This document shows, one piece after another, positions 1 to 64,000 of a DNA stretch of 64,000 nt (within the stretch, counting starts at the first letter, position 1; every line of letters begins with the position of its first letter). The position numbers were made by a program, and so were the translations under genes. The notes under the pieces were generated by a model. It ran no database searches. It saw only the letters and a program-made list of their open reading frames with translations, and was not told the origin of the DNA. This stretch comes from Candidatus Latescibacterota bacterium (GTDB lineage: Bacteria; Latescibacterota; UBA2968): NCBI GenBank assembly GCA_965198115.1, contig OZ240241.1, positions 2,816,001 to 2,880,000 of the forward strand, written 5' to 3'.

Positions 1-566
1 CGAACACACACTTCAATCGATCACCTACCCGGTCACACTTCGGAAATATGTTTAGGCCCCGGCGGCCGTTCTTCTTTCACGTATTCGATCTGTGGCACCT
101 CGTCGAGAAGCTGCTCGATCTGATCGCCCGTCAGCGGGGTGTACTGCCCGCCCGCATTCTGAACGACGAGTGGTCCGTCGAACGCGTCGGCCATTCGGCG
201 ATGCATATCCATGGCGATCTCTGGCGTCGACCCGACCGGCGGCATCGCAATCACGGCATCGGCTCCTGCCTTGCTCGCGGCGCCGGCGAAAACCAGCACC
301 TGGTTTACAGATACGCCCGAGCATCCGAACATCACCGGCAGTCGACCGTTCACTTCCTCCATCACCGCGTCCAGGTTGCGAATCCGCTCCTCCTCGCCCA
401 GATAGTAGAACTCGCCCACCATCACCGGCCAGACGATGCCGTGCTGCCCGGTTTCGCAAACGAAATTCGCGACGGAGCGCAGATCCTCGGTATGGATCTC
501 GAGATCCTCGCGGTAGGGCGTCGGCAACAGCCCGAAAAGGCCCTTCATGACGTCAAATCTCGCCAT
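1..566 (-). CDS. Dihydrodipicolinate synthase (DapA)-family lyase; frameshift near 35, runs off window edge
   Basis: PTPY..., GEF..L.EEER and Schiff-base YVKEE motifs; another frame continues DRVGDRLKCVF past the TGA at 33-35. Confidence 0.8.
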
Positions 567-778
567 CCGTAATCCTCAGACGAAAAACCGGGGGAACCAC
601 AAATGAACACAGATGAACACGAATGGGGGGTTACCCCTGAGAATCGAGACCCGATTCGGGAACTGGTTCGACGTAGACCACACAGTTGCCGGTTTGCCAC
701 ATCGATCTGCTGCTTCTTGCAAGTGCTCTGGGACAGCAATCGTTTGGCCAAAGGCCGTAGCCTTCGCCCGCTCGGTCT

Positions 779-1660
779 TTACCAGGTCCGTTTCTTCAAC
801 ATCTCCTGAATGGCTTCGCGCGGTACTGGCAACTCATCGATGTGATCCTCGAGCCAGCGCGAGAAATCGGCCTCGATATGGTCTTCCCATTTCCGATCGA
901 TCTCGCCCGATGTGTAGGTGCCTTCCTGCAGCCGGAGCTGCCCGAACTGGTCCCGCAAGCTCACGAGTTCGGACGTCTGTACGACCGTTTCGGCCAGATG
1001 AGGCGGAATGAACATCACACCGTCATCCTTCCCGAGGACCACGTCTCCAGGCATCACCGTCACACTACCGATCCGGGTCGGGCAATTGACTCCAACCAGC
1101 ATGATCGTTGGTGATGCAAAGCTCGGATGATAGCCACGAACGAAGCTTGCGAAGCCATCCAGCTCCTTGATCCCATCGATATCACGAACAGCGGCATCGT
1201 GGACGACGCCGTTGCCCGACTTCGCGTGGATCGACGTCGCCAGATTGTCGCCGATCACGGCGCCTCGATCGATCTTCCCGAACACATCGGCGACGTAGAC
1301 GTCTCCCGGAACGAGCATATCGATCGGCCACGAAATCTGATCGCCGATGCAGCCGGCAGCCTGGCCTTTCTCTTCCATGATCGTGCGCATCTGGGGCCGT
1401 CGCGGCATGTACATCGCCGTCAACGCACGGCCCACTAGCGTCTCTCCGGGATGCGTGCAAACGAAACCGTCCTCGTAGGCCCATTCGTATCCGTTGCCAC
1501 GCAGGACACCCCACGCCTGCGTGATCGTCACCTGACGCATCCGCTCGAGGACATCATCCGGCACACGCGGTCGGCCATCTTCGAACCGATCGCCCGTCCA
1601 TGCACCGGTGTAGTCCTCCAGTTCTTCCTTCGTCAGGTTGAGTGGGGCGAATTTCGTCAT
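779..1660 (-). CDS. RraA/HMG-aldolase family protein
   Basis: GDNLA...VRD and V.PGDVVLG.DDGV motifs. Confidence 0.85.
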   Translation of the reverse strand: MTKFAPLNLTKEELEDYTGAWTGDRFEDGRPRVPDDVLERMRQVTITQAWGVLRGNGYEWAYEDGFVCTHPGETLVGRALTAMYMPRRPQMRTIMEEKGQAAGCIGDQISWPIDMLVPGDVYVADVFGKIDRGAVIGDNLATSIHAKSGNGVVHDAAVRDIDGIKELDGFASFVRGYHPSFASPTIMLVGVNCPTRIGSVTVMPGDVVLGKDDGVMFIPPHLAETVVQTSELVSLRDQFGQLRLQEGTYTSGEIDRKWEDHIEADFSRWLEDHIDELPVPREAIQEMLKKRTW

Positions 1661-1776
1661 TGGATCGCGACCTCCCTCGACTACGCTCGGGACAGGGTCC
1701 GGTCGCTCCTACCCTATTCTTCCGTGGTGCGGCGATATCGCCTAATTCTCGATCTTCGATTCTCGATACTCGACCT

Positions 1777-2655
1777 CTAAACAGGCATTGTTCGCTTCGT
1801 GTACTCACGACCGATCGTCGCGATCTCCTCACTCGCGCCAGACATTCTCATCCCTTCGTCGATCCGTTCTTTCAAGTTCTCCGCTGAACCGCCCGATAGG
1901 AACGCAACGCCGTTCGCTTTGCACGCATTCTTGACCCGCTCTCTGGCTTCGACCATCTCGGGCGGGAGCTCGGTCGGACGGGGATAGAAACCCATCGACA
2001 TACTTAGATCGCCCGGTCCCATCTCGGCAAAGCCGATACCCGGAACACTCAAACTCTGCTCGGTGTTCGACACACCGCGGACATTTTCGATCTTGAGCCC
2101 CAGCAAGAGCTCGCCGTCCGGATTCAGTGGCCACGGATCGCACTTGCGCAAGTATTCATCGCGAGTACAGCCCCACGGCTCCATCGCCGTCGACTCCGAC
2201 CCCACCCCACGCCGGCCCTCTTCCAGGCCCTTCCCGACGCCCTGTCGATTGATTGGATATCGGCACTCCTCCACGAATGTCCTGACCGCATCGGCCGACT
2301 GGGCCATGCAAAGCAGCAGACCGTGCACTCCCCGTCCCAGAATCTGGCGGAACTGCCACGCGTTTGCCCGGATGACATCTTCGGATGTCCCGTCCACGGG
2401 TACCTCCGCGATCACCGCGGGCGTGCGGTGACCGCTGTTTGTCGGGCCACCATCGACCAGCCCTTTCATGTAATTCGCCAGGCCGGTCAAGTCGAAGCAG
2501 CCGTGCTCCATCCCGACATTGATGTAGTCTGCATACGTTTTCGCGTCCTTCTTGCCCTGCTCGTACGTCAGGACGTGGCCTGAGTGCGCGCCGGTGTAAT
2601 AGACCGGTTGATCCTGTTTCAGCAGTTCGATTGCCCGGTTAATTCGTTTTGCCAT
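1777..2655 (-). CDS. HpcH/HpaI aldolase family protein
   Basis: MEHG, KIE...GV.N and GPGDLSMSMG motifs. Confidence 0.85.
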   Translation of the reverse strand: MAKRINRAIELLKQDQPVYYTGAHSGHVLTYEQGKKDAKTYADYINVGMEHGCFDLTGLANYMKGLVDGGPTNSGHRTPAVIAEVPVDGTSEDVIRANAWQFRQILGRGVHGLLLCMAQSADAVRTFVEECRYPINRQGVGKGLEEGRRGVGSESTAMEPWGCTRDEYLRKCDPWPLNPDGELLLGLKIENVRGVSNTEQSLSVPGIGFAEMGPGDLSMSMGFYPRPTELPPEMVEARERVKNACKANGVAFLSGGSAENLKERIDEGMRMSGASEEIATIGREYTKRTMPV

Positions 2656-2791
2656 GGAGTTCTCCTATTCACGTTCCAGAGCTTCTCGATGCCCGACACT
2701 TCGACTCCCGCTCAGTGTGACGGGGTCAGTGTCGCACGCTATCTGTCATCCGTCTTCTTTCAGTGTCCTCAGTGTGCTCAGTGGCTGCCTT

Positions 2792-3772
2792 TCATCCATA
2801 AACGTCCTGGATCAGCCGACGGATGTAGCCGTTTGCGAAGGCCTTTCCGAGCTTGCCCGTATCGCCGCCCGCGAATCCCGGCGTGTGGTCCATCATGAAC
2901 GGTCCGTTGAACCCGTTATCCTTGTAGATCTGCATCGCTTTCTTCATGTCGATGTCGCCTTCGTCCATGAACACTTCTTCGAAATAGGGCAGCTGACCTC
3001 TCACGTTTCGGAAATGAACCCAGGCGATCTTGTCTCTCCCCGCCATCTCAGCGATCCAATCGTAGACCCCCTCTCCGAGCAACTCGGTCATGCACCCCTG
3101 GCAGAACAGCATCTTGTGATTGTCGCTCGGCACAGAGTCGTAGATTCGGCGCCACTGCTCGACCGACGAACAGACCTGCCACACACCACCCAGGGGCTCC
3201 GGCACCGGGGGGTCGTCCGGATGGAGGGCCATGATCACGCCCGAGCTTTCAGCCACGGGAACGACCGTCTTCAGAAACTTCTCCATCCGCTCCCACATCT
3301 CTTCTTCGGAAACTTCGGGCGAATATATCTTCGCCGGATCGCGCTCCTTCATGTAACGGTCGTAATCGAACGTGCTGTATTTTGCCCCCCCTCGCCCCGT
3401 AGCCGACTCCGTCCGGAAGTTTCCCATCGGCTTATAGTTCCAGCCCAACATGGGAATGCCGGCCTTTCCGAGCATCTCGAGAAGCTTGCACCAATCGTCC
3501 GTGCCCTTTTCCGACCCCTCGATCCCGAGCGGAATCTCCCTCGGAACGGAATAAAACAGGTTGTTCAACTTCATCCCTTTCGACTCCACTCTATCACGCG
3601 CTTTGATCAGCGGCTCGGGGTCGAACTTCCCCTCACTGATGTTCATTTCGTGACCTTCAATCGCCACGGACCCGCGCGTTTCGAGATGGATGGTGTCCAC
3701 ACCGATCGCCGCATAGAAATCGAGCCAATCGCTATCCAGATTGTCCCAGCCTACCTGATCCTGTATCAGCAT
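2792..3772 (-). CDS. uxuA: Mannonate dehydratase (UxuA)-family protein
   Basis: ALHPDDPP, FCQG, VHFRNVRG, F.DEGDIDM and DHTP motifs. Confidence 0.85.
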   Translation of the reverse strand: MLIQDQVGWDNLDSDWLDFYAAIGVDTIHLETRGSVAIEGHEMNISEGKFDPEPLIKARDRVESKGMKLNNLFYSVPREIPLGIEGSEKGTDDWCKLLEMLGKAGIPMLGWNYKPMGNFRTESATGRGGAKYSTFDYDRYMKERDPAKIYSPEVSEEEMWERMEKFLKTVVPVAESSGVIMALHPDDPPVPEPLGGVWQVCSSVEQWRRIYDSVPSDNHKMLFCQGCMTELLGEGVYDWIAEMAGRDKIAWVHFRNVRGQLPYFEEVFMDEGDIDMKKAMQIYKDNGFNGPFMMDHTPGFAGGDTGKLGKAFANGYIRRLIQDVYG

Positions 3773-3806
3773 TTATGCCTCCTCGTGGGAACACTCGCAG
3801 GGTCAC

Positions 3807-3870
3807 TTCGAGCGGAGTCGAGAAGTCCCTTTCCGAGAGACCGATGGGCTTGTTCTCGACTACGCTCGAA
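3807..3870. repeat. REP-like palindromic pair; related single units at 1674, 2699, 13195 and 15800
   Basis: TTCGAGCGGAGTCGAGAA...TTCTCGACTACGCTCGAA; shared core TCGAC-N3/4-GCTC. Confidence 0.6.
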
Positions 3871-3913
3871 CCGACGCCGCAGTTCAGAATGCGAATAACG
3901 AGTCACCGCGTGA

Positions 3914-5014
3914 CTAATAGTCTGAGACGGTCCCGTCGCGCAGCCTCGCGTTCGGCCACTGGAACTGACTCTCCGTCGTTCGGCCGAATTCGATGGCCGC
4001 CTGTTCGTTGACCTCGACACCCAGCCCCGGGCCTTCGGGCAATGACACCATGCCATCTTCATCCATCTCGTACGTCTTTGTCGCGACTTCATCCGGAACC
4101 CGCTTGGCATAGCCCTCGTGGATCAGAAACATCGGCACGGATGCGGCGACGTGCAGGCTGGCGGACGTTCCGAGATAGGTCATCGTACAGTGGGGCGCGA
4201 TCGGCACGAGGTGGGCTTCGGCGATCGCCGCAACTTTGCGCATCGACGTAATGCCACCCCCGTGACCGCAATCCGGCTGCAGGACATCGATCACCTGCGC
4301 CTCGAGGATTTCGCGGTTCTCCCAGATTGTTCGATCACGCTCTCCCGTCGCCAGCGGGACCGGAACGGATTCCCTGATCTTCTTCATCACTTCGATATTC
4401 CCGGGAACCCACGCCTCCTCGAGAAAGAGCAGATCATCGGGTTTCAGATATCCCGCGAACTGCTTGACCAGGGGAGGTGGCATACAACTGTGGGCGTCGA
4501 ACATCACCGCGCCGTCCGGGCCAACCTTTTCCCGCGCATCCCTGACGCGCTGTACGAGTTCTTCGACCTCTGCAGGCGTTCCGGCAAAGTATTGAGCTCC
4601 ACCAGGCCCGATCTTGGTCGCCTTTGGCCCCGGATACATCCAGATCTTGTCGCGGCACGGTCCGCCGAGCAGACGGTAGACGGGCACACCGTGCAGCTTG
4701 CCCGTGATATCCCAGAGGGCCATGTCGATGCCGGAAATGGTGTGCATCATCAACCCGCCGTTCCGCAAGTTACGATGGGCCCTGAACAACCGTTGCCACA
4801 GGTGCTCTGTTCGGGTCGGATTCTCGTTCATAATGAGCTGACCCAGAGACTCTGCCAACGCGCAGACGACTTTCGTCTCCATGTTGTTGATCTCGCCCCA
4901 TCCCGTGACGCCCATGTTCGTCTCGACCTTGACGTAGGCCTTCAAGCCCAGAGGAATGGCCGTAAGACCCGTCACCCGAATGTTGGTTGCCCTGTCTTCC
5001 GATTCGTTACTCAT
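3914..5014 (-). CDS. Mandelate racemase/muconate lactonizing enzyme family (galactonate dehydratase-like)
   Basis: SGIDMALWDI.GK, DAH, EE, TGER, QPD, APH and P.GPGLGVE motifs. Confidence 0.9.
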   Translation of the reverse strand: MSNESEDRATNIRVTGLTAIPLGLKAYVKVETNMGVTGWGEINNMETKVVCALAESLGQLIMNENPTRTEHLWQRLFRAHRNLRNGGLMMHTISGIDMALWDITGKLHGVPVYRLLGGPCRDKIWMYPGPKATKIGPGGAQYFAGTPAEVEELVQRVRDAREKVGPDGAVMFDAHSCMPPPLVKQFAGYLKPDDLLFLEEAWVPGNIEVMKKIRESVPVPLATGERDRTIWENREILEAQVIDVLQPDCGHGGGITSMRKVAAIAEAHLVPIAPHCTMTYLGTSASLHVAASVPMFLIHEGYAKRVPDEVATKTYEMDEDGMVSLPEGPGLGVEVNEQAAIEFGRTTESQFQWPNARLRDGTVSDY

Positions 5015-5051
5015 CCTTCCATCCTTTCGTGCCTGTTGTAGCTACGTCGCG

Positions 5052-6598
5052 TCAACCGGCCGCTTTCAAAGCGGAGACGATGGCCGTCTTGTCCGGCCTC
5101 CGCATTCTCTTCGCCGTGTCAGTTGGCGTCTTCCCCCTGAGGTTCGGATGGTTTACGTTCGCACCGTTGGAAACCAACAGCCCCACCATCGAAACCATAT
5201 CTGCACGCTTGCCGGCTTTGAAGGCGTAGAACAGGGGTGTCTCACCCTCATCACTCACGGCATTCGGGTCCGCCCCCCGGTCGAGCAGAACCTGGGTCGA
5301 TTCGAGGAACCCGGCCTTGGCCGTGTAGTGCAAGGCGGTCGCGCCACGAAGCCTCGTATCAATTTTCGCACCCCGATCGAGCAACGCCCCGACGAAAGCG
5401 GGGTTGTCGCGCTGACTGTTGTTCCCCGTGCACGAACGCCAGATCCAAGCTCCGTCGGGATAGTTCACGTCTGCACCCTTCGGCATCAACAGATCCACGA
5501 TCTCCGGTTCGAGAACCCACGCACCCGGTCCAACGCGAGTGGCGTCAGCGCCGTGGTCGAGCAGCAACCTCGTGAGCTCGCTCTGTCCTCTGTTGGCAGC
5601 TTGGCGCACAAGCGCGGTGCTGTTCTTCCCGACCCCCGCTCCCTCGTCGAACAGGAATCGAACCACGTCGAGATGGCCACCGTAAACGGCGTGATGGATT
5701 GGCATCACCTCGAGCACATCGCTCACGGGATCTTCAACTCGAACGAGGTCAGGATCCTGCTTTAACCATTCCGAAACCGTTGCGGCATCGCCCAAAAGAG
5801 ACGCCGTGAAGATGTCGTAGATGGCACCTCTGGATTTCAGCAGTTCGGTCGTCTCTCCATGCCCCTTGAGGAAGGCGGCACACAACGCCGTCACGAGTAA
5901 ACTCTGGATGTCACAGCCTTCTTTGAACGGTGCAGGCACGTTCGGATCGACCCCCGCATCCATAAGAACAGAAACCGTCTCCGACTTTCCTCTGATGGCG
6001 GCCTCGTGCAGGACTTCCGCCATTTCGAGGGTGTCATCGAGCAGATCCGGCGTGCCCTCCAACGCGTGGCGGAGCTCGTCGGCGCGATCTTGAGCTGCCA
6101 GCTTCTTAAGGGGCCTGAACGGGCGTATTCGGTTGCACCGCAGATCGTTCGGTCGAGTCGGTTCCGTCTTCTCATTCACAAAAGACAGCGCAATGGGCGT
6201 GCGACGGTGAGAACCTCCTCCACGTGATCTGCGTCGTCCAGGACGGTTCGGAGCGCCCTGTTCAGGTGACCCAACCACCGCTTCGCGGATGCTTCGGTGA
6301 TATGGATGTGTCCGTGCCGGTGTTGCAGACTGTTGTAGACGTGATGGTGCGTGTGGGCCGGTTCCCCTCCCAGCCACTCCTGGAAGAAATCCTTCTGCTT
6401 GGCGCGTTCTCCATCGAGGTGGGCAACGAACATCGGCCTGATCGCCTTATCCCCCTCGATCCCGTCGTAGAGGTAATCGACGATTCGTTCGATGACCTGG
6501 CGTCCCCCGATCCGCTCGAAAAGTGTCTGATCGGGCTTGAGCGATCTAACACGACTATCGAGTCCGCCTCGGTGTGCAACCCGATGCTCAGAGGCCAT
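5052..6598 (-). CDS. Group II truncated hemoglobin fused to ankyrin repeats; 1-nt frameshift near 6195
   Basis: ORF 6176-6598 has LFERIGG, FF.EWLGG and L..RH..I.IT....RWL; ORF 5052-6377 has ankyrin repeats (GATALHY, GETPLFYA); one extra C joins them as VARP-IALSFVNE. Confidence 0.75.
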
Positions 6599-6805
6599 TC
6601 TGTTATCCTCAATTCAGGATTCCCACAAATCGCCTCGGCTCATCCAACCCGGAGAATGAGCCGGTCGAGCAAGTTAGATACGGGATCGCTTTCGGTCCAG
6701 CTAGACACGATGGTGCAGCGCTGTGTCGGGGAACCCGGTTGCACCGCCAGAAAGCGAAAGGTATACTCCACGACACCGCACCAGAACAAACCGACGGAGA
6801 CCGAT

Positions 6806-7684
6806 GTGTCGAACCGCAGTCGACTTCCATCAGCCACGACGTTTACGATCGTTTTTCTTCTCTTCTTGGTGCCCGACCTTCCGGCGGTAGCGCAGCAAGA
6901 GGTCATCGAACACAAGGAACTCCGCTTCGCGGCTGTCGACCGTCGAGACTTGCTGCTGGACCTCTACGTGCCCGAGTCGCCACGTTGTCTGATCGTCTGG
7001 GTCCACGGGGGCCGCTGGTGGCGCGGGATCCGATCCTCCTTTCCTGAGGGACTGGTGACCCGAGGCTATGCCCTTGCCAGTGTCGATTACCGGCTTGCCA
7101 CGGAGGCAATTTTTCCCGCACAGGTCCACGACATCAAGGCTGCAATTCGATTCCTGCGTGCTCACGCGGAACGATACGGATATCCCGGTAGCCCGATCGC
7201 GATCGCCGGGGCATCGGCTGGTGGTCACCTCGCTGCACTCGTCGGCGTCACCAATGGAGACGAGGCTTACGAAGGAAGACTCGGAGACCATCTCGATCGA
7301 TCTTCCTCCGTCCAGGCCATTCTGGACCTCTTCGGGCCGACCAATCTGCTGACGATTCTGGATCAATCCAGCATTCAAGGATATAAGGTGCGGGCACCCG
7401 CCCTGGCGCTTCTGCTCGGCGGGGACCCCGGAGCTGTGCAGGATCTCGCGCGCCGGGCCAGCCCGGTCTTCCAGGTCGATTCTGGGGACCCGCCGCTTCT
7501 GATCATCCACGGCGATCAGGACATTCAGGTTCCCATCAACCAATCACACGAGCTCACTGGCGCCTACGAGGAACACGGCCTCCGAGTCCGGATGAAAGTC
7601 ATACACGGTGGTGGACACGGTGGGGTGGATAGTCCCGAATTCCTGAGTGAGATGGATGATTTTCTGTCGACCGTCGTGAACTGA
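6806..7684 (+). CDS. Secreted alpha/beta hydrolase (esterase)
   Basis: VHGG.W, GASAGG and HGDQD..VP motifs; GTG start after GGAGA RBS; signal peptide. Confidence 0.85.
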   Translation: MSNRSRLPSATTFTIVFLLFLVPDLPAVAQQEVIEHKELRFAAVDRRDLLLDLYVPESPRCLIVWVHGGRWWRGIRSSFPEGLVTRGYALASVDYRLATEAIFPAQVHDIKAAIRFLRAHAERYGYPGSPIAIAGASAGGHLAALVGVTNGDEAYEGRLGDHLDRSSSVQAILDLFGPTNLLTILDQSSIQGYKVRAPALALLLGGDPGAVQDLARRASPVFQVDSGDPPLLIIHGDQDIQVPINQSHELTGAYEEHGLRVRMKVIHGGGHGGVDSPEFLSEMDDFLSTVVN

Positions 7685-7696
7685 CTGACCGAAAGG

Positions 7697-8188
7697 ATGC
7701 GTATGGAGATTCAGAAGGACAAAGTCGTTGAAATGCACTACACACTCAAAGACGACGACGGTCAAACGCTCGAATCCTCCGAAGGCAGCGATCCCGTCAT
7801 TTACCTTCAGGGCGCGGGCAACATCATCGATGGCCTCGAGGCGGCGCTCATCGGCAGACAGACAGGTGACAAGGTCGACGTCAGCGTCGAGCCAAGCGAT
7901 GGATACGGCGAGCGGGATGAGTCACTCGTTCAGAAGGTCGATCGGAGCAACTTCGAGGGCATCGATGAGCTGGAAGTGGGCATGCGATTCGAGGCCGAGA
8001 CGGACGACGGAACAGTGCCCGTTCGCATCACGGCAATCGACGATGATACCGTGACCGTCGACGGCAATCACGAGCTAGCTGGCGTGCGGCTGCGCTTCTC
8101 AGTCAGTATCGAAAGTGTGCGCGAGGCCACGCCCGAGGAAATCGAGCACGGTCACGCACACGGGCCGGGTGGACACCACCATCATTGA
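7697..8188 (+). CDS. slyD: FKBP-type peptidyl-prolyl isomerase SlyD
   Basis: VDGNHELAG, REATPEEIEHGH and His-rich tail. Confidence 0.93.
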   Translation: MRMEIQKDKVVEMHYTLKDDDGQTLESSEGSDPVIYLQGAGNIIDGLEAALIGRQTGDKVDVSVEPSDGYGERDESLVQKVDRSNFEGIDELEVGMRFEAETDDGTVPVRITAIDDDTVTVDGNHELAGVRLRFSVSIESVREATPEEIEHGHAHGPGGHHHH

Positions 8189-8943
8189 AAACACTGCGCC
8201 ACCGAGACACACTGAGCACTCAGAGGAAAACAACTGATCGTGGCGAGTCTCGAAGCCCGAGTAGGATGGTCAAACACGGATCCCTACCCAGACGACTCGA
8301 CCAGAAAATGCTCCTGCGGGGTGTTCACGACCTGTGTAGGATCGATCCAGATCTCGCTGAAGTCGTCCGACGACACGGACCGCCACCCCTGTGGGGACGC
8401 CAACCGGGTTTCGCCACACTGTTGCGCATCATTCTCGAACAGCAGGTGTCCCTCGCGTCCGGACGGGCGGTCTATCGCCGGATCGAAGGCGAAATCGGAC
8501 GTATCAATGTCCAGACCGTATTGGGCGCCGGGACTCGGGGGCTCCGTGCACTCGGTGTGACGCGCCAGAAGGCGAGTTGTTGGATCGAGGTCGCGAGAGC
8601 TGCCGACGATGGTCGCCTGAATCTGCGTCGGCTCGGCCAATCAGATGACGAACAGGCGCGTGCAGAACTGATGGACATTAAAGGCATCGGCCCCTGGACA
8701 GCGAACGTCTATCTCCTGATGGCCCTTCGGCGGCCCGACATCTGGCCGCCCGGTGACGTCGCCCTCCTGACCGCTTTGCAACATCTCCGAAAGTCGAAAG
8801 CACGTCCGTCGAACGAGGAGGCACTGGTCGAGGCGGAAAGTTGGCGTCCGTGGCGGGCGGTTGCCGCACGCATCCTCTGGCACGGCTATCTCTCCGGCAG
8901 CCTGACGAACACCTCACGCCGAACGCAAAAACCAGGGCAATGA
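8185..8943 (+). CDS. alkA: DNA-3-methyladenine glycosylase II (HhH-GPD); true start may be ATG near 8266
   Basis: ILEQQVS, IKGIGPWTA, D..P.GD and WRPWR motifs. Confidence 0.88.
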   Translation: MKTLRHRDTLSTQRKTTDRGESRSPSRMVKHGSLPRRLDQKMLLRGVHDLCRIDPDLAEVVRRHGPPPLWGRQPGFATLLRIILEQQVSLASGRAVYRRIEGEIGRINVQTVLGAGTRGLRALGVTRQKASCWIEVARAADDGRLNLRRLGQSDDEQARAELMDIKGIGPWTANVYLLMALRRPDIWPPGDVALLTALQHLRKSKARPSNEEALVEAESWRPWRAVAARILWHGYLSGSLTNTSRRTQKPGQ

Positions 8944-11335
8944 AACGCGAGCTCGCTGCGACATCCCTGGCCGTCCTCCTCACCTCCACGATCTGCGGAG
9001 CCAGCAACTGGGCTAGCTCGGGCGGACCCAACGGCGATTTCACCGTTCACGACGCGGGCACGCTCAGCCCCGATCGATCATACGATCTGAGAGTCGTGTG
9101 GCGAAAACCTCTCGGGTCAGGTTATTCCGCCATCTCCGTCGTCGATGATCTGGCCGTCACTGCCTATTCCGACGGCGAACTGGACTACGTCGTCGCCTTC
9201 GACTCCGAAACTGGGGATACCCGATGGCGTCACACGATCGGCCCCGCCTATCTCGGCCACTACGGATCGCAGAACGGTCCTCTCTCAACGCCTCTATTGA
9301 CAGCCGGTCGCGTCGTCGCCCTTGGCCCGCGTGGTCGGCTGTTCGCCCTCCACCTCCAAACGGGTGAACCGATCTGGGAAGTCGATCTCGTCGCGTCCCA
9401 CGGCGCGATTTCGCCTTTCTGGGGCTTCACCAGTTCCCCACGACTTCACCTCGATCGGATCCTCGTCCAGACGGGTGGCCAGAATGAAGAGGCGATCGCC
9501 GCGTTCGATCTTGCCTCCGGCCGCCATCTGTGGTCCACACTGAGTGACTCGGTCGGTTATCAGTCCCCCGCGATCGATCGACTCGGTGACCGGGACCAGG
9601 TTCTCTTCCACGGAAACGGGATCCTCAGCGGCCTGGATCCTACGTCGGGCGAAGTCCTCTGGTCATTCAATCACGGCGGCCAAACCGGTGCCGGAGCCAC
9701 GAGCGGTCATCCCATCCGAACGGGTGACGGACGCTATTTCATCAAGAACGGGCCTGGCGGCGTCACCGTCGACGTCCTGCCGGCCGAAGCCGGTTCGTAT
9801 TCTGTCGAGGAGGTCTGGCGGTCGACACACATCCGAAGCACCTACATCTACCCCATCCATCACGCCGGCCTTCTCTATGGATACAATCGCCGCATCCTGA
9901 CGGCGGTCGACGCAAATACGGGTGAGCGCGTGTGGCGCTCGCGTGAGCCCGGCGATGGGCTACCCCTCGTCCTGGATGGTCACCTGGTCGTCCTCACCAA
10001 GGAGGGTCGACTCTCGATCGCCCCTGCGAACGACCAGGGTTATAGCGAAAGCGCGAGTCTGCAACTCTTCGAGGATATCGTGTGGACACCGGCCAGCTTC
10101 GCGAACGGCAAACTCTACGCGCGCAGTATGGGCGAGATCGCGTGCGTCGAGATCGTCCCACACACTTCCTCGGTCGTTCAGGCGTCAGCCATCGATGGCA
10201 TCGTGCCCGGTAGCCGTTTCGCCGAGTTCATCGCCGAACTGGAAGCTGATCCCGAAAAGATGGTCCGCACGGACCGATTCCTTGGTGCGCAGGAGACCTT
10301 CCCCATCATCGAGGGAGACAGCCTCGCCCATTTCGTCTACCGGGGCCCCGGCGATGTCGTCACGATGACCGGGGATCACGTGGGTCGACGAATCGAAAAA
10401 CCCCTACATCGCGTGCCCGGCACTGACTTGCACCACTACTCGATTCATCTCGAGCCAGACGCGCGCATCACCTATCACTTCACGCGGAACCTGACAGAGA
10501 CGTTCACCGACCCACTCAATCCACGCCCTGACTTCCGGTCCTCGTTCTATGGCCGGGCTTCATGGTTCGCCATGCCTAAGTGGCACTCACCCGAACACCT
10601 CGTCGCGCGTTCCGACGGTATTCACGGACGCATCGACACCGTCCAGCTCTTTTCGCGACAGATGACACCGTGTCGATCGGCGTCTACCTGCCGCCCGGAT
10701 ACGATCGGGGCAACGACCGTTACCCCGCCGCCTACGTACACGGTTCTCGAAGACCGCTCAGGTCGGGGATGCTCGATGTTTCGCTCGACAATCTCATCGG
10801 CGGTCGAGTTCGCCCCCTCATCGTCGTCTTCCTACCCTCGCTCATCGGTCGAGGCTATCAGCAGTATGTCGGTACGCACCGCGACGACTACAGGGACCGC
10901 TTCGTCGATCGCGTTGTCCCTTTTATCGACGGGACCTACCGAACGTCGACCCACCGCCGGGATCGGGCAAACGTAGGATCGACTTACGGCGGGTTCGCCG
11001 CCTTCTACGCCACCTTCTCACGCCCTAACCTGTTTGGGGGTTTGGCGATTCAGACGATGGTTTGGGACCAGGAGGTGGACGCGGCGCACACCTCACTCAT
11101 TCCACACGACTCATCAATGCCGTCGCTGCAGATCTATCTGGATTGGGGGAAATACGACCTGCGAAGTCCTGCCGAAGGCAACGACCTCGGGAAGTCGAGT
11201 ACCATTTTCGCACGTCGCTTGATGGAAAGGGGTTACGAATTCGTCGGAGGGATGGTCAACGACGGATCGGGCTGGGCAAGCTGGCGCAACAGGACGGATC
11301 GTGTATTCGAGACGCTCTTTCCGTTGAACGATTGA
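8940..11335 (+). CDS. Secreted PQQ-type beta-propeller fused to Fes-like esterase; frameshift near 10655
   Basis: Propeller repeats, DPLNP motif, then VYLPPGY and G.T.GG in ORF 10580-11335. Confidence 0.72.
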
Positions 11336-11557
11336 CCATAGAGTCCCCTCCTCGGAGGGGACGACAGGGGTGGGTCTACCCCCGGGAGGGAACGACAGAG
11401 GTGGGTCCGCCCGCAAAACCACGAAGCGCAAAGGCGGGCTTGCTCGCTCGACACGGTTCGAAATGTCCAGGCCAATCTGGCTATAGAAAGGGCTAACGGA
11501 AGCCATCCTGCGGGTCTATACTTCGAAACACAAAATACGATCAGACAGGGGTCGGCC

Positions 11558-12253
11558 GTGAAGACTATCGGGCTCGGTGGGATGAGCTGGGAATCCACCG
11601 TATCCTACTACCAAACGATCAATCGATGCGTCAGCACGCGTCTGGGGGGCTTTCACTCTGCGAAAATCCTGCTCAACAGTGTCGATTTCGCTCCGGTCGA
11701 GAAGGCCCAGAGGGAGAATCGCTGGGACGATGCCGGTCAAGTCGTCGCAGATGCCGCAGGGGCCCTCGAACGTGGAGGTGCGGACTTCCTCGTCATCGGG
11801 TGCAACACAATGCATCGGGCAGCCGATCGGATCGAGTCCTCGGTCAACCTCCCGCTCCTCCACATCGCCGACGCTACCGCGGATGAAGTCATTGCCCGTG
11901 GAATGGAGCGCGTCGGTTTTCTCGGCACTCGATTTACGATGCAGGAGGACTTCATTCGGGGTCGTCTCGAACGACGAAACCTGACGGTCGAGATCCCCAA
12001 GTCGGGTGAATGCGAAATCATTCATCGCGTCATCTACGAGGAGCTGATCGCCGGTCATCTTTCCGACTTGTCAAGAACGGAATACGTCCAAATCGTAGAG
12101 CGCCTGTCCGCGAATGGCTGCGAGGGAGTCGTCCTCGGGTGCACAGAAGTCGGCATGCTCATCGGCCCAGCCGACACGCAAGTTCCTTTGTTCGATACCG
12201 CGGAGATTCACGCTGAGAGGGCAGCAACGTACGCCCTCGAAGACGGCACTTGA
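11558..12253 (+). CDS. Aspartate/glutamate racemase family protein
   Basis: GGMSWEST, CNTMH and LGCTE motifs. Confidence 0.92.
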   Translation: MKTIGLGGMSWESTVSYYQTINRCVSTRLGGFHSAKILLNSVDFAPVEKAQRENRWDDAGQVVADAAGALERGGADFLVIGCNTMHRAADRIESSVNLPLLHIADATADEVIARGMERVGFLGTRFTMQEDFIRGRLERRNLTVEIPKSGECEIIHRVIYEELIAGHLSDLSRTEYVQIVERLSANGCEGVVLGCTEVGMLIGPADTQVPLFDTAEIHAERAATYALEDGT

Positions 12254-12290
12254 AACGCAGACTACCCCCCACGTAACTGGAGAGCAATGC

Positions 12291-13109
12291 GTGACCGATC
12301 AGGAAAAATATCTCTTCGACGTACACGGCTACCTCGTCATCGAGGGAGCCCTCACGCCTGAGCAGGTCGTAGTCGCCAATGCAGCCGTCGACCATCACGC
12401 CGATCAGATCGGTCTGCGGCCCAACGATCTCGCACGCGGGTCGAAAACGCTCCAGGGCTCACAAGGGCGAGGCGATCTCGGCGGTATGCTGACGTGGGAC
12501 AAGCCACACTGCGATCCGTTCCGTGATATGATCGTGAATCCCAACGTCACACCGCATCTCGAGGAGCTTTTGGGACCCGGTTTTCGTCTCGCGGGCCTCG
12601 GCATAATCACGATGGACGAAGGCGCTGAAGGATTTTGGTTCCACGAGGGCGCCGAACCGCGTGACCGGTCCCGCACTTACGTCTACCAGAACGGCCGGAT
12701 GTTTACGGGCATGACCAACGTCGCCATCCAACTCACCGACGTCGGTCCCGATGACGGCGGCTTTGCCTGCCTGCCCGGAAGCCACAAAGCCAACTTCCCG
12801 TGCCCGGACGACATTCGACTTTACGAGGCCTACCATGAAAGGGTTCTCCAGATTCCGGCGAAAGCGGGTGACGCTGTTCTGTTTTGTGAATGTCTCATGC
12901 ACGGCTCCCTTCCGTGGGTCGCCGAACACCAGCGACGTTCTGTCATCATCCGATACTTCGACGGCGTCACGGCAGAGGGCTTGATGGGGACCTACACCCA
13001 GCCACCCTGGTACGAAGACCTCAGCGATCTTCAGAAGACCGTCATCTCTGCACCGGAGTATCGCAAGGAAAGCAAGGGGTCGAGGCTCTACAAAGAACCT
13101 GCGAGTTGA
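12291..13109 (+). CDS. Phytanoyl-CoA dioxygenase (PhyH) family protein
   Basis: F..HGYLVI, GGF.CLPGSHK and LMHGS motifs; GTG start after GGAG. Confidence 0.85.
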   Translation: MTDQEKYLFDVHGYLVIEGALTPEQVVVANAAVDHHADQIGLRPNDLARGSKTLQGSQGRGDLGGMLTWDKPHCDPFRDMIVNPNVTPHLEELLGPGFRLAGLGIITMDEGAEGFWFHEGAEPRDRSRTYVYQNGRMFTGMTNVAIQLTDVGPDDGGFACLPGSHKANFPCPDDIRLYEAYHERVLQIPAKAGDAVLFCECLMHGSLPWVAEHQRRSVIIRYFDGVTAEGLMGTYTQPPWYEDLSDLQKTVISAPEYRKESKGSRLYKEPAS

Positions 13110-13374
13110 CGGTGGACGGTGGACTGGAAGGTGAGTGGGCGGTCGGCCGTGAGCGGTCGGCGGTTATGGGCTACGCACCTAATACCAGTGGGAGCCCTTC
13201 GACTCTGCTCAGGGCAGGCTCTCTTCAGACCGCGAACTCTATGGTGAACGGTGGAAGAACAGAAGCTGTGTTTCGTGTATGGAGCCTGCCTCGAACGAAC
13301 GTGAGAGGTGGTCGTTTTTGGTTTTCGTCCGTGTATTCCGCGTGGTCTGTGGTCTAAGTTTTCGGGTTAAAATG

Positions 13375-14794
13375 GGCTATATCCGGATCTCTCAACGAGA
13401 TGAAGTGGGTGAAGGTGCCGTGGTTCCTGGCATGGGGGCGCGGTTAGCGTGTGCGGAACCTCTTCGGAATCTGCTCAGGGATGTTTATGTCTCCGACGGT
13501 AAGGAAGATCATATCGTTGAATGCGTCGAGTGTGCGGAATCCGCTGGCTCGGTTCTTGACGATTTGGACGATTCGGTTGAGGCCTTCGGCGATGGCGTTG
13601 GTAAGACGCGTGTTCACGAATGCGAGGACGCCGAAGAAGTGCTGTCGCAGGGTCCTGACGAACTTTCGCAGGGGTTCAAGTCGACTTCTGAGTGCGGACG
13701 TCGTCCAGCATTTCAGGAAGCGTTCGGCAGCCCAGGGCGCTTTGTATTCCCAGAACTGCTCGAACTCGTCCTTGAGTCTCCAGGCTCTATAGATTCGGTA
13801 GTTCGCCTCCTCCAGTGCTTTGAGTGTCCGAGTATCCCCTCTGGAGCGTGTCGCTGAGTGCCGGTAGAGGAGCCATCGGAGGCCCTTCATGGCTTTGCGC
13901 TCATCCGGGGCAGCTTTACGCCACTGGTCCTTACGGACCTCGTCAACGGCGGCATTGAGAGCCTTGACGATGTGAAAGCGATCGAGGACCAGCTTGGCAT
14001 TCGGACAGTGTTCCTGGATGGCTCCGATGTAAGCTTCGCTCATGTCGCAGCAGGCCCACTCGATCTTGGATCTCCGGTAGGGACTGAGAGCCTCTGTGAA
14101 GAACCGATCGATCGTTTTACGCGCCCTGCCGCGGCCAACCCACACCACGCAGGAGCGGTCCAGATCGTAAACGAGCGTGGCGTACCTGTGACGCTTGGCG
14201 TAGGAGATCTCGTCGATCCCGATGGTTTTGAGCCCTCGGATACGATGACCTTCACGAAGCCGCGTGATGGATCGGTGACGGAGATCCGACAGCGTCGAGG
14301 CAGAGATGCGCAGTAACTCGGACGCCGCCTTCTGCGTCATGGTCTGGCAGTAGCGCAGCATGGCATACTCGAAGCGATACGTCACCCGAGAGAACCGCTC
14401 CGCCCACGGAATCTCCTCGACCACACGACCGTGGGTAGGACACCGAATCTCCCGAGGATGGTAGAGAAGCCAGACCCTCCACCCGCACACCGGAATGTCA
14501 CGCCACCGACGCGGATGGGGCATTGTGCGGACGATTTTACCTCGACGGCCGCACTCCGGACAACAACAACCATTCTTATGTGGCTTTACGGCGATGACGA
14601 AACAGCTTCTCCCCTCAAACCACCAGCTGACAACACGGAACCCCTTGAATCTCAGCAGTTTCGATAGTAATCTGCTCCCGGTCATAGGTCGCACCCCCTT
14701 CGCTTTGATTGTCCTACACACACAACCAAGCGTAGGGAACGATCTATGACCTTGTCATTCTATAGTTTCACCGTTGAGAAACCCGGATAGAGCC
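13375..14794 (-). mobile_element. ISL3-family IS, copy 1 (1420 bp)
   Basis: IRs GGCTATATCCGG... and ...CCGGATAGAGCC; 8-bp TSD TTAAAATG (13367-13374, 14795-14802). Confidence 0.95.
13444..14721 (-). CDS. ISL3 transposase
   Basis: CPECG zinc finger; IGIDE, CDMS, DRFH and AEGLN motifs. Confidence 0.95.
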   Translation of the reverse strand: MCRTIKAKGVRPMTGSRLLSKLLRFKGFRVVSWWFEGRSCFVIAVKPHKNGCCCPECGRRGKIVRTMPHPRRWRDIPVCGWRVWLLYHPREIRCPTHGRVVEEIPWAERFSRVTYRFEYAMLRYCQTMTQKAASELLRISASTLSDLRHRSITRLREGHRIRGLKTIGIDEISYAKRHRYATLVYDLDRSCVVWVGRGRARKTIDRFFTEALSPYRRSKIEWACCDMSEAYIGAIQEHCPNAKLVLDRFHIVKALNAAVDEVRKDQWRKAAPDERKAMKGLRWLLYRHSATRSRGDTRTLKALEEANYRIYRAWRLKDEFEQFWEYKAPWAAERFLKCWTTSALRSRLEPLRKFVRTLRQHFFGVLAFVNTRLTNAIAEGLNRIVQIVKNRASGFRTLDAFNDMIFLTVGDINIPEQIPKRFRTR

Positions 14795-14799
14795 TTAAA

Positions 14800-15591
14800 A
14801 TGATCAGAAAACGCATATGGGAGATCGTCGAAGTTGCGCGGCCGGGTGACAGAGCCAGCCGCGTATTCGATCTGACGATTCTGTCGCTAATTTTCTTGAA
14901 CGTACTCGCGACGATCCTTGGGACCGTTCCCGAGATTCACGGTCGATTCGGGAAGGTCCTCGACCGATTCGAGCTCTTGTCTGTTGTCGTCTTCACAGTC
15001 GAGTATATCACCCGTCTCTGGTCGTGCCGGGCGGATGAGAGATACGATCGGATTGTCGTCGGCCGACTTCGGTACGCGACACGTGGTCTCCTGATCATCG
15101 ACCTTCTGGCAATTCTACCCTTCTACTTACCTTTCGTAGGCATCGACCTGCGATCGTTCCGTGTGCTGCGACTTTTGCGCATCCTCCGCATCGTGCGCAT
15201 CGGACGCTACTACAGGTCGCTCCACATGATTCACCGCGTTGTCCGAGCAAAGCGGGAAGAGCTCGTCCTGACTTCGGCCGTGATGTTCCTCCTTCTCGTC
15301 GTCTCGGCGAGTGTTCTCTTTTACTGCGAGCACGAAATCCAGCCCGAATCCTTCTCGAGTATTCCTGCGACCATGTGGTGGGCCATTGCCACCCTGACGA
15401 CCGTCGGTTATGGCGATATGTACCCTGTCACAGTGCTGGGTCGACTCTTCGCCTCGGTCATCGCCGTCCTCGGCATCGGCATGTTCGCCCTCCCGACGGG
15501 CATCCTCGGCGCCGCGTTCGTCGAGGAAATCGAGCGATCGAAGAAGGATGCCATCTGCCCCCATTGCGGGAAGCCGATTCATCGGTCGTAG
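14800..15591 (+). CDS. Voltage-gated potassium channel (ion transporter)
   Basis: S4 segment RSFRVLRLLRILRIVR; TTVGYGD filter; C-terminal CPHCG. Confidence 0.93.
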   Translation: MIRKRIWEIVEVARPGDRASRVFDLTILSLIFLNVLATILGTVPEIHGRFGKVLDRFELLSVVVFTVEYITRLWSCRADERYDRIVVGRLRYATRGLLIIDLLAILPFYLPFVGIDLRSFRVLRLLRILRIVRIGRYYRSLHMIHRVVRAKREELVLTSAVMFLLLVVSASVLFYCEHEIQPESFSSIPATMWWAIATLTTVGYGDMYPVTVLGRLFASVIAVLGIGMFALPTGILGAAFVEEIERSKKDAICPHCGKPIHRS

Positions 15592-15845
15592 CCGTTCTTC
15601 CATTTCACAGAGTACAGACACGTAGGGCCACGGCAATGCCGTGGCCCTATCAATTTCCCACCAACGCGCGTGGGGCTGACGCCCCACGCTATGGAAGCGA
15701 AGCCCTCCAAGACCGCGCATCTGCGCGTGTCGGGCTGGCCTTCGGCTTAACAGAAGACCTACAGCGTGTAGCCCTGATGTACGTTCGAGCGTGTCCGGAG
15801 CCTGCTCTGAGTGTCGTCGAAGAGTGTCCTCAGAAGCGATTTATC

Positions 15846-16988
15846 CTAAATGTATCCGGTCGATCCATCCGGACGAACGGGGCACGTCCGCTGCCAATAG
15901 GAGTATTCTCCTTCCAGAAGATCCTCGTTCACTTCCACGCCTAATCCCGGCCGATCGGGACGCAGCTGGAGATAGCCGTCGGTCGGCCAGTAGGCTTCAT
16001 CCAGCCAGTCCTTGGCGATCTCCGCATCCGGAAGGTGGTACTCTAGGATCTTGAAATTGGGCGTTGCCGCGCTGAAGTGGAGATTGACCGCTGTCGCCAG
16101 AGGGCCCATCGGGTTGTGAGGGGCGATCGTCACGTAGTGGGCTTCGGCGATGGCCGCAATCTTACGCATCTCCAGCAAGCCACCGCAAATACAAATGTCG
16201 GGCTGGATGATGTCCGCGCCATCCTTCCCCAACAGGTCGAGGAACTCGAATCGTTGGTAGAGGGACTCACCCGTTGCGAGTGGAACCTGCATCTGAGAAC
16301 GCAGACGCGCCCACGCATCGCTGTTCTCCGGCCGTAGCGGTTCCTCGTAAAACAGAGGATCATACGGAGCGAGCGCATTTGACAGTTGAAGTGCCTTGAT
16401 CGGTTCGAAAATCTTCGCGTGTGGATCGAACGCGAACTCCCAATCGTCGGGGCAGTGCTTACGTAGCCCTTCGAAGTATTCCGCTGCCGCCTTGCACACA
16501 AGGCCCCAGCGATGTCCATCGGCAGGCAGCCGGAATGGGCTCGTCTTGAAGGCGGTGAACCCGTGTTCGTCGTGCAGTTTATGCGCCGTATCCGCCGCCT
16601 CCTTAGCGTCCCTTCCGCCGAGGCCTCGGTACACCTGCACTTTGTCTCGAACGTTCCCGCCCAGTAACATATAGACGGGCACACCCGCCGCCTTCCCGCT
16701 GATATCCCAGAGCGCGTGATCGAGACCGGACATCGCCGACAGACCTATCGCGCCGGGCGGAAATCGCATCTGTTGGAAGAGCTTCAACATGATGTATTCG
16801 ATCCGCCGCGGATCTTCGCCTTTGATCATCTCGAAGATGTAGTCCAGCGTCGGCTCGATCGAGAGGTCCGGCCCCGGGCTATAACATTCGCCCCAGCCGT
16901 AGAGGCCTTCGTCCGTCTCAACCTTGCACAGCGCTCGGGACCGCCCCCCCTCGCGTGTCATGAATGTTTTGATCGCCGTGATCTTCAT
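15846..16988 (-). CDS. Galactonate dehydratase-like enolase-superfamily enzyme
   Basis: ALWDI.GK, DPH, EEP, TGE, QPD and APHNP motifs. Confidence 0.9.
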   Translation of the reverse strand: MKITAIKTFMTREGGRSRALCKVETDEGLYGWGECYSPGPDLSIEPTLDYIFEMIKGEDPRRIEYIMLKLFQQMRFPPGAIGLSAMSGLDHALWDISGKAAGVPVYMLLGGNVRDKVQVYRGLGGRDAKEAADTAHKLHDEHGFTAFKTSPFRLPADGHRWGLVCKAAAEYFEGLRKHCPDDWEFAFDPHAKIFEPIKALQLSNALAPYDPLFYEEPLRPENSDAWARLRSQMQVPLATGESLYQRFEFLDLLGKDGADIIQPDICICGGLLEMRKIAAIAEAHYVTIAPHNPMGPLATAVNLHFSAATPNFKILEYHLPDAEIAKDWLDEAYWPTDGYLQLRPDRPGLGVEVNEDLLEGEYSYWQRTCPVRPDGSTGYI

Positions 16989-17170
16989 TCATCTCTCCTC
17001 TTGTATGATCCCTACCGTATCCCAGTTCCGACTTCTGCTGGACGCGCAACGTGGACAGAGTCCGATTGTGCATCAGATGAAAAAAGGCACTCTCGTCCTA
17101 TGTGTTTGGCTGGGCAATATGGGTAGGTTTCGCGAAGTAGGCCAGCAGGAAGGCAAAGCAAACAGCGGGT

Positions 17171-17515
17171 CTAACTATCGGGATCGATCAGTGGCAGAAT
17201 GCGAGCAATCACCTCTTCCAGAATCTCCTCGGGAAGTCTATCGAATCGGGCAGCCTTCCGAGCACGCCAGTCCAGACTCTTGAGCTGGTCGCATAGAATG
17301 GCACCTCTAACCTCGAGCCCACCGGGAAGAACGACCTCGAACGGATATCCTTTCACGCTTGTCGTAATCGGACAGAAGAGCGCCAGTCCTACTTTGCGGT
17401 TATAGATCCGGGGTGATATGACCAGTGCGGGCCTTCTTCCAGATTGTTCGTGACCCGCCTGTGGATCAAACCGGAGCCAGACAATGTCGCCACGTTCAGG
17501 CGTATATCGGGGCAC
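17171..17515 (-). CDS. mazF: MazF/PemK endoribonuclease toxin
   Basis: RGDIVW..FDPQAGHEQ.GRRPALV and DQLKSLDWRAR. Confidence 0.95.
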   Translation of the reverse strand: MPRYTPERGDIVWLRFDPQAGHEQSGRRPALVISPRIYNRKVGLALFCPITTSVKGYPFEVVLPGGLEVRGAILCDQLKSLDWRARKAARFDRLPEEILEEVIARILPLIDPDS

Positions 17516-17517
17516 GG

Positions 17518-17760
17518 CTACCAGACTTCCCGACCAACGGCATTCCCCGTGTCGATACCATCGTGGCGATTTTTAGCAGATACCCGTTCGACCAGATCGT
17601 CAAGACTGTATTTACGCTTGCGAGAGGGGCTCACCACGAGATCTCCGTTCTCGATAGTGAGATCAACCTCTGATCCAGCACCTACACCTGTTTCCTCGGC
17701 GAATGCCTTGGGTATCCGGAGGCCCAGGCTGTTACCCCATTTCAGTATTTTGGTGTGCAT
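17518..17760 (-). CDS. mazE: MazE (AbrB-fold) antitoxin
   Basis: KWGNSLGLRIPK and C-terminal GREVW; directly upstream of mazF. Confidence 0.95.
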   Translation of the reverse strand: MHTKILKWGNSLGLRIPKAFAEETGVGAGSEVDLTIENGDLVVSPSRKRKYSLDDLVERVSAKNRHDGIDTGNAVGREVW

Positions 17761-17772
17761 TCATCCCTCCGT

Positions 17773-17796
17773 TGAGTATACATTGAATATACATCA
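17773..17796. promoter_or_regulatory. Probable mazEF autoregulatory operator
   Basis: Palindrome GTATA-CATTGAA-TATAC just upstream of the mazE RBS. Confidence 0.55.
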
Positions 17797-17838
17797 TATT
17801 GGATGAACTGACCAGTGCATCAGACTGACAGCTTCGGC

Positions 17839-18310
17839 TCATTGGCAATATTGATCCATATGCCACATAAAATCGGGCGTGGCCGACCAGATTTCATCCA
17901 CGACACCGCACGCGTAATCCGGGACCTCGTCGGGTCTCTCCTTCCAGTCCGGCAAGGCCTCACCGATCGAGTACGGGTTCGTCGCGACCAAAACAGACAC
18001 GCTTGAACAGCGGAATCTCTCGACCGAACGTCTCCCTGACAAAGTCCTGGTGATTCAAGCCCATGGCCACGGCGAGATCAGCCCCTTCAAGGATTTCCGC
18101 TGTCAATCGCGTCTGCTCGTGTCCGGACGGATCCACTCCCAGCTCGATGAGTCGTTGCCGTACGGGTTCGTACATCTCTTGGGGCTCCGCCTGGATGCCG
18201 GCGGATCCCACCGTGTGAGGGGTGTCCGGTCCGAGCGCTGCCTTGAGCGCGTATTCTGCGGTCATACTTCGGAAGATGTTCCCGCTACAGATAAAGAGGA
18301 TGGTGCTCAC
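17839..18310 (-). CDS. Low-molecular-weight phosphatase family protein; frameshift near 17962
   Basis: ICSGNIFRS P-loop and SAG motif; C-terminus IGEALPDW... in another frame. Confidence 0.75.
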
Positions 18311-18475
18311 CGGTCTTTTTCGACTCCCGTGTGTGCGAGGTTCCCAGGCTCCGCCTGAGAACGTAACCTGTATCCATCTTGTTTACAAGAAGTTGGAATT
18401 CCCTTGACCCTCGCTGGGAATTGGGCTTTCGTGACGATCACGCGTCGGACTCAGATTGTGCCAGGGGGACTTCCG

Positions 18476-20155
18476 ATGAAGGGGTTTCAGTCATTTGGAG
18501 CCAGTCTGCTCGTTTGGGCCGTGCTTTCTTCGAGTCTTGTCGCCGAGGAGATCATAAGCTTCGAGTCGATCCTCGACACGGTCAGCCACGTCGAACACCT
18601 GGTCGTGGACGAGGAAGGGGGCGGTCTGCTCCTGGCCGGCCGTGGTGCCCGTTATCACGCTCCGGGCGCCGGCGGTGTGTTGCTCCTCGACTCGACAACT
18701 GCTTTCCTCAGTGGCGATTCAACGTGGCGCATCGCAACTCGCAGCAGGGCACCGTGATGGCAGTATTACGTTTTGGAATGTCGACGGCGCCGCGCTACAC
18801 ACTATTAGAGGCGCCCATCTTGCGCCAGTCTCGAGCCTCGCCTACCATCCTGACGGTTCCACGCTCGCCAGTGCCGGTTGGGATGGCGCCGTCCTTACCT
18901 GGGGAACCGAGGACGGGTCGGAGCACCTTCGCTTTGCAGGTCACGAAGACGAGGTCTATGCCCTGGTCTACAGCCCGGACGGATCCCTCCTCGCCACCGG
19001 AGGATGGGACCGGAAGGCCAAGATCTGGGATCCACGGACCGGGTCCCTCCTGCACGATCTCTCCCACGAATCAGGCATCACGTCGCTCGCTTTCAGTCCT
19101 GACGGCCGATACCTCGTCGCGGGGGATTGGTCCGGCCGCATTTCCATCTAGCGGACGGCACCTGACTGGATACAGGCCGGCATTCTGAAGCGGCCACAGT
19201 CCACCCGCATCGTGCACCTCTCCTTTCAGGGATCTTCACAACGCCTCATCGCCGGCTATGAGAGCGGTGATTTCGTTGTCTGGAACATCCGGTCCCAACG
19301 TCTCCTGGATGAACAACGCGTGGGTCCATCCGGCTTACGGGCCGCCGCGACGGCGCCGCAGGGAGCGTGGCCAGTCTCGGTTCGGACGGGGATGTCACTT
19401 TCTGGAATCTGAACTTGGAAGACAGGCCGCCCCGGATCGAAATCACTTCTCCGACTCAGTCACCCTATCAGGCCGAAGATCAGTCCGTCCTTCTCGCAGG
19501 GACCGTTACAGACGATACCGGTCTGCGATCGCTCACGATCGACGGCGAGTCCTTCACGGATGCGGGTATGCGCGGCCTGCGCGCACCTGAATCCGAACAC
19601 CCGCGACGCATTCCCTTCTCGCGCGAACTGGTACTCCCCGGCGGCACACATCAACTCATCATCTCCGCCGAGGATGTGTCAGGCAAAGTCACGAACGTCG
19701 AACTGACGGTGGTCGTTCCCCAGCAGCGGTCTTTTGCTGTCATCATCGGTGTACAGGACTACCGCGATCCGAGCATCCGGGATCTCGCTTACACCGAAGC
19801 CGACGCCCACGCCGTCTTCGACCTGTTGACCGATCCCGACCGGGGCGGCATTCCACAAGAAAACGTGCGTCTGCTCATCGGCGAAGACGCCACTCGCAAC
19901 AGCATTCGATCGGTCCTGGGGAACTGGCTCTACAAGCAGGCGGGGCCCTACAACAAGGTCATCCTCTATTACGCCGGACACGGCGCGATCGAGCCTGACC
20001 GAACGGGACGCGAAAGCGATGGATTGACCAAATACCTCGTGCCCTTCGACGCGCAGATGGACAATCTCTTCGTGACCGGACTCGCCAACACCGAGCTCTC
20101 ATATCTCATGAGCACCGTCCAGTCGCAAAAGATGGTCTTTCCTGCTCGATTCTGC
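18476..20155 (+). pseudogene. Signal peptide + WD40 repeats + Ig-like domain + caspase (peptidase C14); broken and 3'-truncated
   Basis: GH...WD repeats; AVIIGV.DY and YYAGHG; two frameshifts, in-frame TAG at 19149, sequence ends at the (LL)DSC catalytic motif. Confidence 0.8.
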
Positions 20156-21333
20156 ATCCCGAGAGCCAGGATCAGCGAGAACAGGACCACCATGTTGAGC
20201 GTCATCCCCATCGCGTCGATGACGACGAAAGAGATGAGCATCGATAGCGGGATCGCCACGCCCGCAAAGATCGCGTTCCGAAAGCCCATGAAGAAAAACA
20301 GCACTGCCACGACGAGAATCAGACCCGAAAGGATATTGTTCTCCAGATCTCGCACCATCATCCGGATGTCCGTCGACTGATCTCCCAGAATTGTCGTCAT
20401 CGTGCCGGGCGGCAACGTGGATTCCATATCCTCGAGCATGGACTTCACGCGATCCGAGATCTGGATCAGGTTCTCCCCGCTCCGCTTGATCACCGAAAGG
20501 CTAACGCACGGCTGTCCGTTCAACCGGGCATAGCTCGCCCGGTCGGCGAACCCGTAGGTCACATCGGCCACATCTCGAATGTAGACGGGTTGTCCCTGTT
20601 CGCCCGTGATCACGAAGTCGGCGATCTCGTCGACCGATTCCACCTCCCCCGGTACGCGCACCGAGTACGTGTAGCCGCCCAGGTCGAGACTGCCGCCGGG
20701 GAGGGTCACGTTCTCGCGCTGTACCGTCTCCACCACGTCGTGAAGGGAGAGCTGATAAACCGTGAGACGGTCTGGATCCACGTCCACCTGAACTTCCCGC
20801 TCGAGACCGCCGGCCAGCCGGACCTCGAGAACTCCTGCGATCGTCTCCAGCTCATCGGCAATGTCCTCTGCCACTTCCTTCAGCCGAACGAGCCCGTAGT
20901 CGCCCGACACATTGACGATCATGATCGGGATGTTCGAAAAGTTCACCTCCGACACGATCGGATCTTCAGCGTCATCGGGCAGATCCTGTTTCGCGAGGTC
21001 GACCTTGTCTTTCGCCTTCTGAAGCGACTCGTCGACGTCGAGCGAGGCGTCGAACTACGTGATCGTCGACACGCCTTCTGCTGACGTCGACCGCATTTCC
21101 TTCACGTTCTCGAGCCCCTGAAGCTTCTTCTCGATCTTCCGCGTGACGAGCGTCTCCACGTCCTCCGGCGACGCCCCCACGTAAACCGTCGTCGTGATGA
21201 TGAACGGAATCGTGATGTCGGGAGCTGCCTTGCGTGGCAGCGTCGCGTAACCGTAGGCGCCCATCGAGACGAGCAGAATGACCAGGACGTAGACGGTCAC
21301 GCGTTTGCGGATGGCGTAGTTGGTCACGATCAT
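20156..21333 (-). pseudogene. RND efflux permease (AcrB family), N-terminal ~390 codons only
   Basis: GASPEDVE and LNMVVLFSLILALGM, then sequence switches to the caspase gene; in-frame TAG at 21055-21057. Confidence 0.85.
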
Positions 21334-22379
21334 CGAAGCATCCTTCGAATCGTCACGGCTTCTCCCGCGATCAGGTCACGACCGCCGGCGACGACCAGCG
21401 TGTCTCCCGGCTCCAGCCCGGCTCGGGCCACCACACGGTTTCCTTCGCTCGGGCCGAGCGCGACCTCCCGCAACGACACTCTGGAATCACTCACCACGAA
21501 AACGACAGGACCCGTTTCCCGCTCCACGAGCGCGTCTCGGGGGATGACGAGCACGTTGGACAGGTGGCGCCGTCGCGCGCGAAGCTTCCCCGCCATTCCC
21601 GGCTTCAGCTCGCCATTTCTGTTTACGATTCGGACCTCGAGCGGAAAGACTCGCCGGTCCGTTTGAGCCGCCGGCCCGACACGGTCGACCTGACCCGCAA
21701 AGGGTCGGACGCCAAGGGCGTCGATCTGCACTTCGACTTCACGGCCGACCGCATAATCTCCGATATCCCCTTCCGGCAGCCACCCCGTCATCCGAACCGT
21801 ATCCGTTTGAACGAGCCGGATCGCCGGCTGCCCCGGCTGCGCGAGGTCTCCCACTTCGATCCATCGCCCCGCCACGATCCCGGAAAACGGTGCGAGCAGA
21901 GTACTGTTCCTCAGTCGCTGCCGAACCGTGGCCAGCGTCGACGCAGCCTTTCGCTCATCGTATTCCGCCGAATACAGATCCTGTTCCGATATGGTGCCGT
22001 CCTCGAACAGCTGACGCGACTTTTCAAAGTTGTAGCGATGGAACTTCGCTCCGACCTGGGCCTCGATCAGCGAAGCGTTCAGAAGGTGCGTATGCAGCGT
22101 CGCGATCAAGTCGCCCCTTTGCACCGAGTCGCCGAGCGCCCGCCTGATTTCAGCTACAGACCCGGCTTCGAGAAACGTCAGCTGAACGTCCCGCCACGCC
22201 TCGACCGACGCAGGATAACGCCCTATCTGGGTCATCGTGTCCGGCCGAACGACAATCACGGCAACGTTCGTACGCCGCTCCTCCACGTCCGGCGTCGCCG
22301 CACCCGTCTCAGCCCCCTCGCCACCACAGCCGAACGTCAATCCAAGACACACTGTCACCACCACACGCCAGATCGTCAT
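21330..22379 (-). CDS. RND efflux periplasmic adaptor (MFP), lipoprotein
   Basis: LTFGC lipobox; APFSG, LKPGM and GLEPGD motifs. Confidence 0.9.
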   Translation of the reverse strand: MTIWRVVVTVCLGLTFGCGGEGAETGAATPDVEERRTNVAVIVVRPDTMTQIGRYPASVEAWRDVQLTFLEAGSVAEIRRALGDSVQRGDLIATLHTHLLNASLIEAQVGAKFHRYNFEKSRQLFEDGTISEQDLYSAEYDERKAASTLATVRQRLRNSTLLAPFSGIVAGRWIEVGDLAQPGQPAIRLVQTDTVRMTGWLPEGDIGDYAVGREVEVQIDALGVRPFAGQVDRVGPAAQTDRRVFPLEVRIVNRNGELKPGMAGKLRARRRHLSNVLVIPRDALVERETGPVVFVVSDSRVSLREVALGPSEGNRVVARAGLEPGDTLVVAGGRDLIAGEAVTIRRMLR

Positions 22380-23707
22380 TCCTCACCTCCGACTTCCTCG
22401 TCCACAAACGGCGACACACCTACCGCCTGCTCCAGATTCAGGATCGCTCTTGCCAGATCGAAATGCGCCAGAGCCAGTTCGCTCCGACTGCTCGTCAACA
22501 CCACCTGCGCGTCCAGAACTTCGAGTTGCGTCCCGAATCCGATACCATAGCGGGATGCGGCGAGCTGGGCATTCTCCTCCGCCTCACGACGGATGCCGGC
22601 CTGGGCCTCCACCCGCCCACGCGCTTCCTGCACATCGTACCACGCCTGGCGCACTTCCCTCCGCACGCGCTTTGCCAGTCTGTCGACGGTCACCTCCGCC
22701 CGTCGCCGTTCGACCTTGGCCTTGTTGACGAGCGCCCGGTTGCGCAAGCCGTCGAACAGGGGCAGACTCAGCGCGACACCCGTCACCCAGCTCTGCGCCA
22801 CATCGTCCCCCTCGAATTTGAACGTGTTGCTCTGTGCCTGCAGCTGTCCAGTCGTCACCAGATCCAGAGAGGGACGCATCTCCGACCGCTGTCCGCGAAC
22901 GGCGGCATCCCGCATCGTCACCTCGAAACCGGCCTAGCGAAGATCCGGACGTCCACCCAGTGCACGATCGACGAGCGCTGTCTGATCCGTCAAGACGAGC
23001 GGCGACGTGCTCCGAAACGACCCATCCAACGTCACCGACTCCTCGTGGGGCAATCCGATCACATCTTTCAGGTTCAGGTTCGTCACCGCCAGATCCCGCG
23101 CCGCACGAATCGAGTCGGGCCGGAGCGCACTCACACGAACCTGCGCTCGCAGAAGATCGTAATCGGACACCCGGCCGGCTCGACGAAGCGACTCGACCTG
23201 GCTCAGATTGGCGCGAGCCTGGACGAGTGCATCCCGACTGACCGCGACGAGCGATTGCGCGAACAACACGTTCGAGAACGCGAGCTCGGCCTCAGCGGCA
23301 ACGGCCTGCCGCGCGAGCAGATAGCCGGCATCCGTCAGACTTCGAAACGCCCGGGCCGCTTGCAGACCGGCTCCCACCTTGCCGCTCGAGAAGAGGACCT
23401 GACGAACGGTGAGCACGCCCGTGATCGTGTTCGATGTACCGATCGAGAAGGTCTGTTGTCCCTGCGGCGTGTCGAACACGAACGTCGGCAACAACCAGGA
23501 TCGATTGTAGTTCCCGTCGACGCGAATCTCGGGCAAAGCCTCGGCCCATCCTTCACGAATCTCCTCGCGAGCCCGAATGCGATCCAGACGAGCCTCCTCG
23601 ATCGCTTCATTACGCTCGAAAGCCAGATCGATGGCGTCCTGGAGCGTCAGCACACGTGCTTCTAAAGCTCCCGAAACGACCAGGAGCCCGAGGACCAATC
23701 CCAGCAT
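22376..23707 (-). CDS. TolC-family outer membrane factor, interrupted by in-frame TAG at 22934-22936
   Basis: Two ORFs in the same frame (RPDLR*AGFEV); SLPLFDG and GTQLEVLDAQ motifs. Confidence 0.85.
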
Positions 23708-23730
23708 CTTACCCCCAAGAAGTCGATTTT

Positions 23731-23748
23731 ATTTACCGGTAAGTAAAT
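23731..23748. promoter_or_regulatory. TetR-type operator candidate for the efflux operon
   Basis: Nested palindromes TTACCGGTAA and ATTTAC-N6-GTAAAT about 25 nt upstream of the OMF start. Confidence 0.5.
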
Positions 23749-23947
23749 TACCCTATCGTGGATTTCCGTGTCGACCGTTCGTTCGATGCTCACGACCCTC
23801 CAGAAGATTCAGCTGAAATGGTCGCGGCGGCGGTATCGGCAAAAGCGTCCCTGTGCACAGCAAAGTGACGATCGCACCGCCTTGTTTTTCACAAAGCAAA
23901 AGAGCGCCACTCTCGCCCTCGTGCTGTGCACGAGGGCGCTGTTCAAC

Positions 23948-25012
23948 CTATTTGGAGACGTTGGAGGTTGTCGGCATTTCGTCGATCCACTGCCGGATGA
24001 GCGCAAGGCCCTCGCGATGAACGTCCCGTCTCCCCAGCTCGGGCATCGCGACATCAGGCTCCGTAGAAGCCAGGCGATAGGTCAGAATGGACCTGCTCGC
24101 ATCGCCCGGCACGATGTCGTAGACGCGATCGCCAGTGCCCCGACCAGCCGCTGCCGCTGTCTTGTAGACTCCGAGCAGACTCGGATCGGTCGTGGAAGCA
24201 CGGAGGTCCAGCCCGGCACTCCACGCCGAGGTCCCAGGGCTGTGGCAGTGCGCGCAATTGGCCTCGAGGTAGGCCCGTGCCCGGCGCTCCACGCTACCCG
24301 TTGACGAATCATCCCACACGGGAAACCGTGGGGCGTCCTCCACATCTGACGGCACGCCACTCAACAGGCCGTGCTCACCCCAGTAGATCAGCTGATTGCG
24401 ACGCTCCTGGTCATAGGCATAGTCCTTGTTCAGGAAACGTGTCTTCACCGCGATCGGCATCATTTCGCCGTTAACTTTGTGGCATTGTCCGCACTGGTTC
24501 GTGTTTGGAATCATATAGTCGTTCACGCGAATGTCGCCTCGCCTGTCGATCCAGGAGACCACCTGATCGTCGCCGGCCAGCTCCAGGTTGCCGTCCTTTT
24601 GACCTCGGTTCCACACATACGTGAGTGCGCCCCATCCGCCCTCTCCCCGTATCAACAAACGCGTCTCGAGATGACGCCAGCCCTTGGCCGGATCGCGTTC
24701 GTCCACCGGATACGAAAAGGTCTTGGACAGAATCGTCCCGACAGGCAGCTCGAACGCCCGATCCGGATCGTAGAGACCGGACCGACCCTCGGGCACGCGG
24801 ATAAACCGAAACTTCGAAGCGTAATCGGAGAAAAGAGGAGTCGTCACGTCATAAGGGACGACGCCCTCGGCAGGCTGATGCGCGTGGACCTCTCCGACGA
24901 ACAGACCGATTTCGGACAACCGTTCCGGCGGATCGGCGAGGTAATCCTGGCCGCCGCACGCCCCGCAAACCAACCCGACAAGGATCCAGGCCGCTGTGGC
25001 AAGTCGTTTCAC
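23948..25012 (-). CDS. SO2930-like diheme c-type cytochrome lipoprotein
   Basis: CGQCH and CAHCH heme motifs; LFSDYA.K.RF and MPELGR. Confidence 0.85.
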   Translation of the reverse strand: MKRLATAAWILVGLVCGACGGQDYLADPPERLSEIGLFVGEVHAHQPAEGVVPYDVTTPLFSDYASKFRFIRVPEGRSGLYDPDRAFELPVGTILSKTFSYPVDERDPAKGWRHLETRLLIRGEGGWGALTYVWNRGQKDGNLELAGDDQVVSWIDRRGDIRVNDYMIPNTNQCGQCHKVNGEMMPIAVKTRFLNKDYAYDQERRNQLIYWGEHGLLSGVPSDVEDAPRFPVWDDSSTGSVERRARAYLEANCAHCHSPGTSAWSAGLDLRASTTDPSLLGVYKTAAAAGRGTGDRVYDIVPGDASRSILTYRLASTEPDVAMPELGRRDVHREGLALIRQWIDEMPTTSNVSK

Positions 25013-26229
25013 AACCCCCCTCCGATGACGATCGTAGGAAGGGGTGGATGCGAGCCAGCGTGATTCGACAGATCGGTTTTGACGTGGCGTGCCCGTCCAG
25101 CCGACAGGGCGGCCAGGTCCAGGTTCGCGAACGTCGCGTCTCCGTTGTCGTGAATGCGGAGCGTCATTTCTTTCGGCAGTTGTCCGTCCACCAGCTTGTC
25201 CGGATCCTGAATCCCGTCATACAAGATGTCGGGACCCTCTGACCCGATCGCCCGGATCATCTCACTGAACTTTCCGCTCGGGTTGGTGCCGCCTCCATCG
25301 AACGCGTTGTGATGAATGTGAATCCCCTCGCAGTAGGGATCGAAATCGGGATCCCTCAGCTTCCGGCCGGTGGTCAGAAAACTCAGCACGGAAACGTTCG
25401 CCGTCTGGTTGGCGACGAAAATGTTATCGAAGACTTCCACGTCGTCGTGCGCTATGATGAGCAGACCCACACCCGGCGGAATCTCGCCAACCATTTGGCC
25501 GGGCCTCGCAAAGTTATCCCGGTTGTTGGACACGATCCGGTTTCGAAACACGCGGCACTGCCGTCCGACCTTCTTCGGGAGATTCGGGAGCGTGAACACC
25601 AGCATCCCTCCCGTGTTGTCAATCGTGAGGTTGTCGTGCACGTCCGCACCGATCGTGTTCTCGATCTCGATCCCGGCGACGTTCTGTCGCGCTTGGTTGT
25701 GACGGACGATCGCGTTTTCGCACTGTCCGACGTAAATGCCCGCGTCGGAGGCGCCAACGGCGAGACAATGTTCGATCAGCACGTCGCGACTATCCACCGA
25801 AAACAGCCCATAGGCCCCGTTCTCCGGACCCGGACCGCCCGTCCATTCCACGCGCACCCGTCGGATCGTCGCCCCCTCGGCGCCGCTCACCTTTAGCGCG
25901 TCTCCACGCGGATCCTCGATGGCGAGATCTTCGACCGTGACACCGCCTTGGGTGATCAGCAGGCCTTCACCCCCCGACCCGGTCGTCTGCTTGTCAAAAC
26001 GGAGGACCGTCCGCCGCGGACCCGCTCCCCGAATCGTCACGTCTTCCACGTCGAGGGAAAGGGTTCGGGTGAAATCGAACGTGCCTGGCGCGAACGTGAC
26101 GACATCGCCCGGCTGTGACCGAATCAGCGCCCGCTGGGCGATCTTCTGCGCGTCGGGACCGGGTGTGATATACACTCCGCTTCCACAGTTCAGCACACAC
26201 ACAAAGATGACGGGCCGCCAGACGCTCAC
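25009..26229 (-). CDS. Parallel beta-helix protein (usual partner of SO2930-like cytochrome)
   Basis: NGAYG, GASDAGIYVGQ and NVAGIEIEN; GTG start after AAGGAG. Confidence 0.85.
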   Translation of the reverse strand: MSVWRPVIFVCVLNCGSGVYITPGPDAQKIAQRALIRSQPGDVVTFAPGTFDFTRTLSLDVEDVTIRGAGPRRTVLRFDKQTTGSGGEGLLITQGGVTVEDLAIEDPRGDALKVSGAEGATIRRVRVEWTGGPGPENGAYGLFSVDSRDVLIEHCLAVGASDAGIYVGQCENAIVRHNQARQNVAGIEIENTIGADVHDNLTIDNTGGMLVFTLPNLPKKVGRQCRVFRNRIVSNNRDNFARPGQMVGEIPPGVGLLIIAHDDVEVFDNIFVANQTANVSVLSFLTTGRKLRDPDFDPYCEGIHIHHNAFDGGGTNPSGKFSEMIRAIGSEGPDILYDGIQDPDKLVDGQLPKEMTLRIHDNGDATFANLDLAALSAGRARHVKTDLSNHAGSHPPLPTIVIGGGL

Positions 26230-26310
26230 GCACGCTCCTTGAACCAACCACTCACATTTCCTCGGACGTTGGGAATATAGGGCAAAATAATCGACATCCG
26301 ATAGAGGTGG

Positions 26311-26347
26311 ACAGAAAGAGGCCCCGGGCCGAACTCGACCCGGGGCC
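26311..26347 (-). terminator. Intrinsic terminator after the small ORF
   Basis: GGCCCCGGG/CCCGGGGCC stem followed by TCTTTCT on the minus strand. Confidence 0.55.
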
Positions 26348-26391
26348 GTGCCCCCTCTGCAAACGCGCACACAAGATGCACACGCAAAGGG

Positions 26392-26580
26392 TTATTCGTT
26401 GATTTGAACAATCTTTATGGGGCGTCCAAGCTTCGTGAGCGGCTCCTTCGGCTCGTCATCCGAGACTGGAGCCCGTTTTACAACGGCCGGCTTCTTCGCG
26501 TCCATATTCGCCAGACCGCCCAGCGTCGCCACCTGTAAGAGGATGGCGGAAACGAAGAGTGCCGCAATTATAGTCAGCAT
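26392..26580 (-). CDS. Small single-TM hypothetical protein (62 aa)
   Basis: GGAGGT RBS, N-terminal hydrophobic helix, own promoter and terminator. Confidence 0.65.
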   Translation of the reverse strand: MLTIIAALFVSAILLQVATLGGLANMDAKKPAVVKRAPVSDDEPKEPLTKLGRPIKIVQINE

Positions 26581-26652
26581 TTTGCACCTCCCGGGGAATG
26601 GGAGAATCGTGTGGGGTGTCTGTGTGCACCGTCTGTGCGCACTGAAATAGAA

Positions 26653-26669
26653 TGCACAACTCGTGCCAA
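26653..26669 (-). promoter_or_regulatory. Sigma54 (-24/-12) promoter
   Basis: TTGGCACGAGTTGTGCA (GG-N10-GC) with an AT-rich tract upstream. Confidence 0.7.
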
Positions 26670-27567
26670 CAAAAAGATTAGCGTGATTAATATCAAAATG
26701 CAATTTATTTGCATCTATTCTAATAAATTTGGCCGTCTTGCGTGACGGAAAACACCCCGGTGACGACGGTCACTGGTGCAGGTCGAACAGGCGTGGTGGG
26801 GGTCCGCCACCGTCGTAAAAACGCCGTTGGAAGCCACCCTACGAATCGTTCGTGACGTCCGTCACCAGGTAGTACGACTCGTTGCATGGGAGGTTGAAAA
26901 CAGTAAACTCTGGTCAACAAAAACAACGAGTTACGACGTGCACCCGTGGCACCGAGGTTGCAATCCTAACCCCTGATCGCAAACCATCTTATTTCGTCGG
27001 GGGTGGAATATGGTCGTCGTACTGGAAACCGGTGCACAGCCGATGGTCCAGGTGGCGTTCTGTCGGGATGAACACCAGCTTCAGCTCTGGGACAGCCGTC
27101 TGGACTACGACCGCAGTTCGCTCGCCCTGAGACTCCTTGCATTCGGCGTCGTCATCACGTGCGAGGGCCTCTACGTTTGCTCGGAGCTGGCTCCATTCGA
27201 GCGCCATCCTGTCGTCCATCGGATTCTGTCCGAACCCGTGCTGCTCAGACGGCGACGACGCAGAAACAAAACGCTCGAGGTGTGGGGCGAGGAGCCAGAA
27301 GCCGCCACGATCGGTCGCGTAGCAGGCTTGATCGGAAGGGGGTACTGCCCCTCGATTTACCGGGAGAAACTGACAGGCATTCTCGATCAGACCCTGCCAA
27401 CCGTTTCAAAATACTCCCTGGACGGCGGTCGATCCTGGCATTGGCTAGGAATGGAACCGAGTGAGAGGCCGATGCTCGACGACGTGCGCGTCGCCTAGTC
27501 ACTCGGTAACGTGGATGCGAAGAGATCGCTTACATTGGGCCCAACAGTCCAAGGGAGTGATCTCTTC

Positions 27568-27852
27568 GTGTCTTCGTCCGACCAACCGCGTCAACGGCTG
27601 CTCTACATCAACGCGCGATCTCCGAACGTCTTCTCCGAGATCCTAGGCTTAACGCAGATCGAACCTACGAAGGGGTATCGGCCCGAGATCACGGCCGAGG
27701 AACCCAATTAGCCCTATGGCACCGTCCACGAAGCCATCGTCGACGGCTGGAAGGTCATCCAGTTCCCCCACCTCCAGGCCCCGATCGACGACAGGGATCT
27801 GGACGTCATCGGGTATGAGTTTATCCTTCAGAAGATCGAGGTCGTCGAGTAA
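27568..27852 (+). CDS. Small hypothetical protein with in-frame TAG at 27709-27711
   Basis: Frame continues EEPN*PYGTVHEAIVDGWKVIQFP...YEFILQKIEVVE; GGGAG RBS. Confidence 0.6.
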
Positions 27853-28234
27853 CCACCAAGACTCCAAGAAGAGACTCGGACACGTAGGAAAGGAAGTGAT
27901 TTCGTCTTTGCTGCCACGCCAAAACTACGGTGGCCGGGAAGCAACACCGAGCCCACGTGGAACCACAACCCCGAATGTATGGACAAACCGAAGAACTGGA
28001 ATCTTCGCGGCCAGTCCCAAGACCCGGGAGATCGGCTTTCGTTCAGCAATCCGATCGGGGTTTCCCAATCCGATCACTACAAGGAGCGCAGGATCCGCAG
28101 GGAGGCGTACCTCTGCGGCAAGCGGGTCTAGCCCTTCCACGTCGTCTTTCGACGGAAGCCACAGCCCGCCGAAACGCTGAACACAAAACTCCCCGCCTGA
28201 GGCGAGGGCCGTCGTCACGACGAGTAGACTCGAA

Positions 28235-28507
28235 CTACACCGCTTCGGGTGTCATCTCCATGACCTGGCGGATTGCGACATACGGAACCTGGGCACGCTC
28301 GTTCAACTCCTTGACACGATCCTCGTCCGACGCCTCGTAGTAACACCGCGCCTGCTCTGTGTCGGGACTGAAGTAACTACGCACCCACCTGACGTCCTGC
28401 CCTTCACGCGACATCTCCTCAACGCACGACTTGGTGCGAAGACCGGCACCCGTCAATTGATCTTCCGTGATACCCGGAAGATCACGCTCAACAACATACA
28501 TCGGCAT
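28235..28507 (-). CDS. DUF4242/SCO4226-like small protein
   Basis: YVVERDLPG...V.WVRSY...CYYEA pattern; GGAGG RBS. Confidence 0.75.
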   Translation of the reverse strand: MPMYVVERDLPGITEDQLTGAGLRTKSCVEEMSREGQDVRWVRSYFSPDTEQARCYYEASDEDRVKELNERAQVPYVAIRQVMEMTPEAV

Positions 28508-28544
28508 AGCGACCTCCTATGATGGGATTCAACCTCGATGGAAC

Positions 28545-29165
28545 TCAGCTCGCTTCCTCTGGATTCAACGGCTCGAGCAGGGACATCAAATCGTCTCTCC
28601 GTATTCGAATCGCCCGTTCGCCGGCCAGACGATAGGCCGGCAGCTTGCCGTTCTTGATGTATCCCCGCAAAGTCTGCGTATGAATGCCCAGCACGGCAGC
28701 GGCGGCGTCGGGGCTAAGGAGCGACTGAAGATCCCGGCTCCCCCGATCGTCTCTGGGGGAATCGCTTGCCCAGCGAGCGAGTGCGGCCCTCCATCCCGCG
28801 CTGTCGAGCTTGTAGACCTCTTTCAGCCGTGCCATCAGCCCAGAATCCACATCGGCATAGGCTGCGAGGAGATGAACACAATCCACGCTCGCAGCGCCCT
28901 CGATTCGTGCGATCTCGGCTGCTTGATCGAAGATCGCCGACGCCTCCTTCGAGTAGGCTACCTTTTCCCGGGACTCCGGCTCCCGCGAATCGATGCCAAG
29001 CTCTGCCAGATCGATCACAACCGGGCCGAAGGCGACGACGCCGAACCGGCCGATCACCTGGAGCGCCCCCGCCAGGAGATCGTCCGGGGTGACCCGATCC
29101 CTCGCTTCGCTTTTTGCCCGGGCAACGGCGAATCTTGTAACCCGAACGACGGCTTCCATCTCCAT
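28545..29165 (-). CDS. Clp N-terminal-like domain fused to excisionase-type HTH
   Basis: A...A......V...HLLAA Clp-N pattern; LLSPDAAAAVLGIH.QT.R.YI..G.LPA HTH. Confidence 0.7.
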   Translation of the reverse strand: MEMEAVVRVTRFAVARAKSEARDRVTPDDLLAGALQVIGRFGVVAFGPVVIDLAELGIDSREPESREKVAYSKEASAIFDQAAEIARIEGAASVDCVHLLAAYADVDSGLMARLKEVYKLDSAGWRAALARWASDSPRDDRGSRDLQSLLSPDAAAAVLGIHTQTLRGYIKNGKLPAYRLAGERAIRIRRDDLMSLLEPLNPEEAS

Positions 29166-29377
29166 TCCACACCAATATACTTAAAACTAAGTTAATAGCA
29201 ACTAAATTATCTTAAATTTAGTCAAATCTTAGAGGATTGGAGGGTAAATCGTTAAGCGTCGGGGGGTTAGGGGCAAGCCAAGCCTCACCTTTGACAGGTT
29301 GCCCGATCTGCGTACGTTACGGTCTGACGATTCGAATGGCAATGACCTCTGAGTGAAACGGCCTAGGAGACACACCA

Positions 29378-30184
29378 ATGAGCAACGCCAACGGCGAACC
29401 GACTGTTCACGAATTGTTCGACCTCACGGGAAGATCCGCCCTCATCACGGGCGCGACGGGCTGGCTCGGCAGCTCAATGGCACGGGCGCTGGCCGAAACG
29501 GGTGCCAGCGTCGTCATTTCCAGCCGGGACGGCGACCGGGCGAAAGCTGCAGCAGCGGATTTACCCTCTCCCGGTGACGCCAAACACGATGGCGTCGAGC
29601 TGGACCAGACCGATCCCGAATCGATCGAACAGGGATTCGCAGCGGCCGTACGGACGGCAGGCCAAATCGACATCCTTGTCAACAACGGTCTCGATCGGAT
29701 CGAGCACGACCTGACCGACTGCACGTTCGAAGAATTCGTCAACCATCAGCGGAACACCGCCGCCTACTTCGTGCTCGCCCGTCTGATGTGCGACCACGTC
29801 GTCGAGCGGAAGGGAACGGGCAGCATCATCATGCTCGGGTCGATGTACGGCCAGGTCGCGTCTTACCCCGATGCCTACGACGGTGTGGCGATGGCCAGTC
29901 CTGTGGCGTATCACGCGCACAAGGGCGGGACCATTCATATGACCCGACACCTGGCCGCCTACTACGCGGAGCACGGTGTCCGCGTCAATTGCATTAGCCC
30001 CGGTCCTTTCCCCAAGGACGGCACCAATCCTGCGATGGTCGGGCGACTGTGCGAGAAGCTACCGATGAAGCGAATGGGAAGACCGCACGAACTCAAGGGG
30101 ACGCTTTTGTTGCTGGCGAGTGACGCGGGGAGTTACATCACCGGACAGAACATCACGGTCGACGGCGGCTGGATGGCCTGGTGA
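29378..30184 (+). CDS. SDR-family oxidoreductase
   Basis: TGATGWLG, YHAHK, N.ISPG and TGQNI.VDGG motifs. Confidence 0.92.
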   Translation: MSNANGEPTVHELFDLTGRSALITGATGWLGSSMARALAETGASVVISSRDGDRAKAAAADLPSPGDAKHDGVELDQTDPESIEQGFAAAVRTAGQIDILVNNGLDRIEHDLTDCTFEEFVNHQRNTAAYFVLARLMCDHVVERKGTGSIIMLGSMYGQVASYPDAYDGVAMASPVAYHAHKGGTIHMTRHLAAYYAEHGVRVNCISPGPFPKDGTNPAMVGRLCEKLPMKRMGRPHELKGTLLLLASDAGSYITGQNITVDGGWMAW

Positions 30185-30221
30185 GAAACCGTTGTCGGAC
30201 GTCAGGAAAGAAGGGAAGGGT

Positions 30222-31460
30222 ATGAAGAGGCTGTTGATCCTGGTCGTCGCGATGCTTACCGCGACGATGACGGATGCTCGTGCGGACTGGCCACAGTGGG
30301 GAGGGCCGAATCGCAACTTCGTAGTCGAGGCGCGAGATCTCCCGACGGTCTGGCCCAACAGCCGGCCGGCAGAGATATGGCGACGACGTCTTGGGGATGG
30401 CTACTCCGGAATCGCTGCAGTCGACGGTGTACTCTACACAATGTATCGCAGTGGTGACTCGGCCGAGGCCGTCATCGCCATCGAAGCAGAAACCGGTAAG
30501 ACCAGTTGGGAATACACCCAGACGGCGGAAGTTTGGCCGGGGTATCTGTCGGGCTACGGGCTCGGCCCGCACAGCACACCGCTCGTCCACGAGGACCGTG
30601 TGTATGCCACAGGCGTTCGGGGCGTACTGCTATGCCTCGACCGCAGGAAGGGTAAGCTCATCTGGGCTCACGATCTTTGGGAGGAATTCGGCGGAACGAA
30701 GCTGGCAAGAGGCTACGCTTCCAGTCCCATCGCCTACGGGAAGACCATCATCGTTCCCACAGGTGGAAAGGGACGCAGCATCATCGCGTTCGACCAGACA
30801 TCAGGAGCGGTCGTGTGGGAATCCACGAGTTTCAAGAACGCGTTTTCTTCCCCTATCCTGATCGATCTGGACGGCTCGACGCAACTCGTTGTGCTTATGG
30901 CCCGCGAAGTCACTGGACTCGACCCCGACACCGGCCAACTGCTCTGGTCACACCCCCACTACACCAGATACGACATCAACGCGTCGACACCCGTCTGGGG
31001 CGGGGACAACACGCTCTTCATCTCATCCGCCTACGACTCGGGAAGCCGTGGAATTAAACTGAGTCGCGAGGGAGACAAGATCGCGGTGGAAGAACTCTGG
31101 CACCAAAGAAAGATGCAGGTCCAACACGGCAATGCGATTCGTCTGGGTGACACCGTCTACGGGTCCAGCGGTGATTTTGGTCCAGCCTTTCTGGTCTCCG
31201 TCAACATCCATACCGGCGAGCTGCTGTCCCGCCAGCGGGGGTTCGCCAAGGCCACCCTCATCGCAGCCGGCGATCAGGTCATCGTTCTCGACGAAGACGG
31301 TCAACTCGCTATCGCGACCGCACAGGGTGACAGCATCGCCATTCACGACTCGGCCACCATCTTCGACGACCGTTCCTGGACCGTCCCCACCCTGGTCGGG
31401 TCGACCCTCTACGCCCGGAATCAGAAGGAGATCGCGGCTTTCGATCTGGGGAAACGTTAA
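30222..31460 (+). CDS. Secreted PQQ-like beta-propeller protein
   Basis: Signal peptide, DWPQWGGP.RN, GP.STP and LYARN. Confidence 0.85.
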   Translation: MKRLLILVVAMLTATMTDARADWPQWGGPNRNFVVEARDLPTVWPNSRPAEIWRRRLGDGYSGIAAVDGVLYTMYRSGDSAEAVIAIEAETGKTSWEYTQTAEVWPGYLSGYGLGPHSTPLVHEDRVYATGVRGVLLCLDRRKGKLIWAHDLWEEFGGTKLARGYASSPIAYGKTIIVPTGGKGRSIIAFDQTSGAVVWESTSFKNAFSSPILIDLDGSTQLVVLMAREVTGLDPDTGQLLWSHPHYTRYDINASTPVWGGDNTLFISSAYDSGSRGIKLSREGDKIAVEELWHQRKMQVQHGNAIRLGDTVYGSSGDFGPAFLVSVNIHTGELLSRQRGFAKATLIAAGDQVIVLDEDGQLAIATAQGDSIAIHDSATIFDDRSWTVPTLVGSTLYARNQKEIAAFDLGKR

Positions 31461-31569
31461 AACGCCCTCGTGCAAAGCACGTGGGCGAGCGGGACACTCC
31501 TTTACAGATTAATGTGCTATGCTCGTCCCTGTGCTTCGCACAGGGACGCCGGGACTTTACAATTGCATT

Positions 31570-32426
31570 CTAGCTTTTGCCTTCCTTCTGCCCCCAGCTG
31601 TTGGGTCGTGGTGGAATGGCCTCTCCTTCTGGACGCTCGATGTGGATCCAGTAGCCGCTCGGGTCCTCCCCCCTCGCGATAATCGCTGACTGATGTTCCG
31701 GATCTCGTCCGCGAACGTCCGGTGGCATATACCTCAGCGTCAGCCCGCAGCGTCTTCGATCGGTCCTGTTCGGCTCGGAGCCGTGCAGGAGCAAATCAGT
31801 GTGAATCGAAACCTGGCCCGCCTTCATCACGAAGGACACGGGATCGCCGAAATCGTCGGGATTCGTGACCGTCTGTCCGAGAACGTTGTTTTCCTCGACA
31901 GCGCTGCGCTCGAACGGAATCTGCCCGTGCCGATGCGACCCGGGGATCACGCGCATCGGTCCCATCGCCTCATCCACATCGTCGATCGCGAGCCAGACCG
32001 TCACCACCTTGCTGGGCGTGAGGGGCCAGTAGGACGCATCCTGATGCCAACTGACCTGTTTGGGATCGGCCGGCATCTTGCAAAAGTAGTGTGTCATCGT
32101 GCAGACTAAATTGGGCCCGATGAGATCTTCGACCCGATCGAGGATGCGAGGATCCATCACCAGGCCGTAGATTCCCTCGCAGGACCTGTGCCATCCGTTG
32201 ATCGAATAGCTGTTCAGTCCAGCTCTTCTGCTACCGCCATTATGTGGTCGAAATAGGCACGATTCCGGTCGACCTCACCCGGCGTCATCACGTCGAGCGG
32301 GCAAAGGTAGCCATCGGTGTTGAAGCGATCGATCTGCTCAGCGGTCAGAACTTTCGGGTTCGTGTTCTTTGCCGGATAGAACTTCAGCTCTCGCTCCATA
32401 TCCGGCAGGGCATCGGTGATTGGCAC
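31570..32426 (-). CDS. PhyH-family dioxygenase; frameshift near 32215
   Basis: WHQD, IPGSH and LLHGS; N-terminus F.TDGYL in a separate frame. Confidence 0.85.
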
Positions 32427-32497
32427 CTCGTATCCTCCGTTTGGGCACGCTCGGTGCTCCCCAAGCTACCTCGCTCGTGTCTGGGTCGCAACCCGCC

Positions 32498-33058
32498 CTA
32501 CGGCGCGCGGATGATGTGCACCTCTCCCGATAGCGCGTCGACGCGGACCTTCACCGGCGCATCTTCTTGGGTTCTCACATCGACGTAGTAGGCCAATCGG
32601 CCTGCCCGCTGCCCCAGTTCGGCCTCGATCGCCCATCCCGGTCGCAGCTTGAGCGCCCGTCTCAACGCTTCGCCCAATGAAATCGTGGCTCCCGTGGATG
32701 AGCCCTCACCCTCCTTGATGTCCGCTTCATCAACTTCTTGGTCGCGTTCATCCGCCACGATCCCCCCATCTCCCGCATCGACGAACACCTCCCGCTCGCC
32801 CTCTGGCGTCATCACGTCGACTTCGTAAACAAGTCGACCGTCCTCGACCTCGAGCTCTGCTCCGACCGGTCGGCCTGCGATTGCGCGCGTTGCGGTCCCG
32901 ACAGCCTGAACCATCGACACTCGTGTTAAACGGTAGACGTGAACTGTGGACACCTGCCCTTCGATCGTGCCCCAGAACCCCACCAGGACAGGAACGATGA
33001 TTCCCGCTGCGATGTGAACGATGAATTGGAGTCGCTTGGTGTATTGGAAGAGGGTCAT
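32498..33058 (-). CDS. PepSY-domain protein
   Basis: Two ELE.EDG...YEV...VDA..G.I repeats; TAATG coupling to the receptor gene. Confidence 0.8.
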   Translation of the reverse strand: MTLFQYTKRLQFIVHIAAGIIVPVLVGFWGTIEGQVSTVHVYRLTRVSMVQAVGTATRAIAGRPVGAELEVEDGRLVYEVDVMTPEGEREVFVDAGDGGIVADERDQEVDEADIKEGEGSSTGATISLGEALRRALKLRPGWAIEAELGQRAGRLAYYVDVRTQEDAPVKVRVDALSGEVHIIRAP

Positions 33059-35475
33059 TACAGATCTCCAGACCAACTGATGCCGAGAGATGGCAGAATC
33101 GTAAACCAGGTCTCCAGGTCGCGCTGCAGCCGAACGTCCCCCGCGTTGCTGGGCATTCGGAAGTAGTCGTAGCCCCACACGTTCGAGTGATTTGTCATAT
33201 TGACGAGTTCGACGAAAAATCGCAGGTCGCCCCACGACGTCCTGACTCGGCGCGTCGCCCGTGCGTCCAGTCGCTGGTAGTTCGGGAACCTCGCGCCGTA
33301 GAGCTTTTCAGCCTTGATCGCGAAATCGGTCCGTCCGTCCTGTTCGATCTGCACCATTCGCTCGAGCGTACTGGGCCAGCCCGAGTGGTAGGCGTAGGAA
33401 AGACTGATCGACCACGCGTTAGACACCTGCCAGCTCAGGTCCGCGTTGAGCGCGTGACGTTGGTCCTGAGGCGCCGCGTGCGTCCGGTCGAACACCAGCC
33501 TATGGTCGTCGTTGATGTTGTCGATCCGACTCACCGTCTCTTCCACGAACGACAGGGCATAGCCGGTTCGGAGGGCGAGTCTGCTCCCGAGGTTGCGCTC
33601 GAAATACACTTCGGCGCCCTTGGAAGTCGACCTATCCGGATAGACGAGGATGTAGTCATCATCGCTTTCCGGAAACACGTCCTTCGGCGCCTTCCAATTT
33701 CTGAAAATCGGACGTAGGCTGGACCCGCGTTTGAAGTAGCCTTCTACACGCAGCTTGGACCCATCCTCGAACGCGTGTTCTACGCCTGCCGTCCACTGTT
33801 TCGACAGTTCGGCGGGGTAATATCGGCCGCGATTGTCGAGCGCGTCGATCTGTTCCAGACCCTGAAACTGACGGTAGTGACCCCACCCGAGCTTCAGGTT
33901 GGTATTGGAGGTCAGGTCCACACGAGCGTTCAGACGCGGGCTGAGGTGGCTTTCACCGACGTAACTCGCACGGTCGTAACGGGTGCCTATGGAAAAGGTC
34001 AGGGGATCGACCGGACGCATCCGTCCCGTGGCATAGGCCGCAAACGTTGTTCCGTTCTTTTTCTGTCCGCGTGTCGTTTCGACGGGAAAGAAGGCCAGAG
34101 GGTCCGGTGAGGGGTCATCCGGATCTCGCCAGACCTTGTTGTTGATCGTGTAATCCACGTCGAACCGCCGGAAATCGAATCCTGACTCGATGAAGAATTT
34201 ACTTGTCGCATCGAAGGACCAATCCTGCTTCAATCCGAGCACCGTCAGGTCTCTTCGGTCCGCTACCTCATATATCGCGTCTGCGGTATCTGTGTAAAAC
34301 TCGGTACCGCCGCGATTCCTGCGAATCAGCCCGACAGACCCCAAGGTCTGAACGGCTGCGCCCTCGCCAAGGACACCAGTATGGGTGAACCAAGCGTAGG
34401 AGTTCCCATACCTGTTATTCCCCCACTCGTGCGTCTTGATCGTATCCTGAAACCCGGTCGTGCCCGCTACATCGAACGAGTAGGTGTCCCTGGCGTGAAG
34501 CAGGTTGAGCGCAATCGTGTTTCGAGGGTTGACCTGGTAGCGCACCTTGGAAAAGATGTCATAGTAAACCGGTGAGGGGATATCGTTCTGGTTCATCAAC
34601 GTGAACACAAGGTCGAGATACCCGCGTCGCGCCGATACGATCCAGGACCCGTCACCCTCGGCGAACCTGCCCTCCGCGTGCCCTCGCAGGTTCATCAGGC
34701 TAAATCCCACGCTCGCCCTCGTACCATCCCCTCTCGGCTCCCGGGACTTGATGCTGAAGACACCACTCGTCTTGTTTCCGTATTCCGCCGAAAAGCCTCC
34801 CGTCATCAGCTCGACACCCTCGATCGTCTGCAGATCCAGGATACTCAGCGCGCCCTCGTTGAACTCCTTCATATGGTAGGGTTCGTAGAGCTCCAGCCCA
34901 TCGAACAGGATGAGCGTTTCTTCGTGCCGCCCTCCCCGGATTGAGAAGTGGGCGGAGATATCGCCAGACGACAGCCCCGGCAGTCGATTCACTGCTCGGA
35001 ACAGGTCCTCGCCGAATTGCGGAACCGATTCTATGTCCCGGCGCGTCATAATCTGTGACGCCGGTTCCGCGCCTTCCATAAATGTGAACGATCCCGGCGT
35101 AACCGTGATTTCCTTGAGCTCCTGCACCACGGGACTGAGGAATACGCGCAACGGCGTTTCGGGTGCGCCCTCGACGCGTAGCGACTCGAGGGCGAACGTT
35201 CCGTAGCCCACGCGACTGACGACCAATGTGTAGATCCCCGCGGAGACGGATTGGATCTCGAACCGTCCTTCTGGATCGGTGGTTGTAGCCCAATGCGAGT
35301 CGATCAGCCTGACATTCGCGAGATGGACGGGCTGCCCGGTCGTCTCATCCACGACTGTCCCCTGAACGGTGAACGACTCTGTGGCTCCGACGTCAGCCCG
35401 GAAAGCCAGCAACAGGAACAGTATCGCGCAAAAAAGCACTCGCGCGGCGAGGGGAAGGTAGAGTCGGATCATCAC
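33058..35475 (-). CDS. TonB-dependent receptor
   Basis: N-terminal carboxypeptidase-regulatory-like domain; plug LPG...IRGG; GGFSAEYG; RLD. Confidence 0.9.
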   Translation of the reverse strand: MMIRLYLPLAARVLFCAILFLLLAFRADVGATESFTVQGTVVDETTGQPVHLANVRLIDSHWATTTDPEGRFEIQSVSAGIYTLVVSRVGYGTFALESLRVEGAPETPLRVFLSPVVQELKEITVTPGSFTFMEGAEPASQIMTRRDIESVPQFGEDLFRAVNRLPGLSSGDISAHFSIRGGRHEETLILFDGLELYEPYHMKEFNEGALSILDLQTIEGVELMTGGFSAEYGNKTSGVFSIKSREPRGDGTRASVGFSLMNLRGHAEGRFAEGDGSWIVSARRGYLDLVFTLMNQNDIPSPVYYDIFSKVRYQVNPRNTIALNLLHARDTYSFDVAGTTGFQDTIKTHEWGNNRYGNSYAWFTHTGVLGEGAAVQTLGSVGLIRRNRGGTEFYTDTADAIYEVADRRDLTVLGLKQDWSFDATSKFFIESGFDFRRFDVDYTINNKVWRDPDDPSPDPLAFFPVETTRGQKKNGTTFAAYATGRMRPVDPLTFSIGTRYDRASYVGESHLSPRLNARVDLTSNTNLKLGWGHYRQFQGLEQIDALDNRGRYYPAELSKQWTAGVEHAFEDGSKLRVEGYFKRGSSLRPIFRNWKAPKDVFPESDDDYILVYPDRSTSKGAEVYFERNLGSRLALRTGYALSFVEETVSRIDNINDDHRLVFDRTHAAPQDQRHALNADLSWQVSNAWSISLSYAYHSGWPSTLERMVQIEQDGRTDFAIKAEKLYGARFPNYQRLDARATRRVRTSWGDLRFFVELVNMTNHSNVWGYDYFRMPSNAGDVRLQRDLETWFTILPSLGISWSGDL

Positions 35476-35513
35476 TTCCTCCGAGGTTTACCGCGAATCG
35501 CGGTAGTGAACGG

Positions 35514-35573
35514 ATTAACGATTCGGACGAAGCATACGGGATCCGGATTAAGCCTTGATTAATCGAACATTAG
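35514..35573. promoter_or_regulatory. Phased direct repeats, candidate OmpR-family boxes
   Basis: ATTAA at 35514, 35547 and 35558, ATTAG at 35569: spacings are multiples of 11 bp. Confidence 0.55.
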
Positions 35574-35660
35574 AAACCTCTCATCATCCTCACTTTCCAC
35601 TCCCGCGAGCGTGGCGTGTGTGCATACTTAGGGAAATCGGAGATCAGGAAGGGGCTCATC

Positions 35661-36334
35661 GTGCGTGTACTTCTGGTAGAAGATGATCCCAAGGTCGGGT
35701 CATTCATCGAGCAGGGTCTGGCCGAAAACGGCTATGTCGTAGAAGTGTGCCCGGACGGGGCCTCGGGGCTGGCGGCTTTCGAAGAGTCGAACTTCGACCT
35801 TGTCATCCTCGACTGGATGCTGCCTGACACGGATGGCGTGGCGGTCTGTCGCCGGATCCGGGACGAATCACCTACGATCCCGATCCTATTTCTCACCGTC
35901 AAAGCAACTGTCGCCGACAAAGTCACAGGACTGGAAGCAGGGGCAGACGACTACCTCACGAAGCCTTTTTCGTTCCTCGAACTCCTGGCCAGGACGCGGG
36001 CGCTGGCCCGCCGCCGTCAGGCCCCAGCCGACCCCCTGCGTATCGACGATCTTGAAATGAACCTGGAAGAGCGTCGCGTCTTGCGCGGAGGAGAATCCGT
36101 CGACCTGACCAGTCGCGAGTTTTCGATCCTCGAATACTTCCTCGGAATCAGAACCGCCTGATCACACGGGCGACGCTGGCCGATCAGATCTGGAACATCG
36201 ACTTCGACCGACGCTCGAATGTCGTCGACGTCTACATCAGCTACCTGAGAAAGAAGCTGGCCTGCGGTTCCGGCCGTCCCCTACTCCACACGCTCCGCGG
36301 TGCGGGTTACGTGATGAAGGTGGAGGAGCAGTGA
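35661..36334 (+). CDS. OmpR-family response regulator; frameshift near 36140
   Basis: LLVEDD, LDWMLP, GADDYLTKPF; NVVDVYISYLRKK and TLRGAGY in the shifted frame. Confidence 0.88.
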
Positions 36335-37695
36335 CCCTCCGCGTCAAACTCATTCTGGGTTTCGTAGGTTCGGGGCTCTGTGTTCTGGTTACTGCATCCC
36401 TCGTCTACTACGCTTCCTTCCGCGCGCTCGTCCGAGGTGGCCTCGAGGAAGAGCTCATCGACGACACGATCGAATTCGTCGAAACGGTCGAATGGACCGG
36501 AAGTCGGGTGTGGGTGCGCGACGACTTCGTCTGGGAAGACATCGACGAGGAGGCGGTGGAGGTCGTCGATCACGCTCTGGGCACGCTGAGGAAGAGCGAT
36601 AACCTGGGCGATGCTTCGCTCGTCGACCTGTTCGATGTCGAACCGACCGAAGAACCGGTCGCCCTCTTCGCAGAAATTGACGACGCGCAACTCGTCTGCG
36701 CCGTTCGCCCAGTCTACCGTGATGATGAGATCATCGCATACGTGCTCCTCGCCGAAAGCGCCGAGCAGGCAGACGAGTACGTCGATATCCTGCAGGAGGT
36801 GATGCTCGCCTCGATCGCGTTTCTCGTCGTCTTCGGAGCTGGGATGGGATACGTCATCGCCGGCAGGCTGGTGCGTCCCGTCGTCGCGATTCAAAAAACG
36901 GTCGGGGAGATCGACTTGAAAAGACTGGACCGTCGCATCGACCGCGTCAGTGACGATCCCGATGTACGCAACCTCGTCGATACGCTCAACGACCTGTTCG
37001 AGCGACTCGAGAAGTCCTACGATGAGATCGCCAGCTTCTCTGCCAACGTCGCGCACGAGCTCCATACCCCGCTTACCATCCTCCGCGGCAACATCGAGGT
37101 CGCCCTTTCGCGCGATCGCAGCACCGATGAGTACGTCCAGATCCTGTCCGACATCCTCGAGGAAACCCTTCACACAATCCACATCGTCGACAGCTTGTTG
37201 ATGCTCGCACGAAGCGAGTCTGCCGTCCAACAACTGAAAGGGGAAGTGATCCGCCTCAGCGACTTCATCAGCCATCAGCAGGACGACTTCGAAGCGCTCT
37301 GTTCCCTGAAGTCGCAAAAACTCATCGTCCGCGTTCACGAATCGGCCGTCATCTCGGGCGATCGCGCCCTCCTGATCCAGTTATTGCTGAACCTCGTCTC
37401 AAACGCCTCCAAGTATTCGCCCGCGGGAGCGACCATCGAGGTGGAGGTCAAACCAGGAAGACGTGAGAAGATCCTTCTATCCGTGGCGGATACCGGTGTC
37501 GGCATTCCCGAAACCGACCACGTGAAGGTTTTCGAGCGGTTCTACCGGCCCGAAACGACCGGCCGCAGAACGGAAGGGGCCGGGCTGGGGCTATCGATCT
37601 GCAAGGTGATCGCCGAGGCGCACGGTGGATCCATCGGTCTCGAAAGTAGACCGGGACAAGGAACCCGGGTCACGGTCGCTTTACCTTCATCGTAG
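36331..37695 (+). CDS. HAMP-domain sensor histidine kinase
   Basis: AHELHTPL H-box; N, G1, F and G2 boxes; two TM segments. Confidence 0.93.
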   Translation: MTLRVKLILGFVGSGLCVLVTASLVYYASFRALVRGGLEEELIDDTIEFVETVEWTGSRVWVRDDFVWEDIDEEAVEVVDHALGTLRKSDNLGDASLVDLFDVEPTEEPVALFAEIDDAQLVCAVRPVYRDDEIIAYVLLAESAEQADEYVDILQEVMLASIAFLVVFGAGMGYVIAGRLVRPVVAIQKTVGEIDLKRLDRRIDRVSDDPDVRNLVDTLNDLFERLEKSYDEIASFSANVAHELHTPLTILRGNIEVALSRDRSTDEYVQILSDILEETLHTIHIVDSLLMLARSESAVQQLKGEVIRLSDFISHQQDDFEALCSLKSQKLIVRVHESAVISGDRALLIQLLLNLVSNASKYSPAGATIEVEVKPGRREKILLSVADTGVGIPETDHVKVFERFYRPETTGRRTEGAGLGLSICKVIAEAHGGSIGLESRPGQGTRVTVALPSS

Positions 37696-37893
37696 CGCAG
37701 AACCCTTTGCCTTTCAGGCAACGGCGGATGGGTGTCACCAACAGTGGCCCCGGGGCCACTGTTGAGACGGGATTCGCCTTCCTAATAGCAGATCCCCCAA
37801 TTCCTCACTTTTTCACACATTTGTTGACAGGTCAGAAATCCTGCCACAACTTATAAGAGTTGTTTTTGCAATGGATTACGCTAGGAGACAGGT

Positions 37894-38154
37894 ATGATTC
37901 TCCCCACAATCACCGTAATCTGCCTGTGCGCACTTGTGGCAGCCAAATTCCTGACCGCCGCAAGTCTGAACAGTGTGCGTAAAAGGGCAGCCGAAATCGA
38001 CACAGACGTCCGCAAGGCGCGTGGCCTGGCCAAAGCGGCCGAGAACGCCAAAGGCGTAGCCGGTCGCGGCGTCAACACCAAGGCCCGCAAAAAGAAGACG
38101 CTCGAAAAACAAATCGAGAAATACCGCAAGGAACTTGCCGAGCTCAAGAAATAG
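37894..38154 (+). CDS. Small membrane-anchored basic coiled-coil protein
   Basis: AGGAG RBS, TTGACA upstream, terminator downstream. Confidence 0.7.
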   Translation: MILPTITVICLCALVAAKFLTAASLNSVRKRAAEIDTDVRKARGLAKAAENAKGVAGRGVNTKARKKKTLEKQIEKYRKELAELKK

Positions 38155-38173
38155 GCCTTCCCCGACCGACCGC

Positions 38174-38212
38174 AAAAAAAACGGCCCGTGTGACACACAC
38201 GTGGCCGTTTTC
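38174..38212. terminator. Bidirectional intrinsic terminator
   Basis: A-run, ACGGCC...GGCCGT stem, T-run, between convergent genes. Confidence 0.6.
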
Positions 38213-38368
38213 TGTTGATGGAAGTGATATCCGAATCCGATCGGGGATTTCCGATATCGCGACTGCGGTATATACGTTGACGCGAAGCCGTCTCTACCGC
38301 CCACGGCCTACAGGTTCGCAGCCGGGAGGCTGCTCCCACCGTCTACAATCCGCCGCCCTATCTCTCCA

Positions 38369-38713
38369 CTACCGACCCCTCCTCCACAACTTCCACCAGC
38401 GACCCTCCTCCCCCCTTCCCAGGTGTTCGGCGGGCACAGCCGACAGTCGCTCGAGAACCGCCGTCAACGCGCCCTTCAGAATGACCGACGCCTTCTCCTT
38501 GTCGCGATCGGCCAGCGTCAGCCCAAGTCGGACGTTTTGCTGAACGTCGCTCGGGAAGACGTGATTCATAATCGCGTCGTCCTCGTTCAGCGTCTCGCCA
38601 CCCGTCCGAATCCGATAGGCTTCGATGGCCGCATCTCGGAAGGCGTCGGGATCCTTGTCCTGAATCGTGGCCCGTATCCCTTCGCTCAAAACCGCCGTGA
38701 TTTCGTCCGTCAT
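38369..38713 (-). CDS. Hypothetical protein
   Basis: Clean ORF with GAAGGA RBS; ends WWKLW. Confidence 0.6.
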   Translation of the reverse strand: MTDEITAVLSEGIRATIQDKDPDAFRDAAIEAYRIRTGGETLNEDDAIMNHVFPSDVQQNVRLGLTLADRDKEKASVILKGALTAVLERLSAVPAEHLGRGEEGRWWKLWRRGR

Positions 38714-38752
38714 CTGTCCTTCGGTCACAACGCCCTTCCCATTCCTTTCGAG

Positions 38753-39839
38753 TTAGCCTTCTACCGATGAAGGGAACACCACGTAGGTGCCATCCTGGAT
38801 GACGCTGCAAGTCGCGCCGTCGTCCGATGTCAGCACGACCTTGGTCACCTGTATCGGACTGTCCGTTGCGTAGACAATGTCCTGATGAACGACCCGATCT
38901 GCAGAGGAAAAAGCTTCAGGCCCGACCGTCCCACCAAGATGTTCACTGCGGCCGTAGGCCCAATGGAACCCGGCTTTCTCGTCCTCCAGCACGTTCCCCC
39001 AAACCACGGCCTTCGGGTTGCACCCGAAAGCGAGCTCGGCGATGTTTCCCTGCGCCGGCTCTTCTGCGAAAGCGACGCGCAGTCGTTGCGCGGTCGGCCC
39101 GATCCCCTCCACATCCACGACCCGATTCGCCTCGACTTTGAACAAAGCGACATCACCATCCAGCGCGACCGGAATCTCCCCTTCGGTCCTCGAGGACTCC
39201 CCCTCCCGCTCCCCTTCATACGACACTTGAAAGCCTTCGCCGCTCGGAAGATTGATCACACGTGTCGGCTTGTCGCGCGGCAACTGACCGTCGTCTGTCC
39301 TCGCTTCCCGATAGCGGAGATCCACGCGCCACTCGTGGCCCGTCGCAAAGGTCACGTTGGCTTCCACCGCCGGATTCAGCAGATCGACCAGCACCTTGCA
39401 CCGTCGCGCCACTTCGGCGTAATCGGCGGCGAGGGCGGTCTTTTCCGTTCGACGGGCAACACCTGGCAAGGTCGCCATTCGGATGTCCTCGTGGGACTCC
39501 GCCCACACCACCATCGGCGCAGATGACGAGAACTCCGTCGGGACGACCACGGCTGTGGCTTCCGAAAGCGCCTCACGCAGGGGGATCGGGTCGCCGTCGT
39601 CGAGGGGGAGGTCGGCGTTATGGGCACCCGTAGCGGGGTAGGTCACGAGCGGGAGAATCTCAACGCCCAAATCACTCGACGCCTCCGCCAACAGGGACCG
39701 CCAGGTGGCGGCCATCGCGTTCCTGCCAGGCAGTCGAGTACTTCACATCCCCGGTGGGCGCATCCGTCGCCACGAGCACGCGCTCGCCGGGCTCGGGATG
39801 AAACACATCGACGAACAGCTTCAGAAAATCGAATGCCAC
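38753..39839 (-). CDS. Aminopeptidase-like (M29-related) protein; frameshift near 39718
   Basis: NLPSGE, NIAEL.FG.N, LEDEK, H.AYG.S.H and HQD; N-terminus MAFDFLKLF in another frame. Confidence 0.75.
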
Positions 39840-39934
39840 TCAACCCCCTCTTTCCACAGATCCCCCAAAGGAACCGATTGCGCGCACAAGAAGGTAGACT
39901 AAATTGGGGCAGTCTGCGAGATCTGGAGGAGAAC

Positions 39935-40132
39935 GTGCAGATCCGTAAGGGCATCCGGAATTTCGAAGTCGAGGCGGAACACGACGGTGACTTCTGGTTC
40001 GTCTCGATCTACGAAATCGAAGACAACCGCAGGAGGCAATTGTACGTCTACAAAATCAACCACCCTCGCGATGAGGCAGGGGCGCGCGAACGAGGGTGGG
40101 AGATCTATCGACAGCGCCATTTGAACGGGTGA
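39935..40132 (+). CDS. Small hypothetical protein (65 aa)
   Basis: GGAGGAG RBS plus GTG; closely spaced with the next gene. Confidence 0.65.
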   Translation: MQIRKGIRNFEVEAEHDGDFWFVSIYEIEDNRRRQLYVYKINHPRDEAGARERGWEIYRQRHLNG

Positions 40133-40135
40133 GGT

Positions 40136-40591
40136 ATGGCCAGAATACTGATCATCGACGATGAACCCGAGATCCGAATCGCGACGAGACGAATCCTGGA
40201 ACGCGCGGGTCACGACGTGATCGAGGCCTCGACCGGAGAAGAAGGGGTCGAAGCATTCAAGGCCACACCCGCCGATCTCATCATCACCGACATCTTGATG
40301 CCCGGTCAGGGAGGCGTGGAAACCGTAGCTCAGCTCCGCGAAGAGAGCCCCGGTTTGCGCATCATCGCGATGTCCGCCCACGCGCTCGACGAACTGCCCG
40401 AGGCAGCTAAACTCGGCGCCGCCCGAACCATCGTCAAGCCGTTTGCCGTCGACACGCTAACCAAGATCGTCGATGAAGTCTTGAGGGGCGACGAGCCGGA
40501 AGAAGAGGAAGAAATAGACGGACTGGACGAACTCGTCATCGACGATGACATCGAGTGGCCCGACGAAGAAGAGGAGGAGGAAAACAATTAG
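40136..40591 (+). CDS. Stand-alone receiver-domain protein with acidic tail
   Basis: IIDDE, TDILMP and KPF; D/E-rich C-terminus. Confidence 0.9.
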   Translation: MARILIIDDEPEIRIATRRILERAGHDVIEASTGEEGVEAFKATPADLIITDILMPGQGGVETVAQLREESPGLRIIAMSAHALDELPEAAKLGAARTIVKPFAVDTLTKIVDEVLRGDEPEEEEEIDGLDELVIDDDIEWPDEEEEEENN

Positions 40592-40706
40592 GAAATTGCC
40601 GTATTAGGGAATAGCACATTGAGGGGAGCGTGCGATCGATCCGCGCCCCTCAGTTTCATAATTACTCACTTTCATAATTTCATAATCGATTCACGGGGGT
40701 TTCAGA

Positions 40707-41648
40707 ATGCACGTTTCGGTTTGGGACGGTGGGATGACTGATCAGTATCTGACACAGGCCGCGCAGATCGGCGCAGAGTATGTCGACTTTGGTGGGGGCA
40801 CTGCTTTCCCGGGTGTGGAAGAACAAGGCTATCCCGATGCCGGCGAAGTCGTCGCCATCAGAAAACGTCTGCAATCCTACGGGCTCGACGTGAACCGCGT
40901 CACGCTTCCCGACATCACCGATGATTTCATGAACGGTCGTGGGAACGAGCAGGACGTCGAGAACACGGCCAAGGCGATGCGTATTTACGCCGATGCGGGT
41001 GTTCCGATCGCCCGACAGCGTTTCGGCGGAGATACGTTCCCCGTGATGGCCAGTTGGCGGGGGACCCATCGGGGGGGCTACGTATCCCGCGCCGAGAGCC
41101 TGGCCTATCCTCCGGTCGAATGGCCTGACAAGGAAGCCCTCGATCGCTGGTGGGGTCAGTTCCGCAAGGTCTACGACGCCCTCGTCCCGATCGCCGATGA
41201 AACCGGCACCAAGCTCGCGCTCCATCCGTCCGACACACCGAATCAGGACACCCCTTTCGGCGGCATCGGCTTCCATCGCGTCATCGACGACTACCCCAGC
41301 CGTCACGTCGGCTACCTCTACTGCTGCGGAACACGGGCCGAATCGGGTGGCTCGGCTATCGTCCTCGACGAGCTCAACAACTACGGCCGCAAGGGCAAGA
41401 TCTTCATGATTCACTTCCGCAACATCCGCGGAAGCCTGGCCAGCGCCAACGCCTTCGAGGAAGTACTCCTCGACGACGGCGATATGAATATGTTCAAGCT
41501 CCTGCTCGAACTGCGGAAGGTCGGCTTCAACGGCTGCATCAACGCCGACCATCACCCCCGGCTCAAGGGAGACGAGGGTGGGTTTGCCGCGCTGAGCTAT
41601 GCGGTCGGATATATCAAGGCGTGTCTCGCCGCGCTCTCTGTCGTTTAG
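40707..41648 (+). CDS. Mannonate dehydratase (UxuA)-family protein, second paralog
   Basis: ALHPSDTP, IHFRNIRG, DDGDMNM and DHHP motifs. Confidence 0.82.
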   Translation: MHVSVWDGGMTDQYLTQAAQIGAEYVDFGGGTAFPGVEEQGYPDAGEVVAIRKRLQSYGLDVNRVTLPDITDDFMNGRGNEQDVENTAKAMRIYADAGVPIARQRFGGDTFPVMASWRGTHRGGYVSRAESLAYPPVEWPDKEALDRWWGQFRKVYDALVPIADETGTKLALHPSDTPNQDTPFGGIGFHRVIDDYPSRHVGYLYCCGTRAESGGSAIVLDELNNYGRKGKIFMIHFRNIRGSLASANAFEEVLLDDGDMNMFKLLLELRKVGFNGCINADHHPRLKGDEGGFAALSYAVGYIKACLAALSVV

Positions 41649-41816
41649 AAAGACGAACACGAAGTCACGAAGGTGCGAAGAGAAGCAGGTTTTCAGGCAG
41701 GACAACAGAAAGGGCTACGTTGTTTCGACGTAGCCCTTCTTCATTCGCCCCAACCTATGTTACCTATACGATACGTTGGTCTTTCTTCGTGTCTTCGCGC
41801 CTTCGTGTTGATTGGT

Positions 41817-43181
41817 TTAGAAGGTGCTGTCTTTTGTGGTAAACGGACACCACCGGGTCGTTTCCATCCACGCGAGCAACGCGTCGACGGCTTCCGGTGT
41901 CCGAACCCGGCTGAGCGCTGAGACGGCGTGGCCGCTAACGTATCGGTTATCGTCGTGCAGGGCGTTGACAAGAGCAGGGACAGCCTCGGCGGCTTCAGCG
42001 CCAAAGCGAGCGAGCGAATACGCGGCATTGTACCGAACCTGCGAGTCCTCGTCCGACAACGCCTTCGCGAGCGCGGGCACGGCCCTATCCGGAATGGACG
42101 CGATGGTCCCTAGAGCTTCAGCCGCGTGGTGTCGCACTCCCTCCGAACTGTCGGACAAAGCATTCACGAGCGCCGGAACCGCATCATCCGCTCGGGACCC
42201 CATATCCCCTAACGCAAAGGCTGCGTGCGATCGAACATCCTCTTCATTGTTCGCCAAAGCGGCAGTCAATCGCTCGACCGCTGGACGACCGACAACCCCG
42301 AGCCCGTAAGCGGCCATCCGACGCGTCTGTTCGTTGTCGCCCTCCAGCGCGTCACCCAGCGGGCTCACCGCCCTCTCGCCGGAACGGCCGAGTCCATACG
42401 CCGCGTTGATACGCTCTCGTTCCGAGTCGGATGACAACGCCGTAACGTCGACGTCGTCCCCAGGTCGCGAATCCCGCCCGCACAGCCAATCCCAGTGCTG
42501 AGACCAGACGACATCGTGATCCGAAAGACCGTTGTTTGAAGACTGCCACGCGTCATCCTCCGCATCCCACGATGGCGCTGTAGGCTCGCTCATCCGATGG
42601 AACTGGAACTTCATCATATAACGATTGTCACCCGTCTTGTTGGCTGTCGCCCGGTGCCAGATGTCAAAGTGCACGATGGCGATCGTTCCCGCCTCACCCA
42701 AAACGGGTTGTCCGATGTCATTCACCTCGTCGAGATTCTCATCATAGATGTGAGAGCCGGGGGCCACGCGTGTCGGTCCGTTGTCTGGATAAATCGCCTG
42801 GGGGTAGTAGAAGGCCATCGCCCAGCGCGGGTGATGGTAGCGAATCTTGTGATAGCCCCAGTAGCTGTCCTTGTGCCAGCGGCGATCGTCCGATTTCCCC
42901 TTCGTCAGGTGGCCGTGACGATGCACGTGCATCACGTGGTCGGCCCCGAGGATGCTGGAGAAGGCTCCGGTGACCGTCGGATGGTCGAACAGCCGCTGTA
43001 ATGCTGGGATACGTGGTAGAATGTTGTTCCCCGGATTGCCCTCCGCTTCGTAGACCTCCTCGCATCGTTCGTAGACTTCCTGGTGGAACCCATCCGGCAT
43101 ATCCACTTTCAAAACCACAAAGCCCTGAGTCACGAACTGACACATCTGCTCGTCATTCAACAGGCCACTCACATTCGACAT
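41817..43181 (-). CDS. PhyH-like dioxygenase fused to HEAT/PBS-lyase repeats
   Basis: WHKD, PGSH and IWH; repeats of VR..AA.ALG. Confidence 0.85.
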   Translation of the reverse strand: MSNVSGLLNDEQMCQFVTQGFVVLKVDMPDGFHQEVYERCEEVYEAEGNPGNNILPRIPALQRLFDHPTVTGAFSSILGADHVMHVHRHGHLTKGKSDDRRWHKDSYWGYHKIRYHHPRWAMAFYYPQAIYPDNGPTRVAPGSHIYDENLDEVNDIGQPVLGEAGTIAIVHFDIWHRATANKTGDNRYMMKFQFHRMSEPTAPSWDAEDDAWQSSNNGLSDHDVVWSQHWDWLCGRDSRPGDDVDVTALSSDSERERINAAYGLGRSGERAVSPLGDALEGDNEQTRRMAAYGLGVVGRPAVERLTAALANNEEDVRSHAAFALGDMGSRADDAVPALVNALSDSSEGVRHHAAEALGTIASIPDRAVPALAKALSDEDSQVRYNAAYSLARFGAEAAEAVPALVNALHDDNRYVSGHAVSALSRVRTPEAVDALLAWMETTRWCPFTTKDSTF

Positions 43182-43376
43182 CGATCGTCTCCATCCTTTG
43201 TTGGTCCTAGTGACTTCGAAATCCACCATAGAAAAACACCCCCTACACCACCCGTGTCAAGACCCCCATCGGGCTCGTCCGGCGATGGTGAGTCGAGTCT
43301 CTTACCCGGCGGTCTGCCAAAGCGGTGCAGCCGCAAGGGAGGACTCGCATGCACGCCCTTTCTCCCCCTCCGTTTC

Positions 43377-43405
43377 TTGACACCCCCAACCGAAAAGGGT
43401 AATTT
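43377..43405 (+). promoter_or_regulatory. Sigma70 promoter of tRNA-Leu
   Basis: TTGACA-N17-TAATTT. Confidence 0.7.
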
Positions 43406-43445
43406 CCCATCGCTTGGGAAGGTTTCCAAGCCCCGGATCGCCCGT

Positions 43446-43532
43446 GCCGAAGTGGTGGAACTGGTAGACGCGCTGCGTTCAGGGCGCAGTGTCCTTAGGG
43501 ACGTGGGGGTTCGAATCCCCCCTTCGGCACCA
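43446..43532 (+). tRNA. tRNA-Leu(CAG), canonical class II
   Basis: Full cloverleaf, long variable arm, A73, encoded CCA. Confidence 0.97.
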
Positions 43533-43534
43533 GG

Positions 43535-43579
43535 AAAAAACAGCGGGTTACGTCAATTTGGCGTGACCCGTTTTCTTTT
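43535..43579 (+). terminator. Terminator after tRNA-Leu
   Basis: GCGGGTTACGTCAA/TTGGCGTGACCCGT stem followed by a T-run. Confidence 0.75.
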
Positions 43580-43603
43580 CTGATGAAACTCTCTACCATT
43601 CCG

Positions 43604-44977
43604 GAGTTCAGGTCAATAGGTGTGTAAAAGAAATCAGGCGGCCATCTTCCCGGCTTCGACCTGCGGTCCGGTTGAGTGTTTCTGATCGTAGACTTGTTGT
43701 AGCAAGTGTGGCGCGGTGAGTTTCCTGAATCGGCTCTCTGCGACCTTGAGCGTACGCCAGATGAGAGCCGTGGCGTTCCTGACTTTCTTGAATCGCCTGG
43801 CGGCGTTTGTGCGAAGCCGAACGGAAGCAAAGGGGCTCTCGACGACGTTCGTGGTTCTCAGGTGTTTCCAGTGTTCCTTCGGGAAGTCGTAGAACGTGAC
43901 CATCCGATCCCAGTCTCTTTCGAGCGTCTCCACGGCGGCAGGGAACTGTGAGCGATACCGTGCGGCAAAGCGTTTCCGGAGCTTCTCGGCCTCCTTTTTC
44001 GTGCCGGCATAGGGGATCTGGACGAGCAGTGCGCGGGCTTCAGCCTGTGCACGCTTGGCGACCTTGTCGAGCACGTTGAGGATCTTGTGGTTCCAGCACC
44101 GTTGTTGCCGGCTCTCTGGCCAGACCTGATCAACGGCCGCCCAGATGCCCATATTCCCGTCCGCGGCGATCAGGACAGGATGTTCGAGCCCGCGATCCCG
44201 GAGATCCCGGAGCACCGTGAGCCAGGATTCTGTAGACTCTCGATAACCGGGTTCTATCGCCAGGATCTCCTTGCTGCCGTCGCTCATCGCGCCGATCACG
44301 ACCAGCAGACACGCCTTCTCGCGCTCGAGCCCGGCTTTGACGTAGATGCCATCAGCCCAGGCGTAGACCAGTTCGCGATTATCCAGACGCCTTTCTTTCC
44401 AGTCCTGGAAGTCGACCTCCCACTTCCCTCGAAGACGAGCGATCGAGGTCGGCGAAAGCGGCGCGCCATCACCGAGCAGCGCACGCAAAGACAACTCGAA
44501 GTCGCCCTGGGAGAGACCGTGGAGATAAAGGTCGGGAAGCAGATCTCCAATGGCCCTGGTTCTCCGGGCGAACAGGGGGAGGATGCGGCTTTCAAACCGC
44601 TCTTCCAGACCACGAACCCGGGGACGCCGGACCTTGATCGTTCCGCAGCTCGTCGAGAGACGCCGGGGCTTGCCGTAGCCGTTCCTGTAGCCCCTGGAGC
44701 TATCGACCTCGGCTCGGCGCTCATACCACGACCGGCCCAAGAACGCGGTCGCCTCCTCCTCCAGAATGGACTGGAACCGGCCCTGGATCTCTTCACGGAT
44801 CCAATCGTCAACCGTCTCCCACGTCGGCATGGACTTCAATGGGGCTCTATGCGTATGTTCCTTCACGGCGATCCTCCTTCCCAACCGGGCCTCTCACCCG
44901 GTTTTGTGTGAATCAACTATCTCACGGGAAGGGTAGGGTCGCCCTTTCTCTTTTTCCACACCTTTTGATTATAGCTC
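43604..44977 (-). mobile_element. IS256-family IS type A, copy 1 (1374 bp); transposase 43634-44884
   Basis: RNGY, ADG, QRCWNH and RTTNVVES motifs; terminal IRs; 8-bp TSD CCATTCCG. Confidence 0.95.
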
Positions 44978-45176
44978 CCATTCCGCGTACTATGCTTCTT
45001 GACGTTACTCGTTATCGGTAAACAGGGACCGATCGGAGCCGTGAACGCTGATGGAAGATTCCAGTGAAGGGAGCGGGGAATGATCGAGGTCGGTTCGAAG
45101 CGACAGCTCTTCTTGGATGACTACATCATTGGTCGGATGGACAACGTCAGCCGGGTGCTTCACCAGCCTGAAAAAC

Positions 45177-46596
45177 GGCTCTATCCGGGTTTCTCAACGG
45201 TGAAACTATAGAATGACAAGGTCATAGATCGTTCCCTACGCTTGGTTGTGTGTGTAGGACAATCAAAGCGAAGGGGGTGCGACCTATGACCGGGAGCAGA
45301 TTACTATCGAAACTGCTGAGATTCAAGGGGTTCCGTGTTGTCAGCTGGTGGTTTGAGAGGAGAAGCTGTTTCGTCATCGCCGTAAAGCCACATAAGAATG
45401 GTTGTTGTTGTCCGGAGTGCGGCCGTCGAGGTAAAATCGTCCGCACAATGCCCCATCCGCGTCGGTGGCGTGACATTCCGGTGTGCGGGTGGAGGGTCTG
45501 GCTTCTCTACCATCCTCGGGAGATTCGGTGTCCTACCCACGGTCGTGTGGTCGAGGAGATTCCGTGGGCGGAGCGGTTCTCTCGGGTGACGTATCGCTTC
45601 GAGTATGCCATGCTGCGCTACTGCCAGACCATGACGCAGAAGGCGGCGTCCGAGTTGCTGCGCATCTCTGCCTCGACGCTGTCGGATCTCCTTCACCGAT
45701 CCATCACGCGGCTTCGTGAAGGTCATCGTATCCGAGGGCTCAAAACCATCGGGATCGACGAGATCTCCTACGCCAAGCGTCACAGGTACGCCACGCTCGT
45801 TTACGATCTGGACCGCTCCTGCGTGGTGTGGGTTGGCCGCGGCAGGGCGCGTAAAACGATCGATCGGTTCTTCACAGAGGCTCTCAGTCCCTACCGGAGA
45901 TCCAAGATCGAGTGGGCCTGCTGCGACATGAGCGAAGCTTACATCGGAGCCATCCAGGAACACTGTCCGAATGCCAAGCTGGTCCTCGATCGCTTTCACA
46001 TCGTCAAGGCTCTCAATGCCGCCGTTGACGAGGTCCGTAAGGACCAGTGGCGTAAAGCTGCCCCGGATGAGCGCAAAGCCATGAAGGGCCTCCGATGGCT
46101 CCTCTACCGGCACTCAGCGACACGCTCCAGAGGGGATACTCGGACACTCAAAGCACTGGAGAAGGCGAACTACCGAATCTATAGAGCCTGGAGACTCAAG
46201 GACGAGTTCGAGCAGTTCTGGGAATACAAAGCGCCCTGGGCTGCCGAACGCTTCCTGAAATGCTGGACGACGTCCGCACTCAGAAGTCGACTTGAACCCC
46301 TGCGAAAGTTCGTCAGGACCCTGCGACAGCACTTCTTCGGCGTCCTCGCATTCGTGAACACGCGTCTTACCAACGCCATCGCCAAAGGCCTCAACCGAAT
46401 CGTCCAAATCGTCAAGAACCGAGCCAGCGGATTCCGCACACTCGACGCATTCAACGATATGATCTTCCTTACCGTCGGAGACATAAACATCCCTGAGCAG
46501 ATTCCGAAGAGGTTCCGCACACTCTAACCGCGCCCCCATGCCAGGAACCACGGCACCTTCACCCACTTCATCTCGTTGAGAGATCCGGATATAGCC
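45177..46596 (+). mobile_element. ISL3 copy 2 (1420 bp); transposase 45250-46527
   Basis: Near-identical to copy 1; TSD TGAAAAAC. Confidence 0.95.
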
Positions 46597-47875
46597 TGAA
46601 AAACACCCTGAGAATCCAGTCCTGGTTCCAGAGCATCCCTGGGAAGGAACGGGCGCCTCTCCTCATATGGTGATCTACGATGAGGAGGAAGAACTGTATA
46701 AGCTTTGGTACACCAGCTTCAAGGTACACGATTCCCTGCCCGGGTTTGAGGATCTTGAGAAAGTCGAGGGGATTCACGGAAAGAATTCGGTGGAACTGCC
46801 CGGGCTGGATATCCGCCAGGCGAAGGGCGGACCTTTGAACGTCTATTCCCACTGCTATGCAACCTCAAAGGACGGCGTGCATTTCGAGAAACCGCAACTC
46901 GGTCTGGCACCCTTTCCCGGATCGGACGAGAAGACGAACCTGTGCCCGCGGAAGCCTGCCCTGCATGATCCAGATCCTCAGAGGCGGTTCAAGGCGGTGA
47001 TTGGCACGGGAGACCGATCAGAGCGTATGGGAATTTCCTGGTCGTCCGATGGGCTTCGTTGGACAGATCACGCGAACAATCCGGTTCTCGACAAGGGTCT
47101 TGGCGCCGGTCGGGTGATCTGGGAGGAGAAACTCAGCCAGTATGTCGGATACTTTAGGCCAATGCCCTGGTTGGTCTACCCCGAGCGGGGACCAAAAGGG
47201 ATTCGCGTTCTGGGCCGATGCACGAGTCCCGATTTTGTCCAGTGGACGTTGCCTCAGGATGACGTCGTGCTTGCGCCAGATGAGCAGGATGATATGGGCA
47301 TCGAATTCTACAACATGCCTTTCTTCAATTACGAGGGTTGCTACATTGGATTCCTCTGGATTTACTACAACTATTCACAGACGGGGAATTCGGACCCGGA
47401 AAGCGGGGGCAGGCCCTTCGACGCAGAAGGTCTGGACAAGCTGATGGACTCGCAGCTGGTCTTCAGCCGGGATGGTCACGAGTGGACGCGGGTATGCGAC
47501 CGGCAGCTGTTTATGGCCTGCGGGAAGCCTGGTACCTGGGACGAAATGGAGGTCCATCCGTCAGGCATGATCGAGCGGGACGGCGAGTTGAAGATCTACT
47601 ACTCAGGAAAAGTCAGGGGTCACGGGCAGCGCCTGTCACGCGTGACCGATACAATCGTTGAAGGTCGTGACGTCGTGGGCGCAGTCGGATTGGCCACACT
47701 GCGCCTGGACGGATTCGTGTCCGTGAATGCCGGGGAGGCTGGCGGGGAGCTAATGACGCGGCCGTTCGATCCAGGTAAGGGAAAAAAGGTGTTCATCAAT
47801 ACGAATGCTTCGAAGGGAAGTGTGGCGGTAGAAGTGCTGGACCCGTATGCGGAACCATTGGAGGGATTCACACGC

Positions 47876-49249
47876 GAGCTATAATCAAAAGGTGTGGAAA
47901 AAGAGAAAGGGCGACCCTACCCTTCCCGTGAGATAGTTGATTCACACAAAACCGGGTGAGAGGCCCGGTTGGGAAGGAGGATCGCCGTGAAGGAACATAC
48001 GCATAGAGCCCCATTGAAGTCCATGCCGACGTGGGAGACGGTTGACGATTGGATCCGTGAAGAGATCCAGGGCCGGTTCCAGTCCATTCTGGAGGAGGAG
48101 GCGACCGCGTTCTTGGGCCGGTCGTGGTATGAGCGCCGAGCCGAGGTCGATAGCTCCAGGGGCTACAGGAACGGCTACGGCAAGCCCCGGCGTCTCTCGA
48201 CGAGCTGCGGAACGATCAAGGTCCGGCGTCCCCGGGTTCGTGGTCTGGAAGAGCGGTTTGAAAGCCGCATCCTCCCCCTGTTCGCCCGGAGAACCAGGGC
48301 CATTGGAGATCTGCTTCCCGACCTTTATCTCCACGGTCTCTCCCAGGGCGACTTCGAGTTGTCTTTGCGTGCGCTGCTCGGTGATGGCGCGCCGCTTTCG
48401 CCGACCTCGATCGCTCGTCTTCGAGGGAAGTGGGAGGTCGACTTCCAGGACTGGAAAGAAAGGCGTCTGGATAATCGCGAACTGGTCTACGCCTGGGCTG
48501 ATGGCATCTACGTCAAAGCCGGGCTCGAGCGCGAGAAGGCGTGTCTGCTGGTCGTGATCGGCGCGATGAGCGACGGCAGCAAGGAGATCCTGGCGATAGA
48601 ACCCGGTTATCGAGAGTCTACAGAATCCTGGCTCACGGTGCTCCGGGATCTCCGGGATCGCGGGCTCGAACATCCTGTCCTGATCGCCGCGGACGGGAAT
48701 ATGGGCATCTGGGCGGCCGTTGATCAGGTCTGGCCAGAGAGCCGGCAACAACGGTGCTGGAACCACAAGATCCTCAACGTGCTCGACAAGGTCGCCAAGC
48801 GTGCACAGGCTGAAGCCCGCGCACTGCTCGTCCAGATCCCCTATGCCGGCACGAAAAAGGAGGCCGAGAAGCTCCGGAAACGCTTTGCCGCACGGTATCG
48901 CTCACAGTTCCCTGCCGCCGTGGAGACGCTCGAAAGAGACTGGGATCGGATGGTCACGTTCTACGACTTCCCGAAGGAACACTGGAAACACCTGAGAACC
49001 ACGAACGTCGTCGAGAGCCCCTTTGCTTCCGTTCGGCTTCGCACAAACGCCGCCAGGCGATTCAAGAAAGTCAGGAACGCCACGACTCTCATCTGGCGTA
49101 CGCTCAAGGTCGCAGAGAGCCGATTCAGGAAACTCACCGCGCCACACTTGCTACAACAAGTCTACGATCAGAAACACTCAACCGGACCGCAGGTCGAAAC
49201 CGGGAAGATGGCCGCCTGATTTCTTTTACACACCTATTGACCTGAGCTC
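47876..49249 (+). mobile_element. IS256 type A copy 2 (1374 bp); transposase 47969-49219
   Basis: Near-identical to copy 1; 9-bp TSD TTCACACGC. Confidence 0.95.
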
Positions 49250-49349
49250 TTCACACGCAAAGATGCAATTCTATTCTCTGGAGATTCAATCGAACACGAG
49301 GTTGGATGGAGAGAGAAAGCCACCTTAGAAGGACTGAATGGGTCCGCAA

Positions 49350-50731
49350 GGTGTTGTGCCTATCGTAGTTGAAACTTAGAGGGCTCCAAACTTACGTTGG
49401 GTAGACGTGTAGGAGCGTATACCCGTAAGAAAGGAGCCCAGATGGAGAAGCTATTTGTAGGCGATGGTGAAGTCAAGGTTGAGGGCGATGTCATCGATTT
49501 GGAGACGCGTTTGTCGGTGATCCAGGCGTTGATCCCGTTGGGTCTGGAGGCAGTGGCAGACCTCCTCCAGCAGGAGGTCGAGCAGCTCGCAGGCGTTCGG
49601 TATGCGCGCAAAGGTTCGGAGCAGGCGCATCGTCGGTGGGAAGCCAGAAGGGATCCGTGTATCTGATGGACCAGAAGCTCCCGTTAGACGTTCCCCGGGT
49701 GCGCGACGTCGAGGCCGACGCAGAGGTTTCCCTGGCTGCATACCGGGCTCTACAGACGCCCAAGAAGACGGACGAGGGGCTGTTGCTTCGTGTTCTCAAG
49801 GGGATCTCGTGCCGCAACTACAAGGCCTGTGCCGAATCGGTTCCAGAAGCGTTTGGTATCTCAGCGTCCTCCGTCTCGCGGCGGTTCATCAAAGCCACCG
49901 CGAAGAAGCTGAAGCAGTTCCAGGAGCGTCCCCTCGACGACTACGGCTTCGTGACCCTCTTCATTGACGGAAAGAGCTTTGCCGACGAAGAGATCGTGAT
50001 CGCTCCGGGGGTCACGATGGACGGCCAGAAGATCCCCCTGGGCTTCGTCGAATCGGCGACGGAGAACGAACGGATCTGCCGCCAGCTGATCCAGGACCTC
50101 ATCTGGAGAGGCCTGTGCTACGACCAGGCCTTCTCGTTGTGCTCGACGGCTCAAAGGGGCTCCGCAGTGCCGTCACCAAAGCCCTCAAAGGGTATGTGCG
50201 CGTTCATCGCTGCCAGTGGCACAAGCGCGAGAATGTCGTCAGCTATCTCCCGGAGAGGGAACGTCCGCGAATCCGACGGAAGCTCCAGAAAGCCTATGAC
50301 TGCGACACCTACGAGGAGGCAAAGGCCGCACTCGAATCACTTAAACCCGAACTGAAGCTGATGAATCAGTCTGCCGTAACGAGCCTCGAGGAAGGCCTGG
50401 AAACCCTGACCCTCCACCGGCTGGGGATGCTCCCGTTCCTGAAACGAAGCTTCCGAACCACCAACTGCATCGAAGCCCTCAACAGCATGACCGGCGAGCT
50501 CACTCGGAAGGTCAACCGCTGGAACAACTCTCCCCAGAGACACAGATGGGTGGCTGCCGCACTCCTCGACATCGAACCTCGCCTGAGACGCGTGAGCAGA
50601 TACAAACATCTTCCCCTACTCAGGCAAGCACTGAACAAAGATCTGAATCTCGACAACGAACAGAATGCTCAAAAGAGAGCCTGACCAAACTACGGGGCCC
50701 GATGAGTTTCAACTGACTATGGGACTTGACC
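49350..50731 (+). mobile_element. IS256-family IS type B; transposase frameshifted twice
   Basis: IDGK, VLDG, RCQWHK and RTTNCIE motifs; IR core AGTTGAAACT/AGTTTCAACT; 9-bp TSD GGTCCGCAA. Confidence 0.88.
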
Positions 50732-50944
50732 GGTCCGCAATCCGGCTTCGGTTTGTGATGAGAAACGCTGAACTTTATTCTTTTAGAATTGGATCTTGAA
50801 TGGTAACGACTTACCCACGAGCGGAGTGTAGTGGGCGTGCCCGGAAGAGGCAAATGAGATCCGAGAAAGTACGTGAGGCGGCCAAGGTGCGGTGGGGGCT
50901 CGTAGAAGGAGCTCGCGCGTCACCGAGCCTAAGAGGTATTTGAA

Positions 50945-52206
50945 ATGAACATCGATGAATTGCACGCAAAAGTTGCCTGTCTCGAGCGAGAACTGCGAGA
51001 GACTCGCGACCAACTCTCGCAGGCAACCCACGACCCCGAGACCGTCACGGCCGAACTCGCTCGCACTCGTGCGTTTGCGTTCAACGCCACAACGGATCCG
51101 GTCAAAGACACCATCGAAGGATGTGTCGACGCCATCAGTCGACACGGGTTCTGCGTCATCGACAACGTCATTCCCGCCAATGAAGTGGACGCCATCCGCG
51201 ATGAAACCGTAGCCGCGAAGTCAAAACAGACCCGGAATATTCAGGCCGTCAAGGACCTGTCCGATCAGAAGGGATTGATGGATGCGGACTTGCTCAACCA
51301 GGCCTCGGCCGATGGCCTGGAGCTGAGGCCTGTGCGCCGATCCGGTCACCCACCCAAACCACCGAACGACATCATATGGATGCCGCAATACGCCCAGCAT
51401 CTGGCCAACCCGGTCGTGACGGCAGTCGCGCGCCGCATCCTCGACGATCATCTCCGGATCGCTCAGCTGCATCCCCGGATCATCGAGTCCGACAGGCCGG
51501 GTGCCACATCAGGGGGATCTGGATCGATCAAGGTGCACGGGCGAGCCGGTATGCGGGGATGGCACACGGACTGGCCTCACGATTTGTCGGCTTACGGCAG
51601 AGCCGATCCGAACGTGAACGCCGGGTGCGTTCGTCAGCCTTTTCCCGACGTGACCCTGTGTCTGGTGATGATCTGGTATCTCACAGACGTGGACGCCGAT
51701 TCGGGCGGCACGTGGGTCGTGCCGGGATCGCACAGGGACCCTCGCAACCCTCGCGGGCCGGCCGACAGAATGGTGGTCACGGCGCCGATCCCCGGAGAGA
51801 TGCAAGTCGCCGCGCCAGCGGGATCGGTCTATATCCAGGATTCACGGTGCTGGCACTCCGCCGCGATGCACAATCCCAGCGACCGGGCGCGGGTTGCCGT
51901 GGTTACCCGCTGGTGCCCCTGGTGGGTGTCGGTCGACGACTTCGCTCCGGGCGACAAATACAATGTCAATATGGTCTGCCGGCCTCTATCGCACGCGGAG
52001 TATCTGGACCTACCTGCCGACCTGCAGCCGTTGCTGCGGCACGTCTGTCCCGAGGAGCGGGATACGCTGCAGCAACCTGTGCTGGACCGCGCCAAGGCGG
52101 CTGGTATGCGTACTCGGGAAGGGTTCCGCCAATTGGAGAAAACGCAGACGGCTTGGCGAATGCGAACGACCACGTCCGAGTACCGGTGGATCGCCTGAGC
52201 GATTGA
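50945..52206 (+). CDS. PhyH-family dioxygenase; possible frameshift near 52140
   Basis: HGFCVI, WHTD, GGT.VVPGSH and WHS motifs. Confidence 0.82.
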
Positions 52207-52274
52207 ACGGTGGGTCACATCTGAGGGTGCCGTACTTCCACGTTGAGCCTGGCGAAACGTCCCCGAAATGAAAA

Positions 52275-53695
52275 GGCTATATCCGGATCTCTCAACGAGA
52301 TGAAGTGGGTGAAGGTGCCGTGGTTCCTGGCATGGGGGCGCGGTTAGCGTGTGCGGAACCTCTTCGGAATCTGCTCAGGGATGTTTATGTCTCCGACGGT
52401 AAGGAAGATCATATCGTTGAATGCGTCGAGTGTGCGGAATCCGCTGGCTCGGTTCTTGACGATTTGGACGATTCGGTTGAGGCCTTCGGCGATGGCGTTG
52501 GTAAGACGCGTGTTCACGAATGCGAGGACGCCGAAGAAGTGCTGTCGCAGGGTCCTGACGAACTTTCGCAGGGGTTCACGTCGACTTCTGAGTGCGGACG
52601 TCGTCCAGCATTTCAGGAAGCGTTCGGCAGCCCAGGGCGCTTTGTATTCCCAGAACTGCTCGAACTCGTCCTTGAGTCTCCAGGCTCTATAGATTCGGTA
52701 GTTCGCCTTCTCCAGTGCTTTGAGTGTCCGAGTATCCCCTCTGGAGCGTGTCGCTGAGTGCCGGTAGAGGAGCCATCGGAGGCCCTTCATGGCTTTGCGC
52801 TCATCCGGGGCAGCTTTACGCCACTGGTCCTTACGGACCTCGTCAACGGCGGCATTGAGAGCCTTGACGATGTGAAAGCGATCGAGGACCAGCTTGGCAT
52901 TCGGACAGTGTTCCTGGATGGCTCCGATGTAAGCTTCGCTCATGTCGCAGCAGGCCCACTCGATCTTGGATCTCTGGTAGGGACTGAGAGCCTCTGTGAA
53001 GAACCGATCGATCGTTTTACGCGCCCTGCCGCGGCCAACCCACACCCACGCAGGAGCGGTCCAGATCGTAAACGAGCGTGGCGTACCTGTGACGCTTGGC
53101 GTAGGAGATCTCGTCGATCCCGATGGTTTTGAGCCCTCGGATACGATGACCTTCACGAAGCCGCGTGATGGATCGGTGAAGGAGATCCGACAGCGTCGAG
53201 GCAGAGATGCGCAGCAACTCGGACGCCGCCTTCTGCGTCATGGTCTGGCAGTAGCGCAGCATGGCATACTCGAAGCGATACGTCACCCGAGAGAACCGCT
53301 CCGCCCACGGAATCTCCTCGACCACACGACCGTGGGTAGGACACCGAATCTCCCGAGGATGGTAGAGAAGCCAGACCCTCCACCCGCACACCGGAATGTC
53401 ACGCCACCGACGCAGATGGGGCATTGTGCGGACGATTTTACCTCGACGGCCGCACTCCGGACAACAACAACCATTCTTATGTGGCTTTACGGCGATGACG
53501 AAGCAGCTTCTCCCCTCAAACCACCAGCTGACAACACGGAACCCCTTGAATCTCAGCAGTTTCGATAGTAATCTGCTCCCGGTCATAGGTCGCACCCCCT
53601 TCGCTTTGATTGTCCTACACACACAACCAAGCGTAGGGAACGATCTATGACCTTGTCATTCTATAGTTTCACCGTTGAGAAACCCGGATAGAGCC
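52275..53695 (-). mobile_element. ISL3 copy 3 (1421 bp); transposase frameshifted near 53045
   Basis: Near-identical to copies 1-2 with one extra base; TSD AATGAAAA. Confidence 0.95.
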
Positions 53696-53814
53696 AATGA
53701 AAAAGGGTTACGGCTGTGAGCACGTAACCCCTCTGAATTCTTCTTTAGATAGCCGGATGTTCGGTGACCTCGCAGAGCGTCTTGCATCAGGGAGACGCAC
53801 TCGCCCAGATCGAC

Positions 53815-54327
53815 TCAGCCTTCGGTGCCTCCATCGCCCTGGTCTTGCAACTCACCAGCTTCCAAGATTCTGCCACGTTCCTGATAATTTGAAACGAGCT
53901 CTTCGATCGTGCTGTGGAGCGTGCATCCGGAATGGTCCTCGGAACCGCTCTCCTTCTCGAATGCCACGAATAGTGCTCCGAAATCCGGGCTGGTGATGTC
54001 ATACACCAGGATCGGGTTATACCGGCTGTCACGTATCGCCCTTCTGTAATACTCATCTCTGAACAAACGGAACTCGGCAGGCCTCGGCTCCTCGTCACCC
54101 ATCAGTTCCAAGTATCTTTCGGATTCGATCTTGGAGCGAATGTAGCCAGGAACGAAGAATTCAGGACGAGGAGCGTCGAGAAAATAGAGGGTCTGAACGA
54201 GTCCACCGTCCCCATCGCTACGGGGTCCGAATCCGATGCGCGCCAGCGCAGTCAGTCCGACGTCCGGGTCGATCTCCTTCTCGTGCTGCTCGAAAAACAG
54301 CTCATAGATGTCCGGGGGTTGATTCAT
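53815..54327 (-). CDS. Acidic hypothetical protein (170 aa)
   Basis: Open frame with protein-like composition; hairpin at 53704-53731 downstream. Confidence 0.55.
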   Translation of the reverse strand: MNQPPDIYELFFEQHEKEIDPDVGLTALARIGFGPRSDGDGGLVQTLYFLDAPRPEFFVPGYIRSKIESERYLELMGDEEPRPAEFRLFRDEYYRRAIRDSRYNPILVYDITSPDFGALFVAFEKESGSEDHSGCTLHSTIEELVSNYQERGRILEAGELQDQGDGGTEG

Positions 54328-54482
54328 TCACGATTCCCTACGCGTCGATGGTCTACTCGTTTGCGCCGCGAAGATAGTCTATCCAAATATGCGGCCGCCG
54401 TCGAGGCCGTCGTAGGTGTTTCGAGCTCGGGGGACGAATTAACCGACAACGCAAAACCCGACAGACAACCCAGGGCTCGCCG

Positions 54483-54527
54483 AAGAAAAGACCAACGGGC
54501 CACACAAATTCTGTGCAGCCCGTTGTC
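54483..54527 (-). terminator. Terminator closing the tRNA array
   Basis: CAACGGGCTGCAC/GTGTGGCCCGTTG stem followed by TCTTTTCTT. Confidence 0.75.
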
Positions 54528-54557
54528 ATTCCAGCAGCCCAAGACAGAGGGCATGAT

Positions 54558-54641
54558 TGGTGGGGCGCTACGGAATCGAACCGCCTATCCGAAAGGCACG
54601 AGGGTTACAACCTCGCTCTCATCCCACTGAGTAGACGCCCC
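54558..54641 (-). tRNA. tRNA-Tyr(GTA)
   Basis: CGAGG-TTGTAAC-CCTCG; long variable region; CCA. Confidence 0.85.
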
Positions 54642-54791
54642 TATGTTGGGATCGACCCTTGCGGGCCAACCGATGATTGGAGGAGGGCACAGGAGTCGAA
54701 CCCGCACCGTTTCCGATGGCGTCACGGTTTTCAAGACCGTTTCCAGTCCACACTGGGCTACCCTCGATATGGACGAGCCTGATGACGACAT
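54585..54791 (-). other. Ser-rich mini-ORF (MSSSGSSIS...) running into tRNA-Ser
   Basis: GAGGAG-5 nt-ATG; 6 of the first 9 codons are Ser. Confidence 0.5.
54678..54766 (-). tRNA. tRNA-Ser(TGA)
   Basis: ACGGT-CTTGAAA-ACCGT; long variable arm; C1:C72 mismatch; U73; CCA. Confidence 0.8.
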
Positions 54792-54807
54792 CGTGACTCC
54801 TCTGGTC

Positions 54808-54884
54808 TGGCTCCGGTGGTAGGATTCGAACCTACGACTGACAGTGGTTAACAGCCACCCGCTCTGCCACTGAGCTACACCGGA
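54808..54884 (-). tRNA. tRNA-Asn(GTT)
   Basis: GGTGG-CTGTTAA-CCACT; G73; CCA. Confidence 0.93.
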
Positions 54885-54889
54885 ACAGA

Positions 54890-54962
54890 TGGTAGCGGGG
54901 ACGGGAGTCGAACCCGCCAAAGCCGGGATATGAGCCCGGCGTGCGCACCAGCGCTCCCCGCA
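54890..54962 (-). tRNA. tRNA-Met(CAT), initiator-like
   Basis: CCGGG-CTCATAT-CCCGG with three G-C pairs; 1:72 mismatch; short D arm; CCA. Confidence 0.82.
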
Positions 54963-54969
54963 CAAGGTT

Positions 54970-55043
54970 TGGAGCGATCGGAGGGAGTCGAACCCTCATC
55001 ATCAGCTTGGAAGGCTGAGGCCCTGCCGTTAGACGACGATCGC
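54970..55043 (-). tRNA. tRNA-Gly(TCC)
   Basis: TCAGC-CTTCCAA-GCTGA; U73; CCA. Confidence 0.93.
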
Positions 55044-55112
55044 TCTGAACCCGACGTTGCGCGTCGCCTCGTTCCTCCTTGTAAGGCCGGGCATTGCGCT
55101 CACTCGGGTAAG

Positions 55113-55189
55113 TGGTAGTCGCCCCGGGATTCGAACCCGGACTGAACGCGCCCTCAACGCGATCCCTCTGCCGGTTGGGGTAGGCGACT
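55113..55189 (-). tRNA. tRNA-Leu(GAG), short variable loop
   Basis: TCGCG-TTGAGGG-CGCGT; 5-nt variable loop; A73; CCA. Confidence 0.85.
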
Positions 55190-55190
55190 C

Positions 55191-55267
55191 TGGTAGGGGC
55201 GGAGAGATTCGAACTCTCACTTTACACGGTCTGAACGTGCTCCCTCTGCCGATTGGGGTACGCCCCT
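55191..55267 (-). tRNA. tRNA-Leu(CAG), short variable loop
   Basis: GCACG-TTCAGAC-CGTGT; 5-nt variable loop; A73; CCA. Confidence 0.87.
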
Positions 55268-55272
55268 AATGT

Positions 55273-55346
55273 TGGTGCCCGCTGGAGGACTCGAACCCCC
55301 ATTTCGTGGTCCGTAGCCACGCGGTAATCCCTTAGCCTAAACGGGC
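55273..55346 (-). tRNA. tRNA-Arg(ACG)
   Basis: CGTGG-CTACGGA-CCACG; CCA. Confidence 0.87.
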
Positions 55347-55351
55347 AGTAC

Positions 55352-55425
55352 TGGTGTCGCGGGACGGATTCGAACCGCCACTGTCTGGTCTTCAGCCAGA
55401 GGTGCTACCGTTACACCACCACGAC
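55352..55425 (-). tRNA. tRNA-Phe(GAA)
   Basis: TCTGG-CTGAAGA-CCAGA; CCA. Confidence 0.9.
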
Positions 55426-55430
55426 AACAT

Positions 55431-55506
55431 TGGGGTGATCGATGGGATTCGAACCCACGGCGACCCGGTCCACAGCCGGGCGTTCTACCGCTGAACTACG
55501 ATCACC
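55431..55506 (-). tRNA. tRNA-His(GTG)
   Basis: CCCGG-CTGTGGA-CCGGG; G-1:C73 pair; CCA. Confidence 0.93.
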
Positions 55507-55510
55507 ACGA

Positions 55511-55597
55511 TGGGGCCGGTGGCAGGACTTGCACCGGCGTGGGGCTTACGCCCGGCTGCTTACAAGGCAGCTGCTGTCGCTACTGAGCCACACCGGC
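55511..55597 (-). tRNA. tRNA-Thr(TGT) with long variable arm
   Basis: GCTGC-CTTGTAA-GCAGC; variable arm GGGC-GTAA-GCCC; T loop TGCAAGT; CCA. Confidence 0.8.
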
Positions 55598-55606
55598 AGT
55601 CTGTTT

Positions 55607-55681
55607 TGGAGCGTCCGAGGGGAATCGAACCCCTGTCTGCGCGATGGCAACGCACCGTCTTGGCCGCTGGACCACGGACGC
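55607..55681 (-). tRNA. tRNA-Gly(GCC)
   Basis: GTGCG-TTGCCAT-CGCGC; U73; CCA. Confidence 0.9.
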
Positions 55682-55689
55682 TGTCTGTC

Positions 55690-55764
55690 TGGCGCCCCCA
55701 CGGGGAGTCGAACCCCGATTTGCTGATCGACAATCAGCTGTCCTGGCCGTTAGACGATGGGAGC
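55690..55764 (-). tRNA. tRNA-Asp(GTC)
   Basis: GCTGA-TTGTCGA-TCAGC; G73; CCA. Confidence 0.92.
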
Positions 55765-55765
55765 G

Positions 55766-55841
55766 TGGTGGACCGGGTAGGCTTCGAACCTACGATCTCC
55801 CGCTTAAGAGGCGGGTGCTGTGCCGACTTAGCTACCGATCC
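55766..55841 (-). tRNA. tRNA-Lys(CTT)
   Basis: CCCGC-CTCTTAA-GCGGG; CCA. Confidence 0.9.
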
Positions 55842-55856
55842 ACGATTTCAAAGAGC

Positions 55857-55931
55857 TGGAGGGCAGGGACGGAATCGAACCGTCGTTGAGCCGGGTTGCA
55901 ACCGGCCGCTTTGCCACTTAGCTACCCGCCC
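55857..55931 (-). tRNA. tRNA-Cys(GCA)
   Basis: GCCGG-TTGCAAC-CCGGC; U73; CCA. Confidence 0.92.
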
Positions 55932-56003
55932 TGGCGCGCCGTCGAGGTGTCGAGCCCCGCACACCGGGTTTTGGAGACCCGATTGGACGCCGGTCCCCGG
56001 CGC
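55932..56003 (-). tRNA. tRNA-Trp(CCA), reduced D arm
   Basis: CGGGT-CTCCAAA-ACCCG; G73; T loop CTCGACA; CCA. Confidence 0.75.
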
Positions 56004-56008
56004 GTATC

Positions 56009-56076
56009 TGGTGACCCCGGAGAGTCGAACTCTCAAGGTTCTTAACCTGATGCGTATGCCATTCCGCCACGGGGTC
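56009..56076 (-). tRNA. Truncated or pseudo tRNA-Leu (apparent anticodon AAG)
   Basis: Perfect acceptor stem and Leu-type D arm, but only 68 nt with no variable region. Confidence 0.55.
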
Positions 56077-56080
56077 GTGT

Positions 56081-56157
56081 TGGTTGGCGCGGTCGGACTT
56101 GAACCGACTGTCTCTCGCTTATAAGACGAGTGCCTTTACCCCTTAGGCTACGCGCCG
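56081..56157 (-). tRNA. tRNA-Ile(TAT)
   Basis: CTCGT-CTTATAA-GCGAG; C1:A72 mismatch; A73; CCA. Confidence 0.82.
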
Positions 56158-56163
56158 ACAAAA

Positions 56164-56238
56164 TGGTGACGACGGAGGGAGTCGAACCCTCGTCTTCTGG
56201 TTGAAAACCAGAGATCCTGACCGTTGAACGACGCCGTC
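56164..56238 (-). tRNA. tRNA-Glu(TTC)
   Basis: TCTGG-TTTTCAA-CCAGA; CCA. Confidence 0.9.
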
Positions 56239-56313
56239 TGGTGGCCCGAGCAGGAATCGAACCTGCCTCGAGCGGTTTAGAAGACCGCTGCCTCTCCAAT
56301 AGGCTATCGGGCC
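56239..56313 (-). tRNA. tRNA-Arg(TCT)
   Basis: GCGGT-CTTCTAA-ACCGC; CCA. Confidence 0.9.
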
Positions 56314-56315
56314 GT

Positions 56316-56392
56316 TGGTGCGCCCGACAGGATTCGAACCTGCACAGTTCAGATTAAAAGTCTGATACCCGACCGGATTGGGTGACGGACGC
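56316..56392 (-). tRNA. tRNA-Lys(TTT)
   Basis: TCAGA-CTTTTAA-TCTGA; CCA. Confidence 0.9.
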
Positions 56393-56443
56393 ACGGATTC
56401 CGTGTCTTCTCGTTTTCCTGTGTTTTCGTGGTCTGCGTTTCAT
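56354..56443 (-). other. Lys/Arg-rich mini-ORF (MKRRPRKHRKTRRH..., 29 aa) running into tRNA-Lys
   Basis: AAA x3, AGA x3, AGG, CGA and CGC within codons 2-13; weak GGA RBS. Confidence 0.4.
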
Positions 56444-56457
56444 CGTGCGTTCCGTTT

Positions 56458-56531
56458 TGGCACGGGGCTGAGGAATCGAACCCCAATTCGAAGAGTCAAA
56501 GTCTTCCGTCTTCCCGTTAGACGAGCCCCGT
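56458..56531 (-). tRNA. tRNA-Gln(TTG), first gene of the array
   Basis: GAAGA-CTTTGAC-TCTTC; G73; CCA. Confidence 0.9.
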
Positions 56532-56533
56532 AC

Positions 56534-56570
56534 AAAGAAAAACCCCATCAGATCGTGGTCTGACGGGGCC
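56534..56570 (-). terminator. Attenuator terminator immediately upstream of the tRNA array
   Basis: CCCCGTCAGA-CCACGA-TCTGATGGGG followed by TTTTTCTTT. Confidence 0.85.
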
Positions 56571-56620
56571 TCGGTGATTCTGCTTCTGCGATTGGTTCTA
56601 CGTCACCGTTACCCCGCCAG
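56560..56620 (-). promoter_or_regulatory. Antiterminator helix
   Basis: CTGGCGGGG (56620-56612) pairs with CCCCGTCAG (56568-56560); inner helix CGGTGA/TCACCG. Confidence 0.75.
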
Positions 56621-56738
56621 TCGAGTCTTGTGTGCCATCCAGGGCATACATAAGCGTCCACGCGGATTCAAAGGTCGCGTCGCCGCAATGGACCTGCCCG
56701 GATTTGCGTAGTGACGATATGGGAAACGATGATCTCAT
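56598..56738 (-). CDS. Putative leader peptide (46 aa) of the tRNA-array attenuator
   Basis: MRSSFPISSLRKSGQVHCGDATFESAWTLMYALDGTQDSTGGVTVT; last codons form the 5' strand of the antiterminator; RBS is weak. Confidence 0.6.
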   Translation of the reverse strand: MRSSFPISSLRKSGQVHCGDATFESAWTLMYALDGTQDSTGGVTVT

Positions 56739-57238
56739 CGAAGGTTCTGTCTCTTGTAAAAAGGTTTTCCGCTCCTCACACAACATTAGACACACCCAAC
56801 GTCAAAGCGGTTCCGCAATTCTTCCTCGAATCCAGATATTCCAGATGGTCCCGGCCTTCTCGGCAATCTTTTCTTACAGAACCACCGGGATATGGTCGGT
56901 TGGCTGTCTGTTTGCCGCCTACTTGGATTTATCGGCAAACTTCGAGCCAATCTTATCCAGTTCATCAAATTTTTGGTAACGTGCATCCCGAAGCCCGATC
57001 CTACTTACTGTCTTGACTCGGCATCCTTGACAGTGACAGCCTGGCTCGTTGCGAGCTGGTCTACATAGTCCTTGTATCTGCCCATTCTTACTCCGTGATT
57101 GCAGACGCTTTACCTGAGACGAGGACAGGCGCACCTGTGTTTCGTCGAGTTGACAGGCAAGGATCGGTAGTTTCGATGCCGATGACATCCACTTTCTGTG
57201 CAGTCTGTACAGTCAGGTTAGGGACGATATTGGCCTGA

Positions 57239-57868
57239 ATGTGCTTTCAAGCTGTCAAATGGCTCAAGAAACACCCTCTCGCAACGGTGACGCCCACTGG
57301 ATCGCTCCCCTCGCTCACAACGGCCGTGACTGGCGAGAACGTCAGGGGCAGCTGGTGGAGTCACCCGAAAGCGCACGACATCTACGCCGCCTGCCAGGCC
57401 CTGGATCGAAGCCCTTTCGTTCTCACCACCAAGTTGGTCAACCCCAAGGTCACCTTCATTCATCGTCGGATCTGGGGAGAGCTCTTGCGTGTGACCCTCG
57501 ATCGCGAGTGGGAAAGGGCCACGACCGTCGGCCTCGATCCCGCCACGAGAAGGATGCTCAGAAAAGTCAAGACTCTGGGTTGCGTTCGCTGGAACGACCT
57601 GACCGAGAGATCGCGAACAGACAGAAAGGTACTGCTCCAACGTCGACAAGCAGTCATCGAGAGGGGACTCGTTATCACGAGCCAAATGCACACCGAATCT
57701 GGCCGCCATACCGCTTTACTACAGTCCTGGCAGAACTTCTCCGAAGAGACAGCATCGCGACCCCATACAACCCTCGCCCTCTCCGAGGCGCTCGAACGGA
57801 TGAGAACCTGGGCGAAAGGTTGTGCGTTGACGATCGATGCTTTTTCCCGTGGGGGTGAAGCAGAGTAG
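57239..57868 (+). CDS. Hypothetical protein (GSWWSHP motif), possibly winged-helix
   Basis: Protein-like 209-codon ORF; start codon uncertain. Confidence 0.6.
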   Translation: MCFQAVKWLKKHPLATVTPTGSLPSLTTAVTGENVRGSWWSHPKAHDIYAACQALDRSPFVLTTKLVNPKVTFIHRRIWGELLRVTLDREWERATTVGLDPATRRMLRKVKTLGCVRWNDLTERSRTDRKVLLQRRQAVIERGLVITSQMHTESGRHTALLQSWQNFSEETASRPHTTLALSEALERMRTWAKGCALTIDAFSRGGEAE

Positions 57869-57958
57869 TCATCGAGGCCGACACTCGTGCGGGCCAGCCC
57901 TCTGCCAATGGATCCTAGTACCTGACGCCGAACGGCCATTGAATTTTGACATCGACCT

Positions 57959-59889
57959 ATGAACAGACCGTTTGATAGCTGGAAGCCCATCACCGAAGAC
58001 GACGATGCCATCGCGTCAGCCCTCGAATCGGCCAACATCCCCACGTTGATGATGGCACTCGTCCACATCACCGGCGATGCAAGCATCATCCGAGGCGACA
58101 TCCGACCCGATTACTCGGTCCTCTACGACACGACGCTCGGCCTCACGAAAGATCAGAAGGCGGAGATCAGGGCGATCGCACTCGAAGTTCTCAAAGCGTA
58201 CCGAGACGCAGGATGCCCCTTGCCGGCGAAACTCGCGATCGAGCAGATTCGGCCGATGCTCGGATTCCTCACGGCGCGTGACCTCACGGACGACTACGTC
58301 GAGTTTCTGATGGGAGACCTTTCCCTGGGAGGCGAGGATCCTTATCAGCAGCCGGGTCTTCATCTTCTTTAAAAGAAAAACGTCAGGCATTTCAGGTTCT
58401 GATCATTGGCGCCGGTATGTCGGGCATCCTCGCAGCCCACAGGCTCAAAGAAGCGGGTATCGGGTTCGAGATCGTCGAGAAGAACAGCGATGTGGGCGGA
58501 ACCTGGTTGGAAAACACCTATCCCGGCTGTCGGGTCGATTCGCCGAATCACAGCTACTCCTACTCCTTCCTGCCGAATGACTGGCCTCAATACTACTCCC
58601 CGCGGAAAACCCTACTCGAATATTTCCAACAAGCCGCATCGGGCGCCGACATCCGTGATCACATTCGGTTCAGCACGGAAGTCGAGTCGGTCATCTTTGA
58701 CGAGCACAGCCGGACCTGGACGGTCACGGTCAAGAAGGCGGATGGGACCGAGGACAGACTCGTCGCGAACGCCGTCATCGGTGCCGTCGGCCAGCTCAAC
58801 AGACCCCGGCTCCCGGACATCGCACGACGCGAGCGTTTTGAGGGTCCCTCGTTCCACACCGCCCGATGGGAGCATCACCACGACCTGACGGGAAAACGGA
58901 TCGGCGTCATCGGAACGGGCGCGAGTGCGTTCCAGACCGTGCCCGAAATCGCGAAACAGGCCACGGACGTCTTCGTTTTCCAACGTACGCCGCCCTGGAT
59001 CTCCATTCGGCCCGAATACCACGACGATGTTCCCGCGGGCAAGCATTGGTTGCTCAACCACGTCCCTTACTACGCAAAGTGGTTCCGGTTTTATATGTTC
59101 TGGCGTTCGTCCGAGGGTCTTCTGCCGTGGGTGATGAAGGATGATGCGTGGGAGGATCAGTCGCGCTCGGTTGGGCCGGAGAACGATGAACTGCGCAGGG
59201 TCTTGACGGAGAGAATGGCCTCAATCATCGAGGACGACGAGGATCTGTTGAAGAAATCCATTCCCGACTTTCCACCCGCCGGGAAGCGAATGCTCGTCGA
59301 CAACGGCACCTATCTGAGAGCCCTCAAGCGAGAAAACGTCCACCTGATCACCGATCCGATTGCAGAGATTACCGAAACCGGCGTATCAGCCGAATCGGGC
59401 GCACACTACGATGCCGACGTGCTCATCTACGCGACAGGCTTTCACCCCAGTCGGATTCTCTGGCCGATGGAAATTCGGGGGCTCGGGGGTCTCGACCTCC
59501 AGACGCATTGGGACGGGGACCCTCACGCCTACAAGGGTGTCAGCATCCCCGGATTCCCCAATTTCTTCTGTATGTACGGGCCGAACACCAACATCGTCGT
59601 GAACGGGAGCATCATCTTCTTCTCAGAGTGCGAAATGCGTTACATCCTCGGATGCATCAAGCTCCTGATCGAGAACGAGCACTCGGCGATGGACTGTCGC
59701 CAGGATGTTCACGACGCCTACAACGAATGGATCGACCAGGGCAACGCGAACACGGCGTGGGGCGCACCTCACGTCAGGAGTTGGTACAAGAATGAAAGGG
59801 GCCGTGTCACACAGAACTGGCCCTACTCGATGATGGCGTTCTGGTCCCAGTCGAAGGCGCCCGATCCATCGGACTACATCTTTACCTGA
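57959..59889 (+). CDS. Baeyer-Villiger/flavin monooxygenase (4-hydroxyacetophenone monooxygenase-like); frameshift near 58370
   Basis: GAGMSG, GGTW..N.YPG, FHTARW, GTGASA and ATGF motifs; N-terminal extension in ORF 57959-58372. Confidence 0.88.
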
Positions 59890-61013
59890 TGGAGAAGCCC
59901 GTGGACCCCGACCTTTTGACGAGATACGAGCGAGACGGATACGTGCTGGTGGAAGGGGCTCTCGATCCCGGGCGGGACATCGAGCCTTTCAAGGATGCCT
60001 ACACGCGGTTGATCGATGCCCTCGCGTATGCTTATCTGGCCGAATCCGGTCTGTCCATCCGGGACTACGACTGCCTGACCCTGCCGGAACGATTCGCGAC
60101 GCTGTTGGGCGCGAGCGGGGCCACTGCGCTCCACCATCTAGATCCGGTACTCAACAGCTTTCTTCCGCACTACCAGAGGCGCCCCGATCTCCCTAGCGCT
60201 CAGACACCGATGCTCTTCGACTTCATCTCGCACCCGTGCGTGCTGGATGTCGTAGAGGCGCTGATCGGTCCCGAAGTGACGGCCTCGCCCATCTACCACA
60301 TCAACTTCAAGCTCGCAGACAAACACCTGGATCTCGTCAAACGCGTGGTGTCAGAAACGGGCCGGAACAGACCCAGGCTCAACGAAGGGGCGACGAACAA
60401 CCCCGACGACGATCCGGCGCTGGAACGGTTTTACGCATTCCAGGTGGGCAAGACCGACTGGCATATGGATGCGATCAGCAGGCTCTACGATTCACACGAA
60501 AGCAACATCGCAAACGCGTGGATCCCCGTGACCGAGGCAAACGAGAAGAATGGCTGTCTGACCGTCATCCCAGGCAGCCATAGGGAGGGCGTACGTGGCG
60601 CACCCTTCCCCGACGAGGAGCTAGAAAGGGCGGTCTCACTGCCTGCCAGCCCAGGCGACATCGTCGTTCTTCACAACAAAGTCCTTCACAGCTCGACGGC
60701 CAACTCGAGCGAGGAAGATTTTCGATGGGCTTTCAACTTTCGCTATCTGCCGACGGGCGAGCCGTCGGGACGTCCTTTCCTGCCTGGCTTTATCGCTCGC
60801 AGCCGGTCCGCGCCCGAAACCGAGCTCAAGAATCCGTATCTGTGGAGCGCAATGTGGCAGAAAGCACTCGATCACTTATCCGAACACGGCTCACCGTATT
60901 CCTACACGGACTTGCGAGAGGGCAAACTCGACCTCGACTTCGCAAAAGATCTCACGACTCAATGGAATAAGCAGGTACCAGCGCCCCACGATTGGCTGGC
61001 TTTGGATACCTGA
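59889..61013 (+). CDS. PhyH-family dioxygenase
   Basis: Y.RDGYV, WHMD, NGCL.VIPGSH and LHSS motifs. Confidence 0.87.
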   Translation: MEKPVDPDLLTRYERDGYVLVEGALDPGRDIEPFKDAYTRLIDALAYAYLAESGLSIRDYDCLTLPERFATLLGASGATALHHLDPVLNSFLPHYQRRPDLPSAQTPMLFDFISHPCVLDVVEALIGPEVTASPIYHINFKLADKHLDLVKRVVSETGRNRPRLNEGATNNPDDDPALERFYAFQVGKTDWHMDAISRLYDSHESNIANAWIPVTEANEKNGCLTVIPGSHREGVRGAPFPDEELERAVSLPASPGDIVVLHNKVLHSSTANSSEEDFRWAFNFRYLPTGEPSGRPFLPGFIARSRSAPETELKNPYLWSAMWQKALDHLSEHGSPYSYTDLREGKLDLDFAKDLTTQWNKQVPAPHDWLALDT

Positions 61014-61086
61014 GCAACGGCCTGGCACAGAAAAGGAGGTCACGCCCCAGAGACGTGACCTCCCTTCGCCATTCCTGATAACCGTT

Positions 61087-61716
61087 TCACCGCCACTTTG
61101 TCTTCAACGCCTGACCCTTCTTCGCGCTCTGCACGGCCAGGTCCAGGATGTGAATCGGACGCCGAGCCCATTCGGGCGTGATCACGAGCGAATGTCCTTT
61201 CACCAGATGCGCAGCCACGTTCCGGTAGAACTTCGGCCATTGGCTCGCCATATTGTCGCCCTTCGTGCTGACCCGTGTGTCTCCCTTCTGCTGGATCATC
61301 TCATACATTCGCCCATCGAGCACGTAACTTCCCTTCGTCCCCGAAATCTCCAGTTGCCCCGCTTTCGGGTTCGTCTCGATCGACGAAACGGTCAGCGTCA
61401 ACCACGTACCCCCCTTGAACCGAACCACGGTGGATGCGACATCTTCGTTCGTATCCTCCTTCCACCGCGTCTTCCGCGCCCAATAGCCCCGCCTCGCGTA
61501 GCCGGTGACCTCGACCATCTCGTCGTCGATGATCTGCAGCGCATACTCCAGCAGATGCACACCCCAGTCATATAGAATGCCTCCGGAGATCGAGTTACTG
61601 GTCCGCCACCAATCCCCCGGTTGGCCGTATCCTCCAATGTGGGCTTCCACGCGATACACATCACCGATCGCCTTTTCACGCCGAATGTGCCTCAACGCTT
61701 CCAGTACACAGCCGTC
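61087..61716 (-). pseudogene. Gfo/Idh/MocA oxidoreductase, C-terminal part; 5' end removed at the IS3 boundary
   Basis: SGGILYDWGVH, ED.A and I.GTKG motifs; Rossmann domain absent. Confidence 0.82.
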
Positions 61717-63096
61717 TGTAAAGCCCGCGGTTGTCTGGACACTCGGGTGAGTGTATTCAGGCGGCCTTTCGAGTTGCCGTGAGTGCGTTTCTAGCCTGTT
61801 CGGGCGTCTTGTAGCCGTGACGTTCGATGATCCACCTGTGGTTGTATCTGTCCCGAAACTCAAGGAGTGCGAGGCGCAGGTCTTCGATGGTACTGAAGTG
61901 TCTAACCCACAGGAGGTTTTCTTTGAGGGTACGGATGAACCGCTCGGCGCATCCGTTGCCTTCTGGCTCACGCACGAAACTCGGCGATGTTTGGACGCCG
62001 AGGAATGCGATCTCGTTCTGGAAGTCGTCAGAGACGTATTGTGACCCGTGATCGTGTCGGAGCTCCAGTCCTTCGGCGATGTTTTCTTCGAAGCCCCCGA
62101 AGTGTTCACGGATGCCCTGTCGGATCGGCTCGAGAGCCTCAAAGCGGTTGGCCGTCTTGGAGGCGTGAATGCCCACACACTCGCACGTGCAGTGGTCGAT
62201 CGCGATAAACACGGAGGCTCTGCCCTCGTCGACCGTGGGCGTCACAGTCAGGTCGGTGCCCCACATCTGATCGGGCTTCTCGGTCGTAATCGTGCCATCG
62301 TGGGCTCGTCGTTCGCGACGCCGTCCTGGACGCGCCTGGAGCCCGTTTTCACGCATCAACCGGCGGACCCGATCCTTTGACGTCCGCATACCGTGAAAGC
62401 GAAGCCTGGCCCAGATCTTGCGGTATCCTTCGCCGTGGAAGGGTGACGCGTCGATCTCCTGCTGAATGAGGGAGACCAATTCCTCATCGGTACCCGCTCC
62501 GACCGGGCCTCGCTTCCGGGGTTGCCGAAGATCGGTTACGGATGAACGACGAAGCTGGCTGTGCACCGTGGAACGGGGTATCTGCAACACTTTGCACACG
62601 CGTTTAATGCTGTAGCGTCTCCCCGTGGAGGGCGAAAGGACCTCACTCATTTCCGCGACCTCCGATGCGCCAAAGGGCGGCGGGCTTCCAGACGATCGAT
62701 TCTTTGTTGCAGCAGCTCGTTGTCCATCGTGAGCTCGCCAATCTTCGCCTGGAGGTCCTTGACCCTCTCGTCACGCTCGTCGCTCGGACGAGAGCGTAGT
62801 GCGGCCTGGGCGCCAGAGTGGAACTGATCGCGCCACTCGCTCAATTTAGCTGCCGTTACTCCCAGATCGCGAGAGACGCTGTCGAGGCTCTCGCCACGCA
62901 TCACACGTAATACGGCTTCGGCCTTCTTCTTCACGGAGAAACGACCCTGCGAAGTCGCGCTTGGATCGGCTGGGCCTCCGCTCGCTCTCGCTCGCTCCGC
63001 CCCAACCGATCCCCTGGTAGCCTTGTTCATGGTGGACCCTCCTTTTCGACCTACTGTAGGTCAACGGAGTGTCCAAGAAAACCCCGGGGCGCTGGA
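61717..63096 (-). mobile_element. IS3-family IS; orfA 62647-63030, orfB 61757-62650
   Basis: GYRKI, W.TD, HDHGSQY and NG.AERF DDE motifs; ATGA overlap; imperfect IRs ending GGACACT; no TSD. Confidence 0.9.
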
Positions 63097-63858
63097 CCCG
63101 TAAGAAAGGAGCCCACGATGGAGAAGCTATTTGCAGGGGATGGCGAAGTCAAGGTTGGGTCAGACGTTATGGATTTGGAGACGCGTTTATCGGTGATCCG
63201 GGCGCTGATTCCGCTGGGTCTGGAGGCCGTTGCCGACGTGCTCCAGCAGGAGGTGGAGCAGCTTGCAGGCGTTCGGTATGCGCGTAAGGGTTCAGAGCAG
63301 TCGCATCGTCGATGGGGAAGCCAGAAAGGGTCCGTATATCTGATGGACCAGAAGCTACCGGTGGCCGTTCCCCGTGTGCGCGACGTCGAGGCCGACGCAG
63401 AGGTTTCCCTGGCTGCACACCGGGCTCTACAGACGCCCAAGAAGACGGACGAGGGGCTGTTGCTTCGTGTTCTCAAGGGGATCTCGTGCCGCAACTACAA
63501 GGCCTGTGCCGAATCGGTTCCGGAAGCGTTTGGTATCTCAGCGTCCTCCGTCTCGCGGCGGTTCATCAAAGCCACCGCGAAGAAGCTGAAGCAGTTCCAG
63601 GAACGGCCCCTCGACGACTACGACTTCGTGACCCATGAATCAGTCTGCCGTAACGAGCCTCGAGGAAGGCCTGGAGGAAACCCTGACCCTCCACCGGCTG
63701 GGTATGCTCCCATTCCTGAAACGAAGCTTCCGAACCACCAACTGCATCGAAGCCCTCAACAGCATGACCGGCGAGCTCACTCGGAAGGTCAGACGCTGGA
63801 ACAACTCTCCCCAGAGACACAGATGGGTGGCTGCCGCACTCCTCGACATCGAACCTCG
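63097..63858 (+). mobile_element. Degenerate IS256 type B remnant
   Basis: Similar to 49421-50581; both ends missing; ~400-bp internal deletion near 63634. Confidence 0.85.
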
Positions 63859-64000
63859 TGTTTCCTATGGTTCCCTGCGTTTCCTGTAGAATGCGAGCCC
63901 GGCGAGCCCGGGGATTAATGCCCCAGGGATTAATGCCAGGGCCGTCACGGTGAGAATCTTCCTGAACATCGCTTGTCTCCTCGAAGTTGTCAGGATACGT

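Follow-up and report, generated by a model that had tools for sequence, protein, structure and literature searches.

A putative serine-codon sensor ahead of tRNA-Ser(UGA) in a long tRNA array of Candidatus Latescibacterota

It is an open question how cells adjust the supply of an individual tRNA to the demand for its codons, and another how silent tRNA arrays are activated. The described systems that come closest to the element discussed here are the leader-peptide attenuators of amino-acid operons, as treated for trp and his in the relevant passages of PMC1183508. Further parallels of the ribosome-mediated type are found in the corresponding passages on cysS (uORFC-8-2; PMC8632094) and on the ilvB uORF (PMC11109978). 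A related case is the uORF of whiB7 in mycobacteria, where stalling caused by shortages of many amino acids or tRNAs is reported to lead to antitermination (bioRxiv 10.1101/2023.06.02.543512).

The genomic setting has its own parallel in the L-arrays, such as the trn operon of Anabaena PCC 7120, which are described in the relevant passages of PMC8421152 as long, horizontally spread and supernumerary, with some pseudogenes among their tRNAs. The array of Anabaena PCC 7120 is induced by translational stress, and the control described for it in the passages used here is a promoter repressor, TrcR (PMC10272220). Internal mini-ORFs are not mentioned in the main-text passages of either paper. Leader and attenuation are absent from the main text of PMC10272220, as are leader, spacer and RNase P from that of PMC8421152, and the passages of a tRNA-array survey (PMC4758250) contain no mention of leader, ORF or attenuation. 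Indeed, we found no description of mini-ORFs that gate tRNA genes in the full-text literature, a collection with few subscription journals and no supplements.

The array and its 5' leader

The window, by which we mean the whole stretch of 64,000 nucleotides analysed here, belongs to a genome of 8.4 Mb in a single contig, with 74 tRNA genes in all, 54 of them outside the array. The array itself occupies 54558..56531 on the minus strand, as do all features of the window given below unless the plus strand is stated. It consists of 20 genes called by ARAGORN together with weak Trp(CCA), Leu(UAA)-like and decayed Val(UAC) copies. With its 20 called genes co-oriented and non-periodic, its patchy occurrence and its supernumerary content, it is like the L-arrays as they appear in the passages of PMC8421152. 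Ser(UGA), Tyr(GUA), Asn(GUU), Lys(UUU) and Arg(UCU) are all encoded elsewhere in the genome as well, a further tRNA-Ser(UGA) being located at C1:195067.

A homologous array or a relic of one is present in 2 of the 167 other genomes of the phylum. G052, from the same order, has a homologous array of 31-32 genes, the window's being the shorter, and G001, from the same genus, has a three-gene relic (L032 3067-3354, plus strand) with the Leu anticodon AAG versus CAG in the window. The last gene of the window's array is tRNA-Tyr(GUA) at 54558..54641. It is 90% identical to a copy in the array of G052 that occupies another position there, and a scan of the genome collection with a tRNA-Tyr stretch gave one match, G052. 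The array ends with a hairpin resembling an intrinsic terminator (54493..54525), and no sigma-70-like promoter was detected in 54200-57300.

Several tRNAs of the array have unusual shapes. The Leu tRNAs (CAG, GAG and UAA-like; 55113-55267 and about 56004-56080) have short variable loops and no long class II arm, a long arm is found in tRNA-Thr(UGU) at 55511-55597, and the D arms of tRNA-Met (54890-54962) and Trp (55932-56003) are shrunken. The decayed tRNA-Val(UAC) at 55044-55112, where G052 has an intact gene, folds into one long hairpin (z -3.4) and contains a perfect SD-like AAGGAGG derived from the anticodon arm. The spacer between tRNA-Ser and tRNA-Tyr (54642-54677) forms a 9-bp hairpin with a GCAA loop followed by CCA (z -2.6), and this hairpin is absent in two sets of related contigs, X6 and X7. 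Insertion-sequence genes lie around the array at 53017-53622, at 47969-50684 (plus strand) and at 61757-62650. An ISL3 transposase, in two pieces by Pfam, flanks the array, and the others are by eye of the IS256 and IS3 types. The flanking ORFs of 170 aa (53815-54327) and 209 aa (57239-57868, plus strand) have no Pfam match.

In both the window and G052, a leader ORF and then an intrinsic terminator precede the first tRNA gene. The leader ORF of the window (56598..56738) has 46 codons for 19 amino-acid types, and the terminator (56539..56572) lies between it and the first tRNA gene. The leader of G052 (L031 ~9455-9661, minus strand) has 51 codons, uses all 20 amino acids and is 42% identical to the window's. 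It contains 41 distinct codons, a number that 0.02% of open genomic stretches reach; the 33 distinct codons of the window's leader are reached by 7%. The predicted probability of the window's terminator goes from 0.01 in ribosome-free RNA to 0.98 after a ribosome has passed codon 37, because codons 40-42, the predicted antiterminator strand, pair with the 5' arm of the terminator (8 bp). G052 has a 7-bp equivalent involving codons 46-48 in nascent RNA only, the equilibrium of the full-length RNA always favouring the terminator. Between its attenuator terminator and its first tRNA gene (L031 ~8880-9310, minus strand) G052 also has an ORF that we take to encode an IS200-like transposase. An alignment search with the 5' leader returned no protein matches, and there was no Pfam match. 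In our opinion, the leader ORF with its terminator and antiterminator is a candidate for a general translation-stress attenuator of an L-array, as far as this can be read from its sequence.

The serine-codon mini-ORF and its relatives

The Ser element is found at the distal end of the array, in a 41-nt spacer (54807-54767) between tRNA-Asn(GUU) at 54808..54884 and tRNA-Ser(UGA) at 54678..54766. An SD sequence GAGGAG (54797..54802) is followed after 5 nt by an ATG at 54791, and the frame opens with ATG TCG TCA TCA GGC TCG TCC ATA TCG, so that six of the nine codons are for serine and five are TCA or TCG. Codons 1-8 (54768..54791; MSSSGSSI, with four TCA/TCG, one TCC and one ATA) are referred to here as the core. 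The remaining frame (54585..54767) goes through tRNA-Ser into tRNA-Tyr, where its stop at 54585 falls within the variable arm, for a total of 68 codons. With regard to the spacer, SD, ATG, Ser codons and length of the frame, the initial annotation agrees with the sequence base for base.

The SD interacts with the 3' end of the genome's own 16S rRNA at -8.5 kcal/mol. One as strong or stronger precedes 16% of the first ATGs in 1,894 long ORFs and 2.8% of 5,000 sampled ATGs. Folded alone, the spacer gives a hairpin of -12.6 kcal/mol that buries both SD and ATG, a stability reached by 9 of 200 shuffles. By eye, 10 nt of the spacer also have an inverted match in the relic array of G001. No cis-regulatory family of Rfam was found across the Ser spacer or the leaders of the array. 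The tRNA-Ser itself is atypical: it has C1:C72 and a U discriminator, scores under the Rfam gathering score and is called by ARAGORN one base later than 54766. It may be decaying in this genome.

The peptide of the mini-ORF is probably not its product. A functional 68-aa peptide was considered and rejected: a protein search with the frame returned no match except itself, there is no Pfam match, and the frame is not conserved, its continuation beyond the core being incidental.

Starts of this kind are rare. Among the 206,792 ATGs of the genome, 8 are followed by at least five TCA/TCG within codons 2-9, and 7 have an SD of at least the same strength together with five or more Ser in codons 2-8. 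When the spacer is shuffled with its dinucleotides preserved, an ATG with five Ser codons appears in 713 of 100,000 sequences, and with an equally strong SD in 5 of 100,000. When the upstream ATG frames of all 74 tRNA genes are ranked by their cognate codons, this element comes first, and a pattern search through 168 genomes of the phylum gave a single occurrence, in this genome. Screening very many windows would, however, occasionally yield such a case, so conservation outweighs rarity as evidence.

For conservation we compared six of 13 listed sequencing runs, in which the relatives are represented by low-depth contigs (2.4-28). SD, ATG and codons 2-8 are kept, in altered flanks, in contigs of three other studies (X4, X6 and X7); in runs X3 and X5 the spacer has no coverage. 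Run X1 contains the window without any difference and may be its source. X6 and X7 come from two studies, probably represent one lineage, and differ from the window over 54673-54793 by four substituted letters and one gap. Three of the four differences in X6 are located in tRNA-Ser (54714, 54740 and 54766), so that no more than one can fall within the core of 27 nt. Upstream of 54793, the SD hexamer alone is kept out of 14 nt, its distance to the ATG now being 6 nt. Three contigs of X4 span the core, and in one of them the SD-ATG unit comes straight after tRNA-Met, tRNA-Asn being apparently missing; the shorter side of this joint (54793-54888) has 26 letters, under the caution line of the alignment tool. 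Taking all relatives together, none of the five covering contigs has a listed substitution in the core, each of them, those of X4 included, having 1-2 unplaced differences. No synonymous change is listed there either, so both constraint at the RNA level and recent common descent are possible. The decayed Val spacer, by comparison, had no coverage at 80% likeness in X3, X4 or X6.

The array of G052 has Ser(GGA), Ser(UGA) and Ser(GCU) right behind tRNA-Asn, with spacers of at most 7 nt and no Ser mini-ORF. Hence, the proposal to look for a conserved SD, ATG and Ser run near tRNA-Ser in homologous arrays has a divided answer: the unit is present in close relatives, where the spacing has changed from 5 to 6 nt and the flanks are new, and missing from the distant G052. 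In X6 and X7, a by-eye comparison with G052 reveals the 5' end of another Ser-type tRNA after Ser(UGA), so that the Ser mini-ORF heads a Ser block.

What follows the core is a local matter. The relatives have G at base 1 of tRNA-Ser and insertions of 1-2 nt at the junction of the mini-ORF with the tRNA, and their frames beyond codon 8 consequently differ. As a tentative reading of these sequences, codon 9 of X6 would be TAG, while X4 would continue in other frames. The connection drawn earlier between base C1 of the tRNA and codon 9, like the length of 68 codons, thus belongs to this genome alone. The idea that C1 is kept so that codon 9 specifies Ser was rejected. Nevertheless, judged by its sequence, the Ser feature as such is real, non-random and conserved.

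The array contains a second ORF of cognate codons, and G052 a third. In the window, the Lys/Arg mini-ORF MKRRPRKHRKTRRHGIR... (56354..56443; 29 codons) runs from a 65-nt spacer into tRNA-Lys(UUU). Seven of its 16 spacer codons are AAA, AGA or AGG, as in 9 of 20,000 shuffles of the spacer. Its stop is provided by the anticodon loop of tRNA-Lys(UUU), and tRNA-Arg(UCU) comes next. The counterpart in G052, MKRRSRKIRKSETR (L031 8582-8709, minus strand), has a like start, frame and stop despite different lengths of the spacer and the tRNA, with cognate codons at 5 of 13 positions (1,027 of 20,000 shuffles). The Lys/Arg mini-ORF is thus conserved across families, the window and G052 being the two instances, and its SDs are weak (-3.5 and -3.0). 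The third ORF, MNVRSDQDRIQIRT..., lies in a 174-nt spacer of G052 (L031 8250-8423, minus strand) that also has two repeated blocks. It includes two ATA codons and continues into tRNA-Ile(UAU).

A pattern scan of viral sequences gave 0 matches, and viral scans with the Lys/Arg and Ser designs gave 49 and 73 matches, none immediately before the matching tRNA. BLAST against plasmids and phages produced matches to single tRNAs or pairs only. A scan of metagenomes for the Met-Asn junction returned 8 loci with the orders Met-Asn-Asp or Met-Asn-Trp, none of them homologous at the Ser position.

Folding of the leaders and a possible gate

When the Ser leader is folded together with its tRNA, 27 leader-tRNA pairs are predicted at -49.9 kcal/mol and the acceptor, D and variable arms are lost; 14 of 500 shuffles match this stability. 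The leader has an 11-nt antisense match to the tRNA (20 of 1,000 shuffles) and pairs more with its own tRNA than with 7 other Ser tRNAs. The predicted probability of the acceptor stem is 0.0 with a free leader, 0.95 with the leader blocked and 0.72 with a ribosome, modelled as a 28-nt footprint, at codon 2, the position that puts TCA in the A site. This footprint alone restores all arms of the tRNA, the acceptor stem staying at 0.12 or below for codon 1 or codons 3-7. The gain in pairing as such is within chance, being equalled by 82 of 400 shuffles, by 176 of 600 synonymous recodings and, in a separate run, by 50 of 250 shuffles. Further, the acceptor stem is lost with 320 of 500 shuffled leaders too, the model taking no account of tertiary structure. 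The change at 54714 in X6 and X7 breaks one predicted leader-tRNA pair.

The Lys leaders are of interest in this respect. The 14-15 nt ahead of their ATGs form an antisense strand to the start of tRNA-Lys that spans the position where RNase P presumably cuts. In the window this segment (56445..56455) forms 10 bp with one bulge (6 of 2,000 shuffles), and in G052 it forms a 12-bp helix (1 of 2,000). The gain in leader-tRNA pairing is reached by 4 of 250 shuffles for the Lys leader of G052 and by 2 of 250 for its Ile leader. In these models, then, the folding evidence is stronger for the Lys/Arg element than for the Ser element.

In all four leaders, placing the first exactly cognate codon in the ribosomal A site increases the predicted native tRNA fold by 0.48-0.68. 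Shuffles equal this effect in 34 of 200 cases for Ser and in 38, 23 and 12 of 200 for the other three leaders, and the stall codon had been selected with the results already in view. The initial annotation held that the direction of the effect cannot be deduced from sequence. In our opinion folding does allow a direction to be proposed, stalling favouring the tRNA fold, although for the Ser leader the signal is weak against shuffles.

We believe that the mini-ORF is probably a serine-decoding sensor in a ribosome-controlled tRNA array. The more specific reading that we prefer, with a probability of roughly 45%, is based on the folding models: the Ser spacer would be a cognate-codon sensor that gates the folding and processing of tRNA-Ser(UGA). 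In the absence of a ribosome the leader would pair with the pre-tRNA, the SD (54797..54802) with the 3' acceptor end (54685-54680), the start region with the variable arm and codons 6-8 with the D arm. A ribosome that continues into tRNA-Ser would also hold the cloverleaf open. A ribosome paused at the first TCA codon would cover the pairing strands and leave the tRNA free, so that the cloverleaf is predicted to form. RNase P and 3' nucleases could then release more mature tRNA-Ser at slow decoding of TCA/TCG, and the outcome would be negative feedback on tRNA-Ser supply. RNase P RNA, like Rho, is encoded in the genome. An intrinsic terminator was rejected as the output of the Ser ORF: there is none between 54807 and 54558, and therefore its output is not classical attenuation.

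The Ser gate may further be seen as a second, block-specific layer beneath the 5' leader-peptide attenuator, which would open the whole array at slowed translation. Extended to all leaders, this becomes a two-level control by ribosomes. The leader of nearly all amino acids would open the array; Ser-UGA, Lys-UUU/Arg-UCU and Ile-UAU would stand behind antisense mini-ORFs of cognate codons, and a stalled ribosome would license folding and cleavage by RNase P. We offer this general scheme as a speculation, since we consider it rather doubtful in its entirety.

Other readings and the comparison with known attenuators

Another reading is that the spacer acts as RNA and is not translated, or is what is left of a tRNA gene that was lost and has collapsed, its SD and Ser codons descending from tRNA sequence. 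G052 indeed has an entire tRNA-Ser(GGA) gene at the position of the spacer, the hairpin of the spacer ends in CCA, and the decayed Val spacer provides a local example of an SD-like motif coming from an anticodon arm. Further, the variable loop and T stem of tRNAs often read as Met-Ser-Ser, 4 of 8 distinct viral matches being in a tRNA or tRNA-like stretch. Ten of the first 14 nt of the spacer are shared, position by position, with the final 14 nt of tRNA-Asn, and a core with no listed synonymous change also suits an untranslated element. However, a remnant would be expected to drift, yet the core is kept while the flanks and the Val remnant are not; in each of three different flanks the SD is at a distance from the ATG that would allow its use; and the Lys/Arg and Ile ORFs are left unexplained. 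When the spacer was aligned, anchored at its ends, to 219 tRNA calls, no parent emerged (128 of 150 shuffles score equally), and the Val positive control was missed as well. We consider this reading, in either form, unlikely.

It is also conceivable that the Ser codons are translated and sensed, but with an effect on how well the transcript survives, or on polarity through Rho, in the distal block of tRNAs. The evidence from rarity and conservation applies equally to such a mechanism, the genome has Rho, the folding signal of the Ser leader is weak, and no intrinsic terminator is present from the Ser ORF to the tRNA. On the contrary, the antisense helices of the Lys leaders favour direct pairing of leader and tRNA, and the unstructured stretch open to Rho is very short, while rut sites require about 60-80 nt. 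An output through polarity is, in our view, quite improbable.

Equally improbable is a product of chance, that is, a neutral spacer recently moved together with tRNA-Ser as one module and picked from very many windows. In its favour, the identity of the core could stem from a recent transfer, and the boundary of the module (54793) is sharp. Neither G052 nor 167 other genomes of the phylum have the element, viral tRNA-Ser(UGA) genes have no excess of Met-Ser-Ser (9 of 91 loci, none with an SD, versus 6 of 120 for a Met-Thr-Thr control), and six metagenomic arrays, actinobacterial-type or other, lack a comparable SD-led cognate ORF. Against it stand the 5 in 100,000 shuffles, an SD retained outside the identical module, and the other cognate ORFs, one in the same array and conserved across families, the other in G052.

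We return to the reading of the Ser spacer as a cognate-codon sensor. If it is true, a mini-ORF that gauges one codon family would set the maturation of the same tRNA, which would be a direct post-transcriptional feedback. With just 130 nt, the Ser element is amenable to testing, either in vitro or in a strain kept in the laboratory.

With respect to the known systems, two comparisons have to be kept apart. The 5' leader of the array, with terminator and antiterminator, matches the attenuator plan as presented in the passages cited (PMC1183508, PMC8632094, PMC11109978). Its closest parallel is the whiB7 uORF, which is not a parallel to the internal Ser ORF. The whiB7 uORF controls a transcription factor and is enriched in alanine, while the leaders of the arrays sample 19-20 amino acids. 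The Ser mini-ORF, having no terminator, is not a classical leader-peptide attenuator. It is nevertheless like the trp, his, cysS and ilvB attenuators, so far as the passages cited describe them, in that it is a short ORF with its own ribosome-binding site and cognate codons. In those systems the position of the ribosome selects the RNA fold, and for the Ser element a choice of this kind is predicted at a level that shuffled leaders also reach. Unlike them, it lies inside an array and abuts or enters a tRNA gene, and what it would control is a tRNA, not an enzyme.

Follow-up and report, generated by a model that had tools for sequence, protein, structure and literature searches.

The window, by which we mean the whole 64,000-nucleotide stretch of DNA analysed, carries an accessory long tRNA array in which 20 called tRNAs lie within 2 kb on one strand (Table 1). 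A housekeeping tRNA set that includes Lys(TTT) and Arg(TCT) is dispersed elsewhere in the genome, and the array is therefore supernumerary and qualifies as an L-array as PMC8421152 uses the term. In the accessible text of that paper, L-arrays such as the Anabaena trn operon are described as long, supernumerary and patchily distributed, and the Anabaena array as induced by translational stress; the array of the window resembles them in all three properties. Its tRNA-Lys type was found in two of 168 genomes of the phylum (G000, the genome studied here, and G080), a count in which incomplete genomes may hide some, and this patchiness is the L-array property that suggests horizontal transfer. None of 40 relatives searched has the array; G001, which belongs to the same genus, retains only three array-type tRNAs, an Asp-Leu-Gly remnant (L002 1289-1576). 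BLAST of the array against plasmids and phages returned short tRNA matches only, none of them spanning the array. Rfam scans of the arrays of the window and G080 gave matches that belonged to the tRNA clan or fell below threshold and none in the spacers, and a promoter scan gave no sites. A cluster of Mutator and ISL3 transposases (43634-53622) between tRNA-Leu(CAG) (43446) and the array is consistent with a mobile island. Two elements within the array are degenerate and tRNA-like, one a remnant of Val(TAC) type and the other a short Leu(TAA)-like gene that ARAGORN missed (55044-55112 and 56009-56080, minus strand); tRNA-Trp(CCA) was called only at a lower threshold, and tRNA-Ser(UGA) (54678-54765, minus strand), with its unusual ends and low Rfam score, may be decaying.

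Table 1. Features of the tRNA array and its first spacer, in window coordinates.
Feature	Position	Strand	Basis or remark
Leader uORF of the whole array, 46 aa	56598..56738	minus	sequence and position alike in L231 and L241
Predicted antiterminator strand, last codons of leader uORF	56611..56622	minus	nascent-RNA folds
Intrinsic-terminator-like hairpin and U-tract, directly before tRNA-Gln	56539..56572	minus	terminator scan, folding
Accessory long tRNA array	54558..56531	minus	20 ARAGORN calls plus weaker Trp, Leu-like and Val-like elements
tRNA-Gln(UUG), first array gene	56458..56531	minus	ARAGORN and Rfam
Spacer, 65 nt, tRNA-Gln(TTG) to tRNA-Lys(TTT)	56393..56457	minus	between called tRNA genes
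Predicted anti-acceptor strand, 11 nt over the weak ribosome-binding region before the ATG	56445..56455	minus	duplex energy, nascent folds
Mini-ORF, 29 codons	56354..56443	minus	ATG at 56443, TAA at 56356-56354; homologues known
Predicted second, local hairpin at the tRNA-Lys 5' junction, competing with the cloverleaf	56391..56405	minus	folding
Predicted target of the anti-acceptor strand: last 2 spacer nt and tRNA-Lys nt 1-8 (5' acceptor strand, RNase P site)	56385..56394	minus	
tRNA-Lys(UUU), array copy	56316..56392	minus	ARAGORN; Rfam 59.7 bits
tRNA-Arg(UCU), array copy	56239..56313	minus	ARAGORN and Rfam
Ser-codon ORF before tRNA-Ser(UGA)	54585..54791	minus	strong SD at 54797-54803; this genome only

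In nascent-RNA folds of the window, L231 and L241, the 3' end of the leader uORF pairs with the 5' arm of the terminator-like hairpin; in G080 a transposase-like ORF takes the place of the leader. The head of the array matches the whiB7 attenuator, for which the accessible part of 10.1101/2023.06.02.543512 describes a uORF, an antiterminator in its last codons and an intrinsic terminator, and read-through under translation stress would be predicted. It differs from whiB7 in having a tRNA array and not a transcription factor downstream, and the internal mini-ORF discussed below is not part of the whiB7 system as that source presents it. Terminator-like sites on the minus strand were confined to 56572, 54525 and 54474, with none after the mini-ORF. 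A terminator-like hairpin also precedes the first tRNA-Trp in several Actinomycetota/Acidobacteriota arrays (L183, L192, L202, L225, L280).

The first spacer of the array is occupied by a mini-ORF whose 29-aa product would read MKRRPRKHRKTRRHGIR in the spacer part, with Lys or Arg at 9 of the 12 residues after Met, and then ASVTQSGRVSDF within tRNA-Lys. The spacer is A-rich (A30 C16 G16 T3, 46% A). Three AAA and three AGA codons lie in frame in the spacer part of the ORF, codons 2-4 being AAA CGC AGA. The preliminary description had reported these codons ahead of tRNA-Lys(UUU)-Arg(UCU), entry into tRNA-Lys at codon 18 and termination at a TAA inside the anticodon loop. Coordinates and codon counts bear this out: codon 18 is the first of tRNA-Lys, and the TAA overlaps its last anticodon base. 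It had also called the Shine-Dalgarno sequence weak, in agreement with our value (-3.5 kcal/mol, shuffle p=0.03); the anti-SD of the host 16S rRNA is normal. The label 'rare-codon' that it attached to the ORF fits AGA and less so AAA, since AGA makes up 7.5% of Arg codons in the host, whereas AAA, at 33% of Lys codons, is only moderately rare. To the question it raised of how often shuffled spacers yield such an ORF, 100,000 mononucleotide and 100,000 dinucleotide shuffles gave frequencies of 5e-4 and 2e-4, respectively, for an ATG followed by at least three AAA and at least three AGA, a statistic chosen post hoc. None of 1085 SD-led host genes has at least three of each in codons 2-17. A longer in-frame ATG at 56548, overlooked in the preliminary description, would give a 64-aa form reading through tRNA-Gln; we rejected this form because no ATG is present at that place in L231 and L241, the two homologues with an intact leader. 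An NCBIfam scan of the mini-ORF, the leader uORF and the Ser-codon ORF returned no families.

Besides the window, three arrays with the order Gln(TTG)-spacer-Lys(TTT)-Arg(TCT)-Glu were found, one in G080, another Latescibacterota genome of the same order, and two on the metagenome contigs L231 and L241. The ATG, whose presence in homologues had been left for later checking, is kept in all three, and each ORF has a K/R-rich start (MKRRSRKIRK in G080, MRRRRKYRKQ in L231, MSHKRKIRSK in L241). The window and G080 use different, synonymous codons at position 3. The distance between AGG-AAA and the ATG is 24 nt in the window, 15 nt in G080 and 21 nt in L231, in frame each time. Locus scans constrained by nothing but tRNA features and the length of the spacer returned 45 genome loci and 89 metagenome loci. 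Among the matches listed for the 45 genome loci, five from Actinomycetota/Acidobacteriota have an SD, an ATG and in-frame AAA-CAG, 16 are Chryseobacterium loci with an A-rich spacer and no conserved frame, one is G080, and the remaining 23 consist largely of housekeeping clusters or of loci with a false Arg match. The pre-Lys(UUU) spacers of Chryseobacterium (L166, L168, L171 and others) have complementary ends in many copies and are possibly an RNA-only analogue.

A wider family was defined, after inspection, as spacers with a GC content of at least 0.45 and Met, Ile, Gln or Lys-CTT as the upstream tRNA; it comprises 43 of 89 unique spacers, and 41 of the 43 have an in-frame AAA. The 24 family representatives use AAA 33 times and AAG three times, against a host N-terminal baseline of 46% AAA, and ATA accounts for 13 of their 23 Ile codons (host N-terminal baseline 7%); the Ile tRNA that decodes ATA lies directly upstream in many of these arrays. 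In 23 of the 24, AAA falls within codons 2-6. The motif AAAC is in frame in 26 of 28 occurrences among the representatives, at distances of 3-27 nt. The peptide, by comparison, is not conserved beyond its K/R start, which is shared in the Gln type only; length, C-terminus and stop vary freely, and the high-GC members are not K/R-rich. Termination in the anticodon loop, noted previously, is not supported as a design feature: it is confined to three of the four Gln-type arrays, and in 31 of the 43 family spacers the stop lies at -6, -4 or +7, counted from the start of the tRNA. Nor is the start context CACGATG supported as a signal: it is common to the mini-ORF and the Ser-codon ORF (54791), as had been noted, but the homologues have other contexts. 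In some mini-ORFs another codon replaces the ATG: ATA behind a strong SD, adjoining tRNA-Ile(UAU), in L225, L239, L249, L274 and L279, GTG in L273 and ACG in L290.

In what is the least biased of our comparisons, we then considered spacers irrespective of content, taking all non-tRNA-like spacers of 30-200 nt from arrays of at least eight tRNAs (461, of which 392 unique, in 275 clusters at 75% identity). Of the 47 clusters before Lys(TTT), 15 have an ATG ORF with a strong SD, against 13 of the 228 before other tRNAs. The cognate codon occurs in frame in 14 of the 15 ORFs before Lys(TTT), where it is AAA, against one of the 13 before other tRNAs; the other frames of the same 15 ORFs contain AAA in 1.5 cases on average. 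Since the sequences are kin, such p-values as we give overstate the case. Viral loci, retrieved with no filter on spacer length, gave 110 matches and 85 true Lys-Arg pairs, of which 38 have no spacer and 47 have free spacers in 32 clusters. Seven of the 32 clusters, against two of 180 control regions before other tRNAs, beat their own shuffles at p<0.05, and on viral contigs six of nine free spacers before GCGTCC-type tRNA-Lys carry an ATG ORF with an early AAA. K/R-rich versions of the mini-ORF recur in phage and low-GC arrays. Two viral contigs, L301 and L316, have a 13-codon ORF with four AAA, and in both a strong hairpin spans the 5' junction of tRNA-Lys.

On these comparisons the mini-ORF before tRNA-Lys(UUU) is a real, conserved feature, and its conserved trait is the choice of codon and the position before the cognate tRNA, not the residue or the peptide. 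It is very probably translated, and the strongest single point for translation is that the frame is kept at several distances. Many arrays lack the module, among them the viral pairs with no spacer and the Chryseobacterium loci with no conserved frame. Of the earlier interpretation, a conserved mini-ORF in which AAA, and not just any Lys codon, stays in frame beside its decoder thus stands, while the CACGATG context, the position of the stop, the Ser-codon ORF as a second case and the tpr analogy are not supported as general features.

Folding predictions suggest an output for the mini-ORF. In the window the duplex between the predicted anti-acceptor strand and its target has an energy of -18.4 kcal/mol (p=0.0012 when that segment is shuffled), with -18.0 (p=0.0012) in G080 and -15.0 (p=0.010) in L231; in L241 the anti strand is not significant (-6.5, p=0.25). 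The helix is predicted for nascent RNA that reaches only 12 or 20 nt into the tRNA, and it persists at 40. Alone, tRNA-Lys is predicted to fold into the cloverleaf, and with the spacer attached it is not. We modelled the ribosome by masking a ribosome-sized stretch of RNA and took the probability of the acceptor stem as the readout. Unmasked, the window gave 0.02; placing the A site on codons 2-4 raised this to 0.99 and placing it on codon 5 to 0.66, while from codon 6 on the value did not exceed 0.15. G080 and L231 gave the same pattern; in the Gln type the initiation mask alone gives rescue. Masking at the second and third AAA and at the AGA-AGA pair of the window gave no rescue, so half of the 'rare' codons lie outside the fold explanation. 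Blocking of the anti strand alone raised the probability to 0.50 only. In the context Gln-spacer-Lys-Arg with neighbours free to misfold the window showed no rescue (at most 0.06), which returned (0.92-0.99) only when tRNA-Arg or both neighbours were held folded.

The high-GC set (18 representatives, i.e. the 24 minus the four Gln-type members, L233 and L289) has the complementary strand just after AAA. Its unmasked acceptor-stem probability was 0.20, compared with 0.51 for shuffled tails (p=0.001); masking gave 0.80 at AAA, 0.25 at AAA-2 and 0.24-0.27 two or more codons before AAA. The rescue is not codon-precise, as it spans AAA-1 to AAA+4. In G080 an ORF before tRNA-Ile(UAU) gave rescue only at CGA-ATA-CAG-ATA. 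A position-blind duplex test was significant in three of 21 clusters and gave p=0.31 for the window. RNAalifold found no consensus structure and no pairs in 30 of 35 high-GC spacers, and a named 5-bp helix, although 84% paired (16-63% when slid), showed no two-sided change and no excess over shuffles.

These models suggest that the mini-ORF may be a switch, operated by ribosome stalling, that governs how the spare tRNA-Lys(UUU) next to it folds and is processed, a reading to which we give an even chance. With the ribosome absent or past codon 5, the anti strand would pair with the 5' end of tRNA-Lys and block the cloverleaf; a ribosome held on codons 2-4 (AAA, CGC, AGA) would cover the anti strand and let the cloverleaf form. 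Slow decoding of AAA or AGA, because the housekeeping tRNA-Lys(UUU) or Arg(UCU) is uncharged, under-modified or cleaved, would be what holds the ribosome there. The cloverleaf could then be cut by RNase P and the spare tRNA-Lys(UUU) mature, whereas under fast decoding the misfolded precursor would be lost. The same logic would apply to the high-GC arrays, with the anti strand just after the AAA codon. The mini-ORF switch would then be a codon-specific second gate nested beneath the general translation-stress gate of leader uORF and terminator. More tentatively, and at somewhat less than even probability, we propose a general principle, tRNA self-release in mobile arrays, by which the ribosome, starved at the cognate codon, would serve as a folding chaperone and license maturation of the missing tRNA. 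If true, tRNA processing would be the level at which a codon-specific feedback operates, with tRNA-Lys(UUU) as its object and a second instance at tRNA-Ile(UAU) in G080. tRNA-Lys(UUU) is a frequent target of anticodon nucleases. A portable module of ∼60 nt would make the amount of one tRNA depend on how its own codon is decoded, acting by folding of the precursor and not by way of a promoter or terminator, and it would explain how spare arrays can stay silent, leaving the tRNA pool unskewed, yet respond when one decoder fails.

The main rival retains the RNA switch but makes general or drug-specific stalling, not the supply of cognate tRNA, the signal. We regard it as unlikely. The K-R-R start of the window is an Arg/Lys-X-Arg/Lys motif, at which arrest by a macrolide or ketolide would hold the ribosome in the rescue window; the arrest motif is described in the accessible text of PMC8298421 and 10.1101/2025.06.03.657637, it occurs in the first 8 residues in the window, G080, L231 and L241, and ribosome-targeting antibiotics induce the Anabaena L-array according to the accessible text of PMC8421152. 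However, it is present in only seven of 24 representatives, whereas AAA is found early in nearly all of them, and a motif read at the peptide level leaves the preference for AAA over AAG unaccounted for. Less probable again is a constitutive ribosome landing pad, where any initiation would open the helix or shield the untranslated array from Rho and ribonucleases, and AAA and other A-rich codons would serve to favour initiation and keep the RNA unstructured. A-rich early codons do aid initiation, no second codon is commoner in the host than AAA (65 of 1085 genes), and the sufficiency of the initiation mask in the Gln type is what a landing pad predicts. The high-GC set behaves otherwise, with masks two or more codons upstream of AAA failing where the mask at AAA works, and neither the conserved ATA near codons 8-10 nor the restriction to Lys(UUU) spacers would be accounted for.

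Two further explanations dispense with the switch. An untranslated A-rich spacer or RNA-only element, with the ORF of the window a chance occurrence or decaying relic, seems improbable to us: the composition of the spacer, the weak SD, the decay elsewhere in the array (the Val-like and Leu-like remnants, the odd ends of tRNA-Ser) and the partial pairing of AAACAG with tRNA nt 6-8 in some members speak for it, but they have to be set against the shuffle frequencies, the ATG and frame kept in all three Gln-Lys-Arg homologues and the in-frame motif at varying distance. We consider it still more improbable that the product is a functional basic peptide, protamine-like or tpr-like, that binds RNA or ribosomes. 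The abundance of Lys and Arg after the Met and the recurrence of K/R-rich versions in phage and low-GC arrays would suit such a peptide; the variable length, C-terminus and stop, the high-GC members poor in K/R, the conservation of codon choice in place of residue and the empty NCBIfam scan would not. The accessible part of PMC3141248 describes tpr as a protamine-like protein of the E. coli tyrT transcript. The mini-ORF resembles it as a small basic ORF inside a tRNA transcript and differs in that codons and position by the cognate tRNA are conserved and the peptide, beyond its K/R start, is not, so that the analogy drawn in the preliminary description is not supported.

In the transcription attenuators trpL, hisL, pheL and thrL, a leader peptide carries control codons. 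The mini-ORF is likewise a short ORF with conserved codons cognate to the regulated function, at which the position of the ribosome is predicted to choose the fold. It differs in the lack of a downstream terminator, which led us to reject terminator-based attenuation at this site, in that the competing structure is a tRNA cloverleaf and in that the regulated product would be the decoder tRNA. In translational attenuation of the ermC/ermD type, the ribosome stalls over one strand, and an element sequestered until then is set free. Masked folding predicts strand release by a stalled ribosome here too, but not in the unconstrained full context, and the window has the K/R-X-K/R motif known from the accessible text of PMC8298421, albeit with the limited occurrence given above; the freed element, however, would be a tRNA acceptor strand with its RNase P site and not the RBS of a protein gene. 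With no terminator, and a tRNA strand as the element released, the mini-ORF falls outside both classes. The Anabaena trn operon differs as well, having the repressor TrcR (accessible text of PMC10272220) and no ATG in the spacer before Lys(UUU), so that the module is absent there. We did not find mini-ORFs inside tRNA arrays described in a literature search that largely missed subscription papers and did not extend to supplements; the main texts of PMC8421152, PMC10272220 and PMC4758250 contain no 'leader' and, where searched, no 'uORF' or 'ORF'. What appears to be new, judged from sequence comparison and modelling, is a module that is specific to Lys(UUU) and occurs in chromosomal arrays across several phyla, with the anti-acceptor strand as its candidate output.

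The Ser-codon ORF had been put forward as an independent second case. It is statistically unusual (dinucleotide shuffle p ∼1e-3), but it is absent from G080 and L241, and as a candidate folding switch it was rejected, giving no rescue at any codon (at most 0.08). It is also the sole cognate-codon match among the 13 strong-SD ORFs before non-Lys tRNAs, a proportion on which we rejected, for these arrays, the rule that every array tRNA has a cognate mini-ORF. A hairpin motif is shared by the ∼174-nt spacers between tRNA-Glu(CTC) and tRNA-Ile(TAT) of L052 (6250-6423, minus strand) and L241 (1678-1850, minus strand) and occurs in two copies in G080, where it has no Rfam match; it is followed by an ORF with two ATA codons that adjoins the Ile tRNA.

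Follow-up and report, generated by a model that had tools for sequence, protein, structure and literature searches.

The tRNA array on the minus strand of the 64,000-nt stretch analysed here (the window), taken from a Candidatus Latescibacterota bacterium (the source genome, G000), is probably controlled by a ribosome-coupled, whiB7-like attenuator that would turn on a redundant set of tRNAs when decoding stalls, judging from sequence features and folding models. All parts of the element are read on the minus strand. A leader open reading frame (ORF) of 46 codons plus TAG extends from the ATG at 56738 to the stop codon at 56600-56598 and contains an internal in-frame ATG at 56651. The intrinsic terminator that follows (56568-56534) is composed of a 10-bp core stem (arms 56568-56559 and 56552-56543), a 6-nt loop, and a U-tract (56542-56534), and the first base of tRNA-Gln is 56531, 2 nt further on. 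Leader codons 40-43 (56620-56612) form the 5' arm of an antiterminator, which pairs with the 5' arm of the terminator (56568-56560). The stop codon is enclosed by an inner helix (56608-56603 with 56577-56572). Ribosome-mediated attenuators are characterized by this arrangement, in which the end of a short ORF extends into an antiterminator whose formation precludes that of an intrinsic terminator. This anatomy, including the 19 amino acids and 33 codons of the ORF, both antiterminator helices, and the 2-nt distance to tRNA-Gln, had been described in a first-pass annotation and was recovered in full when the minus strand was re-read. A 17-codon ORF from the ATG at 56651 was rejected as the sole leader because the similarity in this frame to the homologous leader of a second genome (G052) reaches further upstream; the other two frames of the leader contain stops in both genomes. 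The stretch is present in one piece, with a leader free of variants, in contigs of three sequencing runs that may represent the source sample.

The array downstream of this leader (56531-54558) comprises 21 called tRNA genes that cover 17 amino acids, together with a Val-like remnant and a shortened Leu-UAA, and it closes with a second called terminator (54525-54483). ARAGORN reports 20 tRNAs, or 21 including tRNA-Trp at a lowered score. Of the 22 tRNAs counted in the first-pass annotation, 20-21 are called genes, the 22nd being the Leu-UAA (about 56076-56009) that is shortened and not called by ARAGORN. The degenerate remnant lies at 55112-55044 and is assigned to Val by its position relative to the G052 array and by reading of the sequence. 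With 20-21 genes in 1974 nt, the array qualifies as a tRNA array unit, for which the part of PMC4758250 consulted requires 20 or more tRNA genes and a density of at least 2 per kb. Each of the 21 called anticodons has another copy elsewhere in the G000 genome, and the set can therefore be regarded as spare, as had been proposed. The array also displays the supernumerary, patchy, and foreign character of L-arrays (duplicates for 21/21 anticodons, occurrence in 2/168 genomes of the phylum, location in an IS-rich region), and 19 of its 21 tRNAs are closer to the G052 array than to the copies belonging to G000 itself. The surrounding IS-dense stretch (window 43446-64000 and G000:C1 2905800-2907324) is bordered by tRNA-Leu(CAG) on one side and by a tyrosine integrase beside tRNA-Val(UAC) on the other, and a near-identical integrase adjoins a second tRNA-Val at 7290888 in G000. 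The flanking ORFs (53815-54327, minus strand, 170 aa; 57239-57868, plus strand, 209 aa) have no convincing Pfam match, the nearest ORFs have no HNH or RtcB Pfam match, and RtcB lies far from the arrays of both genomes. Within the array, Leu-CAG and Leu-GAG (55267-55113, 56003-55932) measure 77 nt, whereas their housekeeping counterparts measure 87 nt, and the short D arm of tRNA-Trp is unusual.

G052, a genome of the same order as G000 and of another family, is the only one found to carry a homologous array. Its 31 sense-strand tRNA calls are colinear with the G000 array and likewise begin with Gln-UUG, and orthologous tRNAs share an average identity of 75%. The start, the frame, the offset of the stop codon, and both helices (in part of their pairs) are kept in G052, consistent in this one homolog with the conservation expected of the proposed element. 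The G052 leader ORF has 51 codons with the same start and frame and uses 20/20 amino acids (P 0.005-0.044) and 41 different codons (P at most 0.007). The two leader peptides share 19 identical columns including the start, and their local alignment score of 47 was matched by one of 5000 shuffles. Of 45 sites at each codon position, 23, 25, and 17 are identical at the first, second, and third position, respectively, and 9 changes are synonymous, a weak signal obtained from a protein-guided alignment. Spacing is closely maintained, with 20 nt from arm to stop in both genomes and 32 nt (G000) versus 31 nt (G052) from stop to terminator, and the terminator stems are near-identical. In a hand-set register, 8/10 pairs of the outer helix hold in G052 (one as a change from G-U to A-U) and 2/10 break, while 3/6 pairs of the inner helix hold (two double changes and one change to G-U) and 3/6 break. 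MAFFT does not reproduce this register, and a second possible antiterminator arm occurs 18 nt upstream in G052; the partial, hand-registered covariation is therefore only suggestive, and it amounts to one pair of sequences because the leader is present in only 2/168 genomes of the phylum. A purine-rich spacer between tRNA-Gln and tRNA-Lys, including the first bases of tRNA-Lys (56457-56381, minus strand), is kept in G052 (the L030 counterpart) and is possibly a processing or antitermination site. One or the other copy may be a relic, given that an IS200 element lies between the terminator and the first tRNA in G052 and that the array of G000 shows partial decay.

Wider searches identified no further homolog. 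A DNA search of 101 relatives and all 168 genomes of the phylum found the array in G052 alone, and a profile of the leader peptide run against the same 168 genomes recovered only its two input sequences (next best E 0.017). An Ile-UAU pattern matched in 3/168 genomes, one of the matches not being a tRNA, and a tRNA-Gln pattern matched at six viral and three genome loci, among which only the G052 locus is homologous. Among viral contigs, none of 147 candidates found with the back-translated peptide is related, and two additional viral patterns gave no locus and one unrelated locus, respectively. The head of the array has no match in plasmids, phage matches are limited to short tRNA stretches, and in the phylum of L037 (401 genomes) there were 18 matches of one or two tRNAs each and no array. 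In metagenomes (28/64 parts), the terminator pattern was found at 120 loci (40 with short flanks) representing 94 distinct unrelated terminators, none of them with tRNAs downstream.

The G000 ORF uses 19/20 amino acids (no Asn), all of them present by codon 31, and 33 different codons. Taken alone, the amino-acid richness is marginal (P 0.03-0.12), and the codon diversity that the first-pass annotation had pointed out is at chance level (P 0.54 versus base shuffles; 0.05-0.12 versus genome ORFs). The suggested matching of leader codons to array anticodons is likewise at chance level, as exact cognate codons exist for 13/22 array anticodons compared with 11.7 in shuffles (P 0.35). The leader lacks Asn, yet the array holds tRNA-Asn, and the leader residues Ala, Pro, and Val have no called gene in the array. 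Neither Pfam (E <=1) nor a protein database search gave a match to the peptide, and the unnamed clusters returned by the ESM Atlas at 0.91-0.92 are uninformative. The cautions attached to the original proposal, a weak ribosome-binding site (RBS) and no clear promoter, are justified for G000: the RBS of both leaders falls in the weakest fifth (-2.9 and -3.0 kcal/mol), and no sigma70-type site was found upstream of the G000 leader. The G052 leader is preceded by a sigma70-type site (TTGACA-17-TATTTT) 84 nt before its ATG, a promoter shape also found before the tRNA genes belonging to G000 itself. Upstream of the G000 leader, a weak match to a shape that is presumably of ECF type, GGAACC-N17-GTCTAA (56814-56786, minus strand), is a candidate promoter; it has just four matches genome-wide, which is chance level, and an ECF regulon was rejected because these matches share no context. 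Operator-like repeats common to the G000 and G052 leaders were not found, and a tRNA-like fold in the leader was rejected by eye because it has no T arm.

Folding predicts a switch that depends on the position of the ribosome. In snapshot folding, the transcript was ended in the terminator loop and the RNA behind the ribosome was removed. Under these conditions the antiterminator of G000 has a probability of 1.0 with the P site up to codon 37-38 and of 0 thereafter, and the corresponding probability for G052 stays within 0.41-1.0 until codon 41-42, falls to 0.35 at 42-43, and is 0 beyond, the G052 values being noisy when the upstream RNA is left free. The Asn at codon 43 of G052 is borderline relative to this predicted switch point. 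Ribosome-free RNA forms the antiterminator with a probability of 1.0 (G000) or about 0.89 (G052). At full-length equilibrium the terminator is favored at every position in G052 and, with the upstream RNA removed, at most positions in G000; a kinetic trap is therefore needed, in which the antiterminator must form first for the array to be on, as is usual for attenuators. The proposed masking of the antiterminator by the ribosome is partly supported, its layout being conserved in one homolog, whereas the switch, which had been placed at the stop codon, is predicted at codon 37-38. In the proposed mechanism, transcription would start at an upstream promoter, and translation from the weak RBS would be coupled to RNA polymerase. 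Once a ribosome has reached codon 38-39, it is predicted to cover the antiterminator arm and leave the terminator free (off), while a ribosome held at codons 1-37, or the lack of one, is predicted to let the antiterminator form first (on). Fast translation would thereby lead to termination, and a stall or a failed initiation would lead to read-through into the array; the signal would be uncharged or cleaved tRNA or ribosome antibiotics. The additional tRNA would relieve the stall and close a feedback loop. The near-complete set of amino acids would make the leader a general sensor, responding to slowed decoding of almost any amino acid, and the models make it likely that the spare tRNAs are made only during ribosome stalling.

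Three other explanations were considered for this arrangement. The leader could be an independent small gene or RNA followed by an ordinary terminator, which insulates a silent or separately read array and whose alternative helix is a coincidence. This is improbable, even though G000 has no clear promoter or RBS, its array is partly decayed, and upstream pairing at P >=0.85 is seen in 19/94 of the unrelated metagenomic terminators and 98/243 of the strong terminators of the G000 genome. Against coincidence, the upstream duplex competing with the terminator ranks 1/243 among those strong terminators and is stronger than in any of the 94 unrelated terminators that share this stem, and both the helix and the offsets are kept in G052; with a second measure and a looser set, the terminator ranks 25/1214 overall and 1/57 among those with a short ORF. 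The terminator is also detected by a separate terminator call and the antiterminator is the minimum free energy (MFE) fold, while the whole 236-nt leader is unremarkable in stability (z -1.2). Further points against it are that the U-tract and tRNA-Gln are just 2 nt apart, with no promoter-like site found there, and that the leader peptide lacks a Pfam match at E <=1. A switch that works without the ribosome (a riboswitch, a T-box-like RNA, or boxA/Nus-type antitermination) is less probable still. It would fit the formation of the antiterminator by free RNA, and the U-tract region (56542-56531) holds a TTCTTTG core like motifs of the G000 rRNA operon that are presumably of boxA type; full matches of this type lie downstream of the terminators of two phage loci, L259 and L213, and none occurs in G052 or in the phage locus L238. 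Such a switch does not account for the conserved reading frame, the boxA core is absent from G052, and the helix, inspected by eye, has no UGGN, the bulge motif of T-boxes. Identity with a T-box or known riboswitch was rejected for lack of an Rfam model match, the best leader matches (E 0.76 in G000, 1.4 in G052) covering only the terminator and lying far below gathering scores.

The same RNA switch could also be operated by a sequence-specific arrest peptide that responds to certain antibiotics or metabolites, in which case the richness of the leader would be incidental. Attenuators of this kind are common, the peptides of both genomes contain two identical residue clusters (H17-C18-x-D20-A-T-F and L29-M-Y-A32), and the richness of the G000 leader is marginal by itself. 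Other points argue for sampling of amino acids rather than for a fixed arrest sequence: the G052 leader contains 20/20 amino acids and 41 codons, all eight of the single-copy amino acids of the G000 leader are found in that of G052, several of them elsewhere in the peptide, and the leaders of the phage analogues described below are also rich without detected similarity (best E 0.19; L238 is outside that set). An arrest peptide is accordingly considered unlikely, if somewhat less so than the two explanations above, and ribosome-coupled attenuation with a general leader is retained as the preferred reading.

The type of switch is known; what would be new is its target (tRNA genes) and its feedback logic. 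In the trpL, hisL, ilv, and thr leaders, the ORF terminates within a helix that is the rival of a terminator, and the default state is off. The G000 ORF also ends in a terminator-competing helix, but it has no run of a single control codon, its 19 amino acids are spread out in a near-uniform sampling, and its target is a set of tRNA genes. A closer likeness, not named in the first-pass annotation, is to the whiB7/wblC uORF of mycobacteria and Streptomyces, described in the sections consulted of PMC10274678 as a long, amino-acid-diverse uORF that controls an antiterminator and a Rho-independent terminator, and in which stalling caused by antibiotics, starvation, or tRNA knockdown leads to read-through. 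Both systems oppose an antiterminator to a terminator behind an amino-acid-diverse leader, and the M. smegmatis uORF, like that of G000, uses 19/20 amino acids (same sections of PMC10274678). The G000 system differs in its output, which is non-coding tRNA and not a transcription factor, in the absence of Ala enrichment, and in the phylum. By analogy, the G000 leader would work like the whiB7/wblC leader without being a member of that family, as it precedes tRNA-Gln and contains Ala at only 3/46 codons. The array itself, long, redundant, and apparently foreign, resembles L-arrays such as the Anabaena trn operon, which is silent and induced by translation stress according to the main text of PMC8421152. 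Control in Anabaena is exerted by TrcR, a repressor that acts at repeats in the promoter (main text of PMC10272220), whereas a leader attenuator is proposed for G000, and RtcB is beside neither the G000 nor the G052 array. The terms 'attenuat' and 'leader' have no occurrence in the main texts of these two papers, a term search of an attenuator survey returned no mention of tRNA genes or operons (PMC2965389), and the portions consulted of a paper on phage tRNAs and immunity discuss promoter strength and no leader (PMC11555353). An attenuator on tRNA genes did not appear in the full-text literature searched, which consisted of listings and the beginnings of abstracts, with few subscription papers and without supplements.

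Comparable leaders may exist in phages. In three of 84 viral loci, the stop codon is followed at 27-31 nt by a terminator, and a competing helix is present: L238 (20 amino acids in 51 codons, 310 nt to the first tRNA), L213 (18 amino acids in 32 codons, 616 nt to the first tRNA), and L259 (19 amino acids in 35 codons, situated where a linear contig ends). The richness of each is marginal alone (P 0.03-0.065), and relatives of L238 were sought and no further ones found. When 91 loci (288 terminators) were scanned less strictly, five candidates came up for inspection, from which these three were kept and two (L246, L233) dropped; the phage analogues were thus picked after the fact. With a fixed rule (ORF, antiterminator, and at least 18 amino acids) applied to 85 loci, the element was found at 2/19 tRNA-proximal terminators (G052, L213) compared with 2/110 others (both L259), and L238 was missed. 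Most arrays examined have no such leader, including two plasmid arrays (L279, L280), and a first head-of-cluster filter, which was too narrow, detected none at the 75 of 78 loci having a cluster. It is slightly more likely than not that a self-contained feedback sensor has been gained several times by mobile tRNA arrays, in bacteria as well as in phages, in the form of a mini-gene under selection to sample all amino acids, through which translation speed gates the spare tRNA set. If true, the sensor would read tRNA damage or shortage directly, without a host regulator, making it portable with the array across phyla, and G000 and G052 would be its cellular members. A predicted upstream antiterminator is also seen in a family of metagenomic terminators (L048, L147, L158).

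The questions of why many bacteria and phages have silent, redundant tRNA arrays and of how these become active have so far been answered, in the texts cited above, for Anabaena, where a repressor is responsible. A leader attenuator would give a direct and portable answer, in that the ribosome would gauge how much tRNA is available and induce the synthesis of more. With its length of about 210 nt, the element is short, so that a reporter test is feasible despite the uncultured host, and it could serve as a general sensor of translation stress or tRNA cleavage. Attenuation seems to be a mechanism available to this cell, since classic-looking leader attenuators occur elsewhere in G000, their downstream genes being named by reading of the sequence: a 30-codon ORF containing Val, Ile, and Leu precedes an acetolactate-synthase-like gene (G000:C1 about 8017641, minus strand), and a 30-codon ORF rich in Phe, Tyr, and Trp precedes a TrpE-like gene (about 5579369, minus strand). 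At about 4339581 (G000:C1, plus strand), a Thr-rich ORF of 30 codons is accompanied by a terminator and a competing helix and now has IS-like sequence downstream. Finally, a second tRNA-Ile(UAU) is located after a 227-aa ORF (G000:C1 5955046-5956317, minus strand), and upstream of this ORF are a 46-codon ORF that uses 15 amino acids and a terminator for which a competing helix exists.
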